Part shown: in pieces, positions 1-64,000 of the stretch
Numbering within the stretch: position 1 is the stretch's first letter
How the letters are laid out: each line of letters opens with the position of its first letter
Source: a bacterium
GTDB lineage: Bacteria > UBA8248
Assembly (NCBI GenBank): GCA_965219955.1
Contig: OZ244799.1
Coordinates: forward strand, 3,456,001 to 3,520,000
Direction of reading: 5' to 3'
Length of the DNA: 64,000 bases
Translations under genes and position numbers: made by a program
Notes under the pieces: model-generated
Database searches by the model: none
The model's input: the letters and a program-made list of their open reading frames with translations, nothing else
What the model was told of the DNA's origin: nothing

Positions 1-488
1 TGGTTCTGAAGCTCCGCTCGCGCCTTGGATGCTTCAAGCTCTATGGTCGTCCTGGTCTGTTCGAGCAGGCGCCTTGCCTGATTCTCCTGTTCTTCTTCGA
101 GTCTTTCCCGCATCGCGACGCGTTCTTTCTCGCCCTGCTCGCGAACGCGCACGAGTTCGGCTTCCAGATCAGCTACCTTGGAGCGTTGCTCTGCAAGCTG
201 TTTTTCCGCCTCTTCCCGGGCCGCCCGGGATTCCTCGAGCGCCTTGCGAACCCCCTCCCTCCTGTCTTTGAGGAAGTTCTTGATGGGGTTAAACGCGACC
301 TTGTAGAGAATCGCCACGACGATAAGCGTATTGACGATCTTGAAGAGTTCCTCGGTAAAGCTGAACGCCTTGACGTGCGCTCCGGCATCCGCGGCGAGAA
401 CCCATTCCGCGGAAAACAGAGCCGCCGCCAGAATCAGAAAGCTCGAAATGCTGCTGGATTTTTTCACTGAAAACACGGCTCTTCGCAT
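1..488 (-). CDS. atpF: F0F1 ATP synthase subunit b (partial, runs off window edge)
   Basis: Not in the ORF track. Hand translation from ATG at 488 gives MRRAVFSVKKSSSISSFLILAAALFSAEWVLAADAGAHVKAFSFTEELFKIVNTLIVVAILYKVAFNPIKNFLKDRREGVRKALEESRAAREEAE..., a TM helix followed by a long charged coiled coil. It lies directly downstream of the b' gene. Confidence 0.85.
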   Translation of the reverse strand, partial: MRRAVFSVKKSSSISSFLILAAALFSAEWVLAADAGAHVKAFSFTEELFKIVNTLIVVAILYKVAFNPIKNFLKDRREGVRKALEESRAAREEAEKQLAEQRSKVADLEAELVRVREQGEKERVAMRERLEEEQENQARRLLEQTRTTIELEASKARAELQN

Positions 489-491
489 CCT

Positions 492-1070
492 CTATGCGAC
501 ACTGCGGCCTGCAAGCCTCGTGGCGATTTCACCCGCCAGGCGGCTGGCCCCGCTCTCGAGTTCTGAAGCCGCCTGCTTCGCCTGCGCCGATATGGACTGG
601 CGCGTCTCCTCGATCTCGCGGTTTGTTCTCTCGCGAACCTCATCGAGGCGCTTGCGGGTCGCTTCGGTCATCTCCTGCTGGAGCGCGATGAGGGCTTCGG
701 TGTTCTCGCGCTGAATTTCCGCCAGCGCATCCTCGTACTGACTGATGTAACCGGCCGCCTCGCCCCTGTCGCGTTCGGCGGCCTCGAAGTCGCCGGAAAT
801 CTGCGCGTCGCGAGATTCCATGTGGCTCATCAGGGGTTTAATCAGAATTTTGTTGAGGACAACCAGCAGGATCAGAAAGTTGGCCCACTGGATCAGGATG
901 ACGATCGGGTTGATGATGAGGGCGCCGCTTCCCACGTTGAAGCCCGCAAGCCAGGCGCCGAACCCGCTTTGGGGGGCGCTCGCCGCCCAGGAGACGGAGG
1001 GCGCGACCAACAGCATGAGAACCAGCGTTAAACAGAACGCGAATCGTTTCAAACGAAATAGGCGGATCAT
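492..1070 (-). CDS. F0F1 ATP synthase subunit b'
   Basis: ILIQWANFLILLVVLNKILIKPL TM motif plus coiled coil, typical of ATP-synt_B. Start at ATG 1070 (MIRLF) chosen from the GAGG RBS. Confidence 0.85.
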   Translation of the reverse strand: MIRLFRLKRFAFCLTLVLMLLVAPSVSWAASAPQSGFGAWLAGFNVGSGALIINPIVILIQWANFLILLVVLNKILIKPLMSHMESRDAQISGDFEAAERDRGEAAGYISQYEDALAEIQRENTEALIALQQEMTEATRKRLDEVRERTNREIEETRQSISAQAKQAASELESGASRLAGEIATRLAGRSVA

Positions 1071-1393
1071 CGCTTCCTCTGCCATCATGCCCCCTAACGG
1101 GCGCAAGCCCACCCCCATGAGGTCAGGCGCTTCCACGAAAACCATCGGGGAATGGCGTGTGAATTCGTATGGTTTTCAGGGGCATGGCTTGATTTCCGGC
1201 CCCGAAAAACGCTTAAAACTACCCACAGGCCTACCCGAAGTCAAGCCCCCCAGGGATTTTTTCCAACTTCTTGGATTCGAGTCGCCCGGCCCTGGATTTC
1301 GGGCGCACTTCGCTCCCCGCTCGAGGTGATTTGTGCTATTTTCCAGACAATCCCGAAACTCTCGCTTCACCGGCTTCATTCATGGAGAAAGCA

Positions 1394-2386
1394 ATGAAAT
1401 TCACGACGTTTGAAATCGCCACACCCCTCGGAAACATCTCGCGCATCGGCGCTCTGGCGGAAGGCGGGGGCGGCCAAATCGCGCTCGACCTCGCCGGCGG
1501 CTACGCCGCGCTTCTTCAGGAAGAAGGCAAGGAGCCGCGCTTTCGTGAATATGCCGATTTCAGGCTTCCGCAGGATATGTGCGAACTCATGGCGGGCGGG
1601 GAGCCATCCCTCCTGGCCGCCCGGGCGGCGCAGGAATTCATCCTCGAGAACCCGGACAGGCATGGCCCGGACGGGGAGCAACTCGCCTTCTCTCTGCATG
1701 AGATACGCTTGCGCGCCCCGGTGCCCCGGCCCGTCACGTTTCGTGATTTTCTGATCCACGAGGGCCACAAGGCCGCTGGCGCGCGGCGGCGCAACACCAC
1801 CATCGACCCCATCTGGTACGAGCTCCCCTCCTGCTACAAGGGAAACCGCCTGACCATCATCGGTCCTGAGGATGAACTCAAATGGCCGCACTACACCGAA
1901 AAACTCGACTATGAACTCGAACTCGCCATGTTCATCGGAAAGCGCGGCAAGGACATCTCGCAGGAAAACGCCATGGATCACGTTTTCGGCTTCAGCGTGC
2001 TGAATGACTTCAGCGCGCGCGACATCCAGATCGATGAGATGAAGAACTGGCTGGGGCCTCACAAGGGCAAGGATTTCGGTACGGCGATCGGCCCGTGCGT
2101 CGTCACGGCGGATGAGTTCGACCCCACCGACGCGGTGATGATCGCCCGCGTCAACGGCGAGGAGTGGAGCCGGGGCAATGCGGGAGACGCCTACCATTCC
2201 TGGCCCAGGATGATCGAGTACGCCTCGATGGAGGAAGAACTCGTTCCGGGCGAGATGTTCGGCTCGGGCACCGTGGCCACCGGCTGCGGGGCGGACCTCG
2301 ACAGATGGATAAAACCCGGCGACGTCATCGAACTCGAAATCGAGGGAATCGGCGTCCTGAAAAACAAGATCGTGGGAGAGGCTTAA
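1394..2386 (+). CDS. Fumarylacetoacetate hydrolase family protein
   Basis: Motifs LDYELELA, NDFSARDIQ, KGKDFGTAIGP and GSGTV. GGAG RBS before ATG 1394. Confidence 0.9.
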   Translation: MKFTTFEIATPLGNISRIGALAEGGGGQIALDLAGGYAALLQEEGKEPRFREYADFRLPQDMCELMAGGEPSLLAARAAQEFILENPDRHGPDGEQLAFSLHEIRLRAPVPRPVTFRDFLIHEGHKAAGARRRNTTIDPIWYELPSCYKGNRLTIIGPEDELKWPHYTEKLDYELELAMFIGKRGKDISQENAMDHVFGFSVLNDFSARDIQIDEMKNWLGPHKGKDFGTAIGPCVVTADEFDPTDAVMIARVNGEEWSRGNAGDAYHSWPRMIEYASMEEELVPGEMFGSGTVATGCGADLDRWIKPGDVIELEIEGIGVLKNKIVGEA

Positions 2387-2910
2387 AGATCGGGCGGCCA
2401 TTCGCCCAATTCAAGCTCCCCGTTCCACATGAGGCCGTGCCGGGGGTGGCCGAGCCTGGTCGGAGGCCCCAGGGCGTGTACGCGGACGCCTTCGAGCAGG
2501 AGCGAGACCCCGGCGATTCTCCTCTCGTATTTCTTGGGGTCGACGCCGTTGGGGTTCCCCCAGGCGGCCAATACAAGCTCCGCGCCATTGAGACTCTCCT
2601 TGATCCACGCATCGTTTCCCCTGCCCACCATCACCCGGTACGGGTGGGCGTTCAGCTCTTCGGGATAAGGAGAACGAAGCGCGAAGAGGTTCACGTACCG
2701 GATGCGGCCATATTCGTTCCTGCGCGCCCAGGCCTCGACTTTCCCCACGGTGGGGTCGCTCCTCTCGGCGGAAGCCGTGGAGGGATTCTTGAGGATAACG
2801 GTGAGCGTCCGCGCACGCTCCTCCGCAATCCGCACCTCCAGAAAATAGCGGTACCGCCCGTATTTCCGGGGAACGCACCCTGTCACTTCCCTCACCTTTT
2901 TCGGCGCCAT
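2383..2910 (-). CDS. DUF1643-like protein
   Basis: RYRY...NPSTA...DPTV...VNLFALRS...AAWG...HPRH pattern recalled for DUF1643. Confidence 0.75.
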   Translation of the reverse strand: MAPKKVREVTGCVPRKYGRYRYFLEVRIAEERARTLTVILKNPSTASAERSDPTVGKVEAWARRNEYGRIRYVNLFALRSPYPEELNAHPYRVMVGRGNDAWIKESLNGAELVLAAWGNPNGVDPKKYERRIAGVSLLLEGVRVHALGPPTRLGHPRHGLMWNGELELGEWPPDL

Positions 2911-2974
2911 GCTTTTCCTTCCCGCTAAAAGAGCCATACAATGCCCGTCCAGTCACCCAGGAGAAAGGACGGCC

Positions 2975-3751
2975 ATGCCATACGACAATCTATTATATGA
3001 AATCGAGGGGCCCCTCGCCCTGATCACCATCAACCGCCCTGATCGACATAATGCCATATCCCTGGCCACGCTGGACGATCTCCACGCCGCCATCGCCGAG
3101 GCGGCCGATGATGAAGCCGTCCGCGTCATCGCCATCACCGGGGCGGGCGAGAAGGCGTTCGCCTCGGGCTCCGATCTCAAGGAAGTCGAGCACAGAAACC
3201 TCGCTATCGCGCTCACCCCCCTGGTGCAGGGCGTGGCGGAGCGCCTGGAGAGGACGCCCAAGGCGACGATTGCGGCGATCAACGGCTATTGCATGGGCGG
3301 GGGCCTGGAGGTCGCGCTCGGCTGCGATTTGCGGGTCGCGACGCCCCAGTCGAAATTCGCCACGCCGGAGGGGAGGATCGGCATCATCCCGGGCGGCGGC
3401 GCCACGCAGCGCCTGCCCCGCCTCATCGGGCGCGCCTGGGCGATGGAGATGCTCCTGATGGGGGAGACCATCGATGCGAAACGCGCGCTCGAGATAGGCC
3501 TCATCACCCGGCTCGTAGAGGCGGAAGAACTCATGCCCACCGTCAGGAAGATGGCCGAAAAACTCGCCGCCTACGCGCCTTTCGTGCCCCAGTTCATGAA
3601 GGCCATGGTGCACTACGGCATGGAGGGCAGCATGACGGCGGGCCTGGCGCTCGAGAAATTCGCCCAGGGCGCGCTCTGCGAAACCGAGGACAAGGCGGAG
3701 GGCCTGCGCGCCTTCCTCGAGAAGAGAAAACCCGAATGGAAGGGCAGATGA
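2975..3751 (+). CDS. Enoyl-CoA hydratase/isomerase (crotonase) family protein
   Basis: ITINRPDRHNAIS, AFASGSDL, GGGLEVALGCD, PEGRIGIIPGGGATQRLPRLIG. Confidence 0.92.
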   Translation: MPYDNLLYEIEGPLALITINRPDRHNAISLATLDDLHAAIAEAADDEAVRVIAITGAGEKAFASGSDLKEVEHRNLAIALTPLVQGVAERLERTPKATIAAINGYCMGGGLEVALGCDLRVATPQSKFATPEGRIGIIPGGGATQRLPRLIGRAWAMEMLLMGETIDAKRALEIGLITRLVEAEELMPTVRKMAEKLAAYAPFVPQFMKAMVHYGMEGSMTAGLALEKFAQGALCETEDKAEGLRAFLEKRKPEWKGR

Positions 3752-3752
3752 G

Positions 3753-4175
3753 TTGAGCCTCGAAGTCGCCGGCGTCCTGGAAACGTGCATCTATGCCGAA
3801 GATCTGGATGCGGCGGAGGCGTTCTACCGCTCCGTGCTGGGGCTGGAGGCGTTTCAAAGAGCGCCCGGCCGCCACGTTTTCTTTCGCTGCGGGCCGCATG
3901 CCGTTTTCCTCGTCTTCAACCCCGAAGCGACCTCCCGGCCCGACATGAAGCTCGGCGTGCCGACGCATGGCGCGGCGGGGCCGGGGCACGTGACGTTCTC
4001 CATACGCGAGGCCGATATGGCCTCCTGGCGAAAGCGGCTGGCGGAACAGGGGGTGGACATCGAGCAGGAGGTCGACTGGCCCGGCGGCGGACACTCCCTC
4101 TATTTCAGGGACCCGGCGGGGAACAGCGTGGAGCTCGCTTCGCCTCGCATCTGGCGGCTGCCCGAGCCCTCCTGA
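3753..4175 (+). CDS. VOC (glyoxalase/bleomycin resistance) family protein
   Basis: LETCIYAEDLDAAEAFY...HVTF...SLYFRDPAGNSVELA. Confidence 0.9.
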   Translation: MSLEVAGVLETCIYAEDLDAAEAFYRSVLGLEAFQRAPGRHVFFRCGPHAVFLVFNPEATSRPDMKLGVPTHGAAGPGHVTFSIREADMASWRKRLAEQGVDIEQEVDWPGGGHSLYFRDPAGNSVELASPRIWRLPEPS

Positions 4176-4500
4176 ATTTCAAGTGGTTGTAAATACTCGC
4201 GTTCTGCGGTCGATCTCCCGATGTTATTTTCGTTTATTTATCGGAAAACCCCGTGAATTTATCTGATTTTAGCGAATTTTCCGGAAATTCCCCAAGGCCT
4301 CGAAGAGGACGAGCCCGACCGAGGCGAGGCGGTTGAAAAAGCCATCCACACTCAGAATTCACCGCCGCCGGAATGACCAACAAAGCCGCAAGGGCTGTAG
4401 GGACAGGCCCCCGTGCCTGTCCGATGCCCTGTACTACAAGGGACAACCACAGGGGGCAGGACAACCCTTTTAGGTTGTCCTGCTGCAAAACCCCCTCCCC

Positions 4501-4808
4501 GGGGTTGTTGAAAAGTCCCTCGATGCGGGAACACCACCGTCATTCCGGCCTTGAGCCGGAATCCATTTTTATGATTTTTGCTTTCGTTTTCGCATTTGAT
4601 TCCGATTCGCGGGAGAGAGCGTTGCGCCCGAATGCGGAACGGACGAGGCGGACATATACGGCGGCGTCCGTATTTTCCCCGGCCGGAAGTGAGGATGTCC
4701 GGGGGAAAGGCCAAAGACAAAGGCGAAAATGGATTCCGGCTCAAGGCCGGAATGACGAGCAAAGGCGAAGGTCAATCCCGAGCGAAGCAAGGCTTTTTCA
4801 ACAGCCCC
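4501..4808. mobile_element. MITE-like element with GGGG(T/C)TGTTGAAAA terminal inverted repeats, enclosing a perfect 32-bp inverted repeat
   Basis: Left end ggggttgttgaaaa (4501) and right end ttttcaacagcccc (ending 4808). Internal cgtcattccggccttgagccggaatccatttt (4538-4569) is the exact reverse complement of 4726-4757. No transposase ORF. Confidence 0.65.
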
Positions 4809-5110
4809 GATGAAGGAGCGAACGCGTTTCCCCGGGGAAGGGGAAAAACGCGCCTCCTGAAGCCGAATCGCCCGAATCGCTTCTCTCCTCCTCGCGTCCA
4901 CAAGCGCGGCAATCCCCCGATCGGGATTGATTTTCCGCGCGGGATTCTCCCCCGCCCCGCGAAAAACCCGGTAACCCCAAATGCGGGAAAATGCGCGGCC
5001 CGTTCCTGCCGGGCAAGAGGGCCGGACAATCCCACCGAACACCCGGCGCCCATGCGCGCCCGCGCATCCCCCATGACCCGATATTCGCCATCCCCCCCTC
5101 TAAAAAAACC

Positions 5111-5140
5111 TTGCGTCCCGCGCGCTGCGTATCGTAATCT
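5111..5140 (+). promoter_or_regulatory. Putative sigma70 promoter of Cache-autotransporter gene 1
   Basis: TTGCGT-N18-TAATCT, conserved upstream of gene 2 (TTGCTT-N18-TAATCT, 9497-9526) although the flanking DNA differs. Confidence 0.5.
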
Positions 5141-5208
5141 GAACGCATATTCATTTTTGTTGCGACAGATCTACGCGGGTATTGCCATATCGGTAACGAA
5201 GCAGAAAG

Positions 5209-5294
5209 TCTCGTCCACGCCTCGATGAGGCCGGGTGTCGGCGCGAACGAACGCCCCGTCGCGCTTCCCGCCGCGGACGGCCCGGGGCACGAGG
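5209..5294 (+). ncRNA. Candidate structured 5' leader (copy 1)
   Basis: Near-identical to 9593-9678. Predicted stems: cgtcc/ggacg, gcctc-gat-gaggc, cggg/cccg, gcgcga/tcgcgc. Confidence 0.4.
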
Positions 5295-5357
5295 TCAATC
5301 CCGACCGGAGAGGGAGGGATTGCGCGATTGAATAGCCAACACACCAGGAGGATCATG

Positions 5358-8300
5358 ATGACATTTCCAAAGCGAATACTTCTGGCAACGCTTATCTCGG
5401 CGCTGTTCAGCGCATTGGCCGCCGCGCCCGCCGCCTTCGCGCAGGAGTGCCCACGCGGACCCGGCGTTCCGGAGCTCCCGCCTCCCGCCGTGACGGCAGC
5501 CGAAGCGGATGCGGACCCCACCAAACTGGGGGAATTCGCCCTGGCGGCGTTAAGCGCCACGATAGCTCCCACAAGGAGCATCGATGAGGCATATTACATC
5601 GCATGCCTGTTCAGGCAGAGAGGGGGGCCCTTCTTTTCCGGCTCCACCTATACCATCTCCCTGACTCTCGACGGCAGGGTGTGGATCAACGCGAACGACA
5701 TGTCGACGGGAGGCGAACCGCTCAACCCCCGGATTTATGGAGCGATCCTCCATGCGCTGGGAATCGACGTCACCAGCCCGGCCGCCATACAGGCCGGTCT
5801 GGGGAGCGTGGCCGCAACGGGAACCTTCCCGAAGCCGGAGGGCGGCGCATTCAACGCAGGTCCACTCGGCGTACCGGGCGCTTCGGGCTACGCAGTCGGA
5901 TACATCGCCCCCCGTACCCGAACTCCATTCATCCTGCTGGCCGGTTTCGATCTTCAGGCATCCCATCTGGCGCCGGATGACGTCGACCCCGGCATGCCCG
6001 CGATAACGGCCGCCCAGGTCACCGACCGCGCGACGCTCAAGCAATTCGTCGATGAAGCGGTGGATTTCGCGAAGACCCTCTTCGAAAGCGGGGATCCCGC
6101 CGCCTTCTCGAAAATAAGGATCGCCTTTCGGGATCCGAACGGCCCCTGGAGGCACGGCCCCACCTATCTCTTCGTCATGCAGCGCACCGGCTACACGATC
6201 TTTCACGGTGCGTTCCCGGACAGGTTCGAGTTCCAGACTCCGACAAATAACCTGAGGGAGCAGTTGCCGTCGGGTGAACAGGGCGACCTTATTCTGCCGA
6301 AGATCATCCGGACCGCGAGAAACAACCCCGCCGGCGACTTCGTGGAGTATTATTTCGACAACCCGGACGATCCCGCCGACGACTTCAACACCCTCAAGGT
6401 GAGCTACGTGCGCGAGTACGAAGTGGAAGTCCCGTTGCCGGGTGGAGGGGTTTACCGGGATGCGATCATCGTAGGCGCGGGGATCTACGGAGAAGGCGGG
6501 GGCATCGTGGCGCAAGGCTGCCCGCTCCCGGCGGGCGTGGCCGAGAATACTCTCGCCACCCCGAGCGTCACGGCCGCTGATGTGGAGGCGGATCCCAGCC
6601 GACTGATGGACTTCGCCCTCGCGGCGAAGCGATATATGGAGAGCGTCGAGAGAGGGCCGGAACTGGCGCACAACGCCTGCGTCGTCAGGCAGGATGGGCC
6701 CTGGAAGTCCGGCGACACCTATATCGTCACGATAAATACAGAGGGGAGGGTGTTCTTCCACTCGAAAAGCGCAGCGTTGGGCGGCAGGCCGCTCAAGCGT
6801 CCCGTTTGGGCGGCGATCGCCGCCGCGACGGGTGCTGCCGCATTGCGCACGACGCGCGCCTTCGGGAACCCGAACGGCGGCGCCTTGCCGGCGCAAATCG
6901 GCGGCGGCTACGCAGTCGGCTTCACGCGGGCAGGAGGCAATCCGCTCATCCTCGTCGCGGGCCTCGACATCGGGGAAGCGCACCTCGACAGGGAGACCAT
7001 CGACCCGGGCGACCCGACAGTACGGGCCGACCAGGTGGTGGACCGCGCAACACTCAAGACCTTCGTGGAAGAGGCGAGGGATTACGTCCTGAGCGCTTTC
7101 CGCTCAGAAGGCCGCGCAGCGTTCAACCAGGTAAAGAGCGTCTTGCGGGATCCGAATGGACCCTGGAGGCACGGCCCCGTCTATCTCTTCATCATGGAAC
7201 CCACCGGCTACACGATCTTTCACGGGGCTTTCCCCGATAAATTCGAATTCCGGAGGCCCACGGACACACTGAGAGACGAAGTCACCGGAGAACTCATTCT
7301 GCCGCAGATCATCCGGGTCGCGACAACCAGCAAAGACGGCGGCTTCGTGCGGTACTTCTTCGACAACCCCGATGATGATTCCGACAGCGCCGACGTACCC
7401 AAGGTGACCTATGCGCTCCAGCACCCTTTCGAGACGACGCTGGCGGACGGGAGCACGTTCGAATACCCGCTCATCTTCGGCGCGGGCATCTACGGGGATG
7501 AGGGTGCAGTGTCCGAGAAGAGCGTGGCGGCGGCGAGGGGCTGGCTGGCGCGCTTCGGCCGCGCGGTGGGAAGCCAGGCGGTGGACATGATCTCGAACCG
7601 CCTGAACGCGCCCGCGCAGGGCGGGGCGAAGATGACGCTCGGCGGCCGGACGGTGAAGCTGGATGCGGATCCGGACAGCTACCTGGCGAAAGAAGACGTG
7701 GGCCTCACCGCCTCCCTCGCGCATGACGGAATCGATTCCCGCGGCCTCTCGCGCCCGATACTCACGAACCGGTTGACCAATGGGGAGGAGGATTCCCCGG
7801 GGGCCTACCGCGAAATGACGATGAGCCAGCTGCTCTCGGGCGCTTCGTTCCACCTGGCTTCGACCAAGGAAGCCGCGGAGGCGGCGGGCAGCAGATGGTC
7901 GATCTGGGGCCGCGGCGCGCAGAGTTCGTTCGAGGGCGGCGGAGAGGCCGCGATCGAGGGCGACGTGACGACGGCCATGCTCGGCGTGGATTACGAGAAG
8001 GGCAGGCTCCTCGCGGGCGTGGCGCTCTCACGAGCCAGCGGCGACGGGGGTTTCCAGAACGGGGAGCTCGAGGCGACCCTCACGAGCGTGCATCCCTACC
8101 TCCGCTACGAGGCGAGCGAGCGGCTCTCGTTGTGGGGGGTCCTGGGCATGGGCCAGGGCGAGATGACGCTCGAGGAGAGCGATCAGAAACACGAGACCGA
8201 CATCGATATGCGCATGGGCGCGTTCGGGCTTCGCGGCGAGATAGCGAAGATGGGCGGGTTCGACCTGGCGCTCAAATCAGACGTCCTCCTCACGCAGATG

Positions 8301-8960
8301 GACTCGGACGCGAAGGACGGGCTCGAGGCCATCTCGGCGGAGTCGAGCCGCCTGCGGGTGATGCTCGAAGCCTCGCGCAAGGTCGCCATGGAGGGCGGCG
8401 GGACAATCAGGCCTTCGGTGGAGGTGGGTCTCCGCAACGACGGCGGCGACGTGGACGAGGGTATGGGCGTCGAAGTCGGCGGCAGCATTCGCTTCACGAG
8501 TCCCTCCATGGGCCTGACGCTCGAGGTGAATGCGCGGGGGCTCGTGACGCACGAGGAAAGCGACGTGAGCGACTGGGGCGTGGGCGGGATGATCCGCATC
8601 GCCCCGGGCAAGAAAGGCCGGGGACTCGCCCTCACCGTGCGGCCCGAAGTGGGAGAAACCGCGAGCGGCGCGGCGCGCCTGTGGGGTCTCAAGGACGCCT
8701 CGCGTCTCGCGAAAGAGGAAATCGAGGACCTCGACCCCCGCGTGCGCGCGGAGGTGGGCTACGGCCTGGACGCCTGGGGCGGCCTGCTCACACCCTACGC
8801 CGGCCTCTCGGTGTCGGATAGCGGAAACGGGACCTACCGCCTGGGAAGCCGCTTCAGGATGGGCGAGCGCCTGAGCATGAGCCTGGAGGGCGACGTGCGC
8901 GAGCGCGTGAACGCCGACCCGGTGCACGGCGTGGCGCTGCGAGGAACAATGCGCTGGTAG
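5358..8960 (+). CDS. Secreted protein with tandem Cache-like domains (2 modules) and C-terminal autotransporter-like beta-barrel
   Basis: Sec signal ending AAFA|Q and an AGGAGG RBS. Two repeats of ATLKxFVxEA...RDPNGPWRHGPxYLFxM..TGYTIFHG...L.D...G.LILP.II..A...G.FV.Y.FDNP...KVsY...GAGIY match the single-Cache (sCache_2) pattern. The C-terminal part is amphipathic beta-strands ending in Trp. Confidence 0.8.
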   Translation: MTFPKRILLATLISALFSALAAAPAAFAQECPRGPGVPELPPPAVTAAEADADPTKLGEFALAALSATIAPTRSIDEAYYIACLFRQRGGPFFSGSTYTISLTLDGRVWINANDMSTGGEPLNPRIYGAILHALGIDVTSPAAIQAGLGSVAATGTFPKPEGGAFNAGPLGVPGASGYAVGYIAPRTRTPFILLAGFDLQASHLAPDDVDPGMPAITAAQVTDRATLKQFVDEAVDFAKTLFESGDPAAFSKIRIAFRDPNGPWRHGPTYLFVMQRTGYTIFHGAFPDRFEFQTPTNNLREQLPSGEQGDLILPKIIRTARNNPAGDFVEYYFDNPDDPADDFNTLKVSYVREYEVEVPLPGGGVYRDAIIVGAGIYGEGGGIVAQGCPLPAGVAENTLATPSVTAADVEADPSRLMDFALAAKRYMESVERGPELAHNACVVRQDGPWKSGDTYIVTINTEGRVFFHSKSAALGGRPLKRPVWAAIAAATGAAALRTTRAFGNPNGGALPAQIGGGYAVGFTRAGGNPLILVAGLDIGEAHLDRETIDPGDPTVRADQVVDRATLKTFVEEARDYVLSAFRSEGRAAFNQVKSVLRDPNGPWRHGPVYLFIMEPTGYTIFHGAFPDKFEFRRPTDTLRDEVTGELILPQIIRVATTSKDGGFVRYFFDNPDDDSDSADVPKVTYALQHPFETTLADGSTFEYPLIFGAGIYGDEGAVSEKSVAAARGWLARFGRAVGSQAVDMISNRLNAPAQGGAKMTLGGRTVKLDADPDSYLAKEDVGLTASLAHDGIDSRGLSRPILTNRLTNGEEDSPGAYREMTMSQLLSGASFHLASTKEAAEAAGSRWSIWGRGAQSSFEGGGEAAIEGDVTTAMLGVDYEKGRLLAGVALSRASGDGGFQNGELEATLTSVHPYLRYEASERLSLWGVLGMGQGEMTLEESDQKHETDIDMRMGAFGLRGEIAKMGGFDLALKSDVLLTQMDSDAKDGLEAISAESSRLRVMLEASRKVAMEGGGTIRPSVEVGLRNDGGDVDEGMGVEVGGSIRFTSPSMGLTLEVNARGLVTHEESDVSDWGVGGMIRIAPGKKGRGLALTVRPEVGETASGAARLWGLKDASRLAKEEIEDLDPRVRAEVGYGLDAWGGLLTPYAGLSVSDSGNGTYRLGSRFRMGERLSMSLEGDVRERVNADPVHGVALRGTMRW

Positions 8961-8978
8961 TATAGAAGGGAAAACTCT

Positions 8979-9258
8979 GTAGGGGCCGTTCGCGAACGTG
9001 GGCCGTTCTTGTGAACGGCCCCTACGGGGAGGAAACACGTTTTCTGTAGGGACAGGTCGCGACCTGTCCTTGCGAGGCGGTTCGGTTTCGTTCGTCATTC
9101 CGGCAATCAATGCCGACCGACGAGGGAGGGATTGCCCGGAATCCATTTTCACGCCTTTTGCCTTTCTTCAGCCTTCCCGTGCATCGGCGGGGAAGGAAAC
9201 GCCGCCGTGTATTCACCCGCATCCGCAAATGGATTCCGGCTTTCGCCGGAATGACGAT
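8979..9258. repeat. Cluster of GTAG-type REP-like palindromes and GTCATTCCGG inverted repeats
   Basis: gtaggggccgttc...gaacggcccctac, gtagggacaggtcgcgacctgtcc, and cgtcattccgg...ggaatccatttt / aaatggattccggctttcgccggaatgacg. The same units occur at 4397, 4538, 19176, 19316 and 34332. Confidence 0.7.
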
Positions 9259-9306
9259 AATCTGCGGGTCGAGGTGGGATAGGGGCGGTTCGCGAACTCA
9301 TGAGCG

Positions 9307-9400
9307 CCCTTCGATACGCCGCCTTCGGCGGCTACTCAGGATGAAGAACGTGGGGAGCGGAGCTTGTCCCGAGCGAAGTCGAGGGGCCGCTACCCAGGGT
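9307..9400. repeat. CCCTTCGATACG...CTACTCAGG palindromic repeat plus GAGCxTGTCCCGAGCGAAGTCGAGGG unit
   Basis: cccttcgatacgccgccttcggcggctactcagg is identical at 26385 and present as reverse complement at 34511-34579. The second unit recurs at about 34695. Confidence 0.7.
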
Positions 9401-9496
9401 GAGGCAGAGCGGTCGGCTACACAAGGTGAGGAGGGGGGATTGCGTTGCTTTCGGGCGTCTCTCACACCGGACTTCCGCTATCCCCCCTGAAAAACC

Positions 9497-9526
9497 TTGC
9501 TTCTCGCGCGCTGCATATCGTAATCT
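9497..9526 (+). promoter_or_regulatory. Putative sigma70 promoter of Cache-autotransporter gene 2
   Basis: TTGCTT-N18-TAATCT, in a block homologous to 5101-5147. Confidence 0.5.
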
Positions 9527-9592
9527 AAACGCATAAACAGCATTCACGACATTTTCACGCCCGCTTCGCCGTACCGGAAACGAAACAGAGTA

Positions 9593-9678
9593 TCTCGTCC
9601 ACGCCTTGATGAGGCGGGTTGCCGGCGCGACCGAACGCCCCGTCGCGCTTCCCGGCGCGGACGGCCCAAGACACGAGG
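9593..9678 (+). ncRNA. Candidate structured 5' leader (copy 2), abutting the RBS
   Basis: Same stems as copy 1, with a G-U-compatible change (gcctt-gat-gaggc). It ends in acgaggag, the Shine-Dalgarno before ATG 9687. Confidence 0.4.
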
Positions 9679-9686
9679 AGAACACC

Positions 9687-12600
9687 ATGAGGACTCTAAA
9701 ACCGTTATTTTTCTTTTGCCTCGTTCTGACCCTGGCCGGCGTATTGGCCGGCGCGCCCCCCGTCTTCGCGCAGGATAGCTGCCCGCTTCCGGCGGGCGTC
9801 ACGGCGAATCCGCTCGCCACCCCGAGCATTACGGCGGCTGACGTGGAGGCGGATTCCAACCGATTGACGGACTTCGCCCTGGCGGCGAGAGACTATATGG
9901 AGAGCGTCCGGCCCCCGGGCGAATTGGCGCACAACGCTTGCATCATCCGCCAGGAGGGCCCCTGGAAGTCCGGCGGCACCTACCTCGTCACCATATCCCT
10001 TGATGGAAGGGTGTTCTTCCACTCGGCCAGGGCGGCGTTGGGCGGCAAGCCGCTCAGCAATGCGGTTCGTCTAGCCATTTATCGCGCGCTGGGCATCACC
10101 GCCACCGCGCCTGCCGACATCCGCGCCGCCCTGGTCAATGTGGCCGAAACAGGGAGCTTTCCGAACGCGGATGGGGGCGTCTTGCCGGCGGGAATCGGCG
10201 GCGGCTACGCTGTCGGGTTCAGGCGCACCGGGGGGAATCCGCTCATATTGGTCGCCGGACTCGATATCGGGGAAGCTCACTTCGGCACGGAAACCGTCGA
10301 CCCCGGCGACCCCGACGTGCGGGCCGACGAGGTGGTGGACCGCGCTACGCTCAAGGCCTTCGTGGAGGAAGCGACGCAGTACGTCATCGACCGCTACCGG
10401 GCGGAAGGCCGCACCGCTTTTACGCAAATAAAGAGCGTCTTGAGGGATCCGGCCGGACCCTGGAGGCACGGCCCGACCTATCTCTTCATCATGGAGCCCA
10501 CCGGCTACACGATCTTTCACGGCGCGTTCCCCGACAGGTTCGAGTTCCAGACGCCGACAGATACCCTGAGGGAGCAGTTGCCGTCGGGTGGACAGGGCGA
10601 CCTCATTCTGCCGAAGATCATCCGGACCGCGAGAAGCAACCCCGCCGGCGACTTCGTCGAGTATTATTTCGACAACCCCGACGACCCGAACGACGACTTC
10701 AACACCCTCAAGGTGAGCTACGTGCGCCAGCACGTCTTCCAGGCCACGAGGGCGGACGGGACCACGTTCGAATACCCGCTCATCTTCGGCGCGGGCATCT
10801 ACGGGGAAGGCGGGGGCATCGTGGCGCAAGGCTGCCCGCTCCCGGCGGGCGTCACGGCGAATCCCCTCGCCAGCCCGAGCGTAACGGCCGAGCAGGTGGA
10901 AGCGGGCTCCGCCGGTTTGAGCGATTTCGCCCTGGCCGCGAAGCGATACATGGAGAGCGTCGAGAGAGGGCCGGAACTGGCGCACAACGCCTGCGTCGTC
11001 AGGCAGGATGGTCCCTGGAAGTCCGGCGACACCTATCTCGTCACGATAAATACCGAGGGGAGGGTGTTCTTCCACTCGAAAAGCGCAGCGTTGGGCGGCA
11101 GGCCGCTCAAGCGTCCCGTCTGGGCGGCGATCGCCGCCGCGACGGGCGCTGCCGCGTTGCGCACGACAGGCGCCTTCGGGAACCCGAACGGCGGCGCATT
11201 ACCGGCGCAGATCGGCGGCGGCTACGCCGTCGGCTTCACGCGGGCAGGAGGCAATCCGCTCATCCTCGTCGCGGGCCTCGACATCGGGGAAGCACACCTC
11301 GACAGGGAGACCATCGACCCCGGCGACCCGACAGTGCGGGCCGACCAGGTGGTGGACCGCGCAACGCTCAGGACTTTCGTGAACGAAGCTACGGATTACG
11401 TCCTGAGCACTTTCCGCTCGGAAGGCCGCGCCGCGTTCAACAAGGTAAAGAGCGTCTTGCGGGATCCGAACGGACCCTGGAGGCACGGCCCCGTCTATCT
11501 CTTCATCATGGAACCCACCGGCTACACGATCTTTCACGGGGCGTTCCCCGACAGATTCGAATTCCGGAGGCCCACGGAAACCCTGAGAGACGAAGTCACC
11601 GGACGGCTCATTCTGCCGCAGATCATCCGGACAGCGACAAGCAGCGAGGACGGCGGTTTTGTCCAGTATTACTTCGACAACCCGGATGACCCGAACGACG
11701 ATTTCAACACATTCAAGGTGACCTACGCGCGCCAGCACGTCTTCAGCAGCACGCTGGCGGACGGGACCCCGTTCGAATACCCGCTCATCTTCGGCGCGGG
11801 CATCTACGGCGACCCGAGCGCGGTGGCGGAGGACGTCTGCCCGCGCCCACCGGGTCTTGCAGACAACCCCCTCGCCACCCCGGGCGTAACGGCGGCTCAG
11901 GCGACGGGCGGCGACAATCTTCGCGCCTTCGCGCTGGCGGGGAGAGACTATTTCAACTCCATTACGACGCCGCAGGGGTTGGCCTACGCCGGATGCCTCG
12001 TCAGGAACGAGGGCCCCTGGAAGTCAGGCGACACCTACATCTCCGCCCTGACGCTCGACGGCAGGGTGCTCCTGAACGGGAAAGACATGTCGACGGGAGG
12101 CAGGCCGCTCCAGGACGCGGTTTATGCGGGCATCCTCGGCGCGCTGGGAATCGATCTCGCCGATCCGAGGACCATACCTGCCCAACTGCAGCAGGTATTC
12201 GCAAATCGCGCTTTCCCGAACGCGGACGGCGGCGCATTGCCGGGCGGCGGCTACGCCGTGGGGTACTTTGGCAGCAATATCCCGTACATCCTGCTCGCAG
12301 GCGTAGACCTCCAGGAAGCGCACTTCAAGGAGGATACCGCCGACCCCGGCGACCCGGACGTTAGCGCCGATGAAGTGGTGGACCGCGCAACGCTCAAAGC
12401 CTTCGTGAACGGGGCGGTAGACTACCTGCTCGAACTCTACCGGACAAACCCCGCCGGAGCCATCGGAATCGCGAGAAGCATACTGAGAAGACCACCCTGG
12501 AAGCACGGCCCCGTCTATCTCTTCATCATGGAAGACAGCGGCTACACGCTCCTTCACGGGGGGTTCCCGGACAGGTTCGAATTCCAGACGCCGACGCAAA

Positions 12601-14294
12601 CCTTGCGGGACGAGGTGACCGGAAATCTCATCTTGCCGCAGATCATCAACGTGGCGAAACAAAGCGGGGAGGAGGGCGGCTTCGTGCGCTACTTCTTCGA
12701 CAACCCGGCCGACGACACCGACAGCGCAGACGTGCCGAAGGTGACCTACGCGCGCCTGTTGACATTCCCCATACCGGGAGGCCAGCCGGTTTCCTACATC
12801 GTCGGCGCGGGGATCTACGGGGATGAGGGCGCCGTGTCCGAGGAGAGCGTGGCGGCGGCGAGGGGCTGGCTGGCGCGCTTCGGCCGCGCGGTGGGAAGCC
12901 AGGCGGTGGAGATGATATCGAGCCGCCTGAACGCGCCCGCGCAGGGCGGGGCGAAGATGACCCTCGGCGGACGGACCGTGAACCTCGGTGCGGATATGGA
13001 ACGCTACCTGGCGAAAGAAGACGTGGGCCTCACCGCCTCCCTCTCGCATGATGGAATCGACGCCCGCGGCCTCTCGCGCCCGATACTCACGAACCGGCTG
13101 ACCAATGGGGAGGAGGATTCCCCGGGGGCCTACCGCGAGATGACGATGAGCCAGCTGCTCTCGGGCGCTTCGTTCCACCTGGCTTCGAACAAGGAAGCCG
13201 CGGAGGCGGCGGGCAGCAGGTGGTCCATCTGGGGCCGCGGCGCGCAGAGCTCCTTCGAGGGCGGCGGCGAGGCCGCGATCGAGGGCGACGTGACGACGGC
13301 CATGCTGGGCGTGGACTACGAGAAGGGCAAGCTCCTCGCGGGCGTGGCGCTCTCTCGCGCGAGCGGCGACGGGGGCTTCAGGAACGGAGGCCGCAGCGAG
13401 CTCGAGGCGACCCTCACGAGCGTGCACCCCTACCTCCGCTACGAGGCGAGCGAGCGGCTCTCGCTGTGGGGGGTCCTGGGCATGGGCCAGGGCGAGATGA
13501 CGCTCGAGGAGAGTGATCAGAAGCACGAGACCGACATTGATATGCGCATGGGCGCGTTCGGGCTTCGCGGCGCGCTCGCGAAGGTGGGCGGGTTCGACCT
13601 GGCGCTCAAATCCGACGTTATGCTGACGCAGATGGACTCGGACGCGAAGGACGGGCTCGAGGCCATCTCGGCGGAGTCGAGCCGCCTGCGGGTGATGCTG
13701 GAAGCCTCGCGCAAGGTCGCCATGGAGGGCGGCGGGACGCTCCGGCCTTCGGTGGAGGTGGGTCTCCGCAACGACGGCGGCGACGTGGACGAGGGTATGG
13801 GCGTCGAAGTCGGTGGCAGCCTGCGCTTCACGAGTCCCTCCATGGGCCTGACGCTCGAGGTGAATGCGCGGGGGCTCGTGACGCACGAGGAAGAAGACGT
13901 GAGCGACTGGGGCGTGGGCGGGATGATCCGCATCGCCCCGGGCAAGAAAGGCCGGGGACTCGCCCTCACCGTGCGGCCCGAAGTGGGAGAAACCGCGAGC
14001 GGCGCGGCGCGCCTGTGGGGTCTCAAGGACGCCTCGCGTCTCGCGAAAGAGGAAATCGAGGATCTCGACCCCCGCGTGCGCGCGGAGGTGGGCTACGGGC
14101 TGGACGCCTGGGGCGGCCTGCTCACGCCCTACGCCGGCCTCTCGGTGTCGGATAGCGGAAACGGGACCTACCGCCTGGGAAGCCGCTTCAGGATGGGCGA
14201 GCGCCTGAGCATGAGCCTGGAGGGCGACGTGCGAGAGCGCGTGAACGCCGACCCCGTCCACGGCGTGGCGCTGCGCGGCTCCCTGCGCTGGTAA
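9687..14294 (+). CDS. Secreted protein with tandem Cache-like domains (3 modules) and C-terminal autotransporter-like beta-barrel; paralog of 5358-8960
   Basis: Sec signal ending PVFA|Q and a GAGGAG RBS. Three CPxP...GAGIYG modules. The C-terminal part (about 490 aa) is nearly identical to gene 1 and ends in Trp. Confidence 0.8.
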   Translation: MRTLKPLFFFCLVLTLAGVLAGAPPVFAQDSCPLPAGVTANPLATPSITAADVEADSNRLTDFALAARDYMESVRPPGELAHNACIIRQEGPWKSGGTYLVTISLDGRVFFHSARAALGGKPLSNAVRLAIYRALGITATAPADIRAALVNVAETGSFPNADGGVLPAGIGGGYAVGFRRTGGNPLILVAGLDIGEAHFGTETVDPGDPDVRADEVVDRATLKAFVEEATQYVIDRYRAEGRTAFTQIKSVLRDPAGPWRHGPTYLFIMEPTGYTIFHGAFPDRFEFQTPTDTLREQLPSGGQGDLILPKIIRTARSNPAGDFVEYYFDNPDDPNDDFNTLKVSYVRQHVFQATRADGTTFEYPLIFGAGIYGEGGGIVAQGCPLPAGVTANPLASPSVTAEQVEAGSAGLSDFALAAKRYMESVERGPELAHNACVVRQDGPWKSGDTYLVTINTEGRVFFHSKSAALGGRPLKRPVWAAIAAATGAAALRTTGAFGNPNGGALPAQIGGGYAVGFTRAGGNPLILVAGLDIGEAHLDRETIDPGDPTVRADQVVDRATLRTFVNEATDYVLSTFRSEGRAAFNKVKSVLRDPNGPWRHGPVYLFIMEPTGYTIFHGAFPDRFEFRRPTETLRDEVTGRLILPQIIRTATSSEDGGFVQYYFDNPDDPNDDFNTFKVTYARQHVFSSTLADGTPFEYPLIFGAGIYGDPSAVAEDVCPRPPGLADNPLATPGVTAAQATGGDNLRAFALAGRDYFNSITTPQGLAYAGCLVRNEGPWKSGDTYISALTLDGRVLLNGKDMSTGGRPLQDAVYAGILGALGIDLADPRTIPAQLQQVFANRAFPNADGGALPGGGYAVGYFGSNIPYILLAGVDLQEAHFKEDTADPGDPDVSADEVVDRATLKAFVNGAVDYLLELYRTNPAGAIGIARSILRRPPWKHGPVYLFIMEDSGYTLLHGGFPDRFEFQTPTQTLRDEVTGNLILPQIINVAKQSGEEGGFVRYFFDNPADDTDSADVPKVTYARLLTFPIPGGQPVSYIVGAGIYGDEGAVSEESVAAARGWLARFGRAVGSQAVEMISSRLNAPAQGGAKMTLGGRTVNLGADMERYLAKEDVGLTASLSHDGIDARGLSRPILTNRLTNGEEDSPGAYREMTMSQLLSGASFHLASNKEAAEAAGSRWSIWGRGAQSSFEGGGEAAIEGDVTTAMLGVDYEKGKLLAGVALSRASGDGGFRNGGRSELEATLTSVHPYLRYEASERLSLWGVLGMGQGEMTLEESDQKHETDIDMRMGAFGLRGALAKVGGFDLALKSDVMLTQMDSDAKDGLEAISAESSRLRVMLEASRKVAMEGGGTLRPSVEVGLRNDGGDVDEGMGVEVGGSLRFTSPSMGLTLEVNARGLVTHEEEDVSDWGVGGMIRIAPGKKGRGLALTVRPEVGETASGAARLWGLKDASRLAKEEIEDLDPRVRAEVGYGLDAWGGLLTPYAGLSVSDSGNGTYRLGSRFRMGERLSMSLEGDVRERVNADPVHGVALRGSLRW

Positions 14295-14314
14295 TATAGA
14301 AGGAGAATCGCCAA

Positions 14315-14345
14315 GGGGCGGCCCTCCGGGGCCGCCCCCGTTTTT
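14315..14345 (+). terminator. Intrinsic terminator after autotransporter gene 2
   Basis: ggggcggccc-tccg-gggccgcccc hairpin followed by ttttt. Confidence 0.75.
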
Positions 14346-14429
14346 CATTTGGCAAAAGGGCTTCGTAGGGGCGGACCTATCCCGACCGAAGAGGGGGAGG
14401 CAGGGATTGCAAGATGCGTAGTTTTAACA

Positions 14430-14618
14430 ATCACTCCCCCCTTTGAGGGGGAGTCGAAGAGCTGAGGGCGTAAGCCCGAAAGCGATTCGGTGGGGGGAGT
14501 AATTCGGATGGCGATAAAACGCATTTTACCCCCCACCGAGTCAGCCTTCGCACAAAACGCTCGGCTTCCTCGTCGGGCTTTCCCCTCGGGAAGCCCGACC
14601 CTCAAGGGGGGAGTGATT
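14430..14618. repeat. Palindromic miniature element with ATCACTCCCCCCTT(T)GAGGG terminal inverted repeats
   Basis: atcactccccccttt gaggg ... ccctcaaggggggagtgat, with an internal cggtgggggg/ccccccaccg pair. A related element lies at about 34371-34463. Confidence 0.6.
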
Positions 14619-14848
14619 TTTCTCTCTCGTCGGTCGGTTACATACGACAAATCCAGAGTTCCAGGGTTTTTCAACAACCCTTTGAGGGTCAGGCGCATCC
14701 GGGGCGGGTCGTCCCTGAAAAACCCTTTTCCCGGCAGGGCGAACGCCACTTTCCTGTTGCAATTCCCCGCCTCGCCTTCTACGATATTTCCCGCTGGAGC
14801 GCATCCGCGCCATAGACTCGTCACCCTTCAAAATGCGAGGATAGAAGA

Positions 14849-16546
14849 GTGAAAACCGCACTGACTCTCATCGCCACCCTATGTGTTTTCCTCACCGCGC
14901 AGGCGGCCCACGCCGCGCGCGGGGCCGACGGGCACCTGCGCATCATCTACTGGCAGGCGCCCTCCACCATGAACCCCTACCTCTCGGGCGGCACCAAGGA
15001 GATAGAGGCCGCATCGCTGGTCCTGGAGCCCCTCGCGCGCTACGACCAGAACGGCGACATGAAGCCCTGGCTCGCCGAACGGGTCCCCACGCTGGAAAAC
15101 GGCGGCGTGTCGAAGGATTTGCGCACCATCACCTGGAAGCTAAAGGGCGGCCTCAAGTGGGCCGACGGAACGCCGGTGACGGCCAAAGACGTGGTCTTCA
15201 CCTGGAAATACTGCACGCATCCCCAGGGGGGGTGCTCCCAGAGCGAGAAATACAACGACGTGAAGAACGTGGAGGCCCTCGACGCGCGAACGGTGCGCGT
15301 GACCTTCGGCGCCTCGAAACCCTTTCCCTACGGGCCGTTCGTCGGCGCGCAGGCGCCCATCATCCAGGCGGCGCAGTTCGCCGACTGCCTGGGCGCCAGG
15401 GCGCCGCGCTGCACCGACGCCAACTTCAAGCCCGTGGGCACGGGGCCGTTTACAGTCGCCGAGTTCCGCCCGAACGACGTCATCTCCTTCGTCGCCAACA
15501 ACAACTACCGCGACCCGGCCAGGCCCGCCTTCGCGCGGGTCACCTTCAAGGGGGGGGGCGACGCGGCGGCGGCGGCCCGCTCGGTGCTGGAGACCGGCGA
15601 GTTCGACTACGCCTGGAACCTGCAACTCGCCCCCGACGTGCTGGCGAACATGAAAAAGGCGGGCAAGGGGGTGGTCATCTCCTCGTTCGGTACGCTCGTC
15701 GAGCGCATCGTCGTGAACCTCACGAATCCGGCCCCAGGGCTCGGCAAGGAGCGCTCCACCGCCAGGCACCCGCATCCTTTTCTCTCGGACCCGAGCGTCC
15801 GCAAGGCGCTCTCGATGGCGATCGACCGGAAGCTGCTCGTCGAGATCGGCTACGGCCCCGCCGGCAGGCCAACGTGCAACATCCTCCCCGCGCCCGCCAT
15901 CTACAAGTCCACGGCCAACGATGCGTGCCTCAAGCAGGATATCCCCGGCGCGAACAGGCTGCTCGATGCGGCGGGCTGGAAACGCGGGCCGGGCGGCGTG
16001 CGCGCCAAGAACGGCGTGAAACTCTCGATTCTCTACCAGACCTCCACCAACGCCGTGCGCCAGGATTTCCAGGCGCTGATAAAACAGTGGTGGTCCAAGA
16101 TCGGCGTCGAGACCGAGCTTCGCAACATCAGCGCCTCGGTGTTCTTCGGCGGCGACCCGGCGAGCGGCGACACCTTCCAGAAGTTCCAGGCCGACGTGCA
16201 GATGTACGCCAACAATTTCGACGGCACGGACCCCGAATCCTACATGGCGAACTGGGCGTGCAAGGAAGCGCCGCGTCCCGAAACGCAGTGGCAGGGCAAC
16301 AACGTGCCGCGCTTCTGCGACCCCGCCTACGACGCGCTCATCGCCAAAATGGCGCGCGCCGGCGCGCTCAAGGAACGGGCGCGGCTCGCCAGGGCCATGA
16401 ACGACATGGTGGTGCAGGCCTACGCGATCATTCCGCTGGTCGACCGCGGGCGCGTATCGGCCCACGCCAAGACGCTGGGCGGCGTGGTCCTGAACACCTG
16501 GGATTCGGAGCTTTGGAACATCGCCGACTGGCGCCGCGTCAAATAG
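14849..16546 (+). CDS. Peptide/nickel ABC transporter substrate-binding protein (family 5)
   Basis: Signal peptide (AAHA), LKWADGTPVTAKDVVFTW, PVGTGPF, VRKALSMAIDR. Confidence 0.92.
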   Translation: MKTALTLIATLCVFLTAQAAHAARGADGHLRIIYWQAPSTMNPYLSGGTKEIEAASLVLEPLARYDQNGDMKPWLAERVPTLENGGVSKDLRTITWKLKGGLKWADGTPVTAKDVVFTWKYCTHPQGGCSQSEKYNDVKNVEALDARTVRVTFGASKPFPYGPFVGAQAPIIQAAQFADCLGARAPRCTDANFKPVGTGPFTVAEFRPNDVISFVANNNYRDPARPAFARVTFKGGGDAAAAARSVLETGEFDYAWNLQLAPDVLANMKKAGKGVVISSFGTLVERIVVNLTNPAPGLGKERSTARHPHPFLSDPSVRKALSMAIDRKLLVEIGYGPAGRPTCNILPAPAIYKSTANDACLKQDIPGANRLLDAAGWKRGPGGVRAKNGVKLSILYQTSTNAVRQDFQALIKQWWSKIGVETELRNISASVFFGGDPASGDTFQKFQADVQMYANNFDGTDPESYMANWACKEAPRPETQWQGNNVPRFCDPAYDALIAKMARAGALKERARLARAMNDMVVQAYAIIPLVDRGRVSAHAKTLGGVVLNTWDSELWNIADWRRVK

Positions 16547-16584
16547 GCCCGCGCGCCGCTTAAGGGCCACCGAGGCTTAAGGCG

Positions 16585-17592
16585 ATGGGAACCTACACGC
16601 TGAGGCGGCTGCTCTTCGCCGTACCCACGCTCCTCTTCATCAGCCTCGTCATATTCCTGCTGCTCGACCTCGCCCCCAGCGACCCCACGGCGAACCTCCC
16701 CCTCACGATTCCGCCCGAGGTGCGCCAGAAAATCCGCGAGTCCCTGGGGCTCGGCCAGCCCATCCACGTCCGCTACCTGCTGTGGTGCAAGCAGTTTTTC
16801 ATCAACGAGCCGCTGAACGTGCTCGACGCCCTGCTCGGCTACGCGGGCGACTCCGACAGGCTCCGCGTGCTGAGCTGGCAGACGCGCTCCCCGGTCGTGG
16901 ACTTGATCGTCGAGCGCCTGCCGCAGACCCTGTGGGTGGTGGGACTCTCCTACGTCATCGGCGTTTTGATCGCGATACCCATCGGGGTCGTCTCCGCCTA
17001 CAGGCAATACAGCTGGTTCGACCAGATCGGCACCTTCGTCTCCACCGTGGGCTTTTCGGTGCCGACGTTCTTCACCGGCGTGCTGCTGATCGTCGTCTTC
17101 TCCGTCGGCCTGGGGTGGTTCCCCTCCATCTACGACACCACGCACCGCGTGACGGACTGGAGCAGCTTCCTCGTCCAGGCGCGGCAGATGGCGATGCCCG
17201 TCTTCGTGCTCGCCCTCTACAACGCGGCCCAGATCGCCCGCTTCATGCGCGCCTCCATGCTCGAGAACCTGGGCCAGGACTACGTGCGCACCGCGCGGGG
17301 CAAGGGCTTTCACGAGCGGCGCATACTCTTCGTCCACGTCCTGCGCAACTCGATGATCCCCGTCGTCACCATCATCGCGCTCGGCGTGCCGCAGGTGTTC
17401 GGCGGCGCGATCATCACCGAGCAGATATTCAAGGTGAACGGGCTGGGGCAGCTGCTCATCGTCGCCATCCAGGGGGGAGACCTGCCGACCGTGCAGACGC
17501 TCACCTTCATCTTCGCGGGGCTGATCGTGGCGTTCAACCTCGTCGCCGACGTCCTCTACGGGGTACTGGACCCCACCATCCGCTATGACTAG
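16585..17592 (+). CDS. Peptide ABC transporter permease (OppB/DppB-like)
   Basis: YTLRRLL N-terminus, QDYVRTARGKG EAA loop, ITEQIF...GLGQL. Confidence 0.92.
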   Translation: MGTYTLRRLLFAVPTLLFISLVIFLLLDLAPSDPTANLPLTIPPEVRQKIRESLGLGQPIHVRYLLWCKQFFINEPLNVLDALLGYAGDSDRLRVLSWQTRSPVVDLIVERLPQTLWVVGLSYVIGVLIAIPIGVVSAYRQYSWFDQIGTFVSTVGFSVPTFFTGVLLIVVFSVGLGWFPSIYDTTHRVTDWSSFLVQARQMAMPVFVLALYNAAQIARFMRASMLENLGQDYVRTARGKGFHERRILFVHVLRNSMIPVVTIIALGVPQVFGGAIITEQIFKVNGLGQLLIVAIQGGDLPTVQTLTFIFAGLIVAFNLVADVLYGVLDPTIRYD

Positions 17593-18457
17593 CGCCAGGC
17601 GCGGGGCATGGGCGCAGTTCCGCACCCACCGGGGGGCGGTGATAGGTGCGGGTATTCTCATCATCGCGGCCCTCGCCGTGGTGTTCGGCCCGCACCTGTG
17701 GAACGTCGACCCCCACCTCATCGACATCCGGGCGCGCAACCAGGGGGTCAGCCTCGCCCACCCGCTGGGCGCCGACCGCCTGGGCCGCGACACCCTGGCG
17801 CGCATGTTGGCGGGCGGGCGGGTCTCGCTCGCGGTGGCGGGCGCCGCGATGGGGCTAGCCCTCTCGCTGGGCGCGGTGGTCGGCGTGGCGTCGGGCTACT
17901 TCAGGCGGCTCGACGGCCCGCTCATGCGGCTGACCGATCTTTTTCTCGCGCTGCCGCTCCTGCCGCTCCTGCTGGTGATCATCGCGCTGTTCCGGGACGC
18001 GCTCAGGGCCGCCTTCGGCCCCGAGACCGGCATCTTCATCCTCATCGCCTCGGTCATCGGCGCGACCTCCTGGATGAAGACCGCCCGCATCGTGCGCGGC
18101 GAGGTGCTCGCTCTCAAGGAGCGCGAGTTCGTCCTCGCCTCGGGCGCGATGGGAGCGCCGGCGGGGCGCATCATCTTCCGCCACATCCTGCCGGGCGTCG
18201 TCTCGCCCATCATGATCTCCGCGGCGCTGGGCGTTGGCGACGCCATCATCACCGAATCGGCGCTCTCGTTCCTGGGGCTGGGCTTTCCGCCCGATTTCCC
18301 CACCTGGGGGAGGCTGCTCTACGACTCGACCGACTACCTCCAGCAATACCCCGGGCGCGTGCTGTGGCCCGGCCTCGCGATTTCGCTCACCGTGCTGAGC
18401 ATCAACTACGTGGGCGACGGGCTGCGCGACGCGCTCGACCCCCGGGCGCGGGGATGA
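17585..18457 (+). CDS. Peptide ABC transporter permease (OppC/DppC-like)
   Basis: HPLGADRLGRD, ESALSFLGLG, NYVGDGLRDALDPR. Confidence 0.92.
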   Translation: MTSARRGAWAQFRTHRGAVIGAGILIIAALAVVFGPHLWNVDPHLIDIRARNQGVSLAHPLGADRLGRDTLARMLAGGRVSLAVAGAAMGLALSLGAVVGVASGYFRRLDGPLMRLTDLFLALPLLPLLLVIIALFRDALRAAFGPETGIFILIASVIGATSWMKTARIVRGEVLALKEREFVLASGAMGAPAGRIIFRHILPGVVSPIMISAALGVGDAIITESALSFLGLGFPPDFPTWGRLLYDSTDYLQQYPGRVLWPGLAISLTVLSINYVGDGLRDALDPRARG

Positions 18458-18615
18458 GCGCCATCGCGCCTCTCTCCAGCGGGCCGAAACCCGCTTTCAA
18501 CCTTGCGCGGGCGGGTGACCTCTGGCACGATTCGGTTTCGGCGGAACACTCTAAAACATGACACCGCGCCGGCCCGGAGTCTCTCTCCGGCGGCCCTCGG
18601 AACAGGAACACCGAT

Positions 18616-19068
18616 ATGGCTGAAAACGGAAACGTCACCTTCATCTGCCCCGCGTGCGGAAAAACCGAACTGCCGTTAGGCGACTCGGATGATCCGAACG
18701 ACATCCTCTACATCCAGCTCGCCGAGATGGACACCTGCGACGAGGCGCAGACGGCGCAGTTCATATACGGCGACTCGTTCACCAAGGGCTTCGGCGGCTT
18801 TGTGCGCGACGTGGACGCGGAAGGCGAGGAGCGCGTGCGGTGGGTCCCCCCGAGGGCGGTGGTGGCCTATCACTTCGCGAGAAACGAGGAGCGAATCGGC
18901 CATGCGGAGCCCATGGGCGACTTCTACCCCCAGCCGCTCTACCGCAACCTCTCGAAGGGCGACGGAATCGAGAACATCTACGTCGCCATGGCGTTCCTGC
19001 CCCACAACGAGTCCATGACGCCCGAGATGCGCGCGCGGGGAGAAGCCCTCGCCAAGTCTTTGGGGTAG
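18616..19068 (+). CDS. Hypothetical protein with an N-terminal CxxC
   Basis: AGGAA RBS, host-like codon usage and CPAC near the N-terminus. No family recognised. Confidence 0.6.
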   Translation: MAENGNVTFICPACGKTELPLGDSDDPNDILYIQLAEMDTCDEAQTAQFIYGDSFTKGFGGFVRDVDAEGEERVRWVPPRAVVAYHFARNEERIGHAEPMGDFYPQPLYRNLSKGDGIENIYVAMAFLPHNESMTPEMRARGEALAKSLG

Positions 19069-19092
19069 GGGGTTTGGATAATCCGGTTTCCC

Positions 19093-19426
19093 AGGGGCGG
19101 CCACAGGGGGCCGCCCCTACTTCGTGAAGCGCCCGTTTCTTAGCGATGGGCCACTCACGAACGTGCGGATTTTATCGTCATTCCGGCGAATGCCGGAATC
19201 CAGAACCGGGCAGAAACGCGATGTTACGGCTTTTCATTCTCCTCTCATCTGCAGGAATCCAAAAGAAAATATAGACAAAGGCAAAACCCCTGGATTCCGC
19301 CTTGGCGAAGGGAATGTAGGGGCCGCATATATGCGGCCCGTCGTTGGGAGGCAAAAAGGCCGGGTCGCATATATGCGACCCCTACACACAAGAGCTCCGC
19401 CCGATGGAGGCTTTTGAAACAACCCC
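19093..19426. repeat. REP/MITE-like repeat cluster
   Basis: ggggcggcc..ggccgcccctac, cgtcattccggcgaatgccggaatccag, gtaggggccgcatatatgcggccc / gggtcgcatatatgcgacccctac, and a TIR-like ggcttttgaaacaacccc. Confidence 0.65.
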
Positions 19427-19438
19427 TTCAAGGGGCGG

Positions 19439-19690
19439 CTACTCCCCGCCCAGCAGGCGGTTGTAGATCCACGCCAGGATGGTGAAGAAGAAAAGACCTA
19501 CCGCGAACCCCCAGGCCGCGCCGATGATCGCGCCCGGATAGGTGGGGGAAACGCCCGGATAGAAATCGCCTATCACCTTCAGCATACCCCCGCCCACGCC
19601 GAACAGCGCGCCCGCAAGGGCGTAGAGAAAAAACACGGCCCCGTAGACGATGCCGGCGGCCAGTCCGAATTTCACGGCGTCGAGTTTCAC
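19439..19690 (-). CDS. Small two-TM membrane protein (holin-annotated / DUF5676-like family)
   Basis: MKLDAVKFGLAAG...YPG...GAIIGAAWGF...AWIYNRL pattern with two hydrophobic segments. Confidence 0.7.
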   Translation of the reverse strand: MKLDAVKFGLAAGIVYGAVFFLYALAGALFGVGGGMLKVIGDFYPGVSPTYPGAIIGAAWGFAVGLFFFTILAWIYNRLLGGE

Positions 19691-19850
19691 GTCGAATCTC
19701 CCGGCGGCATGGAAATACGCTCCTACATACGCTATTCAATATAGGCTCCAGGAAACATTCCGGCAAAACCACCCGCGAGCCCCCGGAGGGGGCCGTTCGC
19801 AATCATCCAGGATGGGCGCATCGTCCGTCCCCAGACAGGAGGTCGGTTTG

Positions 19851-20228
19851 ATGAGTGAAGAAACACGCCTCGAGAGAGGACTCAAAACCCGCGCGAGAAT
19901 CTTCGGCGAAGAGGGAGAAGAGAGGCGGCAGGCGTTCGCGGAGGCGAGCCCCGCGTTCGCGCAGTTCGTCACCGAAACCGTGTACGGCGATCTCTACGCG
20001 CGCGACGGCATCGACGACAAGACCCGCGAGACCGTCATCCTCTCCGTCCTGTGCGCCCTGGGCCGGGACAGGGAGTTCGGCTACCACGCCAAGGCGGCGC
20101 TTCGCATCGGCATGACGAAAGAGGAGATCCAGGAGATCATCATGGTGTGCGCGATCTACGCGGGCGCGCCCAACGCCGTGGGCGCGACGGATGTATCGCT
20201 GCAGGTGTTCAAGGAGTTCGGCGTCTAG
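19851..20228 (+). CDS. Carboxymuconolactone decarboxylase family protein
   Basis: YGDLYARDGIDDKTRETVILSVL...HAKAALRIGMTKEEIQE...IYAGAP. GGAGG RBS. Confidence 0.88.
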   Translation: MSEETRLERGLKTRARIFGEEGEERRQAFAEASPAFAQFVTETVYGDLYARDGIDDKTRETVILSVLCALGRDREFGYHAKAALRIGMTKEEIQEIIMVCAIYAGAPNAVGATDVSLQVFKEFGV

Positions 20229-20231
20229 GCG

Positions 20232-21386
20232 CTAGCCTTTCTTGAACTCGTTGAAGATATCGATCCAGGCCTTCTCCTCCTGCCGAACGGGGAGGTCGCG
20301 GGCGGTGCTGCGCTCGATCAGCGTCTCCACCCGCATCCGGCTGCTGTCGTCGGGGTCGGGGTAGTAGCCCATGAGCCGGTTCTGCGCCTCGCTCCAGTGC
20401 CCGGCGACCTTCAGGTTCGGGCCGCGGGACTTGAACGCCCTGGCGAAACCGATCCTGGCCTGGACGCGGGCCTGACTCGTATACCTGATCCACTCGAGCG
20501 CGAGTTCCTTGTTCCTGCTTTGCCTGCACACGGTGGCGACTTCCTGCCAGCGAATGCCGCCCTGCTTCGGAATCGTCGCCTCGAAGTTCGTGTGGCCGGC
20601 GATCTTCAGATCGATATCGAGATCGCCAATCATGGCGGCGGAGACGCCGCCGTCGATCATCGCCCGCACGACGGGCCGGGAAGAGGCGCCCAACATGCCG
20701 AGGTGAGGCCTGAGCCTGAGCAGCCACGCCCTGACCGCGCCCAATTGCCCGTCGCTCAGGTCGTAGGGGTTTTCCTTGTTGGGATGAACCGCGAGGCTCG
20801 CATTGCCCATGTTCGGCAGGTACCAGTCCAGAACGCCGATCCTGCCGGCGAACTTCGGCAGAAACAGTGAATTCCAGTCTTCGCTCTCCTCCCGGCTCAT
20901 ATGATCCGAGTTGTAGGAGATGGCGTAGAAACCGAAGCGCGTGGGCGTGCCCCAGACTTTTCCGCCGCCCGCCCGGAGTTGGCGCATGTCCGTGAACTCG
21001 GGATGGTAGTTGGCGAGCTCGGGCACGTCTGCGGGACTATAGGGCTCAAGCGCGTCGACGGCGGTGAGCTTGCGCACGTATTCGGCGTCGAGAAGCACGC
21101 TGTCGTAGGTTCCGCGCGGCGCGCGTTGGAAGAGTTGGAGCATCTGCTCGCCGCCGATGTAGGTTTTGAAATCGACCCTGACGCCGTGCGTCTCCTCGAA
21201 CTCCTGCGCGACGCCCTTTTCCTCGTAGCCCGGCCACGCCAGCACCCGCAGCCGGTCTGCGGCGCGCGCGCTGCGCGAAAAGACGGTGAGCGCACCCGCC
21301 GCCGCAGCGCCTGCCTTCAGAAAGGTCCGCCGACTCAATCCGTGGCCGGGACGATCTTTCTTTTTCCGCCGGTTGGCGTCTCCCAT
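20232..21386 (-). CDS. Tat-exported PotD/PotF-like ABC substrate-binding protein
   Basis: SRRTFLK Tat motif, LRVLAWPGY...FEETHGVRV, IPKQGGIRW. Confidence 0.8.
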   Translation of the reverse strand: MGDANRRKKKDRPGHGLSRRTFLKAGAAAAGALTVFSRSARAADRLRVLAWPGYEEKGVAQEFEETHGVRVDFKTYIGGEQMLQLFQRAPRGTYDSVLLDAEYVRKLTAVDALEPYSPADVPELANYHPEFTDMRQLRAGGGKVWGTPTRFGFYAISYNSDHMSREESEDWNSLFLPKFAGRIGVLDWYLPNMGNASLAVHPNKENPYDLSDGQLGAVRAWLLRLRPHLGMLGASSRPVVRAMIDGGVSAAMIGDLDIDLKIAGHTNFEATIPKQGGIRWQEVATVCRQSRNKELALEWIRYTSQARVQARIGFARAFKSRGPNLKVAGHWSEAQNRLMGYYPDPDDSSRMRVETLIERSTARDLPVRQEEKAWIDIFNEFKKG

Positions 21387-21434
21387 CGAAACCTCCTTCT
21401 TATCGTCGATGCGCCATCATGGCGCTGCCGGTCC

Positions 21435-22466
21435 CTAGTCGGGGCCGAGGACGTCCCGGATCTTCCCGGCGAGCGCGGCCGTGATGAGCCTCGCCGCCTC
21501 CTCTAAAGGGGGCCGCATGCGCGCGCCCGCCGCGAAGGCGTGGCCGCCGCCGCCGAAGGTGCGCGCGACGTCATGTATCTCCACCCGGCCCTTCGAGCGC
21601 AGGCTCACGCGGATGCGCCCGTTCTCGAGTTCGGACAAAAAGGCGATGACCTCAACGGACTCTATCGAGCGGGGAACCGAAATGTATTCCTCCGTCTCGG
21701 AGCGCGAGACGCCGAAGCGGTCGAGTTCCTGCGCGCTCAGGGTGAACCAGGCGAGGCGTCCCCCGCAGTCGAGCGCCATGCGGCTCATCAGCGTGCCCAG
21801 CAGCTTCACCGAGCCCGCGCCGTTCGATTCCCAGAAGATCGAGTAAGCCTCCCCGGGGCTGGCTCCGAGCTCCACCAGGCGCGCCGCCCAGTTCAGCGTG
21901 CGCTTCGACGTGTTCGTGAAGCGGAACTGGCCCGTGTCGTAGACGAGGGCCGCCATGAGCGCGCGGGTGACGAGCAGGTCGTCGAACGAATAGCCCTCCT
22001 CGTCCAGATAATCCGCGATCATCTCGCCCACCGCGGCGGCTTGCGCGTCGATGACGGAGGGGCAGTCGATGTTGTCTTCTTCCCTGATATGGTGATCCAC
22101 GACGGCCAAGGGAAGGCCGCTGGCCATGAGCGGCTCCTCGAGCCTGCCCAGGCGGCTCGCCTTGCCCGTGTCGAGGATGAGGCAGGCATCGAAGCGCCCC
22201 GCCCAGTCTTCCTGCGCGAGAAGATCCTTCCGCGAGCGCACGAGGCCCTCCGGGTCGAAGGGCGCGGCGAAGACGGGAACCTTGTCCTCGGTGACGACGG
22301 TGGCGTGTTTGCCGACCGCCTTCAGGTAGCGGCTGAGGGCGACGCAGGCCAGGAGGCCGTCGCCGTCCGGCCCGACGTGGGTGATGAGCAAAAAGCGCTC
22401 GTGCTGTTCGAGGAAATCTCTCAGGGGCTGAAACCGGCTCGGGCTTTCACTTGTTTCCGTGCTCAT
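21435..22466 (-). CDS. nrnA: DHH-family bifunctional oligoribonuclease/PAP phosphatase
   Basis: THVGPDGD, VDHH, DTGQFRF, SLRSK, GGGGHAFAAG. Confidence 0.88.
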   Translation of the reverse strand: MSTETSESPSRFQPLRDFLEQHERFLLITHVGPDGDGLLACVALSRYLKAVGKHATVVTEDKVPVFAAPFDPEGLVRSRKDLLAQEDWAGRFDACLILDTGKASRLGRLEEPLMASGLPLAVVDHHIREEDNIDCPSVIDAQAAAVGEMIADYLDEEGYSFDDLLVTRALMAALVYDTGQFRFTNTSKRTLNWAARLVELGASPGEAYSIFWESNGAGSVKLLGTLMSRMALDCGGRLAWFTLSAQELDRFGVSRSETEEYISVPRSIESVEVIAFLSELENGRIRVSLRSKGRVEIHDVARTFGGGGHAFAAGARMRPPLEEAARLITAALAGKIRDVLGPD

Positions 22467-23635
22467 CAGGAAGTATCGAGGCTCACGCGGTGGATCTGGC
22501 GCAGAACGTAGCTTCTGATCTCTTTAGCGGTTGGGCTCGGGGCGGTGCGCACGCCGCCGGTAATCACGCCTGCGAGCAGTTGCTCCACCACCCCGCCGCA
22601 CGACGCGCAATCGCCGTAGGGCTTGTCGATGGGGATGACGCGCTCCGCCCCGCAGTCGCGGCAGCGCAGCAGGTGCTTGGCGCCCGGTCGCTTGCCGCGC
22701 TTGGCGATAGCCTCGCCGTCCACCTCGACGATGTCCATCGAAAAATCGATCGTGGCCGCGGCGCTGACGGACGTGCCCACGCCGTAGCCGCCGTCCACCA
22801 CGGGGTTGAGCTCCAGAATCTTCTCCTCGCTCAATCCCCCGCTCACGAAGAGCTTCACGTGCGGGAAGCCCGCCCGGTCGAGCTCCCAGCGGATTTCCTC
22901 CAGAATCTCGTAGAGGTTTCCCCGCCTGGAAGCCGGCGTATCCACCCGCACGGCCGAGAGGCGATCCGTCAGCGCGCGCGCCGCCTCCAGGGTTTCGAAC
23001 CGCTCATCGGCGAAGGTGTCCACCAACGCGACGCGGCCCACCTCCGGCTCGATAACTTCGTCGAACGCCTTCGCCGCGGGGACGAGGCCGCCCATGAGGA
23101 TCACCAGCGCGTGGGGCATCGTGCCCGCCGCCGGTATCTCCAGAAGCTCGGCGCCCTTGACGAGGGCGACGCCGTCGCAGCCGCCGACGTAGGCCGCGCG
23201 CTCGACCATCGGCGCGATGGCGGGGTGCATCCTCCGCGCGCCGAAACTCACGAGCTGCCTGCCCTCCGCCGCGATGCGGCAACGCGCCGCCTTGGTGGCG
23301 ACCCCGCTCGCCTGGCACATCAGCCCCAGGATGGGGGTCTCCAGCCTGCAGAAATCGTTGTAGGTCCCCGTAATTTCCAGAACGGGCTGGGAGGGCCTGA
23401 AAACCGTTCCCTCGGGCACCGCGCGAACGTCCACCGGGAATCCTTCGAGCAATCGCAGGATTTCCTCCAGGCCCGTGAACACGCCCCAGCCCGAGGGGAG
23501 GGACTTGGCCGCGAATTCCGCGCGCACGTTCTTCCTGATGCCTTTTGCTTCGAGAATCTTGAGGGTGCGCTCGAAATAGACGTCCGTCACCTTGCCGGAG
23601 CGGATGTCGTCGAAATCGGCGGTGAAAAGACGCAA
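22466..23635 (-). CDS. pncB: Nicotinate phosphoribosyltransferase (short, archaeal-like type)
   Basis: TDVYF, SFGARRMHP, GTMPHA, VRVDTP, SGGL, GVGT, and a C-terminal CxxC...CxxC. Confidence 0.88.
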   Translation of the reverse strand: MRLFTADFDDIRSGKVTDVYFERTLKILEAKGIRKNVRAEFAAKSLPSGWGVFTGLEEILRLLEGFPVDVRAVPEGTVFRPSQPVLEITGTYNDFCRLETPILGLMCQASGVATKAARCRIAAEGRQLVSFGARRMHPAIAPMVERAAYVGGCDGVALVKGAELLEIPAAGTMPHALVILMGGLVPAAKAFDEVIEPEVGRVALVDTFADERFETLEAARALTDRLSAVRVDTPASRRGNLYEILEEIRWELDRAGFPHVKLFVSGGLSEEKILELNPVVDGGYGVGTSVSAAATIDFSMDIVEVDGEAIAKRGKRPGAKHLLRCRDCGAERVIPIDKPYGDCASCGGVVEQLLAGVITGGVRTAPSPTAKEIRSYVLRQIHRVSLDTS

Positions 23636-23660
23636 AAGAAGATTCCGCCAGGGAGACCCG

Positions 23661-24215
23661 CTATTCGGCGGGCGCCGTCTCGGCGGGAGTCTCGGGCTCG
23701 GGCCGCATGTCCGCTTCCTCGTTCCTCAAGCCGAACAGCTTGCCCCAGGGCCTGGGGCCGGTGTAGTTCACCTCTTTCTCCCAGACGTCGTAGAGGCGCT
23801 CTTTCTCGTAGACGAGATCGTCGCGGAAATAGCCGGTCGTCTCGTACTGGTGGGTGTGGACGATGGATTTGGGCGTCGTGGGGCACGCCTCCGTGCAGAG
23901 CCCGCAGTACATGCACCGCATGTAGTCGATGTAGAACTCCTTGGCGTACATCTCGCGGCCCTTGCCCGCCGTGACGATGGTGATGCAGTCGACCGGACAG
24001 GCCTTCTCGCAGTTCAGGCAGCCGATGCAGAGCTCCTCGCCCGTCTTGAAGTCGCGCGTGAGTCCCAGAAACCCGCGAAAACGCTCGGGCGGCTCCCAGC
24101 GCTCCGTCGGGTATTGAAGCGTGACGGGCTTTTTGAACATATGCCGCAGCGTGGCGGACATGCCCTTCACGATGTCCCAGAGAAAGAACTTCTGTATACC
24201 CCTGGTGAACTCCAT
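23661..24215 (-). CDS. nuoI: NADH-quinone oxidoreductase subunit I
   Basis: KPVTLQYP, RFRG, CIGCLNCEKACP, CMYCGLCTEACP. Confidence 0.88.
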   Translation of the reverse strand: MEFTRGIQKFFLWDIVKGMSATLRHMFKKPVTLQYPTERWEPPERFRGFLGLTRDFKTGEELCIGCLNCEKACPVDCITIVTAGKGREMYAKEFYIDYMRCMYCGLCTEACPTTPKSIVHTHQYETTGYFRDDLVYEKERLYDVWEKEVNYTGPRPWGKLFGLRNEEADMRPEPETPAETAPAE

Positions 24216-24237
24216 TCCCCTCTCCTCGCCTTGTGCT

Positions 24238-25194
24238 CTAGGAAGCCGCCGCCGCGGCCTTCTTGGCCTCTTCCTGGGCTTCGAGATATTTCTCCGCCGC
24301 CACCGCCGCCGTCGTCGCGTCGCCCGACGCGTTGGTGATCTGGCGGATCAACTGGCTTCTGCAGTCACCGGCCACGAACAGGCCCGGAACGTTCGTCTCC
24401 ATGTTCTGGTCCGTGAGGATGAAGCCTACGTCGTCTTTTTCCACGTGATCTTTTATCAAATCCGTGTTCGGAATAAAACCGATGAAGACGAACAGGCCCG
24501 TGGCGTCGAGCTCTTTCGTATCGCCGGTCTTCACGTTCTTGATGCGCAGCTTCTTCATCTCCCGGTCGTCGCCCACGACTTCTTCGGCCACGTAGTCGGT
24601 GATGATCTCGACTTTCGGGTTCTCGCGAATCTTGTCCACCAGGACCGCATGTGCGCGGAACTGGTCGCGGCGGTGGATGATGTAGACCTTCGTGCCGAAC
24701 TTCGTGAGGAACTGGCCCTCTTCCACGGCGCTGTTCCCGCCGCCCACGACGGTGATGACCTCATCCTGAAAGAACGCGCCGTCGCAGAGCGCGCAGTAGC
24801 TCACGCCCTTGCCGGCGTATTTCTCCTCGCCCGGAATGCCCAGTTTTCTCGGATAGCCGCCGGGGGTGTAGATCACCGCCCCGCAGCGGCGCTCGCCCAT
24901 GTCGGTGACGACGAGGAAGTCATCCCCGTCCTTCCTCACTTCCGAGACTTCTTCCATCTCGATCTTGAGGCCGAACTTCATGGCGTGATCGGTGAACTTG
25001 GCCGCCAGCTCCTGGCCGCCGACCAGTTCGAAGCCCGGGTAGTCCTCTACGTGCTCTGTGTTGAGAATCTCGCCGCCGGGCGCGAGCTTTTCATAGCAGA
25101 CCACGTTCAGTTTCGAACGCGCCGTATAAAGCCCCGCCGTCAGCCCGGCCGGCCCCGCCCCGATGATGATGATGTCGAAATCACGCTCAGCCAC
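24238..25194 (-). CDS. trxB: Thioredoxin-disulfide reductase
   Basis: GAGPAGLTA, GVSYCALCDG, GGGNSAVEEG, HRRDQFRA, GLFVAGD. Confidence 0.95.
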   Translation of the reverse strand: MAERDFDIIIIGAGPAGLTAGLYTARSKLNVVCYEKLAPGGEILNTEHVEDYPGFELVGGQELAAKFTDHAMKFGLKIEMEEVSEVRKDGDDFLVVTDMGERRCGAVIYTPGGYPRKLGIPGEEKYAGKGVSYCALCDGAFFQDEVITVVGGGNSAVEEGQFLTKFGTKVYIIHRRDQFRAHAVLVDKIRENPKVEIITDYVAEEVVGDDREMKKLRIKNVKTGDTKELDATGLFVFIGFIPNTDLIKDHVEKDDVGFILTDQNMETNVPGLFVAGDCRSQLIRQITNASGDATTAAVAAEKYLEAQEEAKKAAAAAS

Positions 25195-25248
25195 TATGAA
25201 TCTCCAGAATTAAGGAAATGGGATTATATACAATGTTGTTCCGAATGA

Positions 25249-25752
25249 CTAACCGGTCACGCCCGCATATGCCTCATCTATAGTCATTCTGTTTTGAAGG
25301 AGCGGCAGAAGGAAACCACGCGCCTCCCGCACATGCGCCTTGCCTTTTTGAGGCGTGGCGAAATAGATGCTCGCATGTCCGGGATTGTCTTCCGTGGCCG
25401 TATCAACGACGACAAACGCCCTTTCGTCGTCTAGAAAAATCTGGCGAACCGCCAGAGTCTTTAATCTGGACACGCCTTCACTCGTCCAGGGTTCTTTCCT
25501 CTTTCTCGACAATCTCGTCTGTATGGATTTTTCCACGAATTCCTTTGAAACATGCTCTATTCTATGAACGGAAAAGCCGTCTGCAACCAGTTCATTCACC
25601 GAAATTGCTCTTTCGATAACTTTCCCTTCTTCGTTGATATGTTGCGGATTGAACATTTCCCGAATCAGGTGTTCCTCGTCTTCAACGATTCCGGGAGAAA
25701 TCCCGGGCGCGGCGCTTTTCGACTCATCGAGGTGCAATGTCGGGGGCGGCAA
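25249..25752 (-). CDS. Hypothetical protein, possible ADP-ribosyltransferase/RES-like fold
   Basis: AT-richer than its flanks. LIRE...GFSVHR...DTATEDNPGHASI has R/S/H spacing reminiscent of ART-fold toxins. The fold call is inference. Confidence 0.55.
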   Translation of the reverse strand: MPPPTLHLDESKSAAPGISPGIVEDEEHLIREMFNPQHINEEGKVIERAISVNELVADGFSVHRIEHVSKEFVEKSIQTRLSRKRKEPWTSEGVSRLKTLAVRQIFLDDERAFVVVDTATEDNPGHASIYFATPQKGKAHVREARGFLLPLLQNRMTIDEAYAGVTG

Positions 25753-25759
25753 CGTCTTG

Positions 25760-26152
25760 TCAGTTCTTGAACAATGCTAGAATTTCACCGGGAAAATCAT
25801 CCGATACGAGAGCATCCTCTTCATAAATTTTATTCCCAGATTTTCCGCGCGCAAAATAAGAGTAGGCGCCCGTCCCGTAAAATCCCAGATCGACGTGAAC
25901 ACCATTTTCTTTCCATAGAAAATTCACTTCCCCGTCGTCCGCCAGCCCCATGTTTGGCATGGGAATCGAATCCAGCGGCAGTTTGTGGATGAAAATCTCC
26001 GCATCCCGAAATGCTTGTGGTTTCGGCCACGTTGCGCCAGGCCAGCGCTCCTCCTCGGGAGTTTTCTCAAACTCCTTCAACTGCGCGAGCAAATCCCGAT
26101 TCAACGTATCGTCGCGTTTCGGATGGACGGCGGTTTGGGGTTGAGAAGCCAT
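25760..26152 (-). CDS. Hypothetical protein, possible partner/antitoxin of the downstream ORF
   Basis: AAGGAG RBS and a W.GA..P...A..DA..F...LP....P......DGEVNF.W pattern. It ends 7 bp before the next ORF. Confidence 0.6.
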   Translation of the reverse strand: MASQPQTAVHPKRDDTLNRDLLAQLKEFEKTPEEERWPGATWPKPQAFRDAEIFIHKLPLDSIPMPNMGLADDGEVNFLWKENGVHVDLGFYGTGAYSYFARGKSGNKIYEEDALVSDDFPGEILALFKN

Positions 26153-26292
26153 CAGGTACTCCTTTGCGCTTCATCTACCTGGATGCGCTCTCCATGAGCG
26201 CAATAACACTCTATCAAACAATCCATTGCGAAGAAAACAGGCCCCCATTGCTTGTCCTCCGCTCATTTTTCCGCGCCCCATCCGCCCTTTAC

Positions 26293-26478
26293 GGGGCTGT
26301 TGAAAAAGCTCTCTCCGCCTCATCCTGAGTAGCGGCGAAGCCGCGTATCGAAGGATGCTCTCTCGCCACGGCGCGAGCCCCTCGCCCTTCGATACGCCGC
26401 CTTCGGCGGCTACTCAGGGTGAGGAAAGAGGCGTCGGCAGTTTCCAGGGGTCGCAGACGGGGCTTTTTCAACAACCCC
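26293..26478. mobile_element. MITE-like element with GGGG(C/T)TGTTGAAAAAGC terminal inverted repeats
   Basis: ggggctgttgaaaaagc / gctttttcaacaacccc, enclosing two inverted CTTCGATACG...CTACTCAGG units. Confidence 0.7.
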
Positions 26479-26581
26479 TTTATAACTGTGATCGAGGGAA
26501 CGAACGCGCTGCATTCCTTTTCAAGGCGGCGTCTTCAGAATTGCCCGCAACCGGGGCAGGAGAGCGCCTTTCGCCTCTCGC

Positions 26582-26827
26582 TCACGCGGCGAGCCCCAAA
26601 AGTTCCTGGAGCTTCGCCCTGTCGAAGCCGACCACCTTCTCCTCGCCGATGAAAATCACGGGCGTCGCCCGCATGCTCGCCCGCTGGAAGAGTTCTTCGA
26701 GAGCCTCTTCGTCCTGGTCGACGAGTTTTTCCGTGTACGCCACGCCATGATGGGAAAGAAACTCTTTCACCGCCTTGCACGGCGCTCAGAACGTGGATGA
26801 ATAAACCGTCACTTCCAAATCGGACAT
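26582..26827 (-). CDS. Glutaredoxin/NrdH-like selenoprotein (UxxC), 81 aa
   Basis: From ATG 26827 (AGGGAGG RBS): MSDLEVTVYSSTF-TGA-APCKAVKEFLSHHGVAY...ATPVIFIGEEKVVGFD. The in-frame TGA (26786-26788) sits at the first Cys of the CxxC, followed by a SECIS-like hairpin. Confidence 0.88.
26744..26783 (-). promoter_or_regulatory. Bacterial SECIS element
   Basis: Lower stem GCCGUG/CAUGGC. Upper stem GG(U bulge)GAAAGA-GUU-UCUUUCCC, with the apical loop about 23 nt downstream of the UGA. Confidence 0.75.
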
Positions 26828-26911
26828 CGGTGACCTCCCTGGAAACCTGTGGTATCTGCCCGGCGGCAAGTCGCGCTCCATAATCAATATCGCTTCAGGC
26901 GAAAATCTTCG

Positions 26912-28282
26912 CTACCTCGGCGTGTTCACCCGCTCTAGCAGGGCCGTCAGTTCCTTGAGCCGGATCGAGTCGAGCCTCGATACGGCGTCCACGATCTCCC
27001 CGCGCAGGGAGGCGTCCGCGTGCGCTTCGCTCAGGGCCTCGAACTTCTCGTTCACCGTCGCCCAGCTCATCGGCGTGGAGAAATGTCCCTCCCAGGTGGG
27101 CTTGTCCAGCTTGTGGACGCTCCCGTCTTTCAGCGTGATGGTGATGAGCACGGGCGACTGCGCGGGATATCTCGCCGTCATCTCGTCCGAATTGGTGGTG
27201 CGCACTTTCTTGAGCAGCGCCTGCACGTCGTCTGCGCGGATTCTCGCTTCCTCGTACTGGGCGGGCAGCACCTGCTCGTCGATGATGGCGGCGGAGAGCA
27301 CGTAGGGCAGGCTGTGGTCCGCCGTCTCCTTGTTCAAGACGTGCTCGCGCGCGCCCGCCTTGCCCTCGCCCATGATGAAGTAGGCGCGCTCATAAATCCC
27401 GATCTCGACCTCCTCGATGTCCTCCGGGCTGAAGCCGTGCTCGCGCTTCATGTCGATGACGCCCTCGATGGCCGTCTGGGAGTGCAGGCCCGCGTTGTAG
27501 CGCTTCACGCTGATCTCGAGCATCTTGCTCAAGGATGTATCCGACCAGTCGGCCTCGAACTCGCCCGTCACGGACTCGAACACGCCCAGGGGACCCTCGA
27601 TCAGCTGCAACTGCCCCGTCACCCCGCGCATGGCCAGAAACGTCGAGTGCACACCGGTGTGGCAGCCGGCCGCGTAGGCGAAGCCCTTCCAGTGGGAGAG
27701 TTCGCCCGTGCGCGTGATGAGCAGGGGGTTCTGGCGCACGCCGCTGATCGCGATGGCGTTGGCCGTCCTCTCCGCGTCCAGCCCCAGGGCGCGCGAGGCG
27801 CCCGCCGCCACGGCGTAGGCGCCCGCCATCGGCTGGTCGAAGCCCCTTTTCTCGTAGGGCGCGCTGTCGCAGAGGCGGCACTGCACTTCATACGCCAGGG
27901 CGAGGGCCGTCATGAAATCCGCGCCGCTCGCGTCCGCGTATTCGGCCGCCGCCATCACGGCGCCCGCGTTGTCGCTCGGGTGCGAGGTGGCGAGCTTGCC
28001 CATGAAGCCGTCGTTGAAATCGAGATAGCGGATGAGCGAGGTGTTGTAGAACGCAGCGGCGTCGGGCGCGCTCTTGCCGCCGCCGATGAGCGTGCAGTGC
28101 GGGGCGCCTCCGAAGTCATCCGCCTGCTCGCGCAGGTAGCGGACGGGGCCTTCGCCCAGCGAGCCGATGGCGCAGCCGATGGTGTCGACCATGAGGGTCT
28201 TGATCTGCGTGCGCATCTCGTCTGTGAGGTCATCGAAACCGGTGTTCGCGGCGAACGCCGCCATCTGTTCCACAATCGTCAT
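26912..28282 (-). CDS. MmgE/PrpD family protein (2-methylcitrate dehydratase-like)
   Basis: IRYLDFND, SHPSDN, GELSHWKG, ETADHSLPY. Confidence 0.9.
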   Translation of the reverse strand: MTIVEQMAAFAANTGFDDLTDEMRTQIKTLMVDTIGCAIGSLGEGPVRYLREQADDFGGAPHCTLIGGGKSAPDAAAFYNTSLIRYLDFNDGFMGKLATSHPSDNAGAVMAAAEYADASGADFMTALALAYEVQCRLCDSAPYEKRGFDQPMAGAYAVAAGASRALGLDAERTANAIAISGVRQNPLLITRTGELSHWKGFAYAAGCHTGVHSTFLAMRGVTGQLQLIEGPLGVFESVTGEFEADWSDTSLSKMLEISVKRYNAGLHSQTAIEGVIDMKREHGFSPEDIEEVEIGIYERAYFIMGEGKAGAREHVLNKETADHSLPYVLSAAIIDEQVLPAQYEEARIRADDVQALLKKVRTTNSDEMTARYPAQSPVLITITLKDGSVHKLDKPTWEGHFSTPMSWATVNEKFEALSEAHADASLRGEIVDAVSRLDSIRLKELTALLERVNTPR

Positions 28283-28326
28283 GTCGTTTTTCCTTCCTCG
28301 ATCCGGTATTTGGGGGAATGCGCGGG

Positions 28327-29346
28327 CTAGCCGCCGTGCAGTTTTCTGTATGCTCGCTGCATGATGAGCGCGTCGTATTCGAGCGCCGGAGACTCGCACA
28401 CCACCCGGCCCTCGGCGCCGAAATCGATGAGCGCGCGGAAGAGATCCTTGTAGTTCATGTCCGACTCGTCGAGCTCCAGGTGATGCGCCTCGCCCTTGTC
28501 CGAATACGCGATGCCCGAGAGGTGGATGTGCAAGGTCTTGAGAACGTCGTCGCCCATCTTGTTCTTCAAAAGCTCCAGTTGCGCCCCGAACTCATCGTAA
28601 GTGTTGTGCGCCCCCGCCGAGCGCGCGTGAATGTGCGCGAAGTCTATCGTGAAGCCGACGTTCTTATCTTTCAGATCGCCGCCCATGTCGGCGATTTCCT
28701 CGAGCGAGCCGAACTGGGTGCCCTTGCCCGTCGTCTCGGGATCCAGGCGAACCGGACAGCCCTCTTCCTCCAGGATGTCGGCGAGCTCTCCTATCTGGTT
28801 GCAGATGAAGTCGTAGACCTCCTTCGGGTCTCGTTTCTGGTAGAAGCCGGGATGAAAGCACGCGCCGTCGCCCCCGCACTTCGCCAGGGCGCGCGCGGTG
28901 TCGAGCACGCGCTTGCGGCTCGCCGCCACCTTCTCCTCTTCGAGCGAATAGAGGTTCACGTAATAGGGACCGTGCGCGGTGACCTGAACGCCCGTCTCCG
29001 CCTGGGCGGCCCGCACCTCATCGCACGTCTCCTCGCGGATGCGGACGCCGTGGACGAACTCCATCTCGTAGACGCCGAGACCCAGCTCGTGAAGCCTGCG
29101 CACCGCGGCGGGGTGTGTCTGCGGCTTGGTGGAGTGCGGGACGCCGCCCGTGCCGAAGAAAATCCTGTCCGTCCGCCTGGGCTTCGCGTTCACGTTCAAG
29201 GGGCCGTCATAGGTTCTGCCCTTCGGTTTTTCCTTCGGAACCCCCGGCGCCCAGCCGCGCACGTCAGCTTTCGGCTTCGCCGCTTTTTTGGGGGCCGGTT
29301 TCTTTTTGGCCGCGGCTTTCGGGGCCGCTTTTTTCTTTTCCGGCAC
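28327..29346 (-). CDS. Endonuclease IV-like TIM-barrel protein (archaeal Nfo type) with Lys/Ala/Pro-rich N-terminal tail
   Basis: AHGPYYVNL, FHPGFY, PETTGKGTQFGSLEE, DFAHIHAR, HIHLSGI, CESP. Confidence 0.85.
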   Translation of the reverse strand: MPEKKKAAPKAAAKKKPAPKKAAKPKADVRGWAPGVPKEKPKGRTYDGPLNVNAKPRRTDRIFFGTGGVPHSTKPQTHPAAVRRLHELGLGVYEMEFVHGVRIREETCDEVRAAQAETGVQVTAHGPYYVNLYSLEEEKVAASRKRVLDTARALAKCGGDGACFHPGFYQKRDPKEVYDFICNQIGELADILEEEGCPVRLDPETTGKGTQFGSLEEIADMGGDLKDKNVGFTIDFAHIHARSAGAHNTYDEFGAQLELLKNKMGDDVLKTLHIHLSGIAYSDKGEAHHLELDESDMNYKDLFRALIDFGAEGRVVCESPALEYDALIMQRAYRKLHGG

Positions 29347-29468
29347 GCTCGTCCTCAGAAGATTTGTTGCGCGAAGGCGCTGTTTTTTTGTCGGATCGCT
29401 CTTTCAGGCGGTCGATGGCCCACTCTAGCAGATATGCGCGCATGCTGCGAGAAACCTCCCCTTGGAAT

Positions 29469-30095
29469 TCAGGCGGCGGGCGCGTCGCGGGGCGGCTCGC
29501 TCAGCCACTCGGCCATCTGGGCGAGAATCTCCCGCTTGCCGAGCCCCGTGTTCGCGCTGCAGAGAATCGGGCCGGACCAGTGGCCGTACAGCCCGCCCCC
29601 GTCCACCATGGTCTTCACGAGCGCGTCCAGAACGCCTTTGCGCTCGTTTTGTTTCAGCTTGTCCGCCTTGGTGAGCACCAGGCACGCCGGCAGGTTCACC
29701 GCCGCGAGCCACTCTAAAAGATGCAGGTCCATCTCCCGCGCCCCCCGGCGCGAATCGATGAGCACCACCACCCCCTGGAGCGTCTCGCGGTGCTCGAGAT
29801 AGGTCTCGATCATGGGCCGCCAGCGGGCCCTCTCGGCAAGCGGCACCTTCGCGTATCCATAGCCCGGCAAGTCCACGAGGTTGAAGCGCCCGTCCACGCC
29901 GAAGAAATTGACGAGCTGCGTCTTGCCGGGGGTCGCGCTCGTCTTGGCGAGGCTCTTGCGGTTGGTCAGGAAGTTGATGAGCGAGGATTTGCCCACGTTG
30001 CTCCTGCCCGCAAAGGCGACCTCGGGCAGATCCGCCCTCGGCCAGCCCGCACGCCCGGCGGCGCTTTTGATGAATCGCGCGTTCTGGATTCTCAT
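29469..30095 (-). CDS. engB: Ribosome biogenesis GTP-binding protein YihA/YsxC
   Basis: GRSNVGKSSLIN, TPGKTQ, DLPGYGYA, TKADK. Confidence 0.95.
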   Translation of the reverse strand: MRIQNARFIKSAAGRAGWPRADLPEVAFAGRSNVGKSSLINFLTNRKSLAKTSATPGKTQLVNFFGVDGRFNLVDLPGYGYAKVPLAERARWRPMIETYLEHRETLQGVVVLIDSRRGAREMDLHLLEWLAAVNLPACLVLTKADKLKQNERKGVLDALVKTMVDGGGLYGHWSGPILCSANTGLGKREILAQMAEWLSEPPRDAPAA

Positions 30096-30105
30096 GGCCG
30101 CGGCG

Positions 30106-31419
30106 TCAGGAGGAATCCCCCGCCGGGGGAGCGAATGCGTGAACGACGAGGCCGGTGCGTATCTTGGGATAGAAATAGGTGGACTTGTGCGGCATCTTGC
30201 CGCCCGCCTTGGCGATTTCGGATACCGATTCAAGGGGCGTGGGGTTCAGCAAAACGGCCGCCGCACACTCCCCGCTCCTGGCGCAGGAGAGCGCAAACTC
30301 CGGATCGGGCGTGAAGGCGATGTCCCCTTCCTCGTGAGAGGCTTTGAATGCGCCGTCCACGACCTCCGCATGGAGGCGGCTCACGTCGAGCGCCGCGACG
30401 GCCTCATCGACGGAGGAGGTATCTCCGTCATGCCTCCCGATGAGATAGCGGACGTTCGCGCCGCCGTCATAGAGGCAAAAAACGCTGGCGCCGCCGTTTT
30501 CTCCGGATAACGCCGCCAGGCGCTCGGCCACCCGGCCGCATTCTCCCGCCTCGGGCGCCGGCTCTTCCACTATCTCGTATTTCTCCGCGAGCGCGGCGAG
30601 GGCGTCTTCCGTCGTCGCGGAGACCTTCTTGAGCAACCGGTAGGTGGGCAGAATCACCATGCCCGGGTCCGCGATGTTGGCCAGGCACATGAGCGTGTAG
30701 TCCGCCTCGCTCCCCTCGGGAGCGCCATCCCCGCGGGCGGCGTCTCTCAAGTCCAGGGACGTCTCGTAGCGGTGGTGGCCGTCGGCGATGAACACCTCCC
30801 TGTCCCGTAGCGATTCCTGCGCGAGCGCGATAACTGCCGGGTCGTCGCACCGCCAGAGGGTATGGCGCACGCCGTCGTCTTCGAAATCGGCGACGGGCGC
30901 GCCCTTCTCCGCGCTCTTCAAGGCGCGGTTCGCCGTCTCCCGGGGCTCGTCGTAAAAGCCGAAAATCGGCCCCAGGTGCGCACCGCTCCTCCCCCACAGG
31001 TCGAACAGGTAGCCCTTGGGCTTGGGGAAGGTCTGTTCGTGGGGATAAATCCTGCCCGCGCCGTAGGGTTCGAGCTTCACGACCGCGAAAAACGCGTTCC
31101 GCTCCAGGCGCGTCCCGTCGGGAAGCGAGAAGCGCTGGCGGTAGGGATAGAGCGCGGGCGTGTCGTCCAGGGTCATCGCTCCGCTCGCGCGCCAGTTTTC
31201 GAGATATTCGACCGCGCGGCCCACGCGGCCCGCGTCCCCGTCCTCGCCCTCCAGTATCTCGCCCTGAATCAGCCGCACGATGTTCAGCGGGTGGCGCTCA
31301 TAGAACGAACGCCTGATCTCGGGCGTAAAGACATCATACGGCGGGGAGGAGACATCTCCCATCTCTTCGGGTGCGATATTCGAATACCTAAGCGCGCGGA
31401 ACGCCCGAACCTCAACCAC
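30106..31419 (-). CDS. DUF1015 family protein
   Basis: FRALRY, PPYDV, PHEQT, IADGHHRYET, MPHKSTYFYPK. Confidence 0.9.
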   Translation of the reverse strand: MVEVRAFRALRYSNIAPEEMGDVSSPPYDVFTPEIRRSFYERHPLNIVRLIQGEILEGEDGDAGRVGRAVEYLENWRASGAMTLDDTPALYPYRQRFSLPDGTRLERNAFFAVVKLEPYGAGRIYPHEQTFPKPKGYLFDLWGRSGAHLGPIFGFYDEPRETANRALKSAEKGAPVADFEDDGVRHTLWRCDDPAVIALAQESLRDREVFIADGHHRYETSLDLRDAARGDGAPEGSEADYTLMCLANIADPGMVILPTYRLLKKVSATTEDALAALAEKYEIVEEPAPEAGECGRVAERLAALSGENGGASVFCLYDGGANVRYLIGRHDGDTSSVDEAVAALDVSRLHAEVVDGAFKASHEEGDIAFTPDPEFALSCARSGECAAAVLLNPTPLESVSEIAKAGGKMPHKSTYFYPKIRTGLVVHAFAPPAGDSS

Positions 31420-31472
31420 GAGAAACCCCTTTCAAGAATACGATACAAACCGATGAGAACAGCGGCGAGGGG

Positions 31473-31501
31473 ATATTAAGGTCGCGCATCGAGGCTGTCA
31501 A
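31473..31501 (-). promoter_or_regulatory. Sigma70 promoter for DUF1015-engB
   Basis: TTGACA-N17-TAATAT on the minus strand. Confidence 0.65.
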
Positions 31502-31660
31502 AACATATCGGGAACATGTGATGACTTCTAAAGCCCCGCTCGCGTTCCGGCGTTTCAGACAAGCGAGTTGACCGGGACGGACGGGTGCTCTAGTTTCCTC
31601 ATCATTCTCCGCGGGGCCGGATGGGCTGCGCCTTGAAATGGCAAACGAAGGAATCCAGGG

Positions 31661-32611
31661 ATGAAAACGAAATTCGGCGTCAGCTTCACCATGCACCCCG
31701 AGCGCATCTTCACGCCCGGGGAAATGTATGCGTTCGCGGAATCCGCCGAAGCGCTCGGTTATGATTCCCTGTGGATAGGCGATCACATCTCTTTCCACGG
31801 CCACTACACCGAGAGCCTCACCACGCTGGCCGCCTTCGCGGCCCGCACCAGCCGCATCACGCTGGGGGTGGGCGTCTATCTCCTGCCGCTGAGACGTCCC
31901 GCCATCGCCGCCAAGACCGCCGCCACGGTGGACTACCTGACGGGCGGGGGGCGCTTCATCTTCGGCGTCGGCGTGGGCGGTGAAGGAAAAACCGAGTTCG
32001 AGCTCTGCGGCGTGAACGTCAAGGAGCGCGGCGCGCGGACGGATGAGTCCATCGAAATCGCCCGAAAGCTCTGGAGCGGCGAGAAAGTGAGCCACGAGGG
32101 GCGCTTCTGGTGTTTTCAGGATGCCCGCCAGACCCCCGCCCCGCTCACGCCCGGGGGACCCCCCATCTGGGTGGGGGGCCGAAGCGACGCCGCCCGCAAG
32201 AGAGCGGCGCTCAGAGGCGAAGGGTATGTCTCCTACATGTTCTCCGCACCCCGCTTCGCCAGGGGCCTCGAAGACATGAAGCGATGGGCGGAAGAGGCGG
32301 GGAAGCCCCTCGACATCGAAGGGGGCGCGTGGACGCCGGCGCACCATGCGTTCATCTACGTTCACGAGGACGCGGAGCACGCCCTGCGCGAGGGCATCAG
32401 GAACCTTTCCAGACGCTACAACATGGATTTTGACGGCATCGCCCAAAAGTATTTATTCTATGGGCCGCGCGAGCGGTGCCTGGAGCAGATAGCGGCGTTT
32501 CAGGAAGCGGGTGCTGTGCACTTCATCTTCAAGCACGCGGGTCCTGCGGATGAGGAGATGGATCAGATGGCGCTTTTGGCGGAAGAGGTGATCCCGGAGG
32601 CGAGGAATTGA
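31661..32611 (+). CDS. LLM-class flavin/F420-dependent oxidoreductase
   Basis: GYDSLWIGDH, LAAFAARTSRITLG, GRFIFGVGVG, PPIWVGGRS. Confidence 0.9.
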   Translation: MKTKFGVSFTMHPERIFTPGEMYAFAESAEALGYDSLWIGDHISFHGHYTESLTTLAAFAARTSRITLGVGVYLLPLRRPAIAAKTAATVDYLTGGGRFIFGVGVGGEGKTEFELCGVNVKERGARTDESIEIARKLWSGEKVSHEGRFWCFQDARQTPAPLTPGGPPIWVGGRSDAARKRAALRGEGYVSYMFSAPRFARGLEDMKRWAEEAGKPLDIEGGAWTPAHHAFIYVHEDAEHALREGIRNLSRRYNMDFDGIAQKYLFYGPRERCLEQIAAFQEAGAVHFIFKHAGPADEEMDQMALLAEEVIPEARN

Positions 32612-32958
32612 GCGAGGCGAAAAAGGCGAGCCTCAAATGGCCCGTGTGCACCATCCTGATTCTCGCGCTCCTGGGCGGGATGATCTATTGGGGCTACACG
32701 GCCTTCCAGGCCGAACAAGCCATGATACAGGCGAAAACGCCGGGGGGCGCGGCATCAGCCGCGGGTTCCGAGCCCGTCGCTTACCGCTCCGCATTGCCTC
32801 ACTATTTCCTGGTCGGTTTCGCCCTCGTCATGACGGCGATTCTGGGGAGCATCATCTACTTCTGGTGGTCGCTCAAGGACTGGGAAGGCGGCAGGCGCTA
32901 CGGCGAGGAAGAAGCCGAGGAACCGGCTCCCGATTCGGACAAGGTCTCCGCTCCTTAG
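32608..32958 (+). CDS. Hypothetical two-TM membrane protein
   Basis: Two hydrophobic segments. Overlaps the upstream stop codon by 4 nt. Confidence 0.6.
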   Translation: MSEAKKASLKWPVCTILILALLGGMIYWGYTAFQAEQAMIQAKTPGGAASAAGSEPVAYRSALPHYFLVGFALVMTAILGSIIYFWWSLKDWEGGRRYGEEEAEEPAPDSDKVSAP

Positions 32959-32971
32959 GATTTTCTGAGTT

Positions 32972-34093
32972 CTACGCCTGCTCGATGGCGGAGAGGAACC
33001 ACTGGTTCGGCCCCTCGGGCCGCACCCACGTCCAGTGTTCAGCGAAATTCACGCGCTGCGTGCGGCTGCCCTCGACGATATCCCCGCTTCGCTCGTCCAC
33101 CACGTAGTCGCAAAGACTCGCCTCGTAGCGCACGGTGATGAATTCGTAGCCCTCCTCGTTCCAGGCCTCGACGATCTCGGCTTTCCCGACGTCCACGTCG
33201 TCGAGCTTGTTGATCTTCCCCTCGCTTTTGAGACCCTCGACGTCGCGCTGGACTTCCGTATAGATCTCCTTGTCCATCAGGTCGCGCACGGGGGAGAGAT
33301 CGCGCGCCGTCCAGGCGTTCTGGAAGCGAATGAAGTTCTCCTTCGCCAGGCCGATGAATGCCTGCTCGGAAAAGGATGCGTCGCCTTCGATCATTCTCTT
33401 GAGCGCCGCATCGCTCGCGGAGTCGCGGCGAGGACCGCCGCTTGAGGGTCGGGCCGATCGGGTCGAACCGCCGCCGGCGCCGATGTCCGGGCCGCGGTAC
33501 ACGCCGCCCGACCTCTCGTGCCTGCGGGGCGCTTCGTATCTATCGTGGGGCTCCTCCTCGTATCCCCCCACGCCGTAGGGGTCGGCCTCGGCGTAGCGGT
33601 CTCCCGAATAGCGGGGTTGCTGTTGGGAGGCGGCCGCGCGGTTTCGCATCATCCGGAAGATGAAGAAGATGATCCCGCCGATCAGGAGAATCTCCAGAAG
33701 CCCGAAACCTCCGCCCATCCCCATGCCGCCCATGCCGCCCACCCCGCCGAAGAGCATGCGGCCGAGCATACCGCCCAGCAGGAACCCGCCGATGCCCGCG
33801 AACAGTCCGGACCCCAGGCCGCCGCCCAGGAACGAGGACCTCTGGAACGGCCTTCGCGAGAAGCTGCGCGCCCGGGGGCGCGCGCCGAACGAGCGTCTCG
33901 AGAAGCCCCTGCGTCCGAAGCTGCCGAACCCGCGCGAGCCGCGGAAACCGAAGGAGCGGAAACCGCCGAAGCGCCTCGCCTCGGCATCCTGGGTCACCAG
34001 AACCAGGCCATCCGGGGTGCGGGCGGGCGCGCCAACGTGCGCGGGGGCCAGAAACAGCAACGCGAACAACACGGCGATGAGAATAGACTTCAT
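32972..34093 (-). CDS. Tim44 domain-containing protein
   Basis: Signal peptide, Arg/Gly/Phe-rich region, Gly-rich TM segment, and C-terminal F...AKENFIRFQNAW...F.EHWTW.R...WFLSAIEQ. Confidence 0.88.
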   Translation of the reverse strand: MKSILIAVLFALLFLAPAHVGAPARTPDGLVLVTQDAEARRFGGFRSFGFRGSRGFGSFGRRGFSRRSFGARPRARSFSRRPFQRSSFLGGGLGSGLFAGIGGFLLGGMLGRMLFGGVGGMGGMGMGGGFGLLEILLIGGIIFFIFRMMRNRAAASQQQPRYSGDRYAEADPYGVGGYEEEPHDRYEAPRRHERSGGVYRGPDIGAGGGSTRSARPSSGGPRRDSASDAALKRMIEGDASFSEQAFIGLAKENFIRFQNAWTARDLSPVRDLMDKEIYTEVQRDVEGLKSEGKINKLDDVDVGKAEIVEAWNEEGYEFITVRYEASLCDYVVDERSGDIVEGSRTQRVNFAEHWTWVRPEGPNQWFLSAIEQA

Positions 34094-34257
34094 GCGAAAC
34101 CTCCGAATGCGGCCAGGCCCGAAAGACGGGCGTCTCGACTCTCCCGATTATCCCAATATCGGGAGCCCAAGTCCATTGCGGAACGGGGATGGCGGATGCC
34201 GTGCGCATCCAGGGGTTCTGCGGTTTCCGTACGCGGCCCCCTGAATTCCCTCATTGC

Positions 34258-34775
34258 GGGGTTGTTGAAAAAGCCGGTTTCGGTCGGGATCGGCGGCAAG
34301 GAGGTTCACGCGGCGCAGACGTGATGGTTTTGTAGGGACAGGCCTCCGTGCCTGCCCCTGCAAAGGCAACCCCCCCTACCCCCCCTTGTCAGGGGGGCAA
34401 GAAAAAACAAAACCCCCTCAACCGGTGGTTGCCGTCGCCTTTTCATAGCCCCCCTGACAAGGGCCTGTTGAAAAAACCTGGTCTGCCCCTCCTCAAACCG
34501 CCAACACCTCTTTCCTCACCCTGAGTAGCCGCCGAAGAGCCTGTCCTGAGCTTGTCGAAGGGCGGCGTATCGAAGGGCGCGGAGAGTCGAACGCCTCGCG
34601 CCGGGTGAGGGCAAACACTCATTCATCAATCGCGTTTGACCTTCGATACGGCGCTTTCGCGCCTACTCAGGATGAGGAGTGTCGGGGAACGGCGGAGCCT
34701 GTCCCGAGCGAAGTCGAGGGGCCGCTACTCAGGATGAGGCGGTGCGGTTCTGATTCGTCATTCCGGTGTCGGAAC
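34258..34775. repeat. Composite nested cluster of MITE ends, REP-like and palindromic repeats
   Basis: TIR-like ends at 34258 and 34461, a GTAG REP at 34332, a cttgtcaggggggc/gcccccctgacaag pair, and CTTCGATACG units at 34511-34579 and 34640-34677. Confidence 0.7.
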
Positions 34776-34993
34776 CGGCCAATGAGGGAGGGTTCGCCGG
34801 GGCGCATCAGGAGCGATTGCGGGCGAGGTCTCCGGCTTGCAGGACGCGGAGGCCGGGGCGGCGGGAATCCCCGCAAATCGTTGCCGGGGCATCCGCGCTT
34901 TGCTACCATCGGGGCGTCCCGCGAAACGCATTTTCGCAAACCCGTCCGGGGCCGCGAGGCGTCGGCTCCCAAACCCGAGGAAGCGCCGGTTCC

Positions 34994-36193
34994 ATGAACG
35001 AAACCAGAAAAATGCCGCTCGAGGGCGTTCGTGTCATCGACATCGGCACCCTGTTCGCCGGCCCCTGGATCGCCACCTACATGGCGGATTTCGGAGCCGA
35101 GGTCATCAAGATCGAACACCCGCGCGGCGATTCCCTGAGAAACTTCGCCTCCCAGAAAGACGGCGTCTCGCTGTGGTGGAAGCTCGCGAGCCGGAACAAG
35201 AAGTCCATTACCTGCAACATCTCCTCGCCCGAGGGGCAGGAGATCCTCCGCAAGCTTTGCGAGAGCGCGGACGTTCTGGTGGAGAACTTCCGCCCCGGCA
35301 CGATGGAGCGATGGGGCTTCTCCTGGGAGAACCTCCACGCCCTGAACCCCAGGCTCATCCTCGCGCGGACGAGCGGCTTCGGACAGAAAGGCCCCTACGC
35401 GCAAAGGCCCGGCTTCGGCACGGTGGCGGAAGCCATGAGCGGCTTCGCGCACATCACGGGCTTCCCCGACGGGCCGCCCACGCTGCCGCCCTTCGCCCTG
35501 GCCGACGGCATCAGCGCGCTTTGCGGCACCTACGCCGTGATGATGGCGCTCTACCACCGGGACGTCCACGACGCGCCGGGCCAGGAGATCGACATCGCCA
35601 TCTACGAGCCCATCACCATGGTGCTCGGCCCCCAGCCGCTCGAATACGACCAGCTCGGCTACGTCCAGATGCGCACGGGAAACGCGATTCCCTTCGCCGC
35701 GCCCAGGAACGCCTACCGCTGCAAGGACGGGCGCTACGTCGTGATCTCCGCGAGTGCGGAGAACATCTTCAAGCGCGTCATGCGCGCCGTGGGGCGCGAG
35801 GATTTGGCCGACGATCCCAGGATGATCACCCAGGCGGGCCGGGTGGAGAACATGGCCGAACTCGACGGCGCCATCCAGCTCTGGATAGGCGAGCACACGC
35901 TCGATGAGACGATTACCCATTTCGAGGAACACGAATGCGCCCTGGGGCCCATCTACGACGTGGCCCAGTTCATGGAGGACCCCCACGTGCAGGCGCGAGA
36001 GACCATCACCACCGTGGAGGATGACGAACTCGGCCCCATCAGGATGCAAAACGTGATCCCCAGGCTGAACGGCTCGCCGGGCGCCATCCGTTGGGCGGGT
36101 CCGGCGATAGGCAAGCATACCGACGAGGTGCTGGAAGGAATCGGCTACGACGCCTCGGCCATTTCCGCGCTCAGGGACAAGGGCGTCATCTAG
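34994..36193 (+). CDS. CoA-transferase family III (CaiB/BaiF)
   Basis: PLEGVRVID, DFGAEVIKIEHP, RNKKSIT, ADVLVENFRPG, SGFGQKGPY. Confidence 0.92.
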   Translation: MNETRKMPLEGVRVIDIGTLFAGPWIATYMADFGAEVIKIEHPRGDSLRNFASQKDGVSLWWKLASRNKKSITCNISSPEGQEILRKLCESADVLVENFRPGTMERWGFSWENLHALNPRLILARTSGFGQKGPYAQRPGFGTVAEAMSGFAHITGFPDGPPTLPPFALADGISALCGTYAVMMALYHRDVHDAPGQEIDIAIYEPITMVLGPQPLEYDQLGYVQMRTGNAIPFAAPRNAYRCKDGRYVVISASAENIFKRVMRAVGREDLADDPRMITQAGRVENMAELDGAIQLWIGEHTLDETITHFEEHECALGPIYDVAQFMEDPHVQARETITTVEDDELGPIRMQNVIPRLNGSPGAIRWAGPAIGKHTDEVLEGIGYDASAISALRDKGVI

Positions 36194-36201
36194 CCTCCGC
36201 G

Positions 36202-37104
36202 ATGAAAGCGCCGCCTGAGCACTGCGTTTTCATCTTTCACGAAGGTTATTACGCCTACATCGGCCAGCACGTCCTGCAAGCCGAAAAATACCAGAAAACC
36301 CACGCCAGACTGAGAGAAGCCGGACTGCCCGAGAGCGCATTTCTGTCGCCCTCCACCGCTACGGAAGAGGAACTGGCCCTCGTCCATACGCAGGAGTATC
36401 TGGCGGACCTGCGCTCGGGCGTTCACACCGCGCGGACCGCGCCGAGCGAACTCCCTATCAGTAGGCAGATCGTGGACGCGAGCTTTCTCGCGACGGGCGG
36501 CACTCTCCTCGCCGCGCGCGAGGCTTTGATAAGGGGCCGCGCCCTCAACCTGACCGGGGGATTTCACCACGCCTTCGCCGATCAGGCCGAGGGGTTTTGC
36601 TACGTGAACGACCTGGCTGTCGCCGTGCGCACCCTCATGAACGAGGGCGCCATCCAAAGAGCGGCCGTCATCGACTGCGACCTGCACCAGGGAAACGGCA
36701 CCGCCGTCATCTTCCGCCGCGAGGAGGCGGTGTTCACCTTCTCCATCCATCAGGAGAACATCTACCCGCAAAAGAAGAGAAGCGACATCGACGTCGGCCT
36801 CTACGACCTCGCGACGGAGGACGAATACCTCCCCCATCTCGAAAAACACGTCCCGAAGATGCTTGATGAGCACAAGCCCGGCCTTGTGATGTACCAGGCG
36901 GGGGCGGACCCCTACGCGGGGGATCAGCTCGGAACGCTCAAGCTCTCCAAAGAAGGCCTGAAGCGGCGCGATGCCTATATCCTCGAAGAGTGCCGGGCGC
37001 GCGGGATTCCCGTCGCGGGGACTCTCGGCGGCGGATACGCCCTGAACCCCGAGGACACGGTGGACATCCATTTCCAGACGGCGACCTGTTTTTGGGAGAT
37101 TTGA
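36202..37104 (+). CDS. Histone deacetylase family protein
   Basis: GGFHHA, GFCYVND, DCDLHQGNGT, QAGAD, GGGY. Confidence 0.92.
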   Translation: MKAPPEHCVFIFHEGYYAYIGQHVLQAEKYQKTHARLREAGLPESAFLSPSTATEEELALVHTQEYLADLRSGVHTARTAPSELPISRQIVDASFLATGGTLLAAREALIRGRALNLTGGFHHAFADQAEGFCYVNDLAVAVRTLMNEGAIQRAAVIDCDLHQGNGTAVIFRREEAVFTFSIHQENIYPQKKRSDIDVGLYDLATEDEYLPHLEKHVPKMLDEHKPGLVMYQAGADPYAGDQLGTLKLSKEGLKRRDAYILEECRARGIPVAGTLGGGYALNPEDTVDIHFQTATCFWEI

Positions 37105-37180
37105 GTTTCGGTTTCGCCTGAAGCGCGGGCTGCGTGTATACTCGCCTCAAGTCCCGTGGCTCACCTGAACAAGGAAGCGA

Positions 37181-38488
37181 ATGACTACGTTCCCGCAAAG
37201 CGGCCCCGCCAAAAAACCGAGATTCTACTACGGCTGGCTCATCGTCTGGCTCTCTTTCGCCACGCTGGGCTTCCACGTCGTCACGCGGTTTTCCTTCGGC
37301 ATCTTCCAGGTTCCCCTGCTCGAGGAATTCGGCTGGAGCCGGGGCCTTCTGAGCGGGGCGTTCTCGCTCTCGATGGCCACCTACGCCCTCGGCGCGCCGT
37401 TCGCCGGCTCGCTTCTGGAGAAAAAAGGCCCGCGCGCCATCATGCCCTGGGGGTCGGTGATACTGGGCCTCACGTTCATCTCGTGCTACTTCGTCTCCTC
37501 GCTCTGGCACCTCTACATCCTGTTCGGGCTCTTCGCCGGCTACGGCCTCTCGCTCAGCGGCTTCTCGACGCACAGCGCCATCATGCCGCGCTGGTTCGTG
37601 AAGAAAAGAGGCCGCGCCACGGGTATCGCGCTATCGGGCATCGGAATCGGCATCCTCGTCCTGGCGCCCTTGATCGAGCGGCTCATCGCGTCCGTGGGCT
37701 GGCGCTACACGTACGTGATCTTCGGCCTGATCATCCTGTGCGTCGTCGCTCCCGCGAGCTTTCTCCTCCTGCGCGACGTGCCCGAGGACGTCGGGCAGGG
37801 GCCGGACGGCGGCCCGCCGCGCAGCCCCGAGGAATTGGCGAAAGCCGGCGTCGGCCACGGCGGCGAGGGCAAGGGCGTGTGGGAGGTCTTCTCGGTCGTG
37901 AGGCGCGACATCCGATTCTGGTGCCTCATCCTGATGGTCTTCGCCATCGGGCTCAACAACAACACCATCATGAGCCAGCTGCAGCTCTATCTCGTCGACG
38001 TGGGATACGGCACCGCCCTTGCGGCCCTCATCTTCGGCTCCGTCGGCTTCATCCGGACGTTCGGCAGCATCGGCGGCGGATGGGTGGGCGACATCATCGG
38101 GCGCGGGCGCGGGGTGGCGCTTGCGGCCGTAGTGGTGGCGGCGGGCCTGACGCTCCTGCTCCTCATTCCCTACTTCGGCGGGGGCATCCTGCCGGGCTAC
38201 GCCTTCGCGCTGGTGTACGGGATCGGCATCGGCGCCATGAGCGCGTGCTATTCCGCCCTGGCAGGGGATTGCTTCGGTGGCCGCACCTACGGCGTCATCA
38301 TCGGCTTCATGGAGATCTGCTACGGGCTGGGAGGCGTCGTCGGCGCTCCATTCGCGGGCTTCATGTTCGATTACACGAAAAGCTACTTCATTCCCTTCCT
38401 GACGATCATCTTCTCCATGTTCATCTCGCTAGCCCTCGCGCTCTGGCTGCAGGCCTACATGAAAAAACACGGCCTGGAGCCGAGGTAG
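37181..38488 (+). CDS. MFS transporter
   Basis: RFYYGWLIV, WFVKKRGRATG and about 12 hydrophobic helices. Confidence 0.9.
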   Translation: MTTFPQSGPAKKPRFYYGWLIVWLSFATLGFHVVTRFSFGIFQVPLLEEFGWSRGLLSGAFSLSMATYALGAPFAGSLLEKKGPRAIMPWGSVILGLTFISCYFVSSLWHLYILFGLFAGYGLSLSGFSTHSAIMPRWFVKKRGRATGIALSGIGIGILVLAPLIERLIASVGWRYTYVIFGLIILCVVAPASFLLLRDVPEDVGQGPDGGPPRSPEELAKAGVGHGGEGKGVWEVFSVVRRDIRFWCLILMVFAIGLNNNTIMSQLQLYLVDVGYGTALAALIFGSVGFIRTFGSIGGGWVGDIIGRGRGVALAAVVVAAGLTLLLLIPYFGGGILPGYAFALVYGIGIGAMSACYSALAGDCFGGRTYGVIIGFMEICYGLGGVVGAPFAGFMFDYTKSYFIPFLTIIFSMFISLALALWLQAYMKKHGLEPR

Positions 38489-39028
38489 GCGGCAAGATTT
38501 CTCACCCGCGCAACATATTTCGATAATTTCCAGGGACTGCCGGCAAAATGAACGAAAACCGCCGGCTCGGCTCCGCCTGAGGGTTGACGTATTGGCCGGA
38601 TCATGCGATTTATCCTCCCGGCTCAATTTAGAGAATCGCATAACAAGCATTCACCATGTCGTCAGCGAGGGGACGATTCATTGGAGATGCGCTGCGCAGG
38701 TCCGGCATCATTTTCCTGTTCGAATGGCCCCAACCGTCTTTCCTCGCTCTCGATTTTCGTCCAAGGGGTAGCAAGAAAGGGTTGGTGAAATACGGTAAGA
38801 GAAATTCCAGGTAAGAACGGAAGGTAAGTCCCTGCCTGTTCGTCCTTCCCCCAGAACGAAGAAGTCAACCCAAGAACACGGCGCCGCCATCGCGTTATTC
38901 GGCCAGTCCGTTAGCGCGCGCGAGGATGGCGAACTGCGCGCTTACGTTCGAGGTGCGTCTTCCGGCTGTGGGGCGTGGCGAACGGGTCCGGAAAGTTATT
39001 CATTGATTTCATACAGAGGACTCGATCA

Positions 39029-40405
39029 ATGACCCACACGAGAAGGCAGTTTCTGAAGAACGCAGCAGCAGCCTCCGCGCTCCTCATGACGGGGTGCGCC
39101 GGCCCTTACGACCATAAAACTTCCTACACGAGCCAGATCATCAAGCCACGGAACCGGAACACTATTTTCCATTGGGTGGATACGGCCTTGCAACAAGTCC
39201 GCGACCAAAGGGCCACCGCTCCTCTGGCGGCGTACTGCTGCAGCCTGCCCCTGGCCGCAGGCTTTCTCGCTGCGAACGGGATTCTCCAGGCTTATGAAGA
39301 ACCCTTCGGAATCGGCGTCGGCCCGCGCGGCGCGGACCCCGAAGTCGCCTACGGCGTGGCCTTCGCCTACGCGGCGGCGGAAGCGTTCCAGCAGCCCTTC
39401 CTCTTCGAGCGCATGGCGTTTCTGGATCGCTTTCCCGGAAGCGAGTCGAAATCCCTGGGCGTCAGGTGGGGCCGAGCCGCCGCCGACAAAGTCCTCAAGA
39501 TGCGGACGAACGACGGCGCCGAACCCAGCGAGACCAACTATTATCTGGGCCGGTACGAGCGGCGAACGGACTCGTTAAGGTGGCGCCCGACCGGCCCTTT
39601 CTATGGCGCCAAGCCCGGACCTGCGTTCGCCTCGTTCGATCGCGGCCTATATCCGGGACATGGGCGGATCAAGCCATGGACGATGAAGAGCGGCTCGCAG
39701 TTTCGGGTTCCGGACTTCTATGACCCGAAAAGCCCGGAGTTCGCGGAGGAATTCGACCGCATCCGCCGCATCGGAGGGATGGACAGCACCATCCGAACCA
39801 CCGATCAGGAGCAAATCGCGCTCTTCTGGGAGGACGGCCCCTGGGGCATAACGCAGCCGGGACACATGATCTACATCGCCATGCAGATCCTCCAGGATCG
39901 GGGGCTTTCCTTCATCGAACTCGCGCGCGCCATCGCCTTGGTCGGCATGACGCAGTGTGACGCCTCGATTTGCGCATGGGACGCAAAGTACCATCACGAC
40001 ATCCTGCGCCCTGAAACCGCCATTCGCATGCGCGCCCCCAGGTTCGGCAACCCGGATTCGAGGGTGGCTCGGCAACCCGACTGGCGCAGCTACATCCCGA
40101 CCCCGGAATTTCCCTCCTACACTTCGGGGCACTCCACGTTCGGCGCCGCCGCCGCAGAGTTGATCGCGCTGGTTTATGGCCGTGACGACGTTTCGTTCTC
40201 GGGCCGCTCTCCCGACGAGGTCCTGTGGCCGCAACTGAGGGGCGTCACCAGACACTGGCGGAGCCTCTCCCACATGGCCGAAGAAAACGGGATCAGCCGC
40301 ATCTACGGCGGCGTTCACTGGGAGATCGACAACACGCAGGCATTGAAGGCGGGCCAGGCCATCGCGCGCCAGGCCTTTCATTCCACCTTCCCCAAAAAGG
40401 CTTGA
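39029..40405 (+). CDS. Vanadium-dependent haloperoxidase (PAP2 superfamily), predicted Tat lipoprotein
   Basis: TRRQFLK Tat motif plus LMTG-C lipobox-like site. Vanadate-binding motifs KYHHDILRP, PSYTSGHS and SRIYGGVHW. Confidence 0.85.
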   Translation: MTHTRRQFLKNAAAASALLMTGCAGPYDHKTSYTSQIIKPRNRNTIFHWVDTALQQVRDQRATAPLAAYCCSLPLAAGFLAANGILQAYEEPFGIGVGPRGADPEVAYGVAFAYAAAEAFQQPFLFERMAFLDRFPGSESKSLGVRWGRAAADKVLKMRTNDGAEPSETNYYLGRYERRTDSLRWRPTGPFYGAKPGPAFASFDRGLYPGHGRIKPWTMKSGSQFRVPDFYDPKSPEFAEEFDRIRRIGGMDSTIRTTDQEQIALFWEDGPWGITQPGHMIYIAMQILQDRGLSFIELARAIALVGMTQCDASICAWDAKYHHDILRPETAIRMRAPRFGNPDSRVARQPDWRSYIPTPEFPSYTSGHSTFGAAAAELIALVYGRDDVSFSGRSPDEVLWPQLRGVTRHWRSLSHMAEENGISRIYGGVHWEIDNTQALKAGQAIARQAFHSTFPKKA

Positions 40406-40409
40406 GATC

Positions 40410-41468
40410 ATGACGAAACGAAAAACAACTCCGTGGTTTCGCCTTTTTGGGGCGGCGGTTATTTTCACATGCGCCATCGGTGCGGCGAGGCACGCCGCGG
40501 CGCAGGAAATTTTTCTCAACTACGACGACATGTCGCTGTTCGAAGCCCCTCTCGCCACCGAGGTCGGTGACGTCACGCTCCTCCTGAAAGGCACGGCGGT
40601 AGGAGCGTGGACCCATAAACGGAAAAGCAGTGGTTCGGACGAGAGCTTTAGCGGCGGCTTGCAGGCGGGCGCCCAGACGCAATTACCCAACCGCTGGCGG
40701 GTCCGCCTGAGCTATACGGGCCGATACGCCACCGATCCGCAGGAAAGCCCCGACGCAGGCTTCGCCTCCAGGGTGGATGAAGAATACGAGGATGACGTCT
40801 TGCTCTCGGTCGGAGGCGCCTGGGGCACGGTAGTGAGCGGCAATGTTTCGAAAGCCGTTCGCGGCCAGACACGGCGCTCCGGGGGAGCGGGAGCGGCTTC
40901 TCTGTCTTTCGACGATGTATTCGGATCGCTTGCGGACTGGGGCGGCGGCTATCTGGTTCGCATGGGTCCCTGGGTCCTGAGCGCGGTGGTGGACGAGGAG
41001 GGGGGTTTCGACGTCGGGGCGATGTATCAGCGTCCCATTGCCGAGAAGGACTATCGCCTGACCGCGCGATACACCCAGGGCGTTTTCACTTCAGCCGACG
41101 GGGTAAGGCGGTTCGACACGAAAGCCGTCAGCGGCGTGGGCGAACTTATCTACGGGAGCGCCTTGTTCGATCTCGGCGCAGGCTACGAAACCCTCTCATC
41201 ACCCGGTCTGGAGTTCGATCAATGGTACGTCTCATCGGGGGTTCGCATCAAAATCGGCGTCCTGAGTTTATCGGTCGAAGGCCACTACGGCCGGATCGAA
41301 GACGTGGAGAAAACCTCCGCCGCCCTGGGCGTTCAATACGACCTGGCGCGGGGACTGTCCGCCAATTTCGGTCTCAACTATGAAGACGCGAGCGTGAGCC
41401 TCGGGGGCGTGAACCTCATTGCGTCCAAAGGAACCAAGGCCGTTCTTTCGCTCAGTTACAGTTTCTAG
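40410..41468 (+). CDS. Porin-like outer-membrane beta-barrel protein
   Basis: Signal peptide (AAA|Q), alternating beta-strands (ALGVQYDLARGLSANFG) and a C-terminal Phe (LSYSF). Confidence 0.75.
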   Translation: MTKRKTTPWFRLFGAAVIFTCAIGAARHAAAQEIFLNYDDMSLFEAPLATEVGDVTLLLKGTAVGAWTHKRKSSGSDESFSGGLQAGAQTQLPNRWRVRLSYTGRYATDPQESPDAGFASRVDEEYEDDVLLSVGGAWGTVVSGNVSKAVRGQTRRSGGAGAASLSFDDVFGSLADWGGGYLVRMGPWVLSAVVDEEGGFDVGAMYQRPIAEKDYRLTARYTQGVFTSADGVRRFDTKAVSGVGELIYGSALFDLGAGYETLSSPGLEFDQWYVSSGVRIKIGVLSLSVEGHYGRIEDVEKTSAALGVQYDLARGLSANFGLNYEDASVSLGGVNLIASKGTKAVLSLSYSF

Positions 41469-41524
41469 CGCTCTGCCTGTGAAACATTCCTGAAAACGGC
41501 CTCGCCAACATACGCGCGGGGCCG

Positions 41525-42394
41525 CTACTTCAGGTTTTCGAGATACCGCTTCACCTCGTAGCGTTCGGTGAGCTCGATGAACTTCTGTCGCATCGCTTCC
41601 TGCCTGTTGCGCTCACCCATCTCCTTGGTGATTTTCTCCGCCACTTCCGAGAAATCGAGTTGCTTCGCTTCCTCCTTCCTGGAGGTTTTCACGACGTGCC
41701 AGCCGTAGATGCTCTGCACGACACCGCTGTGCGCGCCCGGATCGAGAGAAAACGCCGTCTGCTCGATGATCTCGGGCAGGCCCGTCTTCTTGCTGTGGCC
41801 CCGCTCCATCTCGCCCAGGCTCCCGCCGAGCGCGCGCTCGGGCGCGAGGGAATACTTCTTCGCCAGTTCGGCGAAGTCCCCTCCCCCAGCGATCTTCGCC
41901 AGCAAATCGTTCGCCTCTTTCTCGGAAGCCACCATGATATGGGCCGCGGTGACCTTGCCCCCCTTGGTGTATTTCGCCTTGTTGCGCTCATACTCTGCGC
42001 GGATTTCGGACGCCTTGGGCCGCGCGCCCTCTTCGATTCTGCGAATCGCCTCGCCGATGAGAATCTCGCGCCGCGCGCGCTCGATTTGCATCTTCACCCG
42101 CTCGGCGCCCAGAAAATTGCTCTCATCCGCATGCCGGAGCATGAGTCTGCGCTGAATGAGGGCTTCCAGGAACGCCGGCTTATTCGCATCCGCCTGCGCC
42201 TGCATGTTGGCGGGCAACTGGTAGATGAAGGCGTTAAATGCCCCGAGCGTTATCGGCATATCTCCAACGTGCGCGACGACGCTCTCCTCAGCCGCCTTCG
42301 AGCCGCTCCTGGGCGCGGCGGATGCTGTGGAGATGAAAATCAGAAAAGCCGCGAGGGTGAGGACTGCAATTTTTCCGATGGGCGGGCGCGTCAT
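41525..42394 (-). CDS. PpiC-type peptidyl-prolyl isomerase (PrsA/SurA-like)
   Basis: AHIMV, DFAELAKKYS, GGSLG, SIYGWHVVK and a signal peptide. Confidence 0.88.
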   Translation of the reverse strand: MTRPPIGKIAVLTLAAFLIFISTASAAPRSGSKAAEESVVAHVGDMPITLGAFNAFIYQLPANMQAQADANKPAFLEALIQRRLMLRHADESNFLGAERVKMQIERARREILIGEAIRRIEEGARPKASEIRAEYERNKAKYTKGGKVTAAHIMVASEKEANDLLAKIAGGGDFAELAKKYSLAPERALGGSLGEMERGHSKKTGLPEIIEQTAFSLDPGAHSGVVQSIYGWHVVKTSRKEEAKQLDFSEVAEKITKEMGERNRQEAMRQKFIELTERYEVKRYLENLK

Positions 42395-42473
42395 GACGTG
42401 TCTCCTGAAAATATGGCGGGCAAATGAGGAAAGGGAGAGCATACAACAAATCGCGCATGGCTGCCTTCCGCCC

Positions 42474-43187
42474 TCAATCGCCAGCCTTCTCCATCCGCTT
42501 CGGGCCGATGAGGAGGACGCACTCGCCCTTGATTCTCTTGTCCTCGAGCGCATCGGCCAGCGCCTGCGCCGTGTTCCTCAAAATTTCCTCGTGGAGTTTC
42601 GTGATCTCGCGCGCAAGGGCCAGGGGCCGCGCGGGCGCGATGGCGGCGATCTCGCTCACGAGCCTCGGCGTTCTGTGGGGCGATTCGAAAACGACGACCG
42701 TGCGCTCCTCGCTCAGGAGCGCTTCGATCTTTTGAAGCCTCTTCCGGCCCTTCGGGGGAAGGAACCCCTCGAATACGAAGCTGTCGGTGGGAAGCCCCGA
42801 GGCGGTGAGCGCGGCGAGAACGGAGGACGGCCCGGGTACGGGAACGACGGCGACGCCCGCTTCTATCGCGGCGCGCACCACCCGGTAGGCGGGGTCGGAA
42901 ACGCCCGGCGTCCCCGCGTCGGACACCACGGCGACGCGCTCGCCTTGAAGAGCGCGCGCGGCGAGTTCACCGGCGCGCCTCGCCTCGTTGTGTTCGTGAT
43001 AGCTCAGGAGCGGTTTCTTGATTCCGAGCCTGGAGAGCAGCCTGCCCGTGTGGCGCGTGTCCTCGCACGCGATGAGGTCGCACTCGCGCAGGATCCTTAA
43101 AGCGCGTTCGGTGATGTCTTCGAGATTTCCAATCGGTGTGGCGACGAGATAGACGCCGGGGGAGAGGGGCGGCGGCGGCTTGGCCAT
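42474..43187 (-). CDS. rsmI: 16S rRNA (cytidine1402-2'-O)-methyltransferase
   Basis: LVATPIGNLEDIT, CEDTRHT, VSDAGTP, FESPHR, REITKLHEE. Confidence 0.95.
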   Translation of the reverse strand: MAKPPPPLSPGVYLVATPIGNLEDITERALRILRECDLIACEDTRHTGRLLSRLGIKKPLLSYHEHNEARRAGELAARALQGERVAVVSDAGTPGVSDPAYRVVRAAIEAGVAVVPVPGPSSVLAALTASGLPTDSFVFEGFLPPKGRKRLQKIEALLSEERTVVVFESPHRTPRLVSEIAAIAPARPLALAREITKLHEEILRNTAQALADALEDKRIKGECVLLIGPKRMEKAGD

Positions 43188-43191
43188 GCGC

Positions 43192-44394
43192 TCAGGCCAC
43201 GACGCCCGCTTCTCGCAGGTTTGCTATGTCATCCTCGCTCGTTCCGAACTCGCGGAGCACCTCGTCGGTGTGCTCTCCCAGCAGGGGCGCGGGCGTCCTC
43301 ACGCCGACGCGCGTCTGAGACAGCTTGGGCGGGAAGCCCAGGACCCGGATATGGCCCGCCGCGGGGTGTTCCATCTCGACGCTCATCTCCCTGGCCTGAA
43401 TCTGGGGATGCGCAAAAGTCTCCGCCATGTTCAGGATCGGCCCGCAGGGGATGCCGCCCGAATCGAGAAGCGCCACCCACTCGTCCCGCGTCTTTTCGAT
43501 GAACACCTCTTCGAGTTCGCTTGCGAGTGCGAGATAGTTCTCGCGCCGTAATCCATCGCTCGCGTATTCCGCACGCTCCAGCAGGTCTTCGCGCCCGATC
43601 GTTCCGCAGAAGAGCTCCCAGTTCCTCTGGTTGGCGGCGCCCAGGGCCAGATAGCCGTCCTTGCACTGAAAGGCCTGGTAGGGGGCCGTCATCTCGTGGG
43701 CTGAGCCGAGAGGTTCGGGCGGCTCGCCGGAGGGGAAGAACTGCGACGCCTGCCAGAAGGTGTAGCCGAGGCCTGCGTCGGTCAGCGCCATGTCGATGCG
43801 CTGGCCTTCGCCCGTGCGCTGTTTGTGGATGTAGGCGGAGAGGATCGAGAGCGCCGTGTACATGCCTGCGTTCAGATCGCATATCGGCACGGGAATCTTA
43901 GCAGGCGCGCCGCCCGGCTCGCCCGTGAAGCTCATGAGGCTCGAGAGGCCCTGCGAGACGAGATCGAACCCGCCCTTGCCCGCGAATGGGCCTGAGTCGC
44001 CGTAACCGGAAATGGAGGCGTAGACGAGGCCCGGGTTGAGTTCTTTCAGGTCCTCATAGCCCAGGCCGAGCCTCGTCATGATGCCGGGGCGTATGTTCTC
44101 GACGAACACGTCGACCCCTTTCGCGAGTTCCTTCATGAGCGCGACGCCTTCGGGCGTCTTCATGTTCACCGCCAGACTGCGCTTGTTGCGGTTCAGGTTC
44201 ATGAAGCCGTGGGCTTCGCCGCCGTCATAATAGCGGCCCAGCCGGCGCGCGCTGTCGCCGCCGTCTGGGTTTTCGATCTTGATGACGTCCGCGCCCATGT
44301 CCGCCAGCAGGCACCCGCAGAACGGGCCGGCCATCACCTGGCAGACCTCCAGCACGCGAACGCCCTCGAGCGGCCCACCCGTCTTTCGGCTCAT
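43192..44394 (-). CDS. CoA-transferase family III (CaiB/BaiF)
   Basis: PLEGVRVLE, DMGADVIKIE, NRNKRS, SISGYGDSGP, APLLGEHT. Confidence 0.92.
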   Translation of the reverse strand: MSRKTGGPLEGVRVLEVCQVMAGPFCGCLLADMGADVIKIENPDGGDSARRLGRYYDGGEAHGFMNLNRNKRSLAVNMKTPEGVALMKELAKGVDVFVENIRPGIMTRLGLGYEDLKELNPGLVYASISGYGDSGPFAGKGGFDLVSQGLSSLMSFTGEPGGAPAKIPVPICDLNAGMYTALSILSAYIHKQRTGEGQRIDMALTDAGLGYTFWQASQFFPSGEPPEPLGSAHEMTAPYQAFQCKDGYLALGAANQRNWELFCGTIGREDLLERAEYASDGLRRENYLALASELEEVFIEKTRDEWVALLDSGGIPCGPILNMAETFAHPQIQAREMSVEMEHPAAGHIRVLGFPPKLSQTRVGVRTPAPLLGEHTDEVLREFGTSEDDIANLREAGVVA

Positions 44395-44398
44395 CCGT

Positions 44399-45208
44399 TT
44401 ATTTTCCCCGGAATTCAGGCGCGCGCTTGCTCAGAAACGCTTCCACGCCCTCTCTGAAATCTTCGGTGTCGAAGCAGGCGACCTCGCGCGCCTTCTCTTC
44501 TTCGGTGAGAGTGGAGAGGCCCGGATCGAGCAGCACCTTCTTCACGAAACTCTTGTGCCACTTGTGAACGAGGGGCGCCAGGGAAACGATGCGCTCCGCC
44601 ATCCCGTACGCCGCGGCCTCCACCTCCTCGTCCGGCACGACGCGCGCCAGAAAGCCGGCGCCCAGCATCTCCTGCGCCGTGAAGAGCTTGGCGGTGAGCA
44701 GCATGTCCAGCGTGCGCGCGGGGCCGATGGAATATACGAAGCGCCTGAGTTCGGAATAGCCCGCCACGAGGCCGAGTTTGGCCACCGGAATCCCGAAGCG
44801 GGAACTCTCGCCCGCGACCCGCAAGTCCGTGGCGGCGGCGAGCTCCACGCCTCCGCCCACGCAGGCGCCGCGAATGAGGCAGATGACGGGCTTGGAGAAC
44901 GCATCGACCGCATCGAGACCGCGCAGAAAGCCTGTTTCCGAGAAATGTTTCGCCTGGGCGGAACTGTAGCGCTCCTGCTTGAAGCGCGAGATGTCCGCCC
45001 CGGCCGAGAAGGCGCGTTCGCCTGCGCCCCGGAACACGACGGCGCGCACCGAATCGTCCGCGTCGAGTTCGGGCATGAGGCTGCCGATTTCCACCCACAT
45101 CTCATACTCGATGGCGTTCAGCCGCTCGGGCGCGTTGAAGGTGATCGTCGCCACCGCGTCCTTGCGGGAGAGCAGTATTTTTCCGTCCGCGCGTTGTTCT
45201 TCGCTCAC
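44399..45208 (-). CDS. Enoyl-CoA hydratase/isomerase family protein
   Basis: FSAGADIS, GACVGGGVELA, DFREGVEAFLSKR. Confidence 0.9.
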   Translation of the reverse strand: MSEEQRADGKILLSRKDAVATITFNAPERLNAIEYEMWVEIGSLMPELDADDSVRAVVFRGAGERAFSAGADISRFKQERYSSAQAKHFSETGFLRGLDAVDAFSKPVICLIRGACVGGGVELAAATDLRVAGESSRFGIPVAKLGLVAGYSELRRFVYSIGPARTLDMLLTAKLFTAQEMLGAGFLARVVPDEEVEAAAYGMAERIVSLAPLVHKWHKSFVKKVLLDPGLSTLTEEEKAREVACFDTEDFREGVEAFLSKRAPEFRGK

Positions 45209-45300
45209 GTCAATCGCCCCCGAATCAATCTCTGCCGCGTATCAGCCGACAAAAGTCCGGCCGGAATATCCCACTGCCGCTCGACAAACGGGAGAAAGGC

Positions 45301-45519
45301 TTACGCTTCCTGCGCATCCTTGTATTCTTCGAGCCACGCCATCTGGATGGCCTCGAGCTTGCCCTCCGTCGAGGTCTTTGGATCGTCGTCGAACTCCTCG
45401 AGTTCGCACACCCACTCGTGCAAGTCGGTGAAGCGCACGGAGAGCGGGTCCAGCTTCGGAAATTTCTCGTACAGCGCGATGCCGATGTCCTCGGCGTCTT
45501 CCCAGCCAAACGTGTCCAC
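45301..45519 (-). CDS. iscX: Fe-S cluster assembly protein IscX
   Basis: DPLSVRFTDLHEW...FDDDP...EGKLEAIQMAWLEE, last gene of the isc operon. Confidence 0.92.
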   Translation of the reverse strand: MDTFGWEDAEDIGIALYEKFPKLDPLSVRFTDLHEWVCELEEFDDDPKTSTEGKLEAIQMAWLEEYKDAQEA

Positions 45520-45544
45520 CGGTTTCTCTCCTGAACCGAAATTC

Positions 45545-45901
45545 CTAATGGGCGTGTTGCTCGCGGGCCGCGTCCGGGCCTTCCTGCACGAGGTTCACGT
45601 TCCAGAACGGCACCTCGATCTCGATGACCTCGTCCGTGTCGGTCTCCAGCGTCGCCTGGCAGGCGAGCCGGCTGTCGAGGTCCACGTCGCGCGCGTCGTC
45701 GAGCTGGTCTTCCTCATCCTCGGTGGATTCGTTGAAGCAGTCCGCGCCGGTCCGGATCTTCACGTGGCATGTCGAGCAGGCGCACACGCCGCCGCAGGCA
45801 TGATCCAGGTCGAAGCCGTTTTCAAGCGCCACTTCGAGAATGTTCTCGCCCTCATGGATCTCTAACGTCTGTTTCTCTTCCGTGAAATGTAGTTTCGCCA
45901 T
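45545..45901 (-). CDS. fdx: ISC [2Fe-2S] ferredoxin
   Basis: HACGGVCACSTCHV and SRLACQ. Confidence 0.92.
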   Translation of the reverse strand: MAKLHFTEEKQTLEIHEGENILEVALENGFDLDHACGGVCACSTCHVKIRTGADCFNESTEDEEDQLDDARDVDLDSRLACQATLETDTDEVIEIEVPFWNVNLVQEGPDAAREQHAH

Positions 45902-45940
45902 TTTCTTCCCCTGCACTCCGCTCGAGTCGCCCCGCGGTTA

Positions 45941-47772
<1,832 letters not shown>

Positions 47773-47776
<4 letters not shown>

Positions 47777-48414
47777 TCGCTCTCCTCCAGGGCGCGCCTG
47801 AGGCTCGTGAGGGTGTTCTCGATGTAGTTCCTCTGTCCGAGGATGGAGCGCATCTTCCCCACGATATCGGGCGGCGCGGGTTCGCCCCTGTCCACCGCCT
47901 CGTCCCAGGCGGCGCCCAGCCTGTCGAGCGCCGTGCGCTGTCCGTCCCGGAGCGCGGAAAAGCACCCCATGGCCGCGTTCAGGCGCTCGCGCAGATTCTC
48001 GGCTTCCTCTTCGTCCACGCAGCCCTGAAACTCCTCCGCAGCCTCCTGGGCCTCGAATATCTCCTCGAACAACTCGGGCGGGGGCCTCCGCTCGTTCTCG
48101 TCGAGCTTTCCGCTTTCGAGCTGCACGAGATAGATGGCGCGCGCAATCGGATCCTTGAGGGCCTGGTACGCCTCGTTGATGCGCGCGGTCGCGTCCAGGC
48201 TCCTGATCCGCACCGCGGCGGGCGCATCCATGAAGAAATCGGGGTGAAGCCTGCGGTTCAGCTCGTAGAACCTGGTCTCGAGCGCCTCGGCGTCGGCCTT
48301 GAACCTTCGCCGAACCCCCAGCAGGGCGAAATGATCGACCTCGGCGGGAACGGCTTCTATCTCGCCGTCTTCATCGAAGATGGAAAAAGGCTTTTCTTTC
48401 GTCGCTTCGCTCAT
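47773..48414 (-). CDS. hscB: Co-chaperone HscB
   Basis: J-domain [21 protein letters not shown]. Confidence 0.9.
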
Positions 48415-48519
48415 CTCGCGATTCCAGGCCCGCATGAACAGCCGGGCGATTTGAACTCAAAAGAAAAACGCGTCGCTATCCCATGCGGCATGGGCGCGGC
48501 GCGTTTCATCCCGGTTGCG

Positions 48520-48876
48520 TTACGCGGAAAAACTTTCCCCGCAACCACAGGACTGGCGTGCGTTGGGGTTCTTGAACACAAAACCCTTGCCCATCAGCCC
48601 GTCTTCGAAATCCAGCATGGTGCCCGCCAGGAAAAAGAGGCTCTTCTTGTCCACGACCACCCGGACGCCGTCTTTTTCGAACACCTCGTCCATCAGCGGG
48701 TTGATGCGTTCTTCGCCCTCGAACTGAAGGACGTAGGAAAGCCCGGAGCAGCCCCCGCCCTTCACGCCGACGCGCAGAACGCGGCCCTGCGCCCCCTCTT
48801 TCTCCATGAAGCGGTTCACGTGCTCCACCGCCTTGTCGGTGATTTCGATGCTCAGTCTTTTCGCAGCGGTCTCCAT
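48520..48876 (-). CDS. iscA: Fe-S cluster assembly protein IscA
   Basis: VKGGGCSGLSY and NPNARQSCGCGESF. Confidence 0.93.
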   Translation of the reverse strand: METAAKRLSIEITDKAVEHVNRFMEKEGAQGRVLRVGVKGGGCSGLSYVLQFEGEERINPLMDEVFEKDGVRVVVDKKSLFFLAGTMLDFEDGLMGKGFVFKNPNARQSCGCGESFSA

Positions 48877-48907
48877 ACCCTGCCCCTTACATGCGAATCG
48901 CCCGCTT

Positions 48908-49318
48908 CTAGTGGTGGCCCTTGCGCTCGACCACCGGCATCCCGTTTTTCTCGCGAAAATCGTTCAGCGCGGTCTTGATGGCGTCTTCGGCCAGCACGGA
49001 ACAGTGGATCTTCACCGGCGGGAGGTTCAGCTCCTCGACGATCTGCGTGTTCCTGATCTCCTCGGCCTCGTCCACCGTCTTGCCCTTGAGCCACTCGGTG
49101 GCCAGGGAACTCGAGGCGATGGCGCTTCCGCAGCCGAAGGTCTTGAACTTCGCGTCCTCGATGAGGCCGCCGTCGTCCACCTTGATCTGGAGCTTCATCA
49201 CGTCGCCGCATTCGGGCGCGCCGACGATGCCCGTGCCCACCGTCTGGTCGTTCTTGTCGAGCGAACCGACGTTGCGCGGGTTGTTGTAGTGATCGACCAC
49301 CTTGTCGCTGTAAGCCAT
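48908..49318 (-). CDS. iscU: Fe-S scaffold IscU
   Basis: YSDKVVDHYNNPRNVG, APECGDVM, GCGSAIASSS, LPPVKIHCS. Confidence 0.96.
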   Translation of the reverse strand: MAYSDKVVDHYNNPRNVGSLDKNDQTVGTGIVGAPECGDVMKLQIKVDDGGLIEDAKFKTFGCGSAIASSSLATEWLKGKTVDEAEEIRNTQIVEELNLPPVKIHCSVLAEDAIKTALNDFREKNGMPVVERKGHH

Positions 49319-49402
49319 TTTCCCGTTCTCCTCTTTCCAGTTGCTGCGATTCCGGATTCCTGCGAGCCGCAGGCTCTATATCAAAATAAGCTCAACGCTC
49401 CT

Positions 49403-50623
49403 TTAATGCGACTGCCACTCCACCTTGGAGAGGTCCACGCCCTCTTTCACCATCTCGTAAAGCGGGCTCATCTCGCGAAGCCGGTTCACGATGCCCGTCG
49501 TCTTCTCGGCGACGTAATCTATCTCCTCCTCGGTGGTGAAGCGCCCGAAGCCGTAGCGAATCGACGAGTGCGCCAGCTCGTCGCCCCGGCCCATGGACTT
49601 GAGCACGTAGCTCGGCTCGAGGCTCGCCGAGGTGCAGGCCGAGCCCGAGGATACGGCCACATCGCTCAGCCCCATGATGAGCGATTCGCCCTCCACGTAG
49701 GGGAAGCTCAGGTTCAGGTTGCCCGAGAGGCGCTTGGTCTCATGGCCGTTCACGTACACCTCATCGAGGCTCTCGAACATGGTGGCCCTGAACTTGTCGC
49801 GCAGGTTCGTGAGGCGGATGTTCTCCTCTTCCATCTCTTCCATGCACAACTCGGCCGCCTTGCCGAAGCCGACGATGCCCGAGACGTTCAGCGTGCCCGA
49901 GCGCATGCCCCGCTCGTGGCCGCCGCCGTCGATGATGGCGGACAGGCGAACGCGCGGCCTGCGCCTTCGCACGTAAATCAACCCCACGCCCTTGGGCCCG
50001 TAGACCTTGTGGGCGGAGGCCGAGAGGAGGTCGATTTTCATCTCGTCCACGTCGATGGGAATCTTGCCGTAGCCCTGCGTGGCGTCGGTGTGGAAGAGGA
50101 TGCCGCGGTCCCGGCACAGCGCGCCGATCTCGGCGATGGGGTTCAGCACGCCGACCTCGTTGTTCGCCGCCATGATGGAGACCAGGATGGTGTCGTCGCG
50201 CAGGGCGCCCTCAACCATCTCCGCCGTCGTGATGCCGTCCTCGGGGGGCTCGATGTAGGTGACGTCGAAGCCCCACGTCTCCAGGCGCTTGGCGGAGTCG
50301 ATGATGGCCTTGTGCTCGATCGCCGAGGTGACGACGTGGTTGCCCTTTTTCTTGTACATCTCGGCGACGCCCTTGAGCGCCATGTTGTCGGACTCCGTGG
50401 CCCCGCTCGTGAAGATGATCTCGCGCGGGTCCGCGCCGATGACGGCGGCGAGCTTCTCCCGGGCGTCGTCCACGGCCTTTTCCGCCTCCCAGCCGAAGCT
50501 GTGGTTGCGGCTCGCGGCGTTTCCGAACTTCTCGCCGAAGTAGGGGTTCATCTCATCCAGGACGCGCGGGTCCATGGGCGTCGTCGCCTGATAATCCATA
50601 TAGATGGGGAACTTCAAGCTCAT
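49403..50623 (-). CDS. iscS: Cysteine desulfurase IscS
   Basis: [36 protein letters not shown]. Confidence 0.96.
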
Positions 50624-51045
50624 CTGATCTCTCCTGCCGGCGTACCCACCATGTCTAGAAGGGTCATTCCCTCAAGCACGTCGGTCACCTTTTTCTGGAT
50701 CCTCTCCATGGGATAAAAAATCGTGCATTTCTCGTATTGTTCACAGCCAGCGGCGTCGCCGATCTGGCACGTCGCCATGGCGATGGGTCCTTCGATGGCC
50801 CGGATGACCTCGGCCACCGAGACGCTCTCGGGCCTGCGCGAGAGAACGTAGCCGCCCTTGGGGCCGTTTCTCGACTCCACGAGGCCGTTTTTGGCCAGAA
50901 GCTGCATCGTCTTCGCAAGCAACTCGGCGGGAATGCCGAACCTCTGCGCGATGGCGCGCGAGGTGATGGCCGCGTCCTCATCCTGCTCCGCGAGGTAGCA
51001 CAGGGCCATCAAGCCGTAATCCGTGCGCTTCGCAATCGCAAACAT
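50620..51045 (-). CDS. Rrf2-family regulator (IscR-like)
   Basis: [15 protein letters not shown] and three C-terminal Cys. First gene of the isc operon. Confidence 0.88.
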
Positions 51046-51123
51046 TCCGCATACCGCCTTGAATTATAGAGGATTATCGGTCAATTCCGACCATTTGGAA
51101 GCTGACGGCGTCTTTCCCCCACT

Positions 51124-51190
51124 AAATGCGACCCAAATGGTCGCCGACCCATCCAGTCGCATATATACGCCCCAAACGAGTTTCTGTCAA
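51124..51190 (-). promoter_or_regulatory. isc promoter with tandem palindromic Rrf2/IscR-like operators
   Basis: Minus strand TTGACA-N17-TATATA, immediately followed by ATATGCGACTGGATGGGTCG and GCGACCATTTGGGTCGCAT (two CGAC-N7-GTCG palindromes). Confidence 0.6.
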
Positions 51191-51279
51191 GGGTTTTGGC
51201 CATAAAATCAACACGTAAGCGCGGATGGGGAGAACCAAACGATGCTGCGTGCTTTCCTCCGGCCAAGGCGCGTCACAAC

Positions 51280-52452
51280 CTACCTCCCCCCTTTCACCAA
51301 CTCCCACTTGCCCTTTCGCACGCGCACCAGCACGAGGGAGTCGGCATCCAGGCCGTTGTGGTCGTTCTTGGAGAAGCCGTAGGTGCCGTTCAGCCCCGTG
51401 AAATACCGCGCCCCCTCCACGCCTGCGGGGATTCTCTCGCGGTTCGCGCCCACGCCCCGGGCGGACCACGCCAGAATGCGCAGCGCGTCGACGGCGGCGG
51501 CGGCCGTCTCGCCCGGCGCGCTCCTGTAGGTCTTCCGGTACTCGGCCCGAAACGCCATGAGTTCCTTCCTGGCGGTGTGCGATTCGCCCAGAAGATGAGC
51601 CGCCGTGGCCCACGAGGCGGGAAACACCACGCCCTCGGCGGCCTTGCCTCCGTTTCGGGCGCCGAGCATTCCGGGTGACGCGTGAGAAACGTAAAGCGGT
51701 ATCTTGAGGTCGAGTGCCGCGCGGGCGCGCACCAGGTCCACGCGCGACGCCCCTCTCGCCCAGTGCACGAAACCCCCGACGCCGCGCAGGGAGGCGCGCT
51801 TCAGAAAGGGCAGGAAGTTATGCTCTCCCGGCTTGAAGGATTCGTTCAAGAGGATGGACACGCCGAAATCGGGCGCGAGCGCCGTTATCTGCTCCCGGCC
51901 CTCGGAGCCATAGCCCAGGGATGAGCCCAGCACCGCCGCGCGCTTGATTCCCCTGCTTTTCAGGTGTCCCAGTATCAGCCGAACGGGCAGCGACGCGGGC
52001 CTTGCGGTGGAAAACACCCATTTGAGGGGGGGCGAGAGAATTTCCTCGGGCGCGGACAGGGTGAAAAGCGGTACCCTCTCCTCCTGGGCCGCTTTGGCGG
52101 CGGCGATGGCGGCGTAATGCTCGACGGGGCCTATCACGGCGACGGCTTTATGCACGCGAACGAGACTGCGGACGGCCGCCGCCGCCGCTTCGGGGCTTCC
52201 CCTGGTGTCGAGGGTGAGAAGAAAGATGCGACCGCCCGCGACGCCCCTGCGGTTGATTCGCGCCATTTCAAGCAAAAGCGCGCCTCTGGCCTCACGGCCT
52301 GAAGGCCCGCTCGGCCCCGACAGATCAAGCGCCAGGCCGACGACGATCCTGTCGGCCGGGGCCGCGTCCACGGCCCATCCGCCGACGCAGCAAAAGACCG
52401 CCAGCGCCGCCGCCCACTTCATGCGCCATCCGTTTTTGATCGCCACGCTCAT
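51280..52452 (-). CDS. Branched-chain amino acid-type ABC substrate-binding protein (LivK-like)
   Basis: DLSGPSGPSG, INRRG, AVIGP, FTGLNGTYGFS...HNGL. Confidence 0.8.
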   Translation of the reverse strand: MSVAIKNGWRMKWAAALAVFCCVGGWAVDAAPADRIVVGLALDLSGPSGPSGREARGALLLEMARINRRGVAGGRIFLLTLDTRGSPEAAAAAVRSLVRVHKAVAVIGPVEHYAAIAAAKAAQEERVPLFTLSAPEEILSPPLKWVFSTARPASLPVRLILGHLKSRGIKRAAVLGSSLGYGSEGREQITALAPDFGVSILLNESFKPGEHNFLPFLKRASLRGVGGFVHWARGASRVDLVRARAALDLKIPLYVSHASPGMLGARNGGKAAEGVVFPASWATAAHLLGESHTARKELMAFRAEYRKTYRSAPGETAAAAVDALRILAWSARGVGANRERIPAGVEGARYFTGLNGTYGFSKNDHNGLDADSLVLVRVRKGKWELVKGGR

Positions 52453-52528
52453 GTTCTATCATTACCCCGAAACTTGGAGCGCCGTCTCCGGAAACCCCAT
52501 ACACGCTTGATAACGGCTGGCCAGACGC

Positions 52529-53680
52529 ATGTCAAACAAACCGAAATACAAAACGGAGAGCACAGGCCTCTCTCCCTCAGGGCGCAGAAGCTTCAGAAGG
52601 CGCATCCTGAGCTGGTACGACAGGGAGAAAAGAGAACTCCCCTGGCGCGGGGAGAATGACCCCTACCGGATATGGGTCTCGGAAGCCATGCTCCAGCAGA
52701 CCCGGGCGGAGACCGTCCGGCTTCGCTATCCCGCCTTCATCGAACGGTTTCCCACATTGACCGCACTGGCCGACGCGCCCCTGGACGCCGTGCTGGCCGA
52801 ATGGCAGGGCCTCGGCTATTACGGCCGCGCGAGAAACTTGCACCGCGCAGCACAGCAGGTGGTGAACGACAACGAGGGCGAGATGCCCGGAACGCGCGGC
52901 GCGTTGCTGGCCCTCCCGGGGGTCGGCTCCTACACGGCGGGGGCGATCGCCAGCATCGCCTTCGGGGAGCGCTGCGCGGCCATCGACGGGAATGTCCTGC
53001 GGGTCATGAGCCGGGTTCTCAATCTCTCGCTCCCCGTCGACTCCCCACCCGCACAAAAGGCCATCCACGAAGAGGCGCAAGCGCTGGTTCCGCGCGCAAG
53101 GCCCGGCGACTTCAACCAGGCGCTGATGGACTTGGGCTCCCGAATCTGCCTTCCCAAAACCCCCGGTTGCGCGGGATGTCCCGTGCGCGATCTGTGCGCG
53201 GGGCATCGGGCGGGAACCCAGAGGGCCCTGCCGGTGAAAACCGCCAAAAAACCGCCCGCGCCGTATACCCTCTTCCAGTTCCGGGCGGAGCGGGACGGGC
53301 TGGTCCTGCTGACCCAAAGAGAGAGAACCGGCCTTTTCGGGGGCATGTGGGAGTTGCCCGGATTCATGCTGGAAGGCCACCACGAGAAGGCCGACTCCCG
53401 TCGCCTGAGAGCGCAATGCGCGAGGCTTCTCGGGCCGGGCTGGCGTCCGGGGCGTGAACTCGCCAGAATCACGAGAACGCTCACCCACAGAAAGATTCTG
53501 TTCGTCGTGTACCTGGCGGAAAATCCTGGTATGAATACGCCGCCCGCAAACCAGGACGGGCTGCTGTGGGCGTCCGGAGAGGATTTCCGCACGCTGGCCG
53601 TCTCCACCGCACAGCGGGCCGCGTGGCGCGCCGCCGGAAGCGCGCTTGCCGAGGGGGACGGAAAACAGGCCGACCGATGA
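52529..53680 (+). CDS. mutY: A/G-specific adenine glycosylase
   Basis: LPWR, WVSEAMLQQT, GLGYYGRARNL, LPGVGSYTAGA, DGNVLRV, Fe-S Cys motif and a C-terminal NUDIX-like domain. Confidence 0.94.
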   Translation: MSNKPKYKTESTGLSPSGRRSFRRRILSWYDREKRELPWRGENDPYRIWVSEAMLQQTRAETVRLRYPAFIERFPTLTALADAPLDAVLAEWQGLGYYGRARNLHRAAQQVVNDNEGEMPGTRGALLALPGVGSYTAGAIASIAFGERCAAIDGNVLRVMSRVLNLSLPVDSPPAQKAIHEEAQALVPRARPGDFNQALMDLGSRICLPKTPGCAGCPVRDLCAGHRAGTQRALPVKTAKKPPAPYTLFQFRAERDGLVLLTQRERTGLFGGMWELPGFMLEGHHEKADSRRLRAQCARLLGPGWRPGRELARITRTLTHRKILFVVYLAENPGMNTPPANQDGLLWASGEDFRTLAVSTAQRAAWRAAGSALAEGDGKQADR

Positions 53681-54071
53681 AGCCCGGCCCGCGCCGCCCC
53701 TTTTTTTGAGCTTTCCCCTTGAGGCGGGGATTATATACTTGATTAGGCGAAGAGGGACAACAATTCAAAATGATATCAAAAGGGGAGAAACTTTGACACT
53801 TCCACAACGAGGACAATACCGCTCCTGATCCGGCCAGCGGATATTCTCAAACCATTTTCCGGCGGAAAGCTCATTGGGAAACATTTGGAACAATTCAATA
53901 ATAGTGATACCCTTACGGAAGGGCTTTCCGGGAGCTTGCTTTATGCGCCACGATTTCTTCCTGCCTAACTATTTACAATAAATAAAGGCCGTTTAAGATG
54001 TGTTGTCAAATCAACTCCCATAATTATTTCAAAAAAGTCCAGATAGTTTTTCGGCTGGGGGAGGAACTAAC

Positions 54072-54314
54072 ATGGACGTATTAGACAAAGAGATTGTGGC
54101 GTTTGAAAAAATGCGCGAACAATTAGAGGCAAAACACATTGGCAAGTGGGTTTTATTTCATCAGGAAAAAATGATTGGAACATTTGATACTTTCAATGAT
54201 GCGGCACAAGAGGCCGTAAAGAAGTTTGGTGAAGGCCCATACTTAATTCGACAAATCGGCGCAAGGCCACAATCTTTGCCGGCATCGGTATTGCATTGGC
54301 CTATAGATGTCTAG
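54072..54314 (+). CDS. Small DUF5678-like protein
   Basis: AT-rich. FEKMREQLEAKHIGKWVLF...IGTFDTFNDA pattern and a GGAGGA RBS. Confidence 0.65.
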   Translation: MDVLDKEIVAFEKMREQLEAKHIGKWVLFHQEKMIGTFDTFNDAAQEAVKKFGEGPYLIRQIGARPQSLPASVLHWPIDV

Positions 54315-54747
54315 TGTAGATTGTGGTTTTTCTAATGGAGATGATCTTATCAAGTATGGACCAACTTTGTTGGTAGATGTCGGTTTTGATCCAAATTTTG
54401 ATACCAAAATGGAGGGAGCGATTCCAATACCTTCAATCCAGCAGATTCATGCTGTTGTGGATACTGGAGCTACAATAAGTTGCATTGATAAGCAGTTAGC
54501 AAAACAGTTGAATCTCCCAATTGTAGACCGTGCTAATTTTGGTGGGATCAGTGGCAACTATCTGGCTGATATGCACGCAGCCCAGATATACATTCCTGCG
54601 CTAGATTTTATACAATATGGCTCCTTTGCCGGCGTTGATTTGATTTCTGGAGGGCAAAGACATTTCGTTTTAATTGGTCGAACATTTCTAAGTAGTTTTC
54701 AAATGAACTATGATGGCACCACTGGAAAAGTTATGATTAGCAGGTAA
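54307..54747 (+). CDS. Retropepsin-like (clan AA) aspartyl protease
   Basis: AVVDTGA catalytic motif and LIGRTFL C-terminal motif. Overlaps the upstream gene by 8 nt. Confidence 0.82.
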   Translation: MSSVDCGFSNGDDLIKYGPTLLVDVGFDPNFDTKMEGAIPIPSIQQIHAVVDTGATISCIDKQLAKQLNLPIVDRANFGGISGNYLADMHAAQIYIPALDFIQYGSFAGVDLISGGQRHFVLIGRTFLSSFQMNYDGTTGKVMISR

Positions 54748-54787
54748 TTTATTCTTGCCTGGTTACGTATATTATCCCCCCTGAAGC

Positions 54788-55690
54788 CTACCTGCCGAAG
54801 TGGTCCGCCAGGTAATTCTCGAGCGTTCTGGGCGTAAGGCCAAAAGTCTCTTTCATGGGAGAAGGGTCGCACACGTTGTCTTCGCCCAGCATCGTTATCT
54901 GATCCTCGGTGAAGGGGGGCTTCATCGGCAGCATGTTGAACAGCTTGGCCTGCAAGCGCGCGATGGCCGTGGGCAGGGGCACGAGCAGCCTCTTCTTGCC
55001 CATCGCCTCGACCAGCATGGAGAGAATCTCCCGGATCGGGTAGGCGGTGTCTCCGCCCATGTCGTAAGTCTGCCCGATGGTCTCGGGCATGGAGAGGCAT
55101 TGCGCGAAACAGCGGCAGACGTCTTCCACCCAGATGGGCTGGAGCTTGCCCCCTCCTCCGCCGATGAGGGGAAGAGCGGGCGCCATGCGCGCGATGCCGG
55201 CGAAGGTGTTCAGGAACTCGTCGTTCTCGCCGAAGATGATGGAGGGCCTGAAAATCGTCCAGTCCAGCTCGCTCTCGCGAACGAACTGCTCGGCGGCGAA
55301 TTTGGATTTATGATAGCGGGCGACGGCGTTTTCCCTCGTGCCCAGTGCGCTCATGTGCACGAAGCGCTTCACCCCCGCCTGCTCGGCGGCGGCCACCATG
55401 CGGCGCGTGCCCTCGGTATGGACCGCCTCGAAACCGGGCGTTCCCTTCTCGATGATGATGCCCACCAGGTGGATCACGGCGTCTTGTTTCTTTATCAGCT
55501 CGGCGAGCTGATCGACCGAATACTCCGTGATGTCGCCGCGCACGGGAAAGGCCCCGCTTATCGAGGTGAGGCGCTGCCTCGCCGGTTCGGGGTCGCGCGA
55601 GAGCGTCCTGATCTCATGGCCCGCCAGCGACAGAAGCGAGAGAAGCGTGCCGCCGACATATCCTGTTCCGCCCGTCAAGAAAACTTTCAT
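54788..55690 (-). CDS. NAD(P)-binding SDR, complex I NDUFA9-like family
   Basis: TGGTGYVG, HLVGII, HMSALG, YHKSK, FRPSIIFG, QPIWVEDV. Confidence 0.88.
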   Translation of the reverse strand: MKVFLTGGTGYVGGTLLSLLSLAGHEIRTLSRDPEPARQRLTSISGAFPVRGDITEYSVDQLAELIKKQDAVIHLVGIIIEKGTPGFEAVHTEGTRRMVAAAEQAGVKRFVHMSALGTRENAVARYHKSKFAAEQFVRESELDWTIFRPSIIFGENDEFLNTFAGIARMAPALPLIGGGGGKLQPIWVEDVCRCFAQCLSMPETIGQTYDMGGDTAYPIREILSMLVEAMGKKRLLVPLPTAIARLQAKLFNMLPMKPPFTEDQITMLGEDNVCDPSPMKETFGLTPRTLENYLADHFGR

Positions 55691-55726
55691 GATTCACTAC
55701 CTCCCCCACGAAGCGGATGAATCCGC

Positions 55727-56995
55727 TCAGCGTTCGCCCCCGATGCGCGTGACGGCGCCCACCGGAGGTTCGTTCTTCGTCAATTCCCGCAATACCTCGC
55801 TCGCATAGGCCCCCGGCGGCAGCGTGAAGAAGAGGCGCAGGCCTTCCTTTTCCGGCCTCAGGCTCTCCTCTTTCATCCGTACGCGATACGGGCGTCTGGA
55901 GCCATGAAGATTCAGGCTCTCCAGCCCATCGAGAACGCCCGGCCCCCCGGCGCGGAGGGATTCTAGCACGCTTCGTTCGAGTTTTCCCGCCTCCCCGCGG
56001 GCATCCACGAGTTTTCGGCCGACCAAGGGTCCCGCCGGACTCACCTCGAAGCGCTCAAGCGCGCGCGCCTCTTTCCCGGGCGCGCCCACCCTTCTGGTTT
56101 TGCCCGTTTCATGGTGAAAAATCACGTCGCCCACCCAGATTTCAGCGTGCGCGCGCGCTTCGAGCCTTCTTGCGAGACAGAGGTTGAACACGCACGCCTG
56201 AAACGCGCCGCCGTACAAGACCCGCTCTCTCGCGGGAATCGAGGCCAACGCCTGCCCGGGCGAAGCGCCTTGCTCCAGGCGGGCGAGCGCACGCCTCTCC
56301 GCCTCCCAGGAAGGGGGATAGAGCTCCCTCGCCCTCCCGAACGCGCCCGCCTCATACCTGCGGGCGGCCTCCAGCAAGCGCTCATCCGCATCGTTTCGCG
56401 TGAACGTGAATCGCTCCGAACCCAGGAGCGCATCCAAAGCGCCGCGCCAGTCTCCCTTCACGAGCGCGAAACCGACTCGCGCCGTATGGCCGTGAACCCC
56501 GAATCTCTGATCGCCGAACGCGTTGGGCAATCCCCGCTCGGCGAGGCGATCCAGAATCTCCCGCGCTCTCTTTTCGGCATCGGGGCCGACGTCCCGAACC
56601 AGGATCTCGAAACGATTCCCCGCGAGCGCGCCGCGCCTCATCCGGGTTCGAGAGCGCGCCGCCTCGAGAACCCGTATCCCGTCTTGCTCCAGCCCCAGGA
56701 CGGCGCCCGGAACCTCCTGTGTTTTCGTCTTGAAGGAAAGCCACTGCCGGGTCACCGCATCGGCGTCCTTCAGGCCCGCATAGCCGGCTTCCGTCTCGGG
56801 GACGTCCAGCGCCCCGCACAGGGAGCGCAGCGCCTCGATGGTCGGTACGCCGCGCTTCTCCACCCACAGGTGGAGATGCTCCCCGTCGCCGCTCGGGGGC
56901 GCGAGCGGAATCTCCTCCACGCGGAAATCCTCCGGCCTCGCGCGCAGGCGCCCGCCAATGCCGGGCACGGAACCGGTGAGATACGTCCCCTCCAT
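55727..56995 (-). CDS. truD: tRNA pseudouridine(13) synthase
   Basis: PEDFRVEE, AGLKDADAVTRQW, GNRFEI, PNAFGDQRFG, FTLPPGAYA. Confidence 0.92.
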   Translation of the reverse strand: MEGTYLTGSVPGIGGRLRARPEDFRVEEIPLAPPSGDGEHLHLWVEKRGVPTIEALRSLCGALDVPETEAGYAGLKDADAVTRQWLSFKTKTQEVPGAVLGLEQDGIRVLEAARSRTRMRRGALAGNRFEILVRDVGPDAEKRAREILDRLAERGLPNAFGDQRFGVHGHTARVGFALVKGDWRGALDALLGSERFTFTRNDADERLLEAARRYEAGAFGRARELYPPSWEAERRALARLEQGASPGQALASIPARERVLYGGAFQACVFNLCLARRLEARAHAEIWVGDVIFHHETGKTRRVGAPGKEARALERFEVSPAGPLVGRKLVDARGEAGKLERSVLESLRAGGPGVLDGLESLNLHGSRRPYRVRMKEESLRPEKEGLRLFFTLPPGAYASEVLRELTKNEPPVGAVTRIGGER

Positions 56996-57152
56996 TCCCC
57001 CTCCCCCGGAACCCCGGAAAACGAGCCGTTTCGATTCCTGCCCCGGCCTGCCCGGTCGGTTCACTCCTTGCGTTCTTGGGGCTATACTCGCGGTTCCTGC
57101 GGAGCGAATCCACCCGGCGTCATTTGTGTTTCACTTTCTATGAGGAACGAAC

Positions 57153-57671
57153 ATGTCCGGCATTTTCGACAAGACTTCTCTTTTTCTCGCGGGCATCGCG
57201 CTGCTCCTGGCGTTTCTGGCGTACCAGAAAACCGGGGAACTGCCCTGGGCTCCCGCGGGCCGCGCGGGAAGCCTCATCGTGACCATTCTTCCCAAGCTCA
57301 TGATCGGCATGTTCATCGGTGCGCTCGTGGCCGATGTCCTGCCGAAGGAGATCCTGCAGAACTGGCTCTCCGATCGCTCCGGCTGGCGCGGCATCTTCAT
57401 CGGATGGCTGACGGGGTTCATGTTCCCCATGGGCGCGCCCTTCGTCCTCTATCCGCTCGTGGCCGGGCTGTTGCAGGGGGGCGCGGGCTTCGGGCCGATG
57501 ATAACGATGCTCACCTCAGCGGCCCTGATCGGCCCGGTGCGCGCGTTCGCGTATGAAATCCCCATTCTCGGAACGGAGTTCTTCACCTTCCGCGTCATCT
57601 CGGTGTTCTGGATTCCGCCCGTGGCGGGCGTCGTCGCTCAAACGCTCGCGCGCGTCCTGAAAGGCGGCTAG
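57153..57671 (+). CDS. Predicted permease (DUF318/ArsP-like half-size membrane protein)
   Basis: Hydrophobic. LP....G.......VLPKE....WL...G and PMGAPFVLYPLVAGLLQGGAG pattern. Confidence 0.65.
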   Translation: MSGIFDKTSLFLAGIALLLAFLAYQKTGELPWAPAGRAGSLIVTILPKLMIGMFIGALVADVLPKEILQNWLSDRSGWRGIFIGWLTGFMFPMGAPFVLYPLVAGLLQGGAGFGPMITMLTSAALIGPVRAFAYEIPILGTEFFTFRVISVFWIPPVAGVVAQTLARVLKGG

Positions 57672-58567
57672 GCGCTTCTTCGGGGAACTTCGATGGGCAG
57701 ATCTTCGCGATCGCCCCATTCCTTCCAGGAACCGAGATAGTTCCTGATCCGCGGGTAGCCGAGCAGCCGATAGACGAGATAGGCGTGCGCCGAGCGGTAG
57801 CCGCCCTGGCAGAGCGGCACCATTTCCTTGTCCGGCGTCAGGCCCCTCGGCGCAAGCAGCTCCCGCAGTTCGGAGGCGGGCCTGAGCGAGCCGTCCGCCG
57901 CGATGGCCTCGCTCCATTCGAGGAGGATCGAACCCGGAATCGCGCCTCCGCGCGCGGCCCGGACGTTCTCGGCGAAATACTCACCCTCCGAGCGCGTGTC
58001 GTGAATCGCAACGTCGGGATCGCCCAGATGGTCCAGTATGTAATCCGCCGTGGCGATGCGCCCTTCTTCATACGGCTTCAAACGGCTCGCGAACGCGGTT
58101 CTTAAAATGCGCCTGTGGCCCCCGATGCCCGCCTCGTAGGGGCCTCCCGCCATCGGCCAGGCGTCGCGCGTTACGGGCAGCCCCTCGGCCTTCCAGGCGT
58201 CGATGCCACCGTCCAGAACGTGCGCGTCCTCATGGCCCAGGTATTCCAGGAACCAGAACCCGCGCGCCGAGCGGAAGCCCGTGTTCTCCTGATAGAAGAC
58301 CACCGTCTTGTCGTAATCGACGCCCCGTATCTCCATGAGATAGGCAAGCATCCAGGTGAAGGCCGCCAGCGCCTGCGGGCGGGTGTCGTTGAGCGAGATT
58401 CCGTACAAGTCCAGGTGTGCTGCGCCCTCGATGTGGCCCGCGCAAAACTCGGGCGCCTGGCGGGTGTCGATGATGACGAGGTCATCCCCCTTGCGCCCGC
58501 CGATGCGCTCGGCGAGTTGCCCCGGCGTGAGGGCGAGACCCGGATTCACGTAGCCCTTGTCGCTCAT
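57668..58567 (-). CDS. Tandem-domain sulfurtransferase (rhodanese/MST family)
   Basis: GHIEGA, VLDGGIDAW, GAIPGS, active-site CQGGYRS, YLGSWKEWG. Confidence 0.9.
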   Translation of the reverse strand: MSDKGYVNPGLALTPGQLAERIGGRKGDDLVIIDTRQAPEFCAGHIEGAAHLDLYGISLNDTRPQALAAFTWMLAYLMEIRGVDYDKTVVFYQENTGFRSARGFWFLEYLGHEDAHVLDGGIDAWKAEGLPVTRDAWPMAGGPYEAGIGGHRRILRTAFASRLKPYEEGRIATADYILDHLGDPDVAIHDTRSEGEYFAENVRAARGGAIPGSILLEWSEAIAADGSLRPASELRELLAPRGLTPDKEMVPLCQGGYRSAHAYLVYRLLGYPRIRNYLGSWKEWGDREDLPIEVPRRSA

Positions 58568-58577
58568 CGGCAACGCC

Positions 58578-59123
58578 TTACCTGAACTCGCGCGGGCTGA
58601 GCGGCTCGAGCCTGTCCGAGAGTTCCCTCGTTGCCGGCGAAGCCTGGAGCGGGCGCACGTAGACCTTTGCCTTCCCCTCCGGGGTGACGAACCGGTAGCT
58701 CAGCTTGGCGACCTGGCCGTAGTTGTACCAGACGTGCGTGTTGCGCTCCCCGCCGGTGACCAGAAGCAGATGGATCATCTCGACCGCTCCCCCCGAGCCG
58801 GTGATGATCTCGAGCCGGTCGATCTCGCGGGCGAAGGTTTCGGCTTTCCCCGTCGCCAGGGTAATCGTGACGATGAGGTCCAGCGGGCGCTGCGGCTCCG
58901 CGGGCGTCAGGGGAGCCTGCTGCGGCATCGCGGGCGCAGGCGGCGCCAGGGTCGGGACCGCCGGAGGCGGCTGGCCCGGAACCGTGCCGGGCGAAGCGGG
59001 CTGCGCTTCGGGCGGGGTGAGCGGCGGCGGCGTCAAGCTCTGCGCCCCGGCGCTCACCGCCAGAAAGAGCAGTCCAAGAATCGCGATTTGCAGCGACAGA
59101 AACCGTCTTTTTTTTGAACGCAT
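58578..59123 (-). CDS. Hypothetical exported protein with Pro-rich linker
   Basis: Signal peptide (AGA|Q), a Pro/Ala-rich stretch and a globular C-terminus. AAGGAG RBS. Confidence 0.7.
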   Translation of the reverse strand: MRSKKRRFLSLQIAILGLLFLAVSAGAQSLTPPPLTPPEAQPASPGTVPGQPPPAVPTLAPPAPAMPQQAPLTPAEPQRPLDLIVTITLATGKAETFAREIDRLEIITGSGGAVEMIHLLLVTGGERNTHVWYNYGQVAKLSYRFVTPEGKAKVYVRPLQASPATRELSDRLEPLSPREFR

Positions 59124-59195
59124 AATACTCTCCTTTTCCGGGGAGCCGTGTTTCGTTTTTTTCTTGAGTCGTATGGGGAATTATACCCACATATC

Positions 59196-60776
59196 TCATT
59201 TCGGCGCATCCGCAGCGCAGCGAAATCCGTATGCGGGCAACCTGCGGTCGGGGAGGGCGCCCGTTCTGTGAGATGAAGCCAGCGCCCACCACCCGTTCAC
59301 CCAGGACCCGCCCTTGAGCGTTCGCAGCGGCCGGCCGTTTTGCCTGACCGGCCGAGCGCCTTCACGCCCGTTCTTGAACTCGTCCTCCACCCACTCCCAG
59401 ACGTTCCCGGCCAGATCCTCCACGCCGTGAACGCTGGCGCCCTCCGGGCGCCTTCCCACGGCCTTGGGGCCTCCTGCATCGGGGCTCAGGCCGAAGACGG
59501 CATTCCTGTCGCGCCGCGCATTCCCCCACGGATACCGCCTGCCCTTGTCCGCGCCCCGGGCGGCGTACTCCCATTCCGCCTCCGTGGGGAGGCGCTTCCC
59601 GGCCCACGCGCAGTACGCGCGCGCCTCTTCCCACGTCACCCCCACCACGGGGAGGTGCGGGCCGGTGAAGTGGACTTTGCGCCAAAAGGGGGGCTCCGGC
59701 CCGTTCGTCGCGCGCACGAAATCCCCGTAAAGCGCATTCGTTACTTCGAACTTGTCCAGGCGAAACGATGCGACCTCGACGGGGCGCCCGCCCGTCGCCT
59801 TGAGAATCACGCGCCTGCGGCGCCACCTTCTGCGAGAGCGATTCGTGTTGGTGTACTCGACGCCCATCATGAAGCGCCCGCCGGGAATGTCCACCATTCC
59901 CTCGAGAGAAGGCTTGCGGACGGGTGGAGGCGTCCGTGGCTTCGGCGCTTCCGGGGCAGGCTCGGCGGGCGCGAGCCTCGCGGTTTCGGTTTTCGGCTCC
60001 GGTTTTGGTTCGGCTTCGGTTTTCAGTTTCGGTTTCGGCTCTGGTTCCGGTTTCGATTCCGTTTCCGGAACCGCGCCGGTTTCGGCCGGGGGAGCCTCGG
60101 GTTTTTCCTCCTCCCCCTTTTCCGTCGGGAGCCGGGGAGGGGGCAAGCCCTTGATGGCGCGCGCCTTGAGTTCATACTCGATGTTGGTGAGCTCGGGCCA
60201 CCTCGACTTGTCGAGCGAGCCGAGCAGCGCCTTCGCCTCTTTCAGCCGCCCGTAGCGATACAGCAGATAGGCGAGCCCTCGCCGGGCGCTGCCGCTTTCG
60301 GGGTAGCGCGTGTTCGCCAGCCGGAAAAAGAAAAACGCCTCATCGGGGCGATTCGAGTCGTACAGGGTCCAGCCGAGCCCCGTGAGCGCATGGAGAAGCT
60401 CCGGCTCGTGAACGAGCGCCTCGCGAAAATTCTTCTCGGCGAATTTGTAATCCTCCTGGCGGTAGGCCGATTCTCCTGTTGCGCTCAAAGTCTCGCCGCG
60501 GCTCGGCGGGGGCGGCTCGGATTCCAGCGGGGGCGCCGATTCCCCGGGGGAGGGTGGTTTATGCTCCGGCGGAGGCGCGGGAGCCACAGAACGTGTTCGC
60601 TTCAGCGCCTGGGCGGAGAAAGTGGCGTCCCGGGCCTGTTTTTGCTCCGGCGCAACCGGCTCCCGGGCCGGCGGCTCCGCGCCGCCGCACCCAATGCCCG
60701 AGAAAACCAGTACGAGGAAACATGCAAAGGACCAGCGCAGAGGCGGAAGCCCGCCCCCTTTGTTTTTTTCTCGCAT
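59196..60776 (-). CDS. TPR + FGE-sulfatase (SUMF1-like) domain protein, probable lipoprotein
   Basis: Start at MREKNK; lipobox-like GIG-C, TPR helices and an EPKP-rich linker. FGE motifs EVTNALY, PVVGVTW, KRLPTEAEWEYAARG, DLAGNVWEW, GFRCA. Confidence 0.82.
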   Translation of the reverse strand: MREKNKGGGLPPLRWSFACFLVLVFSGIGCGGAEPPAREPVAPEQKQARDATFSAQALKRTRSVAPAPPPEHKPPSPGESAPPLESEPPPPSRGETLSATGESAYRQEDYKFAEKNFREALVHEPELLHALTGLGWTLYDSNRPDEAFFFFRLANTRYPESGSARRGLAYLLYRYGRLKEAKALLGSLDKSRWPELTNIEYELKARAIKGLPPPRLPTEKGEEEKPEAPPAETGAVPETESKPEPEPKPKLKTEAEPKPEPKTETARLAPAEPAPEAPKPRTPPPVRKPSLEGMVDIPGGRFMMGVEYTNTNRSRRRWRRRRVILKATGGRPVEVASFRLDKFEVTNALYGDFVRATNGPEPPFWRKVHFTGPHLPVVGVTWEEARAYCAWAGKRLPTEAEWEYAARGADKGRRYPWGNARRDRNAVFGLSPDAGGPKAVGRRPEGASVHGVEDLAGNVWEWVEDEFKNGREGARPVRQNGRPLRTLKGGSWVNGWWALASSHRTGALPDRRLPAYGFRCAADAPK

Positions 60777-60790
60777 CACCCACCCAATGT

Positions 60791-63220
<2,430 letters not shown>

Positions 63221-63519
63221 GCTCTCGAAAATCTCCTGCCGACGGCTCGTACGAAGGCCGTCTCGATGGCTCCAGAAAACCGGATAGGGGCGACCCAGGC
63301 GGGGGGAACTCAAACACTGCCTTATACCATAGAAAGGGTTGCCTCGACAAACAAACGCAACCACGGACGGTGGATTTCATGGAGGTGTAAGCGCCCTCTT
63401 CTCAAGGGGTTGGAGGTGCGGATCCCTCCCGGCTTTCCTGATTGCCCCAACGCCTCCGTTCGTGGAGAATAGCAGGGTCCGAAACCAGGGTGAATTTCTT
63501 CTCTCATGCGAGGGCATCC

Positions 63520-63978
63520 ATGCGATTCTCACTTAGGTCCGCCGGGAATATCCGCCTCGTCCCGGCCGTCGTTTTCTTCTTGGCGCTGCTCGCTTCCACG
63601 GCGATGGTGGAAAGTCACAAGGATGACCAGGGCGAGACCCACTCACCCGAAGTGGGGGGCTTGATGGAGAAGCTGGACGCAGACTTCGCCGGGCTGGTTC
63701 AGGCCGTCCTCGTCGTCTCGGTTCAGGAACTCGTGAGCGAGACGCCGTTCCCGGCCATCGAAATACAGGCGGAGTCCATCGCCGCCACGGCGAAAATCCT
63801 GCCGCGCGCGGAAGAGTTCCGGGGGGATCATTCGATGCTCGTCCTCTCGCGCCAGCTCGAAGCCGCCGCCAATGGCCTTGCGAAGGCGGCGAGGAACAAA
63901 AACCTGGGCGCGGCCGTCAAGGCGCTGGTGGCGACACACGGCGTTTGCGTGCGCTGTCACGAGGACGCGCGCTTCTAG
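63520..63978 (+). CDS. Class II cytochrome c (c'-like)
   Basis: N-terminal hydrophobic signal, helical body and C-terminal CVRCH. Confidence 0.7.
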   Translation: MRFSLRSAGNIRLVPAVVFFLALLASTAMVESHKDDQGETHSPEVGGLMEKLDADFAGLVQAVLVVSVQELVSETPFPAIEIQAESIAATAKILPRAEEFRGDHSMLVLSRQLEAAANGLAKAARNKNLGAAVKALVATHGVCVRCHEDARF

Positions 63979-64000
63979 TTCCGGGAAAATGACGGGCCTT

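Follow-up and report, generated by a model that had tools for sequence, protein, structure and literature searches.

Two adjacent genes of a UBA8248 bacterium encode arrays of predicted Cache domains joined to an autotransporter-like C-terminal region

Among the extracellular sensor modules of prokaryotes, Cache domains are the most common, and they are regarded as input units that feed a transmitter. The sCache_2 type is represented by chemoreceptor domains such as PscD-SD (5g4y), Adeh_3718 (4k08), a V. parahaemolyticus MCP (2qhk/4exo) and TlpB. The products of the two genes described here, called A and B, have the fold, the Pfam family and the pocket pattern in common with these domains. However, they lack the flanking membrane helices, HAMP and the kinase or MCP output, and their domains are paired, repeated two to three times and joined to a predicted secretion barrel. 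Classical type Va autotransporters form the second point of comparison: like A and B, they start with a signal peptide, carry their passenger on the N-terminal side and end in an aromatic residue. The gene B model superposes on NalP, EspP, Hbp, AIDA-I, BrkA, EstA (3kvn) and AaaA (9oqa) with Z-scores of 24-29. In contrast to those proteins, the passenger is a Cache array that includes neither a beta-helix nor an autochaperone or enzyme, the sequence match to PF03797 is missing, and an insert of ~90 aa and a tail of 117 aa are extra.

Three other systems are related in part. In dCache domains, as in the modules of A and B, two PAS-like units make up one extracytoplasmic unit, and dCache_2 gives the top Pfam score. 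Yet this match spans about positions 80-184 of the profile only, i.e., one unit, and dCache structures fit only the C-terminal half of a module (Z 9-11). Moreover, the two halves of a module are simple tandem duplicates with their own helices, and no single long N-terminal helix is present. A fold match (Z 9.2-9.4) was also obtained with alpha2-delta calcium-channel subunits (7vfs_B, 5gjv_F), which resemble the proposed organization of A and B in being extracellular and membrane-tethered and in bearing multiple Cache modules while lacking a signalling domain themselves. They differ in being eukaryotic, of the dCache_1 type, equipped with a VWA domain and auxiliary to a channel, and no evolutionary link is claimed. 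Finally, the same module is found in type IX cargo, again with no output domain, but with a Por_Secre_tail or FlgD_ig anchor instead of a barrel; these relatives are uncharacterised metagenomic proteins.

A translation check recovered both ORFs on the forward strand of the window (the whole stretch of 64,000 nucleotides that was analysed), at the places where an earlier note, made from the sequence alone, had reported two adjacent paralogs of about 1200 and 1535 aa. Gene A extends over positions 5355..8960 (+), starting at ATG 5355 (1201 aa) or ATG 5358 (1200 aa). Gene B covers 9687..14294 (+) and encodes 1535 aa; its start, ATG 9687, is preceded by GAGGAG. In both proteins, a signal peptide is followed by two (A) or three (B) modules and a C-terminal region of 486 aa, and both terminate in ...LRW. 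By eye, the translations show the Sec signal claimed for each protein: the n-region is basic, the core hydrophobic, and an A-x-A site follows. It comprises aa 1-29 in A (5355..5441, +; AFA/QE) and aa 1-28 in B (9687..9770, +; VFA/QD). NCBIfam assigns no family to either protein, and a sequence search of the gene B product against PDB chain sequences returned nothing meaningful (best E 0.9).

The five modules, two in A and three in B as described before, measure 327-357 aa each and can be aligned end to end. Gene A contains A_M1 (5448..6518, +, 357 aa), with two Cache-like halves, and A_M2 (6519..7499, +, 327 aa), which is 88% identical to B_M2. Gene B contains B_M1 (9780..10832, +, 351 aa), B_M2 (10833..11837, +, 335 aa) and B_M3 (11838..12833, +, 332 aa). 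B_M2 was modelled alone and is divided into an N-terminal half (residues 1-168) and an sCache_2 C-terminal half (173-330), while B_M3 was modelled together with the C-terminal region. A_M1 is the most divergent of the five, the others being 47-56% identical to it, and 113 alignment columns are invariant across all modules. The motifs listed earlier for the second half (GPWRHG, YLFIM, FHG, LILPQII, FDNP, KVTY, GAGIY) and for the first half (DFALAA, GPWKSG, GRVFFH, GYAVG, ILVAG) are all present. At the DNA level, the repeat families run in register with a spacing of about 1005-1053 nt, so the repetition of the module is far beyond chance. A search of the 4.28-Mb genome revealed no module copies beyond these five. 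It is well supported that each module consists of two sCache_2-type domains in tandem, which gives four Cache domains in A and six in B; the same numbers had been proposed, and they result from sCache_2 second halves combined with homologous first halves.

Profile matches and modelled structures both show the C-terminal half of each module as a predicted sCache_2 domain, the type to which this half had been ascribed. Against Pfam cut-offs of 26.5 bits for dCache_2 and 25 bits for sCache_2 (PF17200), the gene A product reaches 35.7 and 26.2 bits and the gene B product 63 and 38.3 bits, all past the cut-off; the C-terminal half of B_M3 by itself scores 30.9 bits with dCache_2. The AlphaFold model of B_M2 (pLDDT 94.7, pTM 0.91) is matched by Foldseek and VIA to 2qhk, 4exo, 4k08 and 5g4y. 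Residues 173-330 of this model superpose on 2qhk with a Z-score of 16.2 (VIA, rmsd 2.7 Å, 135/148 residues), on 4k08 with 15.4 and on 5g4y with 15.2 (both VIA), so that Z-scores of 15-16 go together with an identity to sCache_2 structures of 20-22%. The C-terminal half of B_M3 gives a Z-score of 15.6 with 2qhk (VIA); over residues 1-330 of that model, most 10-residue blocks have a pLDDT of about 85-96, the lowest being 72-78. A profile built from 71 relatives also matches the 2qhk sequence (HMMER, E 1.3e-6).

The PscD study (PMC5062169) describes a carboxylate that is gripped by Tyr90, His103, Tyr143 and Lys156 and lies between Trp92 and Trp145, and it gives C2-C3 carboxylates as the content of sCache_2 pockets of known structure. 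The modules contain a residue pattern spaced like this Tyr/His/Tyr/Lys set and its two aromatics, the equivalence being taken from motif spacing and the HMMER alignment to 2qhk, not from residue-level superposition. The predicted clamp is conserved in the relatives (Y222 in 71/71; H235, Y279 and K295 in 70/71 each), and so are the aromatics at position 224 (66/71) and position 281 (71/71). All these positions are identical across the five modules of the window. Beyond the clamp, R210, W216 and D282 are invariant residues specific to this family, and two Cys residues, spaced by 53 residues, are conserved in every module (62/71 and 63/71 relatives).

The N-terminal half is shown by sequence comparison to be a diverged duplicate of the C-terminal one, in line with the previous reading of it as a degenerate copy of the same fold. 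The two halves align in hhalign over 129 columns (probability 98.9%, E 1.1e-17), and five short whole-module relatives (P0194, P0206, P0208, P0213 and P0223) have two sCache_2 stretches apiece. The order of secondary-structure elements in the B_M2 model is alike in both halves, each with its own helix pair. When the N-terminal halves were searched alone, the sole Pfam match was that of B_M2 to sCache_3_2 (E 0.06), and B_M3 had none; with so few matches, Pfam alone is not proof of a Cache first half. In the VIA hit list, no listed structural match covers the N-terminal half of B_M2, because the C-terminal half fills the list. The N-terminal half retains the Tyr in 65/71 and the His in 62/71 relatives only (A_M1 has Asn at the His position), and it has neither the Tyr-x-aromatic strand nor the Lys. 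Half of the “Cache domains” may thus be non-binding.

The C-terminal region of gene A (7500..8957, +, 486 aa, Trp end) is 93-95% identical at the DNA level to that of gene B (repeats D6 and D7), and its sub-parts were assigned by homology to gene B. In the model of the gene B region, DSSP places a predicted alpha-helix (12840..12929, +, model residues 335-364) where the pore helix lies in solved autotransporters. Between this helix and strand 1 there is an insert of ~90 aa (12936..13211, +, pLDDT about 28-46), which is atypical for type Va. A beta-barrel of 12 DSSP strands follows (13218..13940, +, model residues 461-701), and the protein ends with a beta-rich tail of 117 aa (13941..14291, +), containing six more DSSP strands at a pLDDT of 51-76 and the final ...LRW. 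Strand 12 of the model thus ends about 117 residues ahead of the Trp C-terminus. Of the barrel ending in Trp that had been described, the Trp end and the modelled barrel stand, but the 486-aa region is more than a barrel. The tail residues Y753, G781 and W818 are invariant in 58 relatives. A possible origin of the tail as a duplicate of barrel strands was discarded, the hhalign comparison being not significant (probability 3%, E 0.015).

The modelled barrel superposes on NalP (1uyn) with a Z-score of 29.2 (VIA, rmsd 2.0 Å, 258 residues, model range 336..701), on Hbp, AIDA-I, EspP and EstA with 26-29 (VIA), and on BrkA with 24.9 (VIA; Foldseek E 4.6e-9, TM 0.81). Helix 335-364 is inside the superpositions on NalP, EspP, AIDA-I, Hbp and EstA, whose ranges begin at 326-336. 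The sequence resemblance of A and B to the autotransporter family is weak: their C-terminal regions gave no match with Pfam PF03797 at E up to 10 and matched OMP_b-brl alone, under its cut-off of 28.7 bits (25.4 bits for gene A). Relatives that are 36-76% identical over module and barrel match PF03797 with 30.6-42.8 bits (cut-off 26; 6/6 rescanned), and a C-terminal profile matches 107/267 rows, A and B included, over >250 positions. Both the NalP superposition and the PF03797 matches in relatives agree with the autotransporter-like C-terminus claimed in the earlier note, and the modelling shows a predicted type Va-like unit in which a 12-strand barrel encloses a pore helix. Given the insert and the tail, this translocation unit may work otherwise than NalP or EspP.

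This model also bears on the idea of an outer-membrane channel gated by the Cache domains, or of a sensor that signals via an unseen partner. It is established that Cache domains shift conformation upon ligand binding in receptors, and the barrel region is oversized, with 18 DSSP strands overall in the modelled C-terminal region of gene B; a wider pore would be possible if the tail joined the barrel. However, where the model is confident it shows 12 strands forming a barrel that is plugged by a helix, and a helix in the pore would leave no open channel, which disfavours a channel. No conserved partner gene accompanies the genes, and type IX relatives without any barrel still keep the module. 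We consider gating or signalling of this kind highly improbable, the channel being the least likely option of all.

The absence of a signalling output, noticed before in the two proteins, extends to the relatives scanned. Pfam and NCBIfam searches found no TM and no output domain in A and B, and MCPsignal, HisKA, GGDEF and HAMP occur in none of the 58 relatives scanned. Among the at least 120 relatives listed, eight precomputed families are present, none of them recognised as signalling. A module search found 526 stretches, the best 80 of which were taken. In the databases, more than 100 relatives have machine-given names, either “autotransporter domain-containing protein” or “hypothetical protein”. 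Other anchors and partner domains appear among the 58 relatives scanned: the type IX sorting domain Por_Secre_tail in seven, FlgD_ig in eight, and PKD, Big_2 and LTD in one each. The type IX-borne relatives (P0123, P0129, P0130 and others) are 46% identical over the whole module, which argues, by analogy, for surface display.

The array might instead stay in the periplasm, the barrel being an anchor only, and serve as a set of binding proteins that hold or buffer an amino acid or organic acid close to porins or transporters. Large disulfide loops impede autotransporter secretion, and folded globular domains with a Cys pair spaced by 53 residues would make poor autotransporter cargo. The atypical insert and tail of the barrel point in the same direction, as does the presence, in this genus, of genes for periplasmic solute-binding proteins and ABC permeases immediately downstream. 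Against such a tether, the helix is modelled within the pore as in exported autotransporters, and globular passengers are exported by this type of barrel in EstA and AaaA. The type IX sorting and extracellular Ig-like domains of close module relatives would be sensible only for an extracellular function, and the ABC neighbourhood is lost outside the genus (one weak case, L088). A periplasmic location of the array is therefore, in our opinion, quite unlikely.

The neighbouring genes were compared across loci. SBP_bac_5 and two ABC permeases downstream recur in same-genus loci only, and the same is true for FAA hydrolase, DUF1643, enoyl-CoA hydratase and glyoxalase upstream, with L088 as the one weak exception in both cases; these neighbours recur in 4-6 loci. 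They were rejected as functional partners, as the synteny is confined to the genus. Clustering of the flanking ORFs of 70 loci yielded one recurrent neighbour, a gene for a group II PLP-dependent amino-acid decarboxylase, while ABC ATPase clusters are scattered.

We think it fairly probable that A and B are surface binders, multivalent and non-signalling, whose ligand bears a carboxylate and whose role is that of an adhesin or a capture protein. Once the protein has been exported via Sec, its C-terminal barrel would insert into the outer membrane, and the Cache array would be threaded outward and remain tethered via the pore helix. The pocket of the C-terminal half would then grip a carboxyl group via its Tyr/His/Tyr/Lys clamp, as in the sCache_2 domains of chemoreceptors. 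As the five modules have an identical pocket core, several identical surface sites for one carboxylate-bearing ligand would be offered, and in the absence of a transmitter the output would be binding itself. Such binding may attach the cell by avidity to host matrix or to a polymer with carboxyl groups or, alternatively, serve to capture a small organic or amino acid or to coat the cell with it.

Within this proposal, attachment has to be weighed against capture, decoy or “cloak” functions, in which a free metabolite, such as an amino or organic acid from the host or a neighbour, would be bound for uptake, signal removal or coating. The C2-C3 carboxylates reported for known sCache_2 pockets (PMC5062169) would suit such a role. 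The clamp is invariant across phyla, which speaks more for a universal small ligand than for a protein peculiar to the host. Furthermore, the PLP decarboxylase gene adjoins in 8/70 loci, in three different arrangements and across three or more phylum labels. However, with few surface sites and stoichiometric binding, little would be captured, no conserved uptake system is found beside the genes, and in the window genome the decarboxylase homologues are about 390 kb distant. Multivalency, variation in copy number and association with Ig-like domains are features seen more typically in adhesins. Overall, a function restricted to capture, without adhesion, seems unlikely.

The module is present in 12/22 other genomes of the same genus and in 0/18 of the more distant relatives searched. 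The family is accessory, patchy within the genus and variable in module number. In the module tree, nine phylum labels are mixed (26 label changes versus a minimum of 8), and starred cross-phylum sister pairs stand on short branches; the labels are those of the submitters, and some short contigs may be mis-binned. A_M1 falls in another major clade than the remaining four modules of the window. The mixing of phylum labels suggests horizontal transfer, with the family apparently moving between co-resident bacteria of different phyla, and the proposed surface binders would accordingly be accessory genes swapped between phyla in a shared habitat. A DNA run with the label sponge metagenome also contains pieces 95-99% alike to A/B. 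The accessory, copy-variable, cross-phylum and sponge-metagenome occurrence marks the array as a candidate factor for interactions within such communities. One study (PMC7848895) notes an enrichment of Cache domains in sponge-associated archaea and proposes surface recognition.

A broader picture can be drawn, which as a whole we regard as doubtful. The array would be a “receptor without a wire” that marine host-associated bacteria of at least nine phylum labels trade and display via their own secretion system (V or IX). It would bind one carboxylated molecule of the host or community, in order to stick to the host matrix or to coat the cells, which would then pass for the host or escape its notice, and the barrel would have more than 12 strands, including the 117-aa tail, and pass folded, disulfide-bonded Cache domains.

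A search of the full-text literature (main texts) found no published description of Cache-domain passengers on autotransporters; this is consistent with the earlier note, to whose author no such system was known. The Cache array would represent a new passenger class for autotransporters. A Cache domain with an intact clamp, used in several copies as secretion cargo and with no transmitter, would make binding an end in itself. With a module of ~335 aa of the B_M2 type, the question of the ligand becomes directly testable.

The regions 5' of the two genes are also related. Positions 5163..5294 (+), ahead of gene A, and 9547..9678 (+), ahead of gene B, form the direct repeat D12 and are 81% identical; they probably represent a shared 5' UTR or control region. 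A scan for sigma-70 consensus promoters over 4150-14900 gave no sites, and an Rfam search of the window gave no match. Contigs of two RNA libraries (X19 and X20) contain pieces 95-99% alike to A/B. They cover the genes in part, with uncovered bins not meaning silence, and DNA carry-over is possible, so these contigs do not prove transcription of A and B. Some metagenome contig joints skip a gene or fuse modules in register, which may reflect strain variants or repeat-driven assembly chimeras and was given no weight. MITE-like small repeats flank both genes. Those between the genes, at 9050..9460 (strand not assigned), are dispersed elements with terminal inverted repeats, lie outside the protein-coding parts and have 100 matches within the same genome; their contig depth in metagenome runs is very high. 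Downstream of gene B, 21 nt past its stop, a terminator-like hairpin with 10 G-C pairs and a T run is located at 14315..14348 (+).

Genes A and B are two adjacent paralogous ORFs on the + strand. As described in the earlier note, both encode a Sec-type signal peptide (read from the translation), a series of modules and a C-terminal region ending in Trp. Gene A runs from an ATG at 5355 or 5358 to the stop at 8960, and its database copy, P0016, starts at 5358 and counts 1200 aa. Gene B (ATG 9687 to stop 14294, 1535 aa) has a GAGGAG before its start. Homology between modules delimits two of them in A (A_M1, 5448-6518; A_M2, 6519-7499) and three in B (B_M1, 9780-10832; B_M2, 10833-11837; B_M3, 11838-12833). 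These five modules of 327-357 aa, followed in both proteins by a 486-aa C-terminal region with an ...LRW end, show pairwise identities of 47-88% and share 113 invariant columns. It is well supported that A and B are type Va-like autotransporters, with tandem sCache_2 arrays as the passenger and without output. The earlier note knew of no described system with this architecture, and a literature search found no published description of a Cache-array autotransporter.

Both proteins, searched whole, exceed the Pfam cut-offs for dCache_2 (35.7 bits for A and 63 bits for B; cut-off 26.5) and sCache_2 (26.2 and 38.3 bits; cut-off 25), and every Cache match falls in the second half of a module. The structure of B_M2, predicted from an alignment of 71 sequences (pLDDT 94.7, pTM 0.91), has 4exo, 2qhk, 5g4y and 4k08 as its top four Foldseek matches in the PDB, all of them sCache_2 chemoreceptor domains (E 1e-5 to 4e-5, target TM 0.61-0.70). 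VIA-align places 2qhk on model residues 173-330 (Z 16.2, rmsd 2.7 Å, 135 residues, 20% identity), and 4k08 and 5g4y on the same residues with Z values of 15.4 and 15.2. The family profile also matches the 2qhk sequence (E 1.3e-6). The sCache_2 pattern previously read in the second half is thus borne out by Pfam and by the fold.

The first half of the B_M2 model is covered by no structural match listed, and Pfam alone is not convincing on the first halves (best E 0.06). Profile-profile comparison of the first (1-168) and second (169-335) halves gave a probability of 98.9% (E 1.1e-17, 129 columns), and the order of helices and strands in the model is the same in both. Moreover, Pfam finds two sCache_2 stretches per ~340-aa unit in P0194, P0206, P0208, P0213 and P0223, more distant relatives that match over the whole module. 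Because of these three observations, the first half is considered to be of Cache origin, a degenerate copy of the second as proposed. The count of four Cache-like domains in A and six in B therefore stands.

In PscD, Tyr90, His103, Tyr143 and Lys156 form hydrogen bonds to the carboxylate, which is held between Trp92 and Trp145, and the Tyr, His and Lys are conserved in the sCache family (PMC5062169). The second half of the module has the same pattern and spacing (module numbering), an equivalence based on spacing and the HMMER alignment to 2qhk rather than on residue-level superposition: Y222-x-aromatic224, H235 (+13), Y279-x-aromatic281 and K295. Among the 71 aligned sequences, Y222 and aromatic281 are conserved in 71, H235, Y279 and K295 in 70, and aromatic224 in 66, and the five window modules are identical at all six positions. 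R210, W216 and D282 are invariant and family-specific, which suggests a pocket that may differ from that of C2-C3 carboxylate sensors. In the first half, Tyr68 (65/71) and His81 (62/71) are kept, His81 being replaced by Asn in A_M1 and B_M3, and the Tyr-x-aromatic strand and the Lys are lost. This half may be structural or may bind something else. The function we infer is multivalent binding, at the cell surface, of a ligand that carries a carboxylate.

The C-terminal regions of A and B are 93-95% identical at the DNA level. A model from B_M3 to the protein end (818 aa, mean pLDDT 76.8), built with an alignment of 58 single-module relatives, has autotransporter beta-domains as its best Foldseek matches: BrkA (E 4.6e-9, TM 0.81), EstA, NalP, Hbp, EspP (TM 0.77) and AIDA-I. 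NalP superposes on model range 336..701 (VIA Z 29.2, rmsd 2.0 Å, 258 residues) and therefore covers both the 12 modelled strands at 461-699 and the helix at 335-364, which the model places as the pore helix of solved autotransporters. The VIA Z values for Hbp, AIDA-I, EspP and EstA are 28.6, 27.3, 27.3 and 26.2. The autotransporter-like barrel claimed earlier is therefore backed by the fold match to NalP and BrkA, but Pfam PF03797 does not match the A and B proteins themselves. All six relatives that were rescanned do match it, with 30.6-42.8 bits, and in most cases the match spans positions 1-212 of the 255 in the profile.

Unlike in a classical autotransporter, ~90 residues of very low model confidence lie between the helix and strand 1, and 117 conserved residues, carrying the terminal Trp, follow strand 12. 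This beta-rich tail, defined by the model and conservation at 13941-14291 in B and by homology at 8607-8957 in A (both + strand), contains six further predicted strands (pLDDT 51-76). Duplication of barrel strands was considered as its origin, and the comparison was not significant. Within the modules, a Cys pair at positions 1 and 54 is conserved (62/71 and 63/71 relatives). Given these Cys pairs and the atypical surroundings of the barrel, it is possible that the Cache array is retained in the periplasm.

The location of the module can also be considered from its partner domains. Fifty-eight barrel-less or odd-looking relatives were rescanned: Por_Secre_tail, the type IX secretion sorting domain, was present in seven, FlgD_ig in eight, Autotransporter in three, and PKD, Big_2, LTD and DUF4397 in one each. 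Two unrelated export and anchoring devices thus carry the module, which argues that it would function outside the cell. MCPsignal, HisKA, GGDEF and HAMP were reported for none of the 58, in agreement with the absence of signalling output noted earlier. Two of the relatives, P0123 and P0130, share 46% identity with B_M2 along the entire module. The main alternative for the function is that the array captures free acid, or cloaks the cell with it. Because of the pocket core, identical in all modules, the copy-number variation and the Ig-like domains in relatives, we tend to favour a role in adhesion or recognition. For sponge-associated archaea, PMC7848895 describes Cache enrichment and proposes surface recognition.

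A search with one module over 1.84 billion cluster representatives matched 429 clusters with E no higher than 1e-3, of which 77 had E no higher than 1e-30. With gene B as the query, a word-indexed search gave 135 proteins; the 120 listed are named 'autotransporter domain-containing protein' or 'hypothetical protein', and the labels of their MAGs are Nitrospinae, Gemmatimonadota and Deltaproteobacteria. Our own profiles, run over 267 rows including genes A and B, detected the C-terminal region together with one module in 66 rows, two in 18, three in 15 and four in 2. The module is present in 12 of 22 other same-genus genomes, with variable numbers per ORF, whereas none of the 18 searched relatives outside this group, which are more distant, has it. 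The window's own genome (single contig, 4,283,615 bases) holds no further copies.

A one-genome-per-species scan gave 526 stretches encoding a relative. The best 80 of these (78 loci) are MAGs throughout, and 75 loci contain full modules, under nine phylum labels: Pseudomonadota (32), Acidobacteriota (7), Nitrospinota (6), Latescibacterota (6), Gemmatimonadota (5), Binatota (4), Rhodothermota (2), Thermodesulfobacteriota (1) and Chloroflexota (1), with 11 unlabelled. A quick LG+G4 tree was built from all 125 full-length modules of the 78 loci, among them the five of the window. On this tree the phylum labels, which are the submitters', require 26 changes (minimum 8); a few contigs are short, but many loci lie on megabase contigs. 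Starred cross-phylum sisters sit on short branches, e.g., Latescibacterota L071 and Gemmatimonadota L065 (0.049, 0.025). A_M1 belongs to one major clade and the other four window modules to another, as part of an expansion within the Nitrospinota-labelled group. One relative lies on a 6.9-kb contig with a Dehalococcoidia label (L078), a short contig that is possibly mis-binned; members of the phylum of Dehalococcoidia are usually considered to have no outer membrane.

The genes upstream (FAA hydrolase, DUF1643, enoyl-CoA hydratase, glyoxalase) and downstream (SBP_bac_5, two ABC permeases) recur in same-genus loci only. Among 70 more distant loci, only one neighbour recurs: a gene for a group II PLP-dependent amino-acid decarboxylase, which scores under every NCBIfam cut-off. 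It directly adjoins the Cache-autotransporter gene in eight loci (L019, L020, L022, L025, L028, L041, L044, L051), in three arrangements and with several different phylum labels, which might point to an amino acid as the ligand. In the window's own genome, two homologues (86% and 82% identical) stand in tandem ~390 kb away, at G000:C1:3068861-3071882. In some gammaproteobacterial loci, a neighbouring ORF (L083:3718-4719) weakly matches TbpB_B_D (26.3 bits, cut-off 26), the beta-barrel lobe of transferrin-binding protein B, a surface lipoprotein fold.

A 132-nt stretch upstream of A (5163-5294) is 81% identical to one upstream of B (9547-9678), and the two may serve both genes as the same kind of regulatory region or leader. 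A scan of 4150-14900 gave no sigma-70 consensus site, and a strong terminator-like hairpin lies 3' of gene B. The intergenic DNA flanking both genes, at 9050-9460 and 14295-14850, is packed with dispersed repeats of ~100-250 nt, some with terminal inverted repeats. The two stretches match 100 and 73 times, respectively, within the window's own genome, and their summed contig depth in metagenome runs is very high, that of 4300-5033 being high as well. Such repeats could promote the rearrangements of genes and modules seen among relatives.

Twenty runs from six studies match in the run index, and five of these studies are labelled sponge (3), marine (1) or coral (1) metagenome; the sixth, which may itself be the source, was set aside. 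The contigs of four runs were compared with the window. X5, a DNA run with a sponge label, contains 997-1067-nt pieces with 9-15 differences. Two RNA libraries of one study contain gene B contigs of 168-498 nt (2-9 differences) and more diverged pieces of gene A, a weak hint of transcription. Within 4300-15300, contig joints in X5 and X18, another of the matching runs, skip A or B, or join A_M1 to B_M1 in register; strain variants that differ in module number, or assembly chimeras across the repeats, could account for them.
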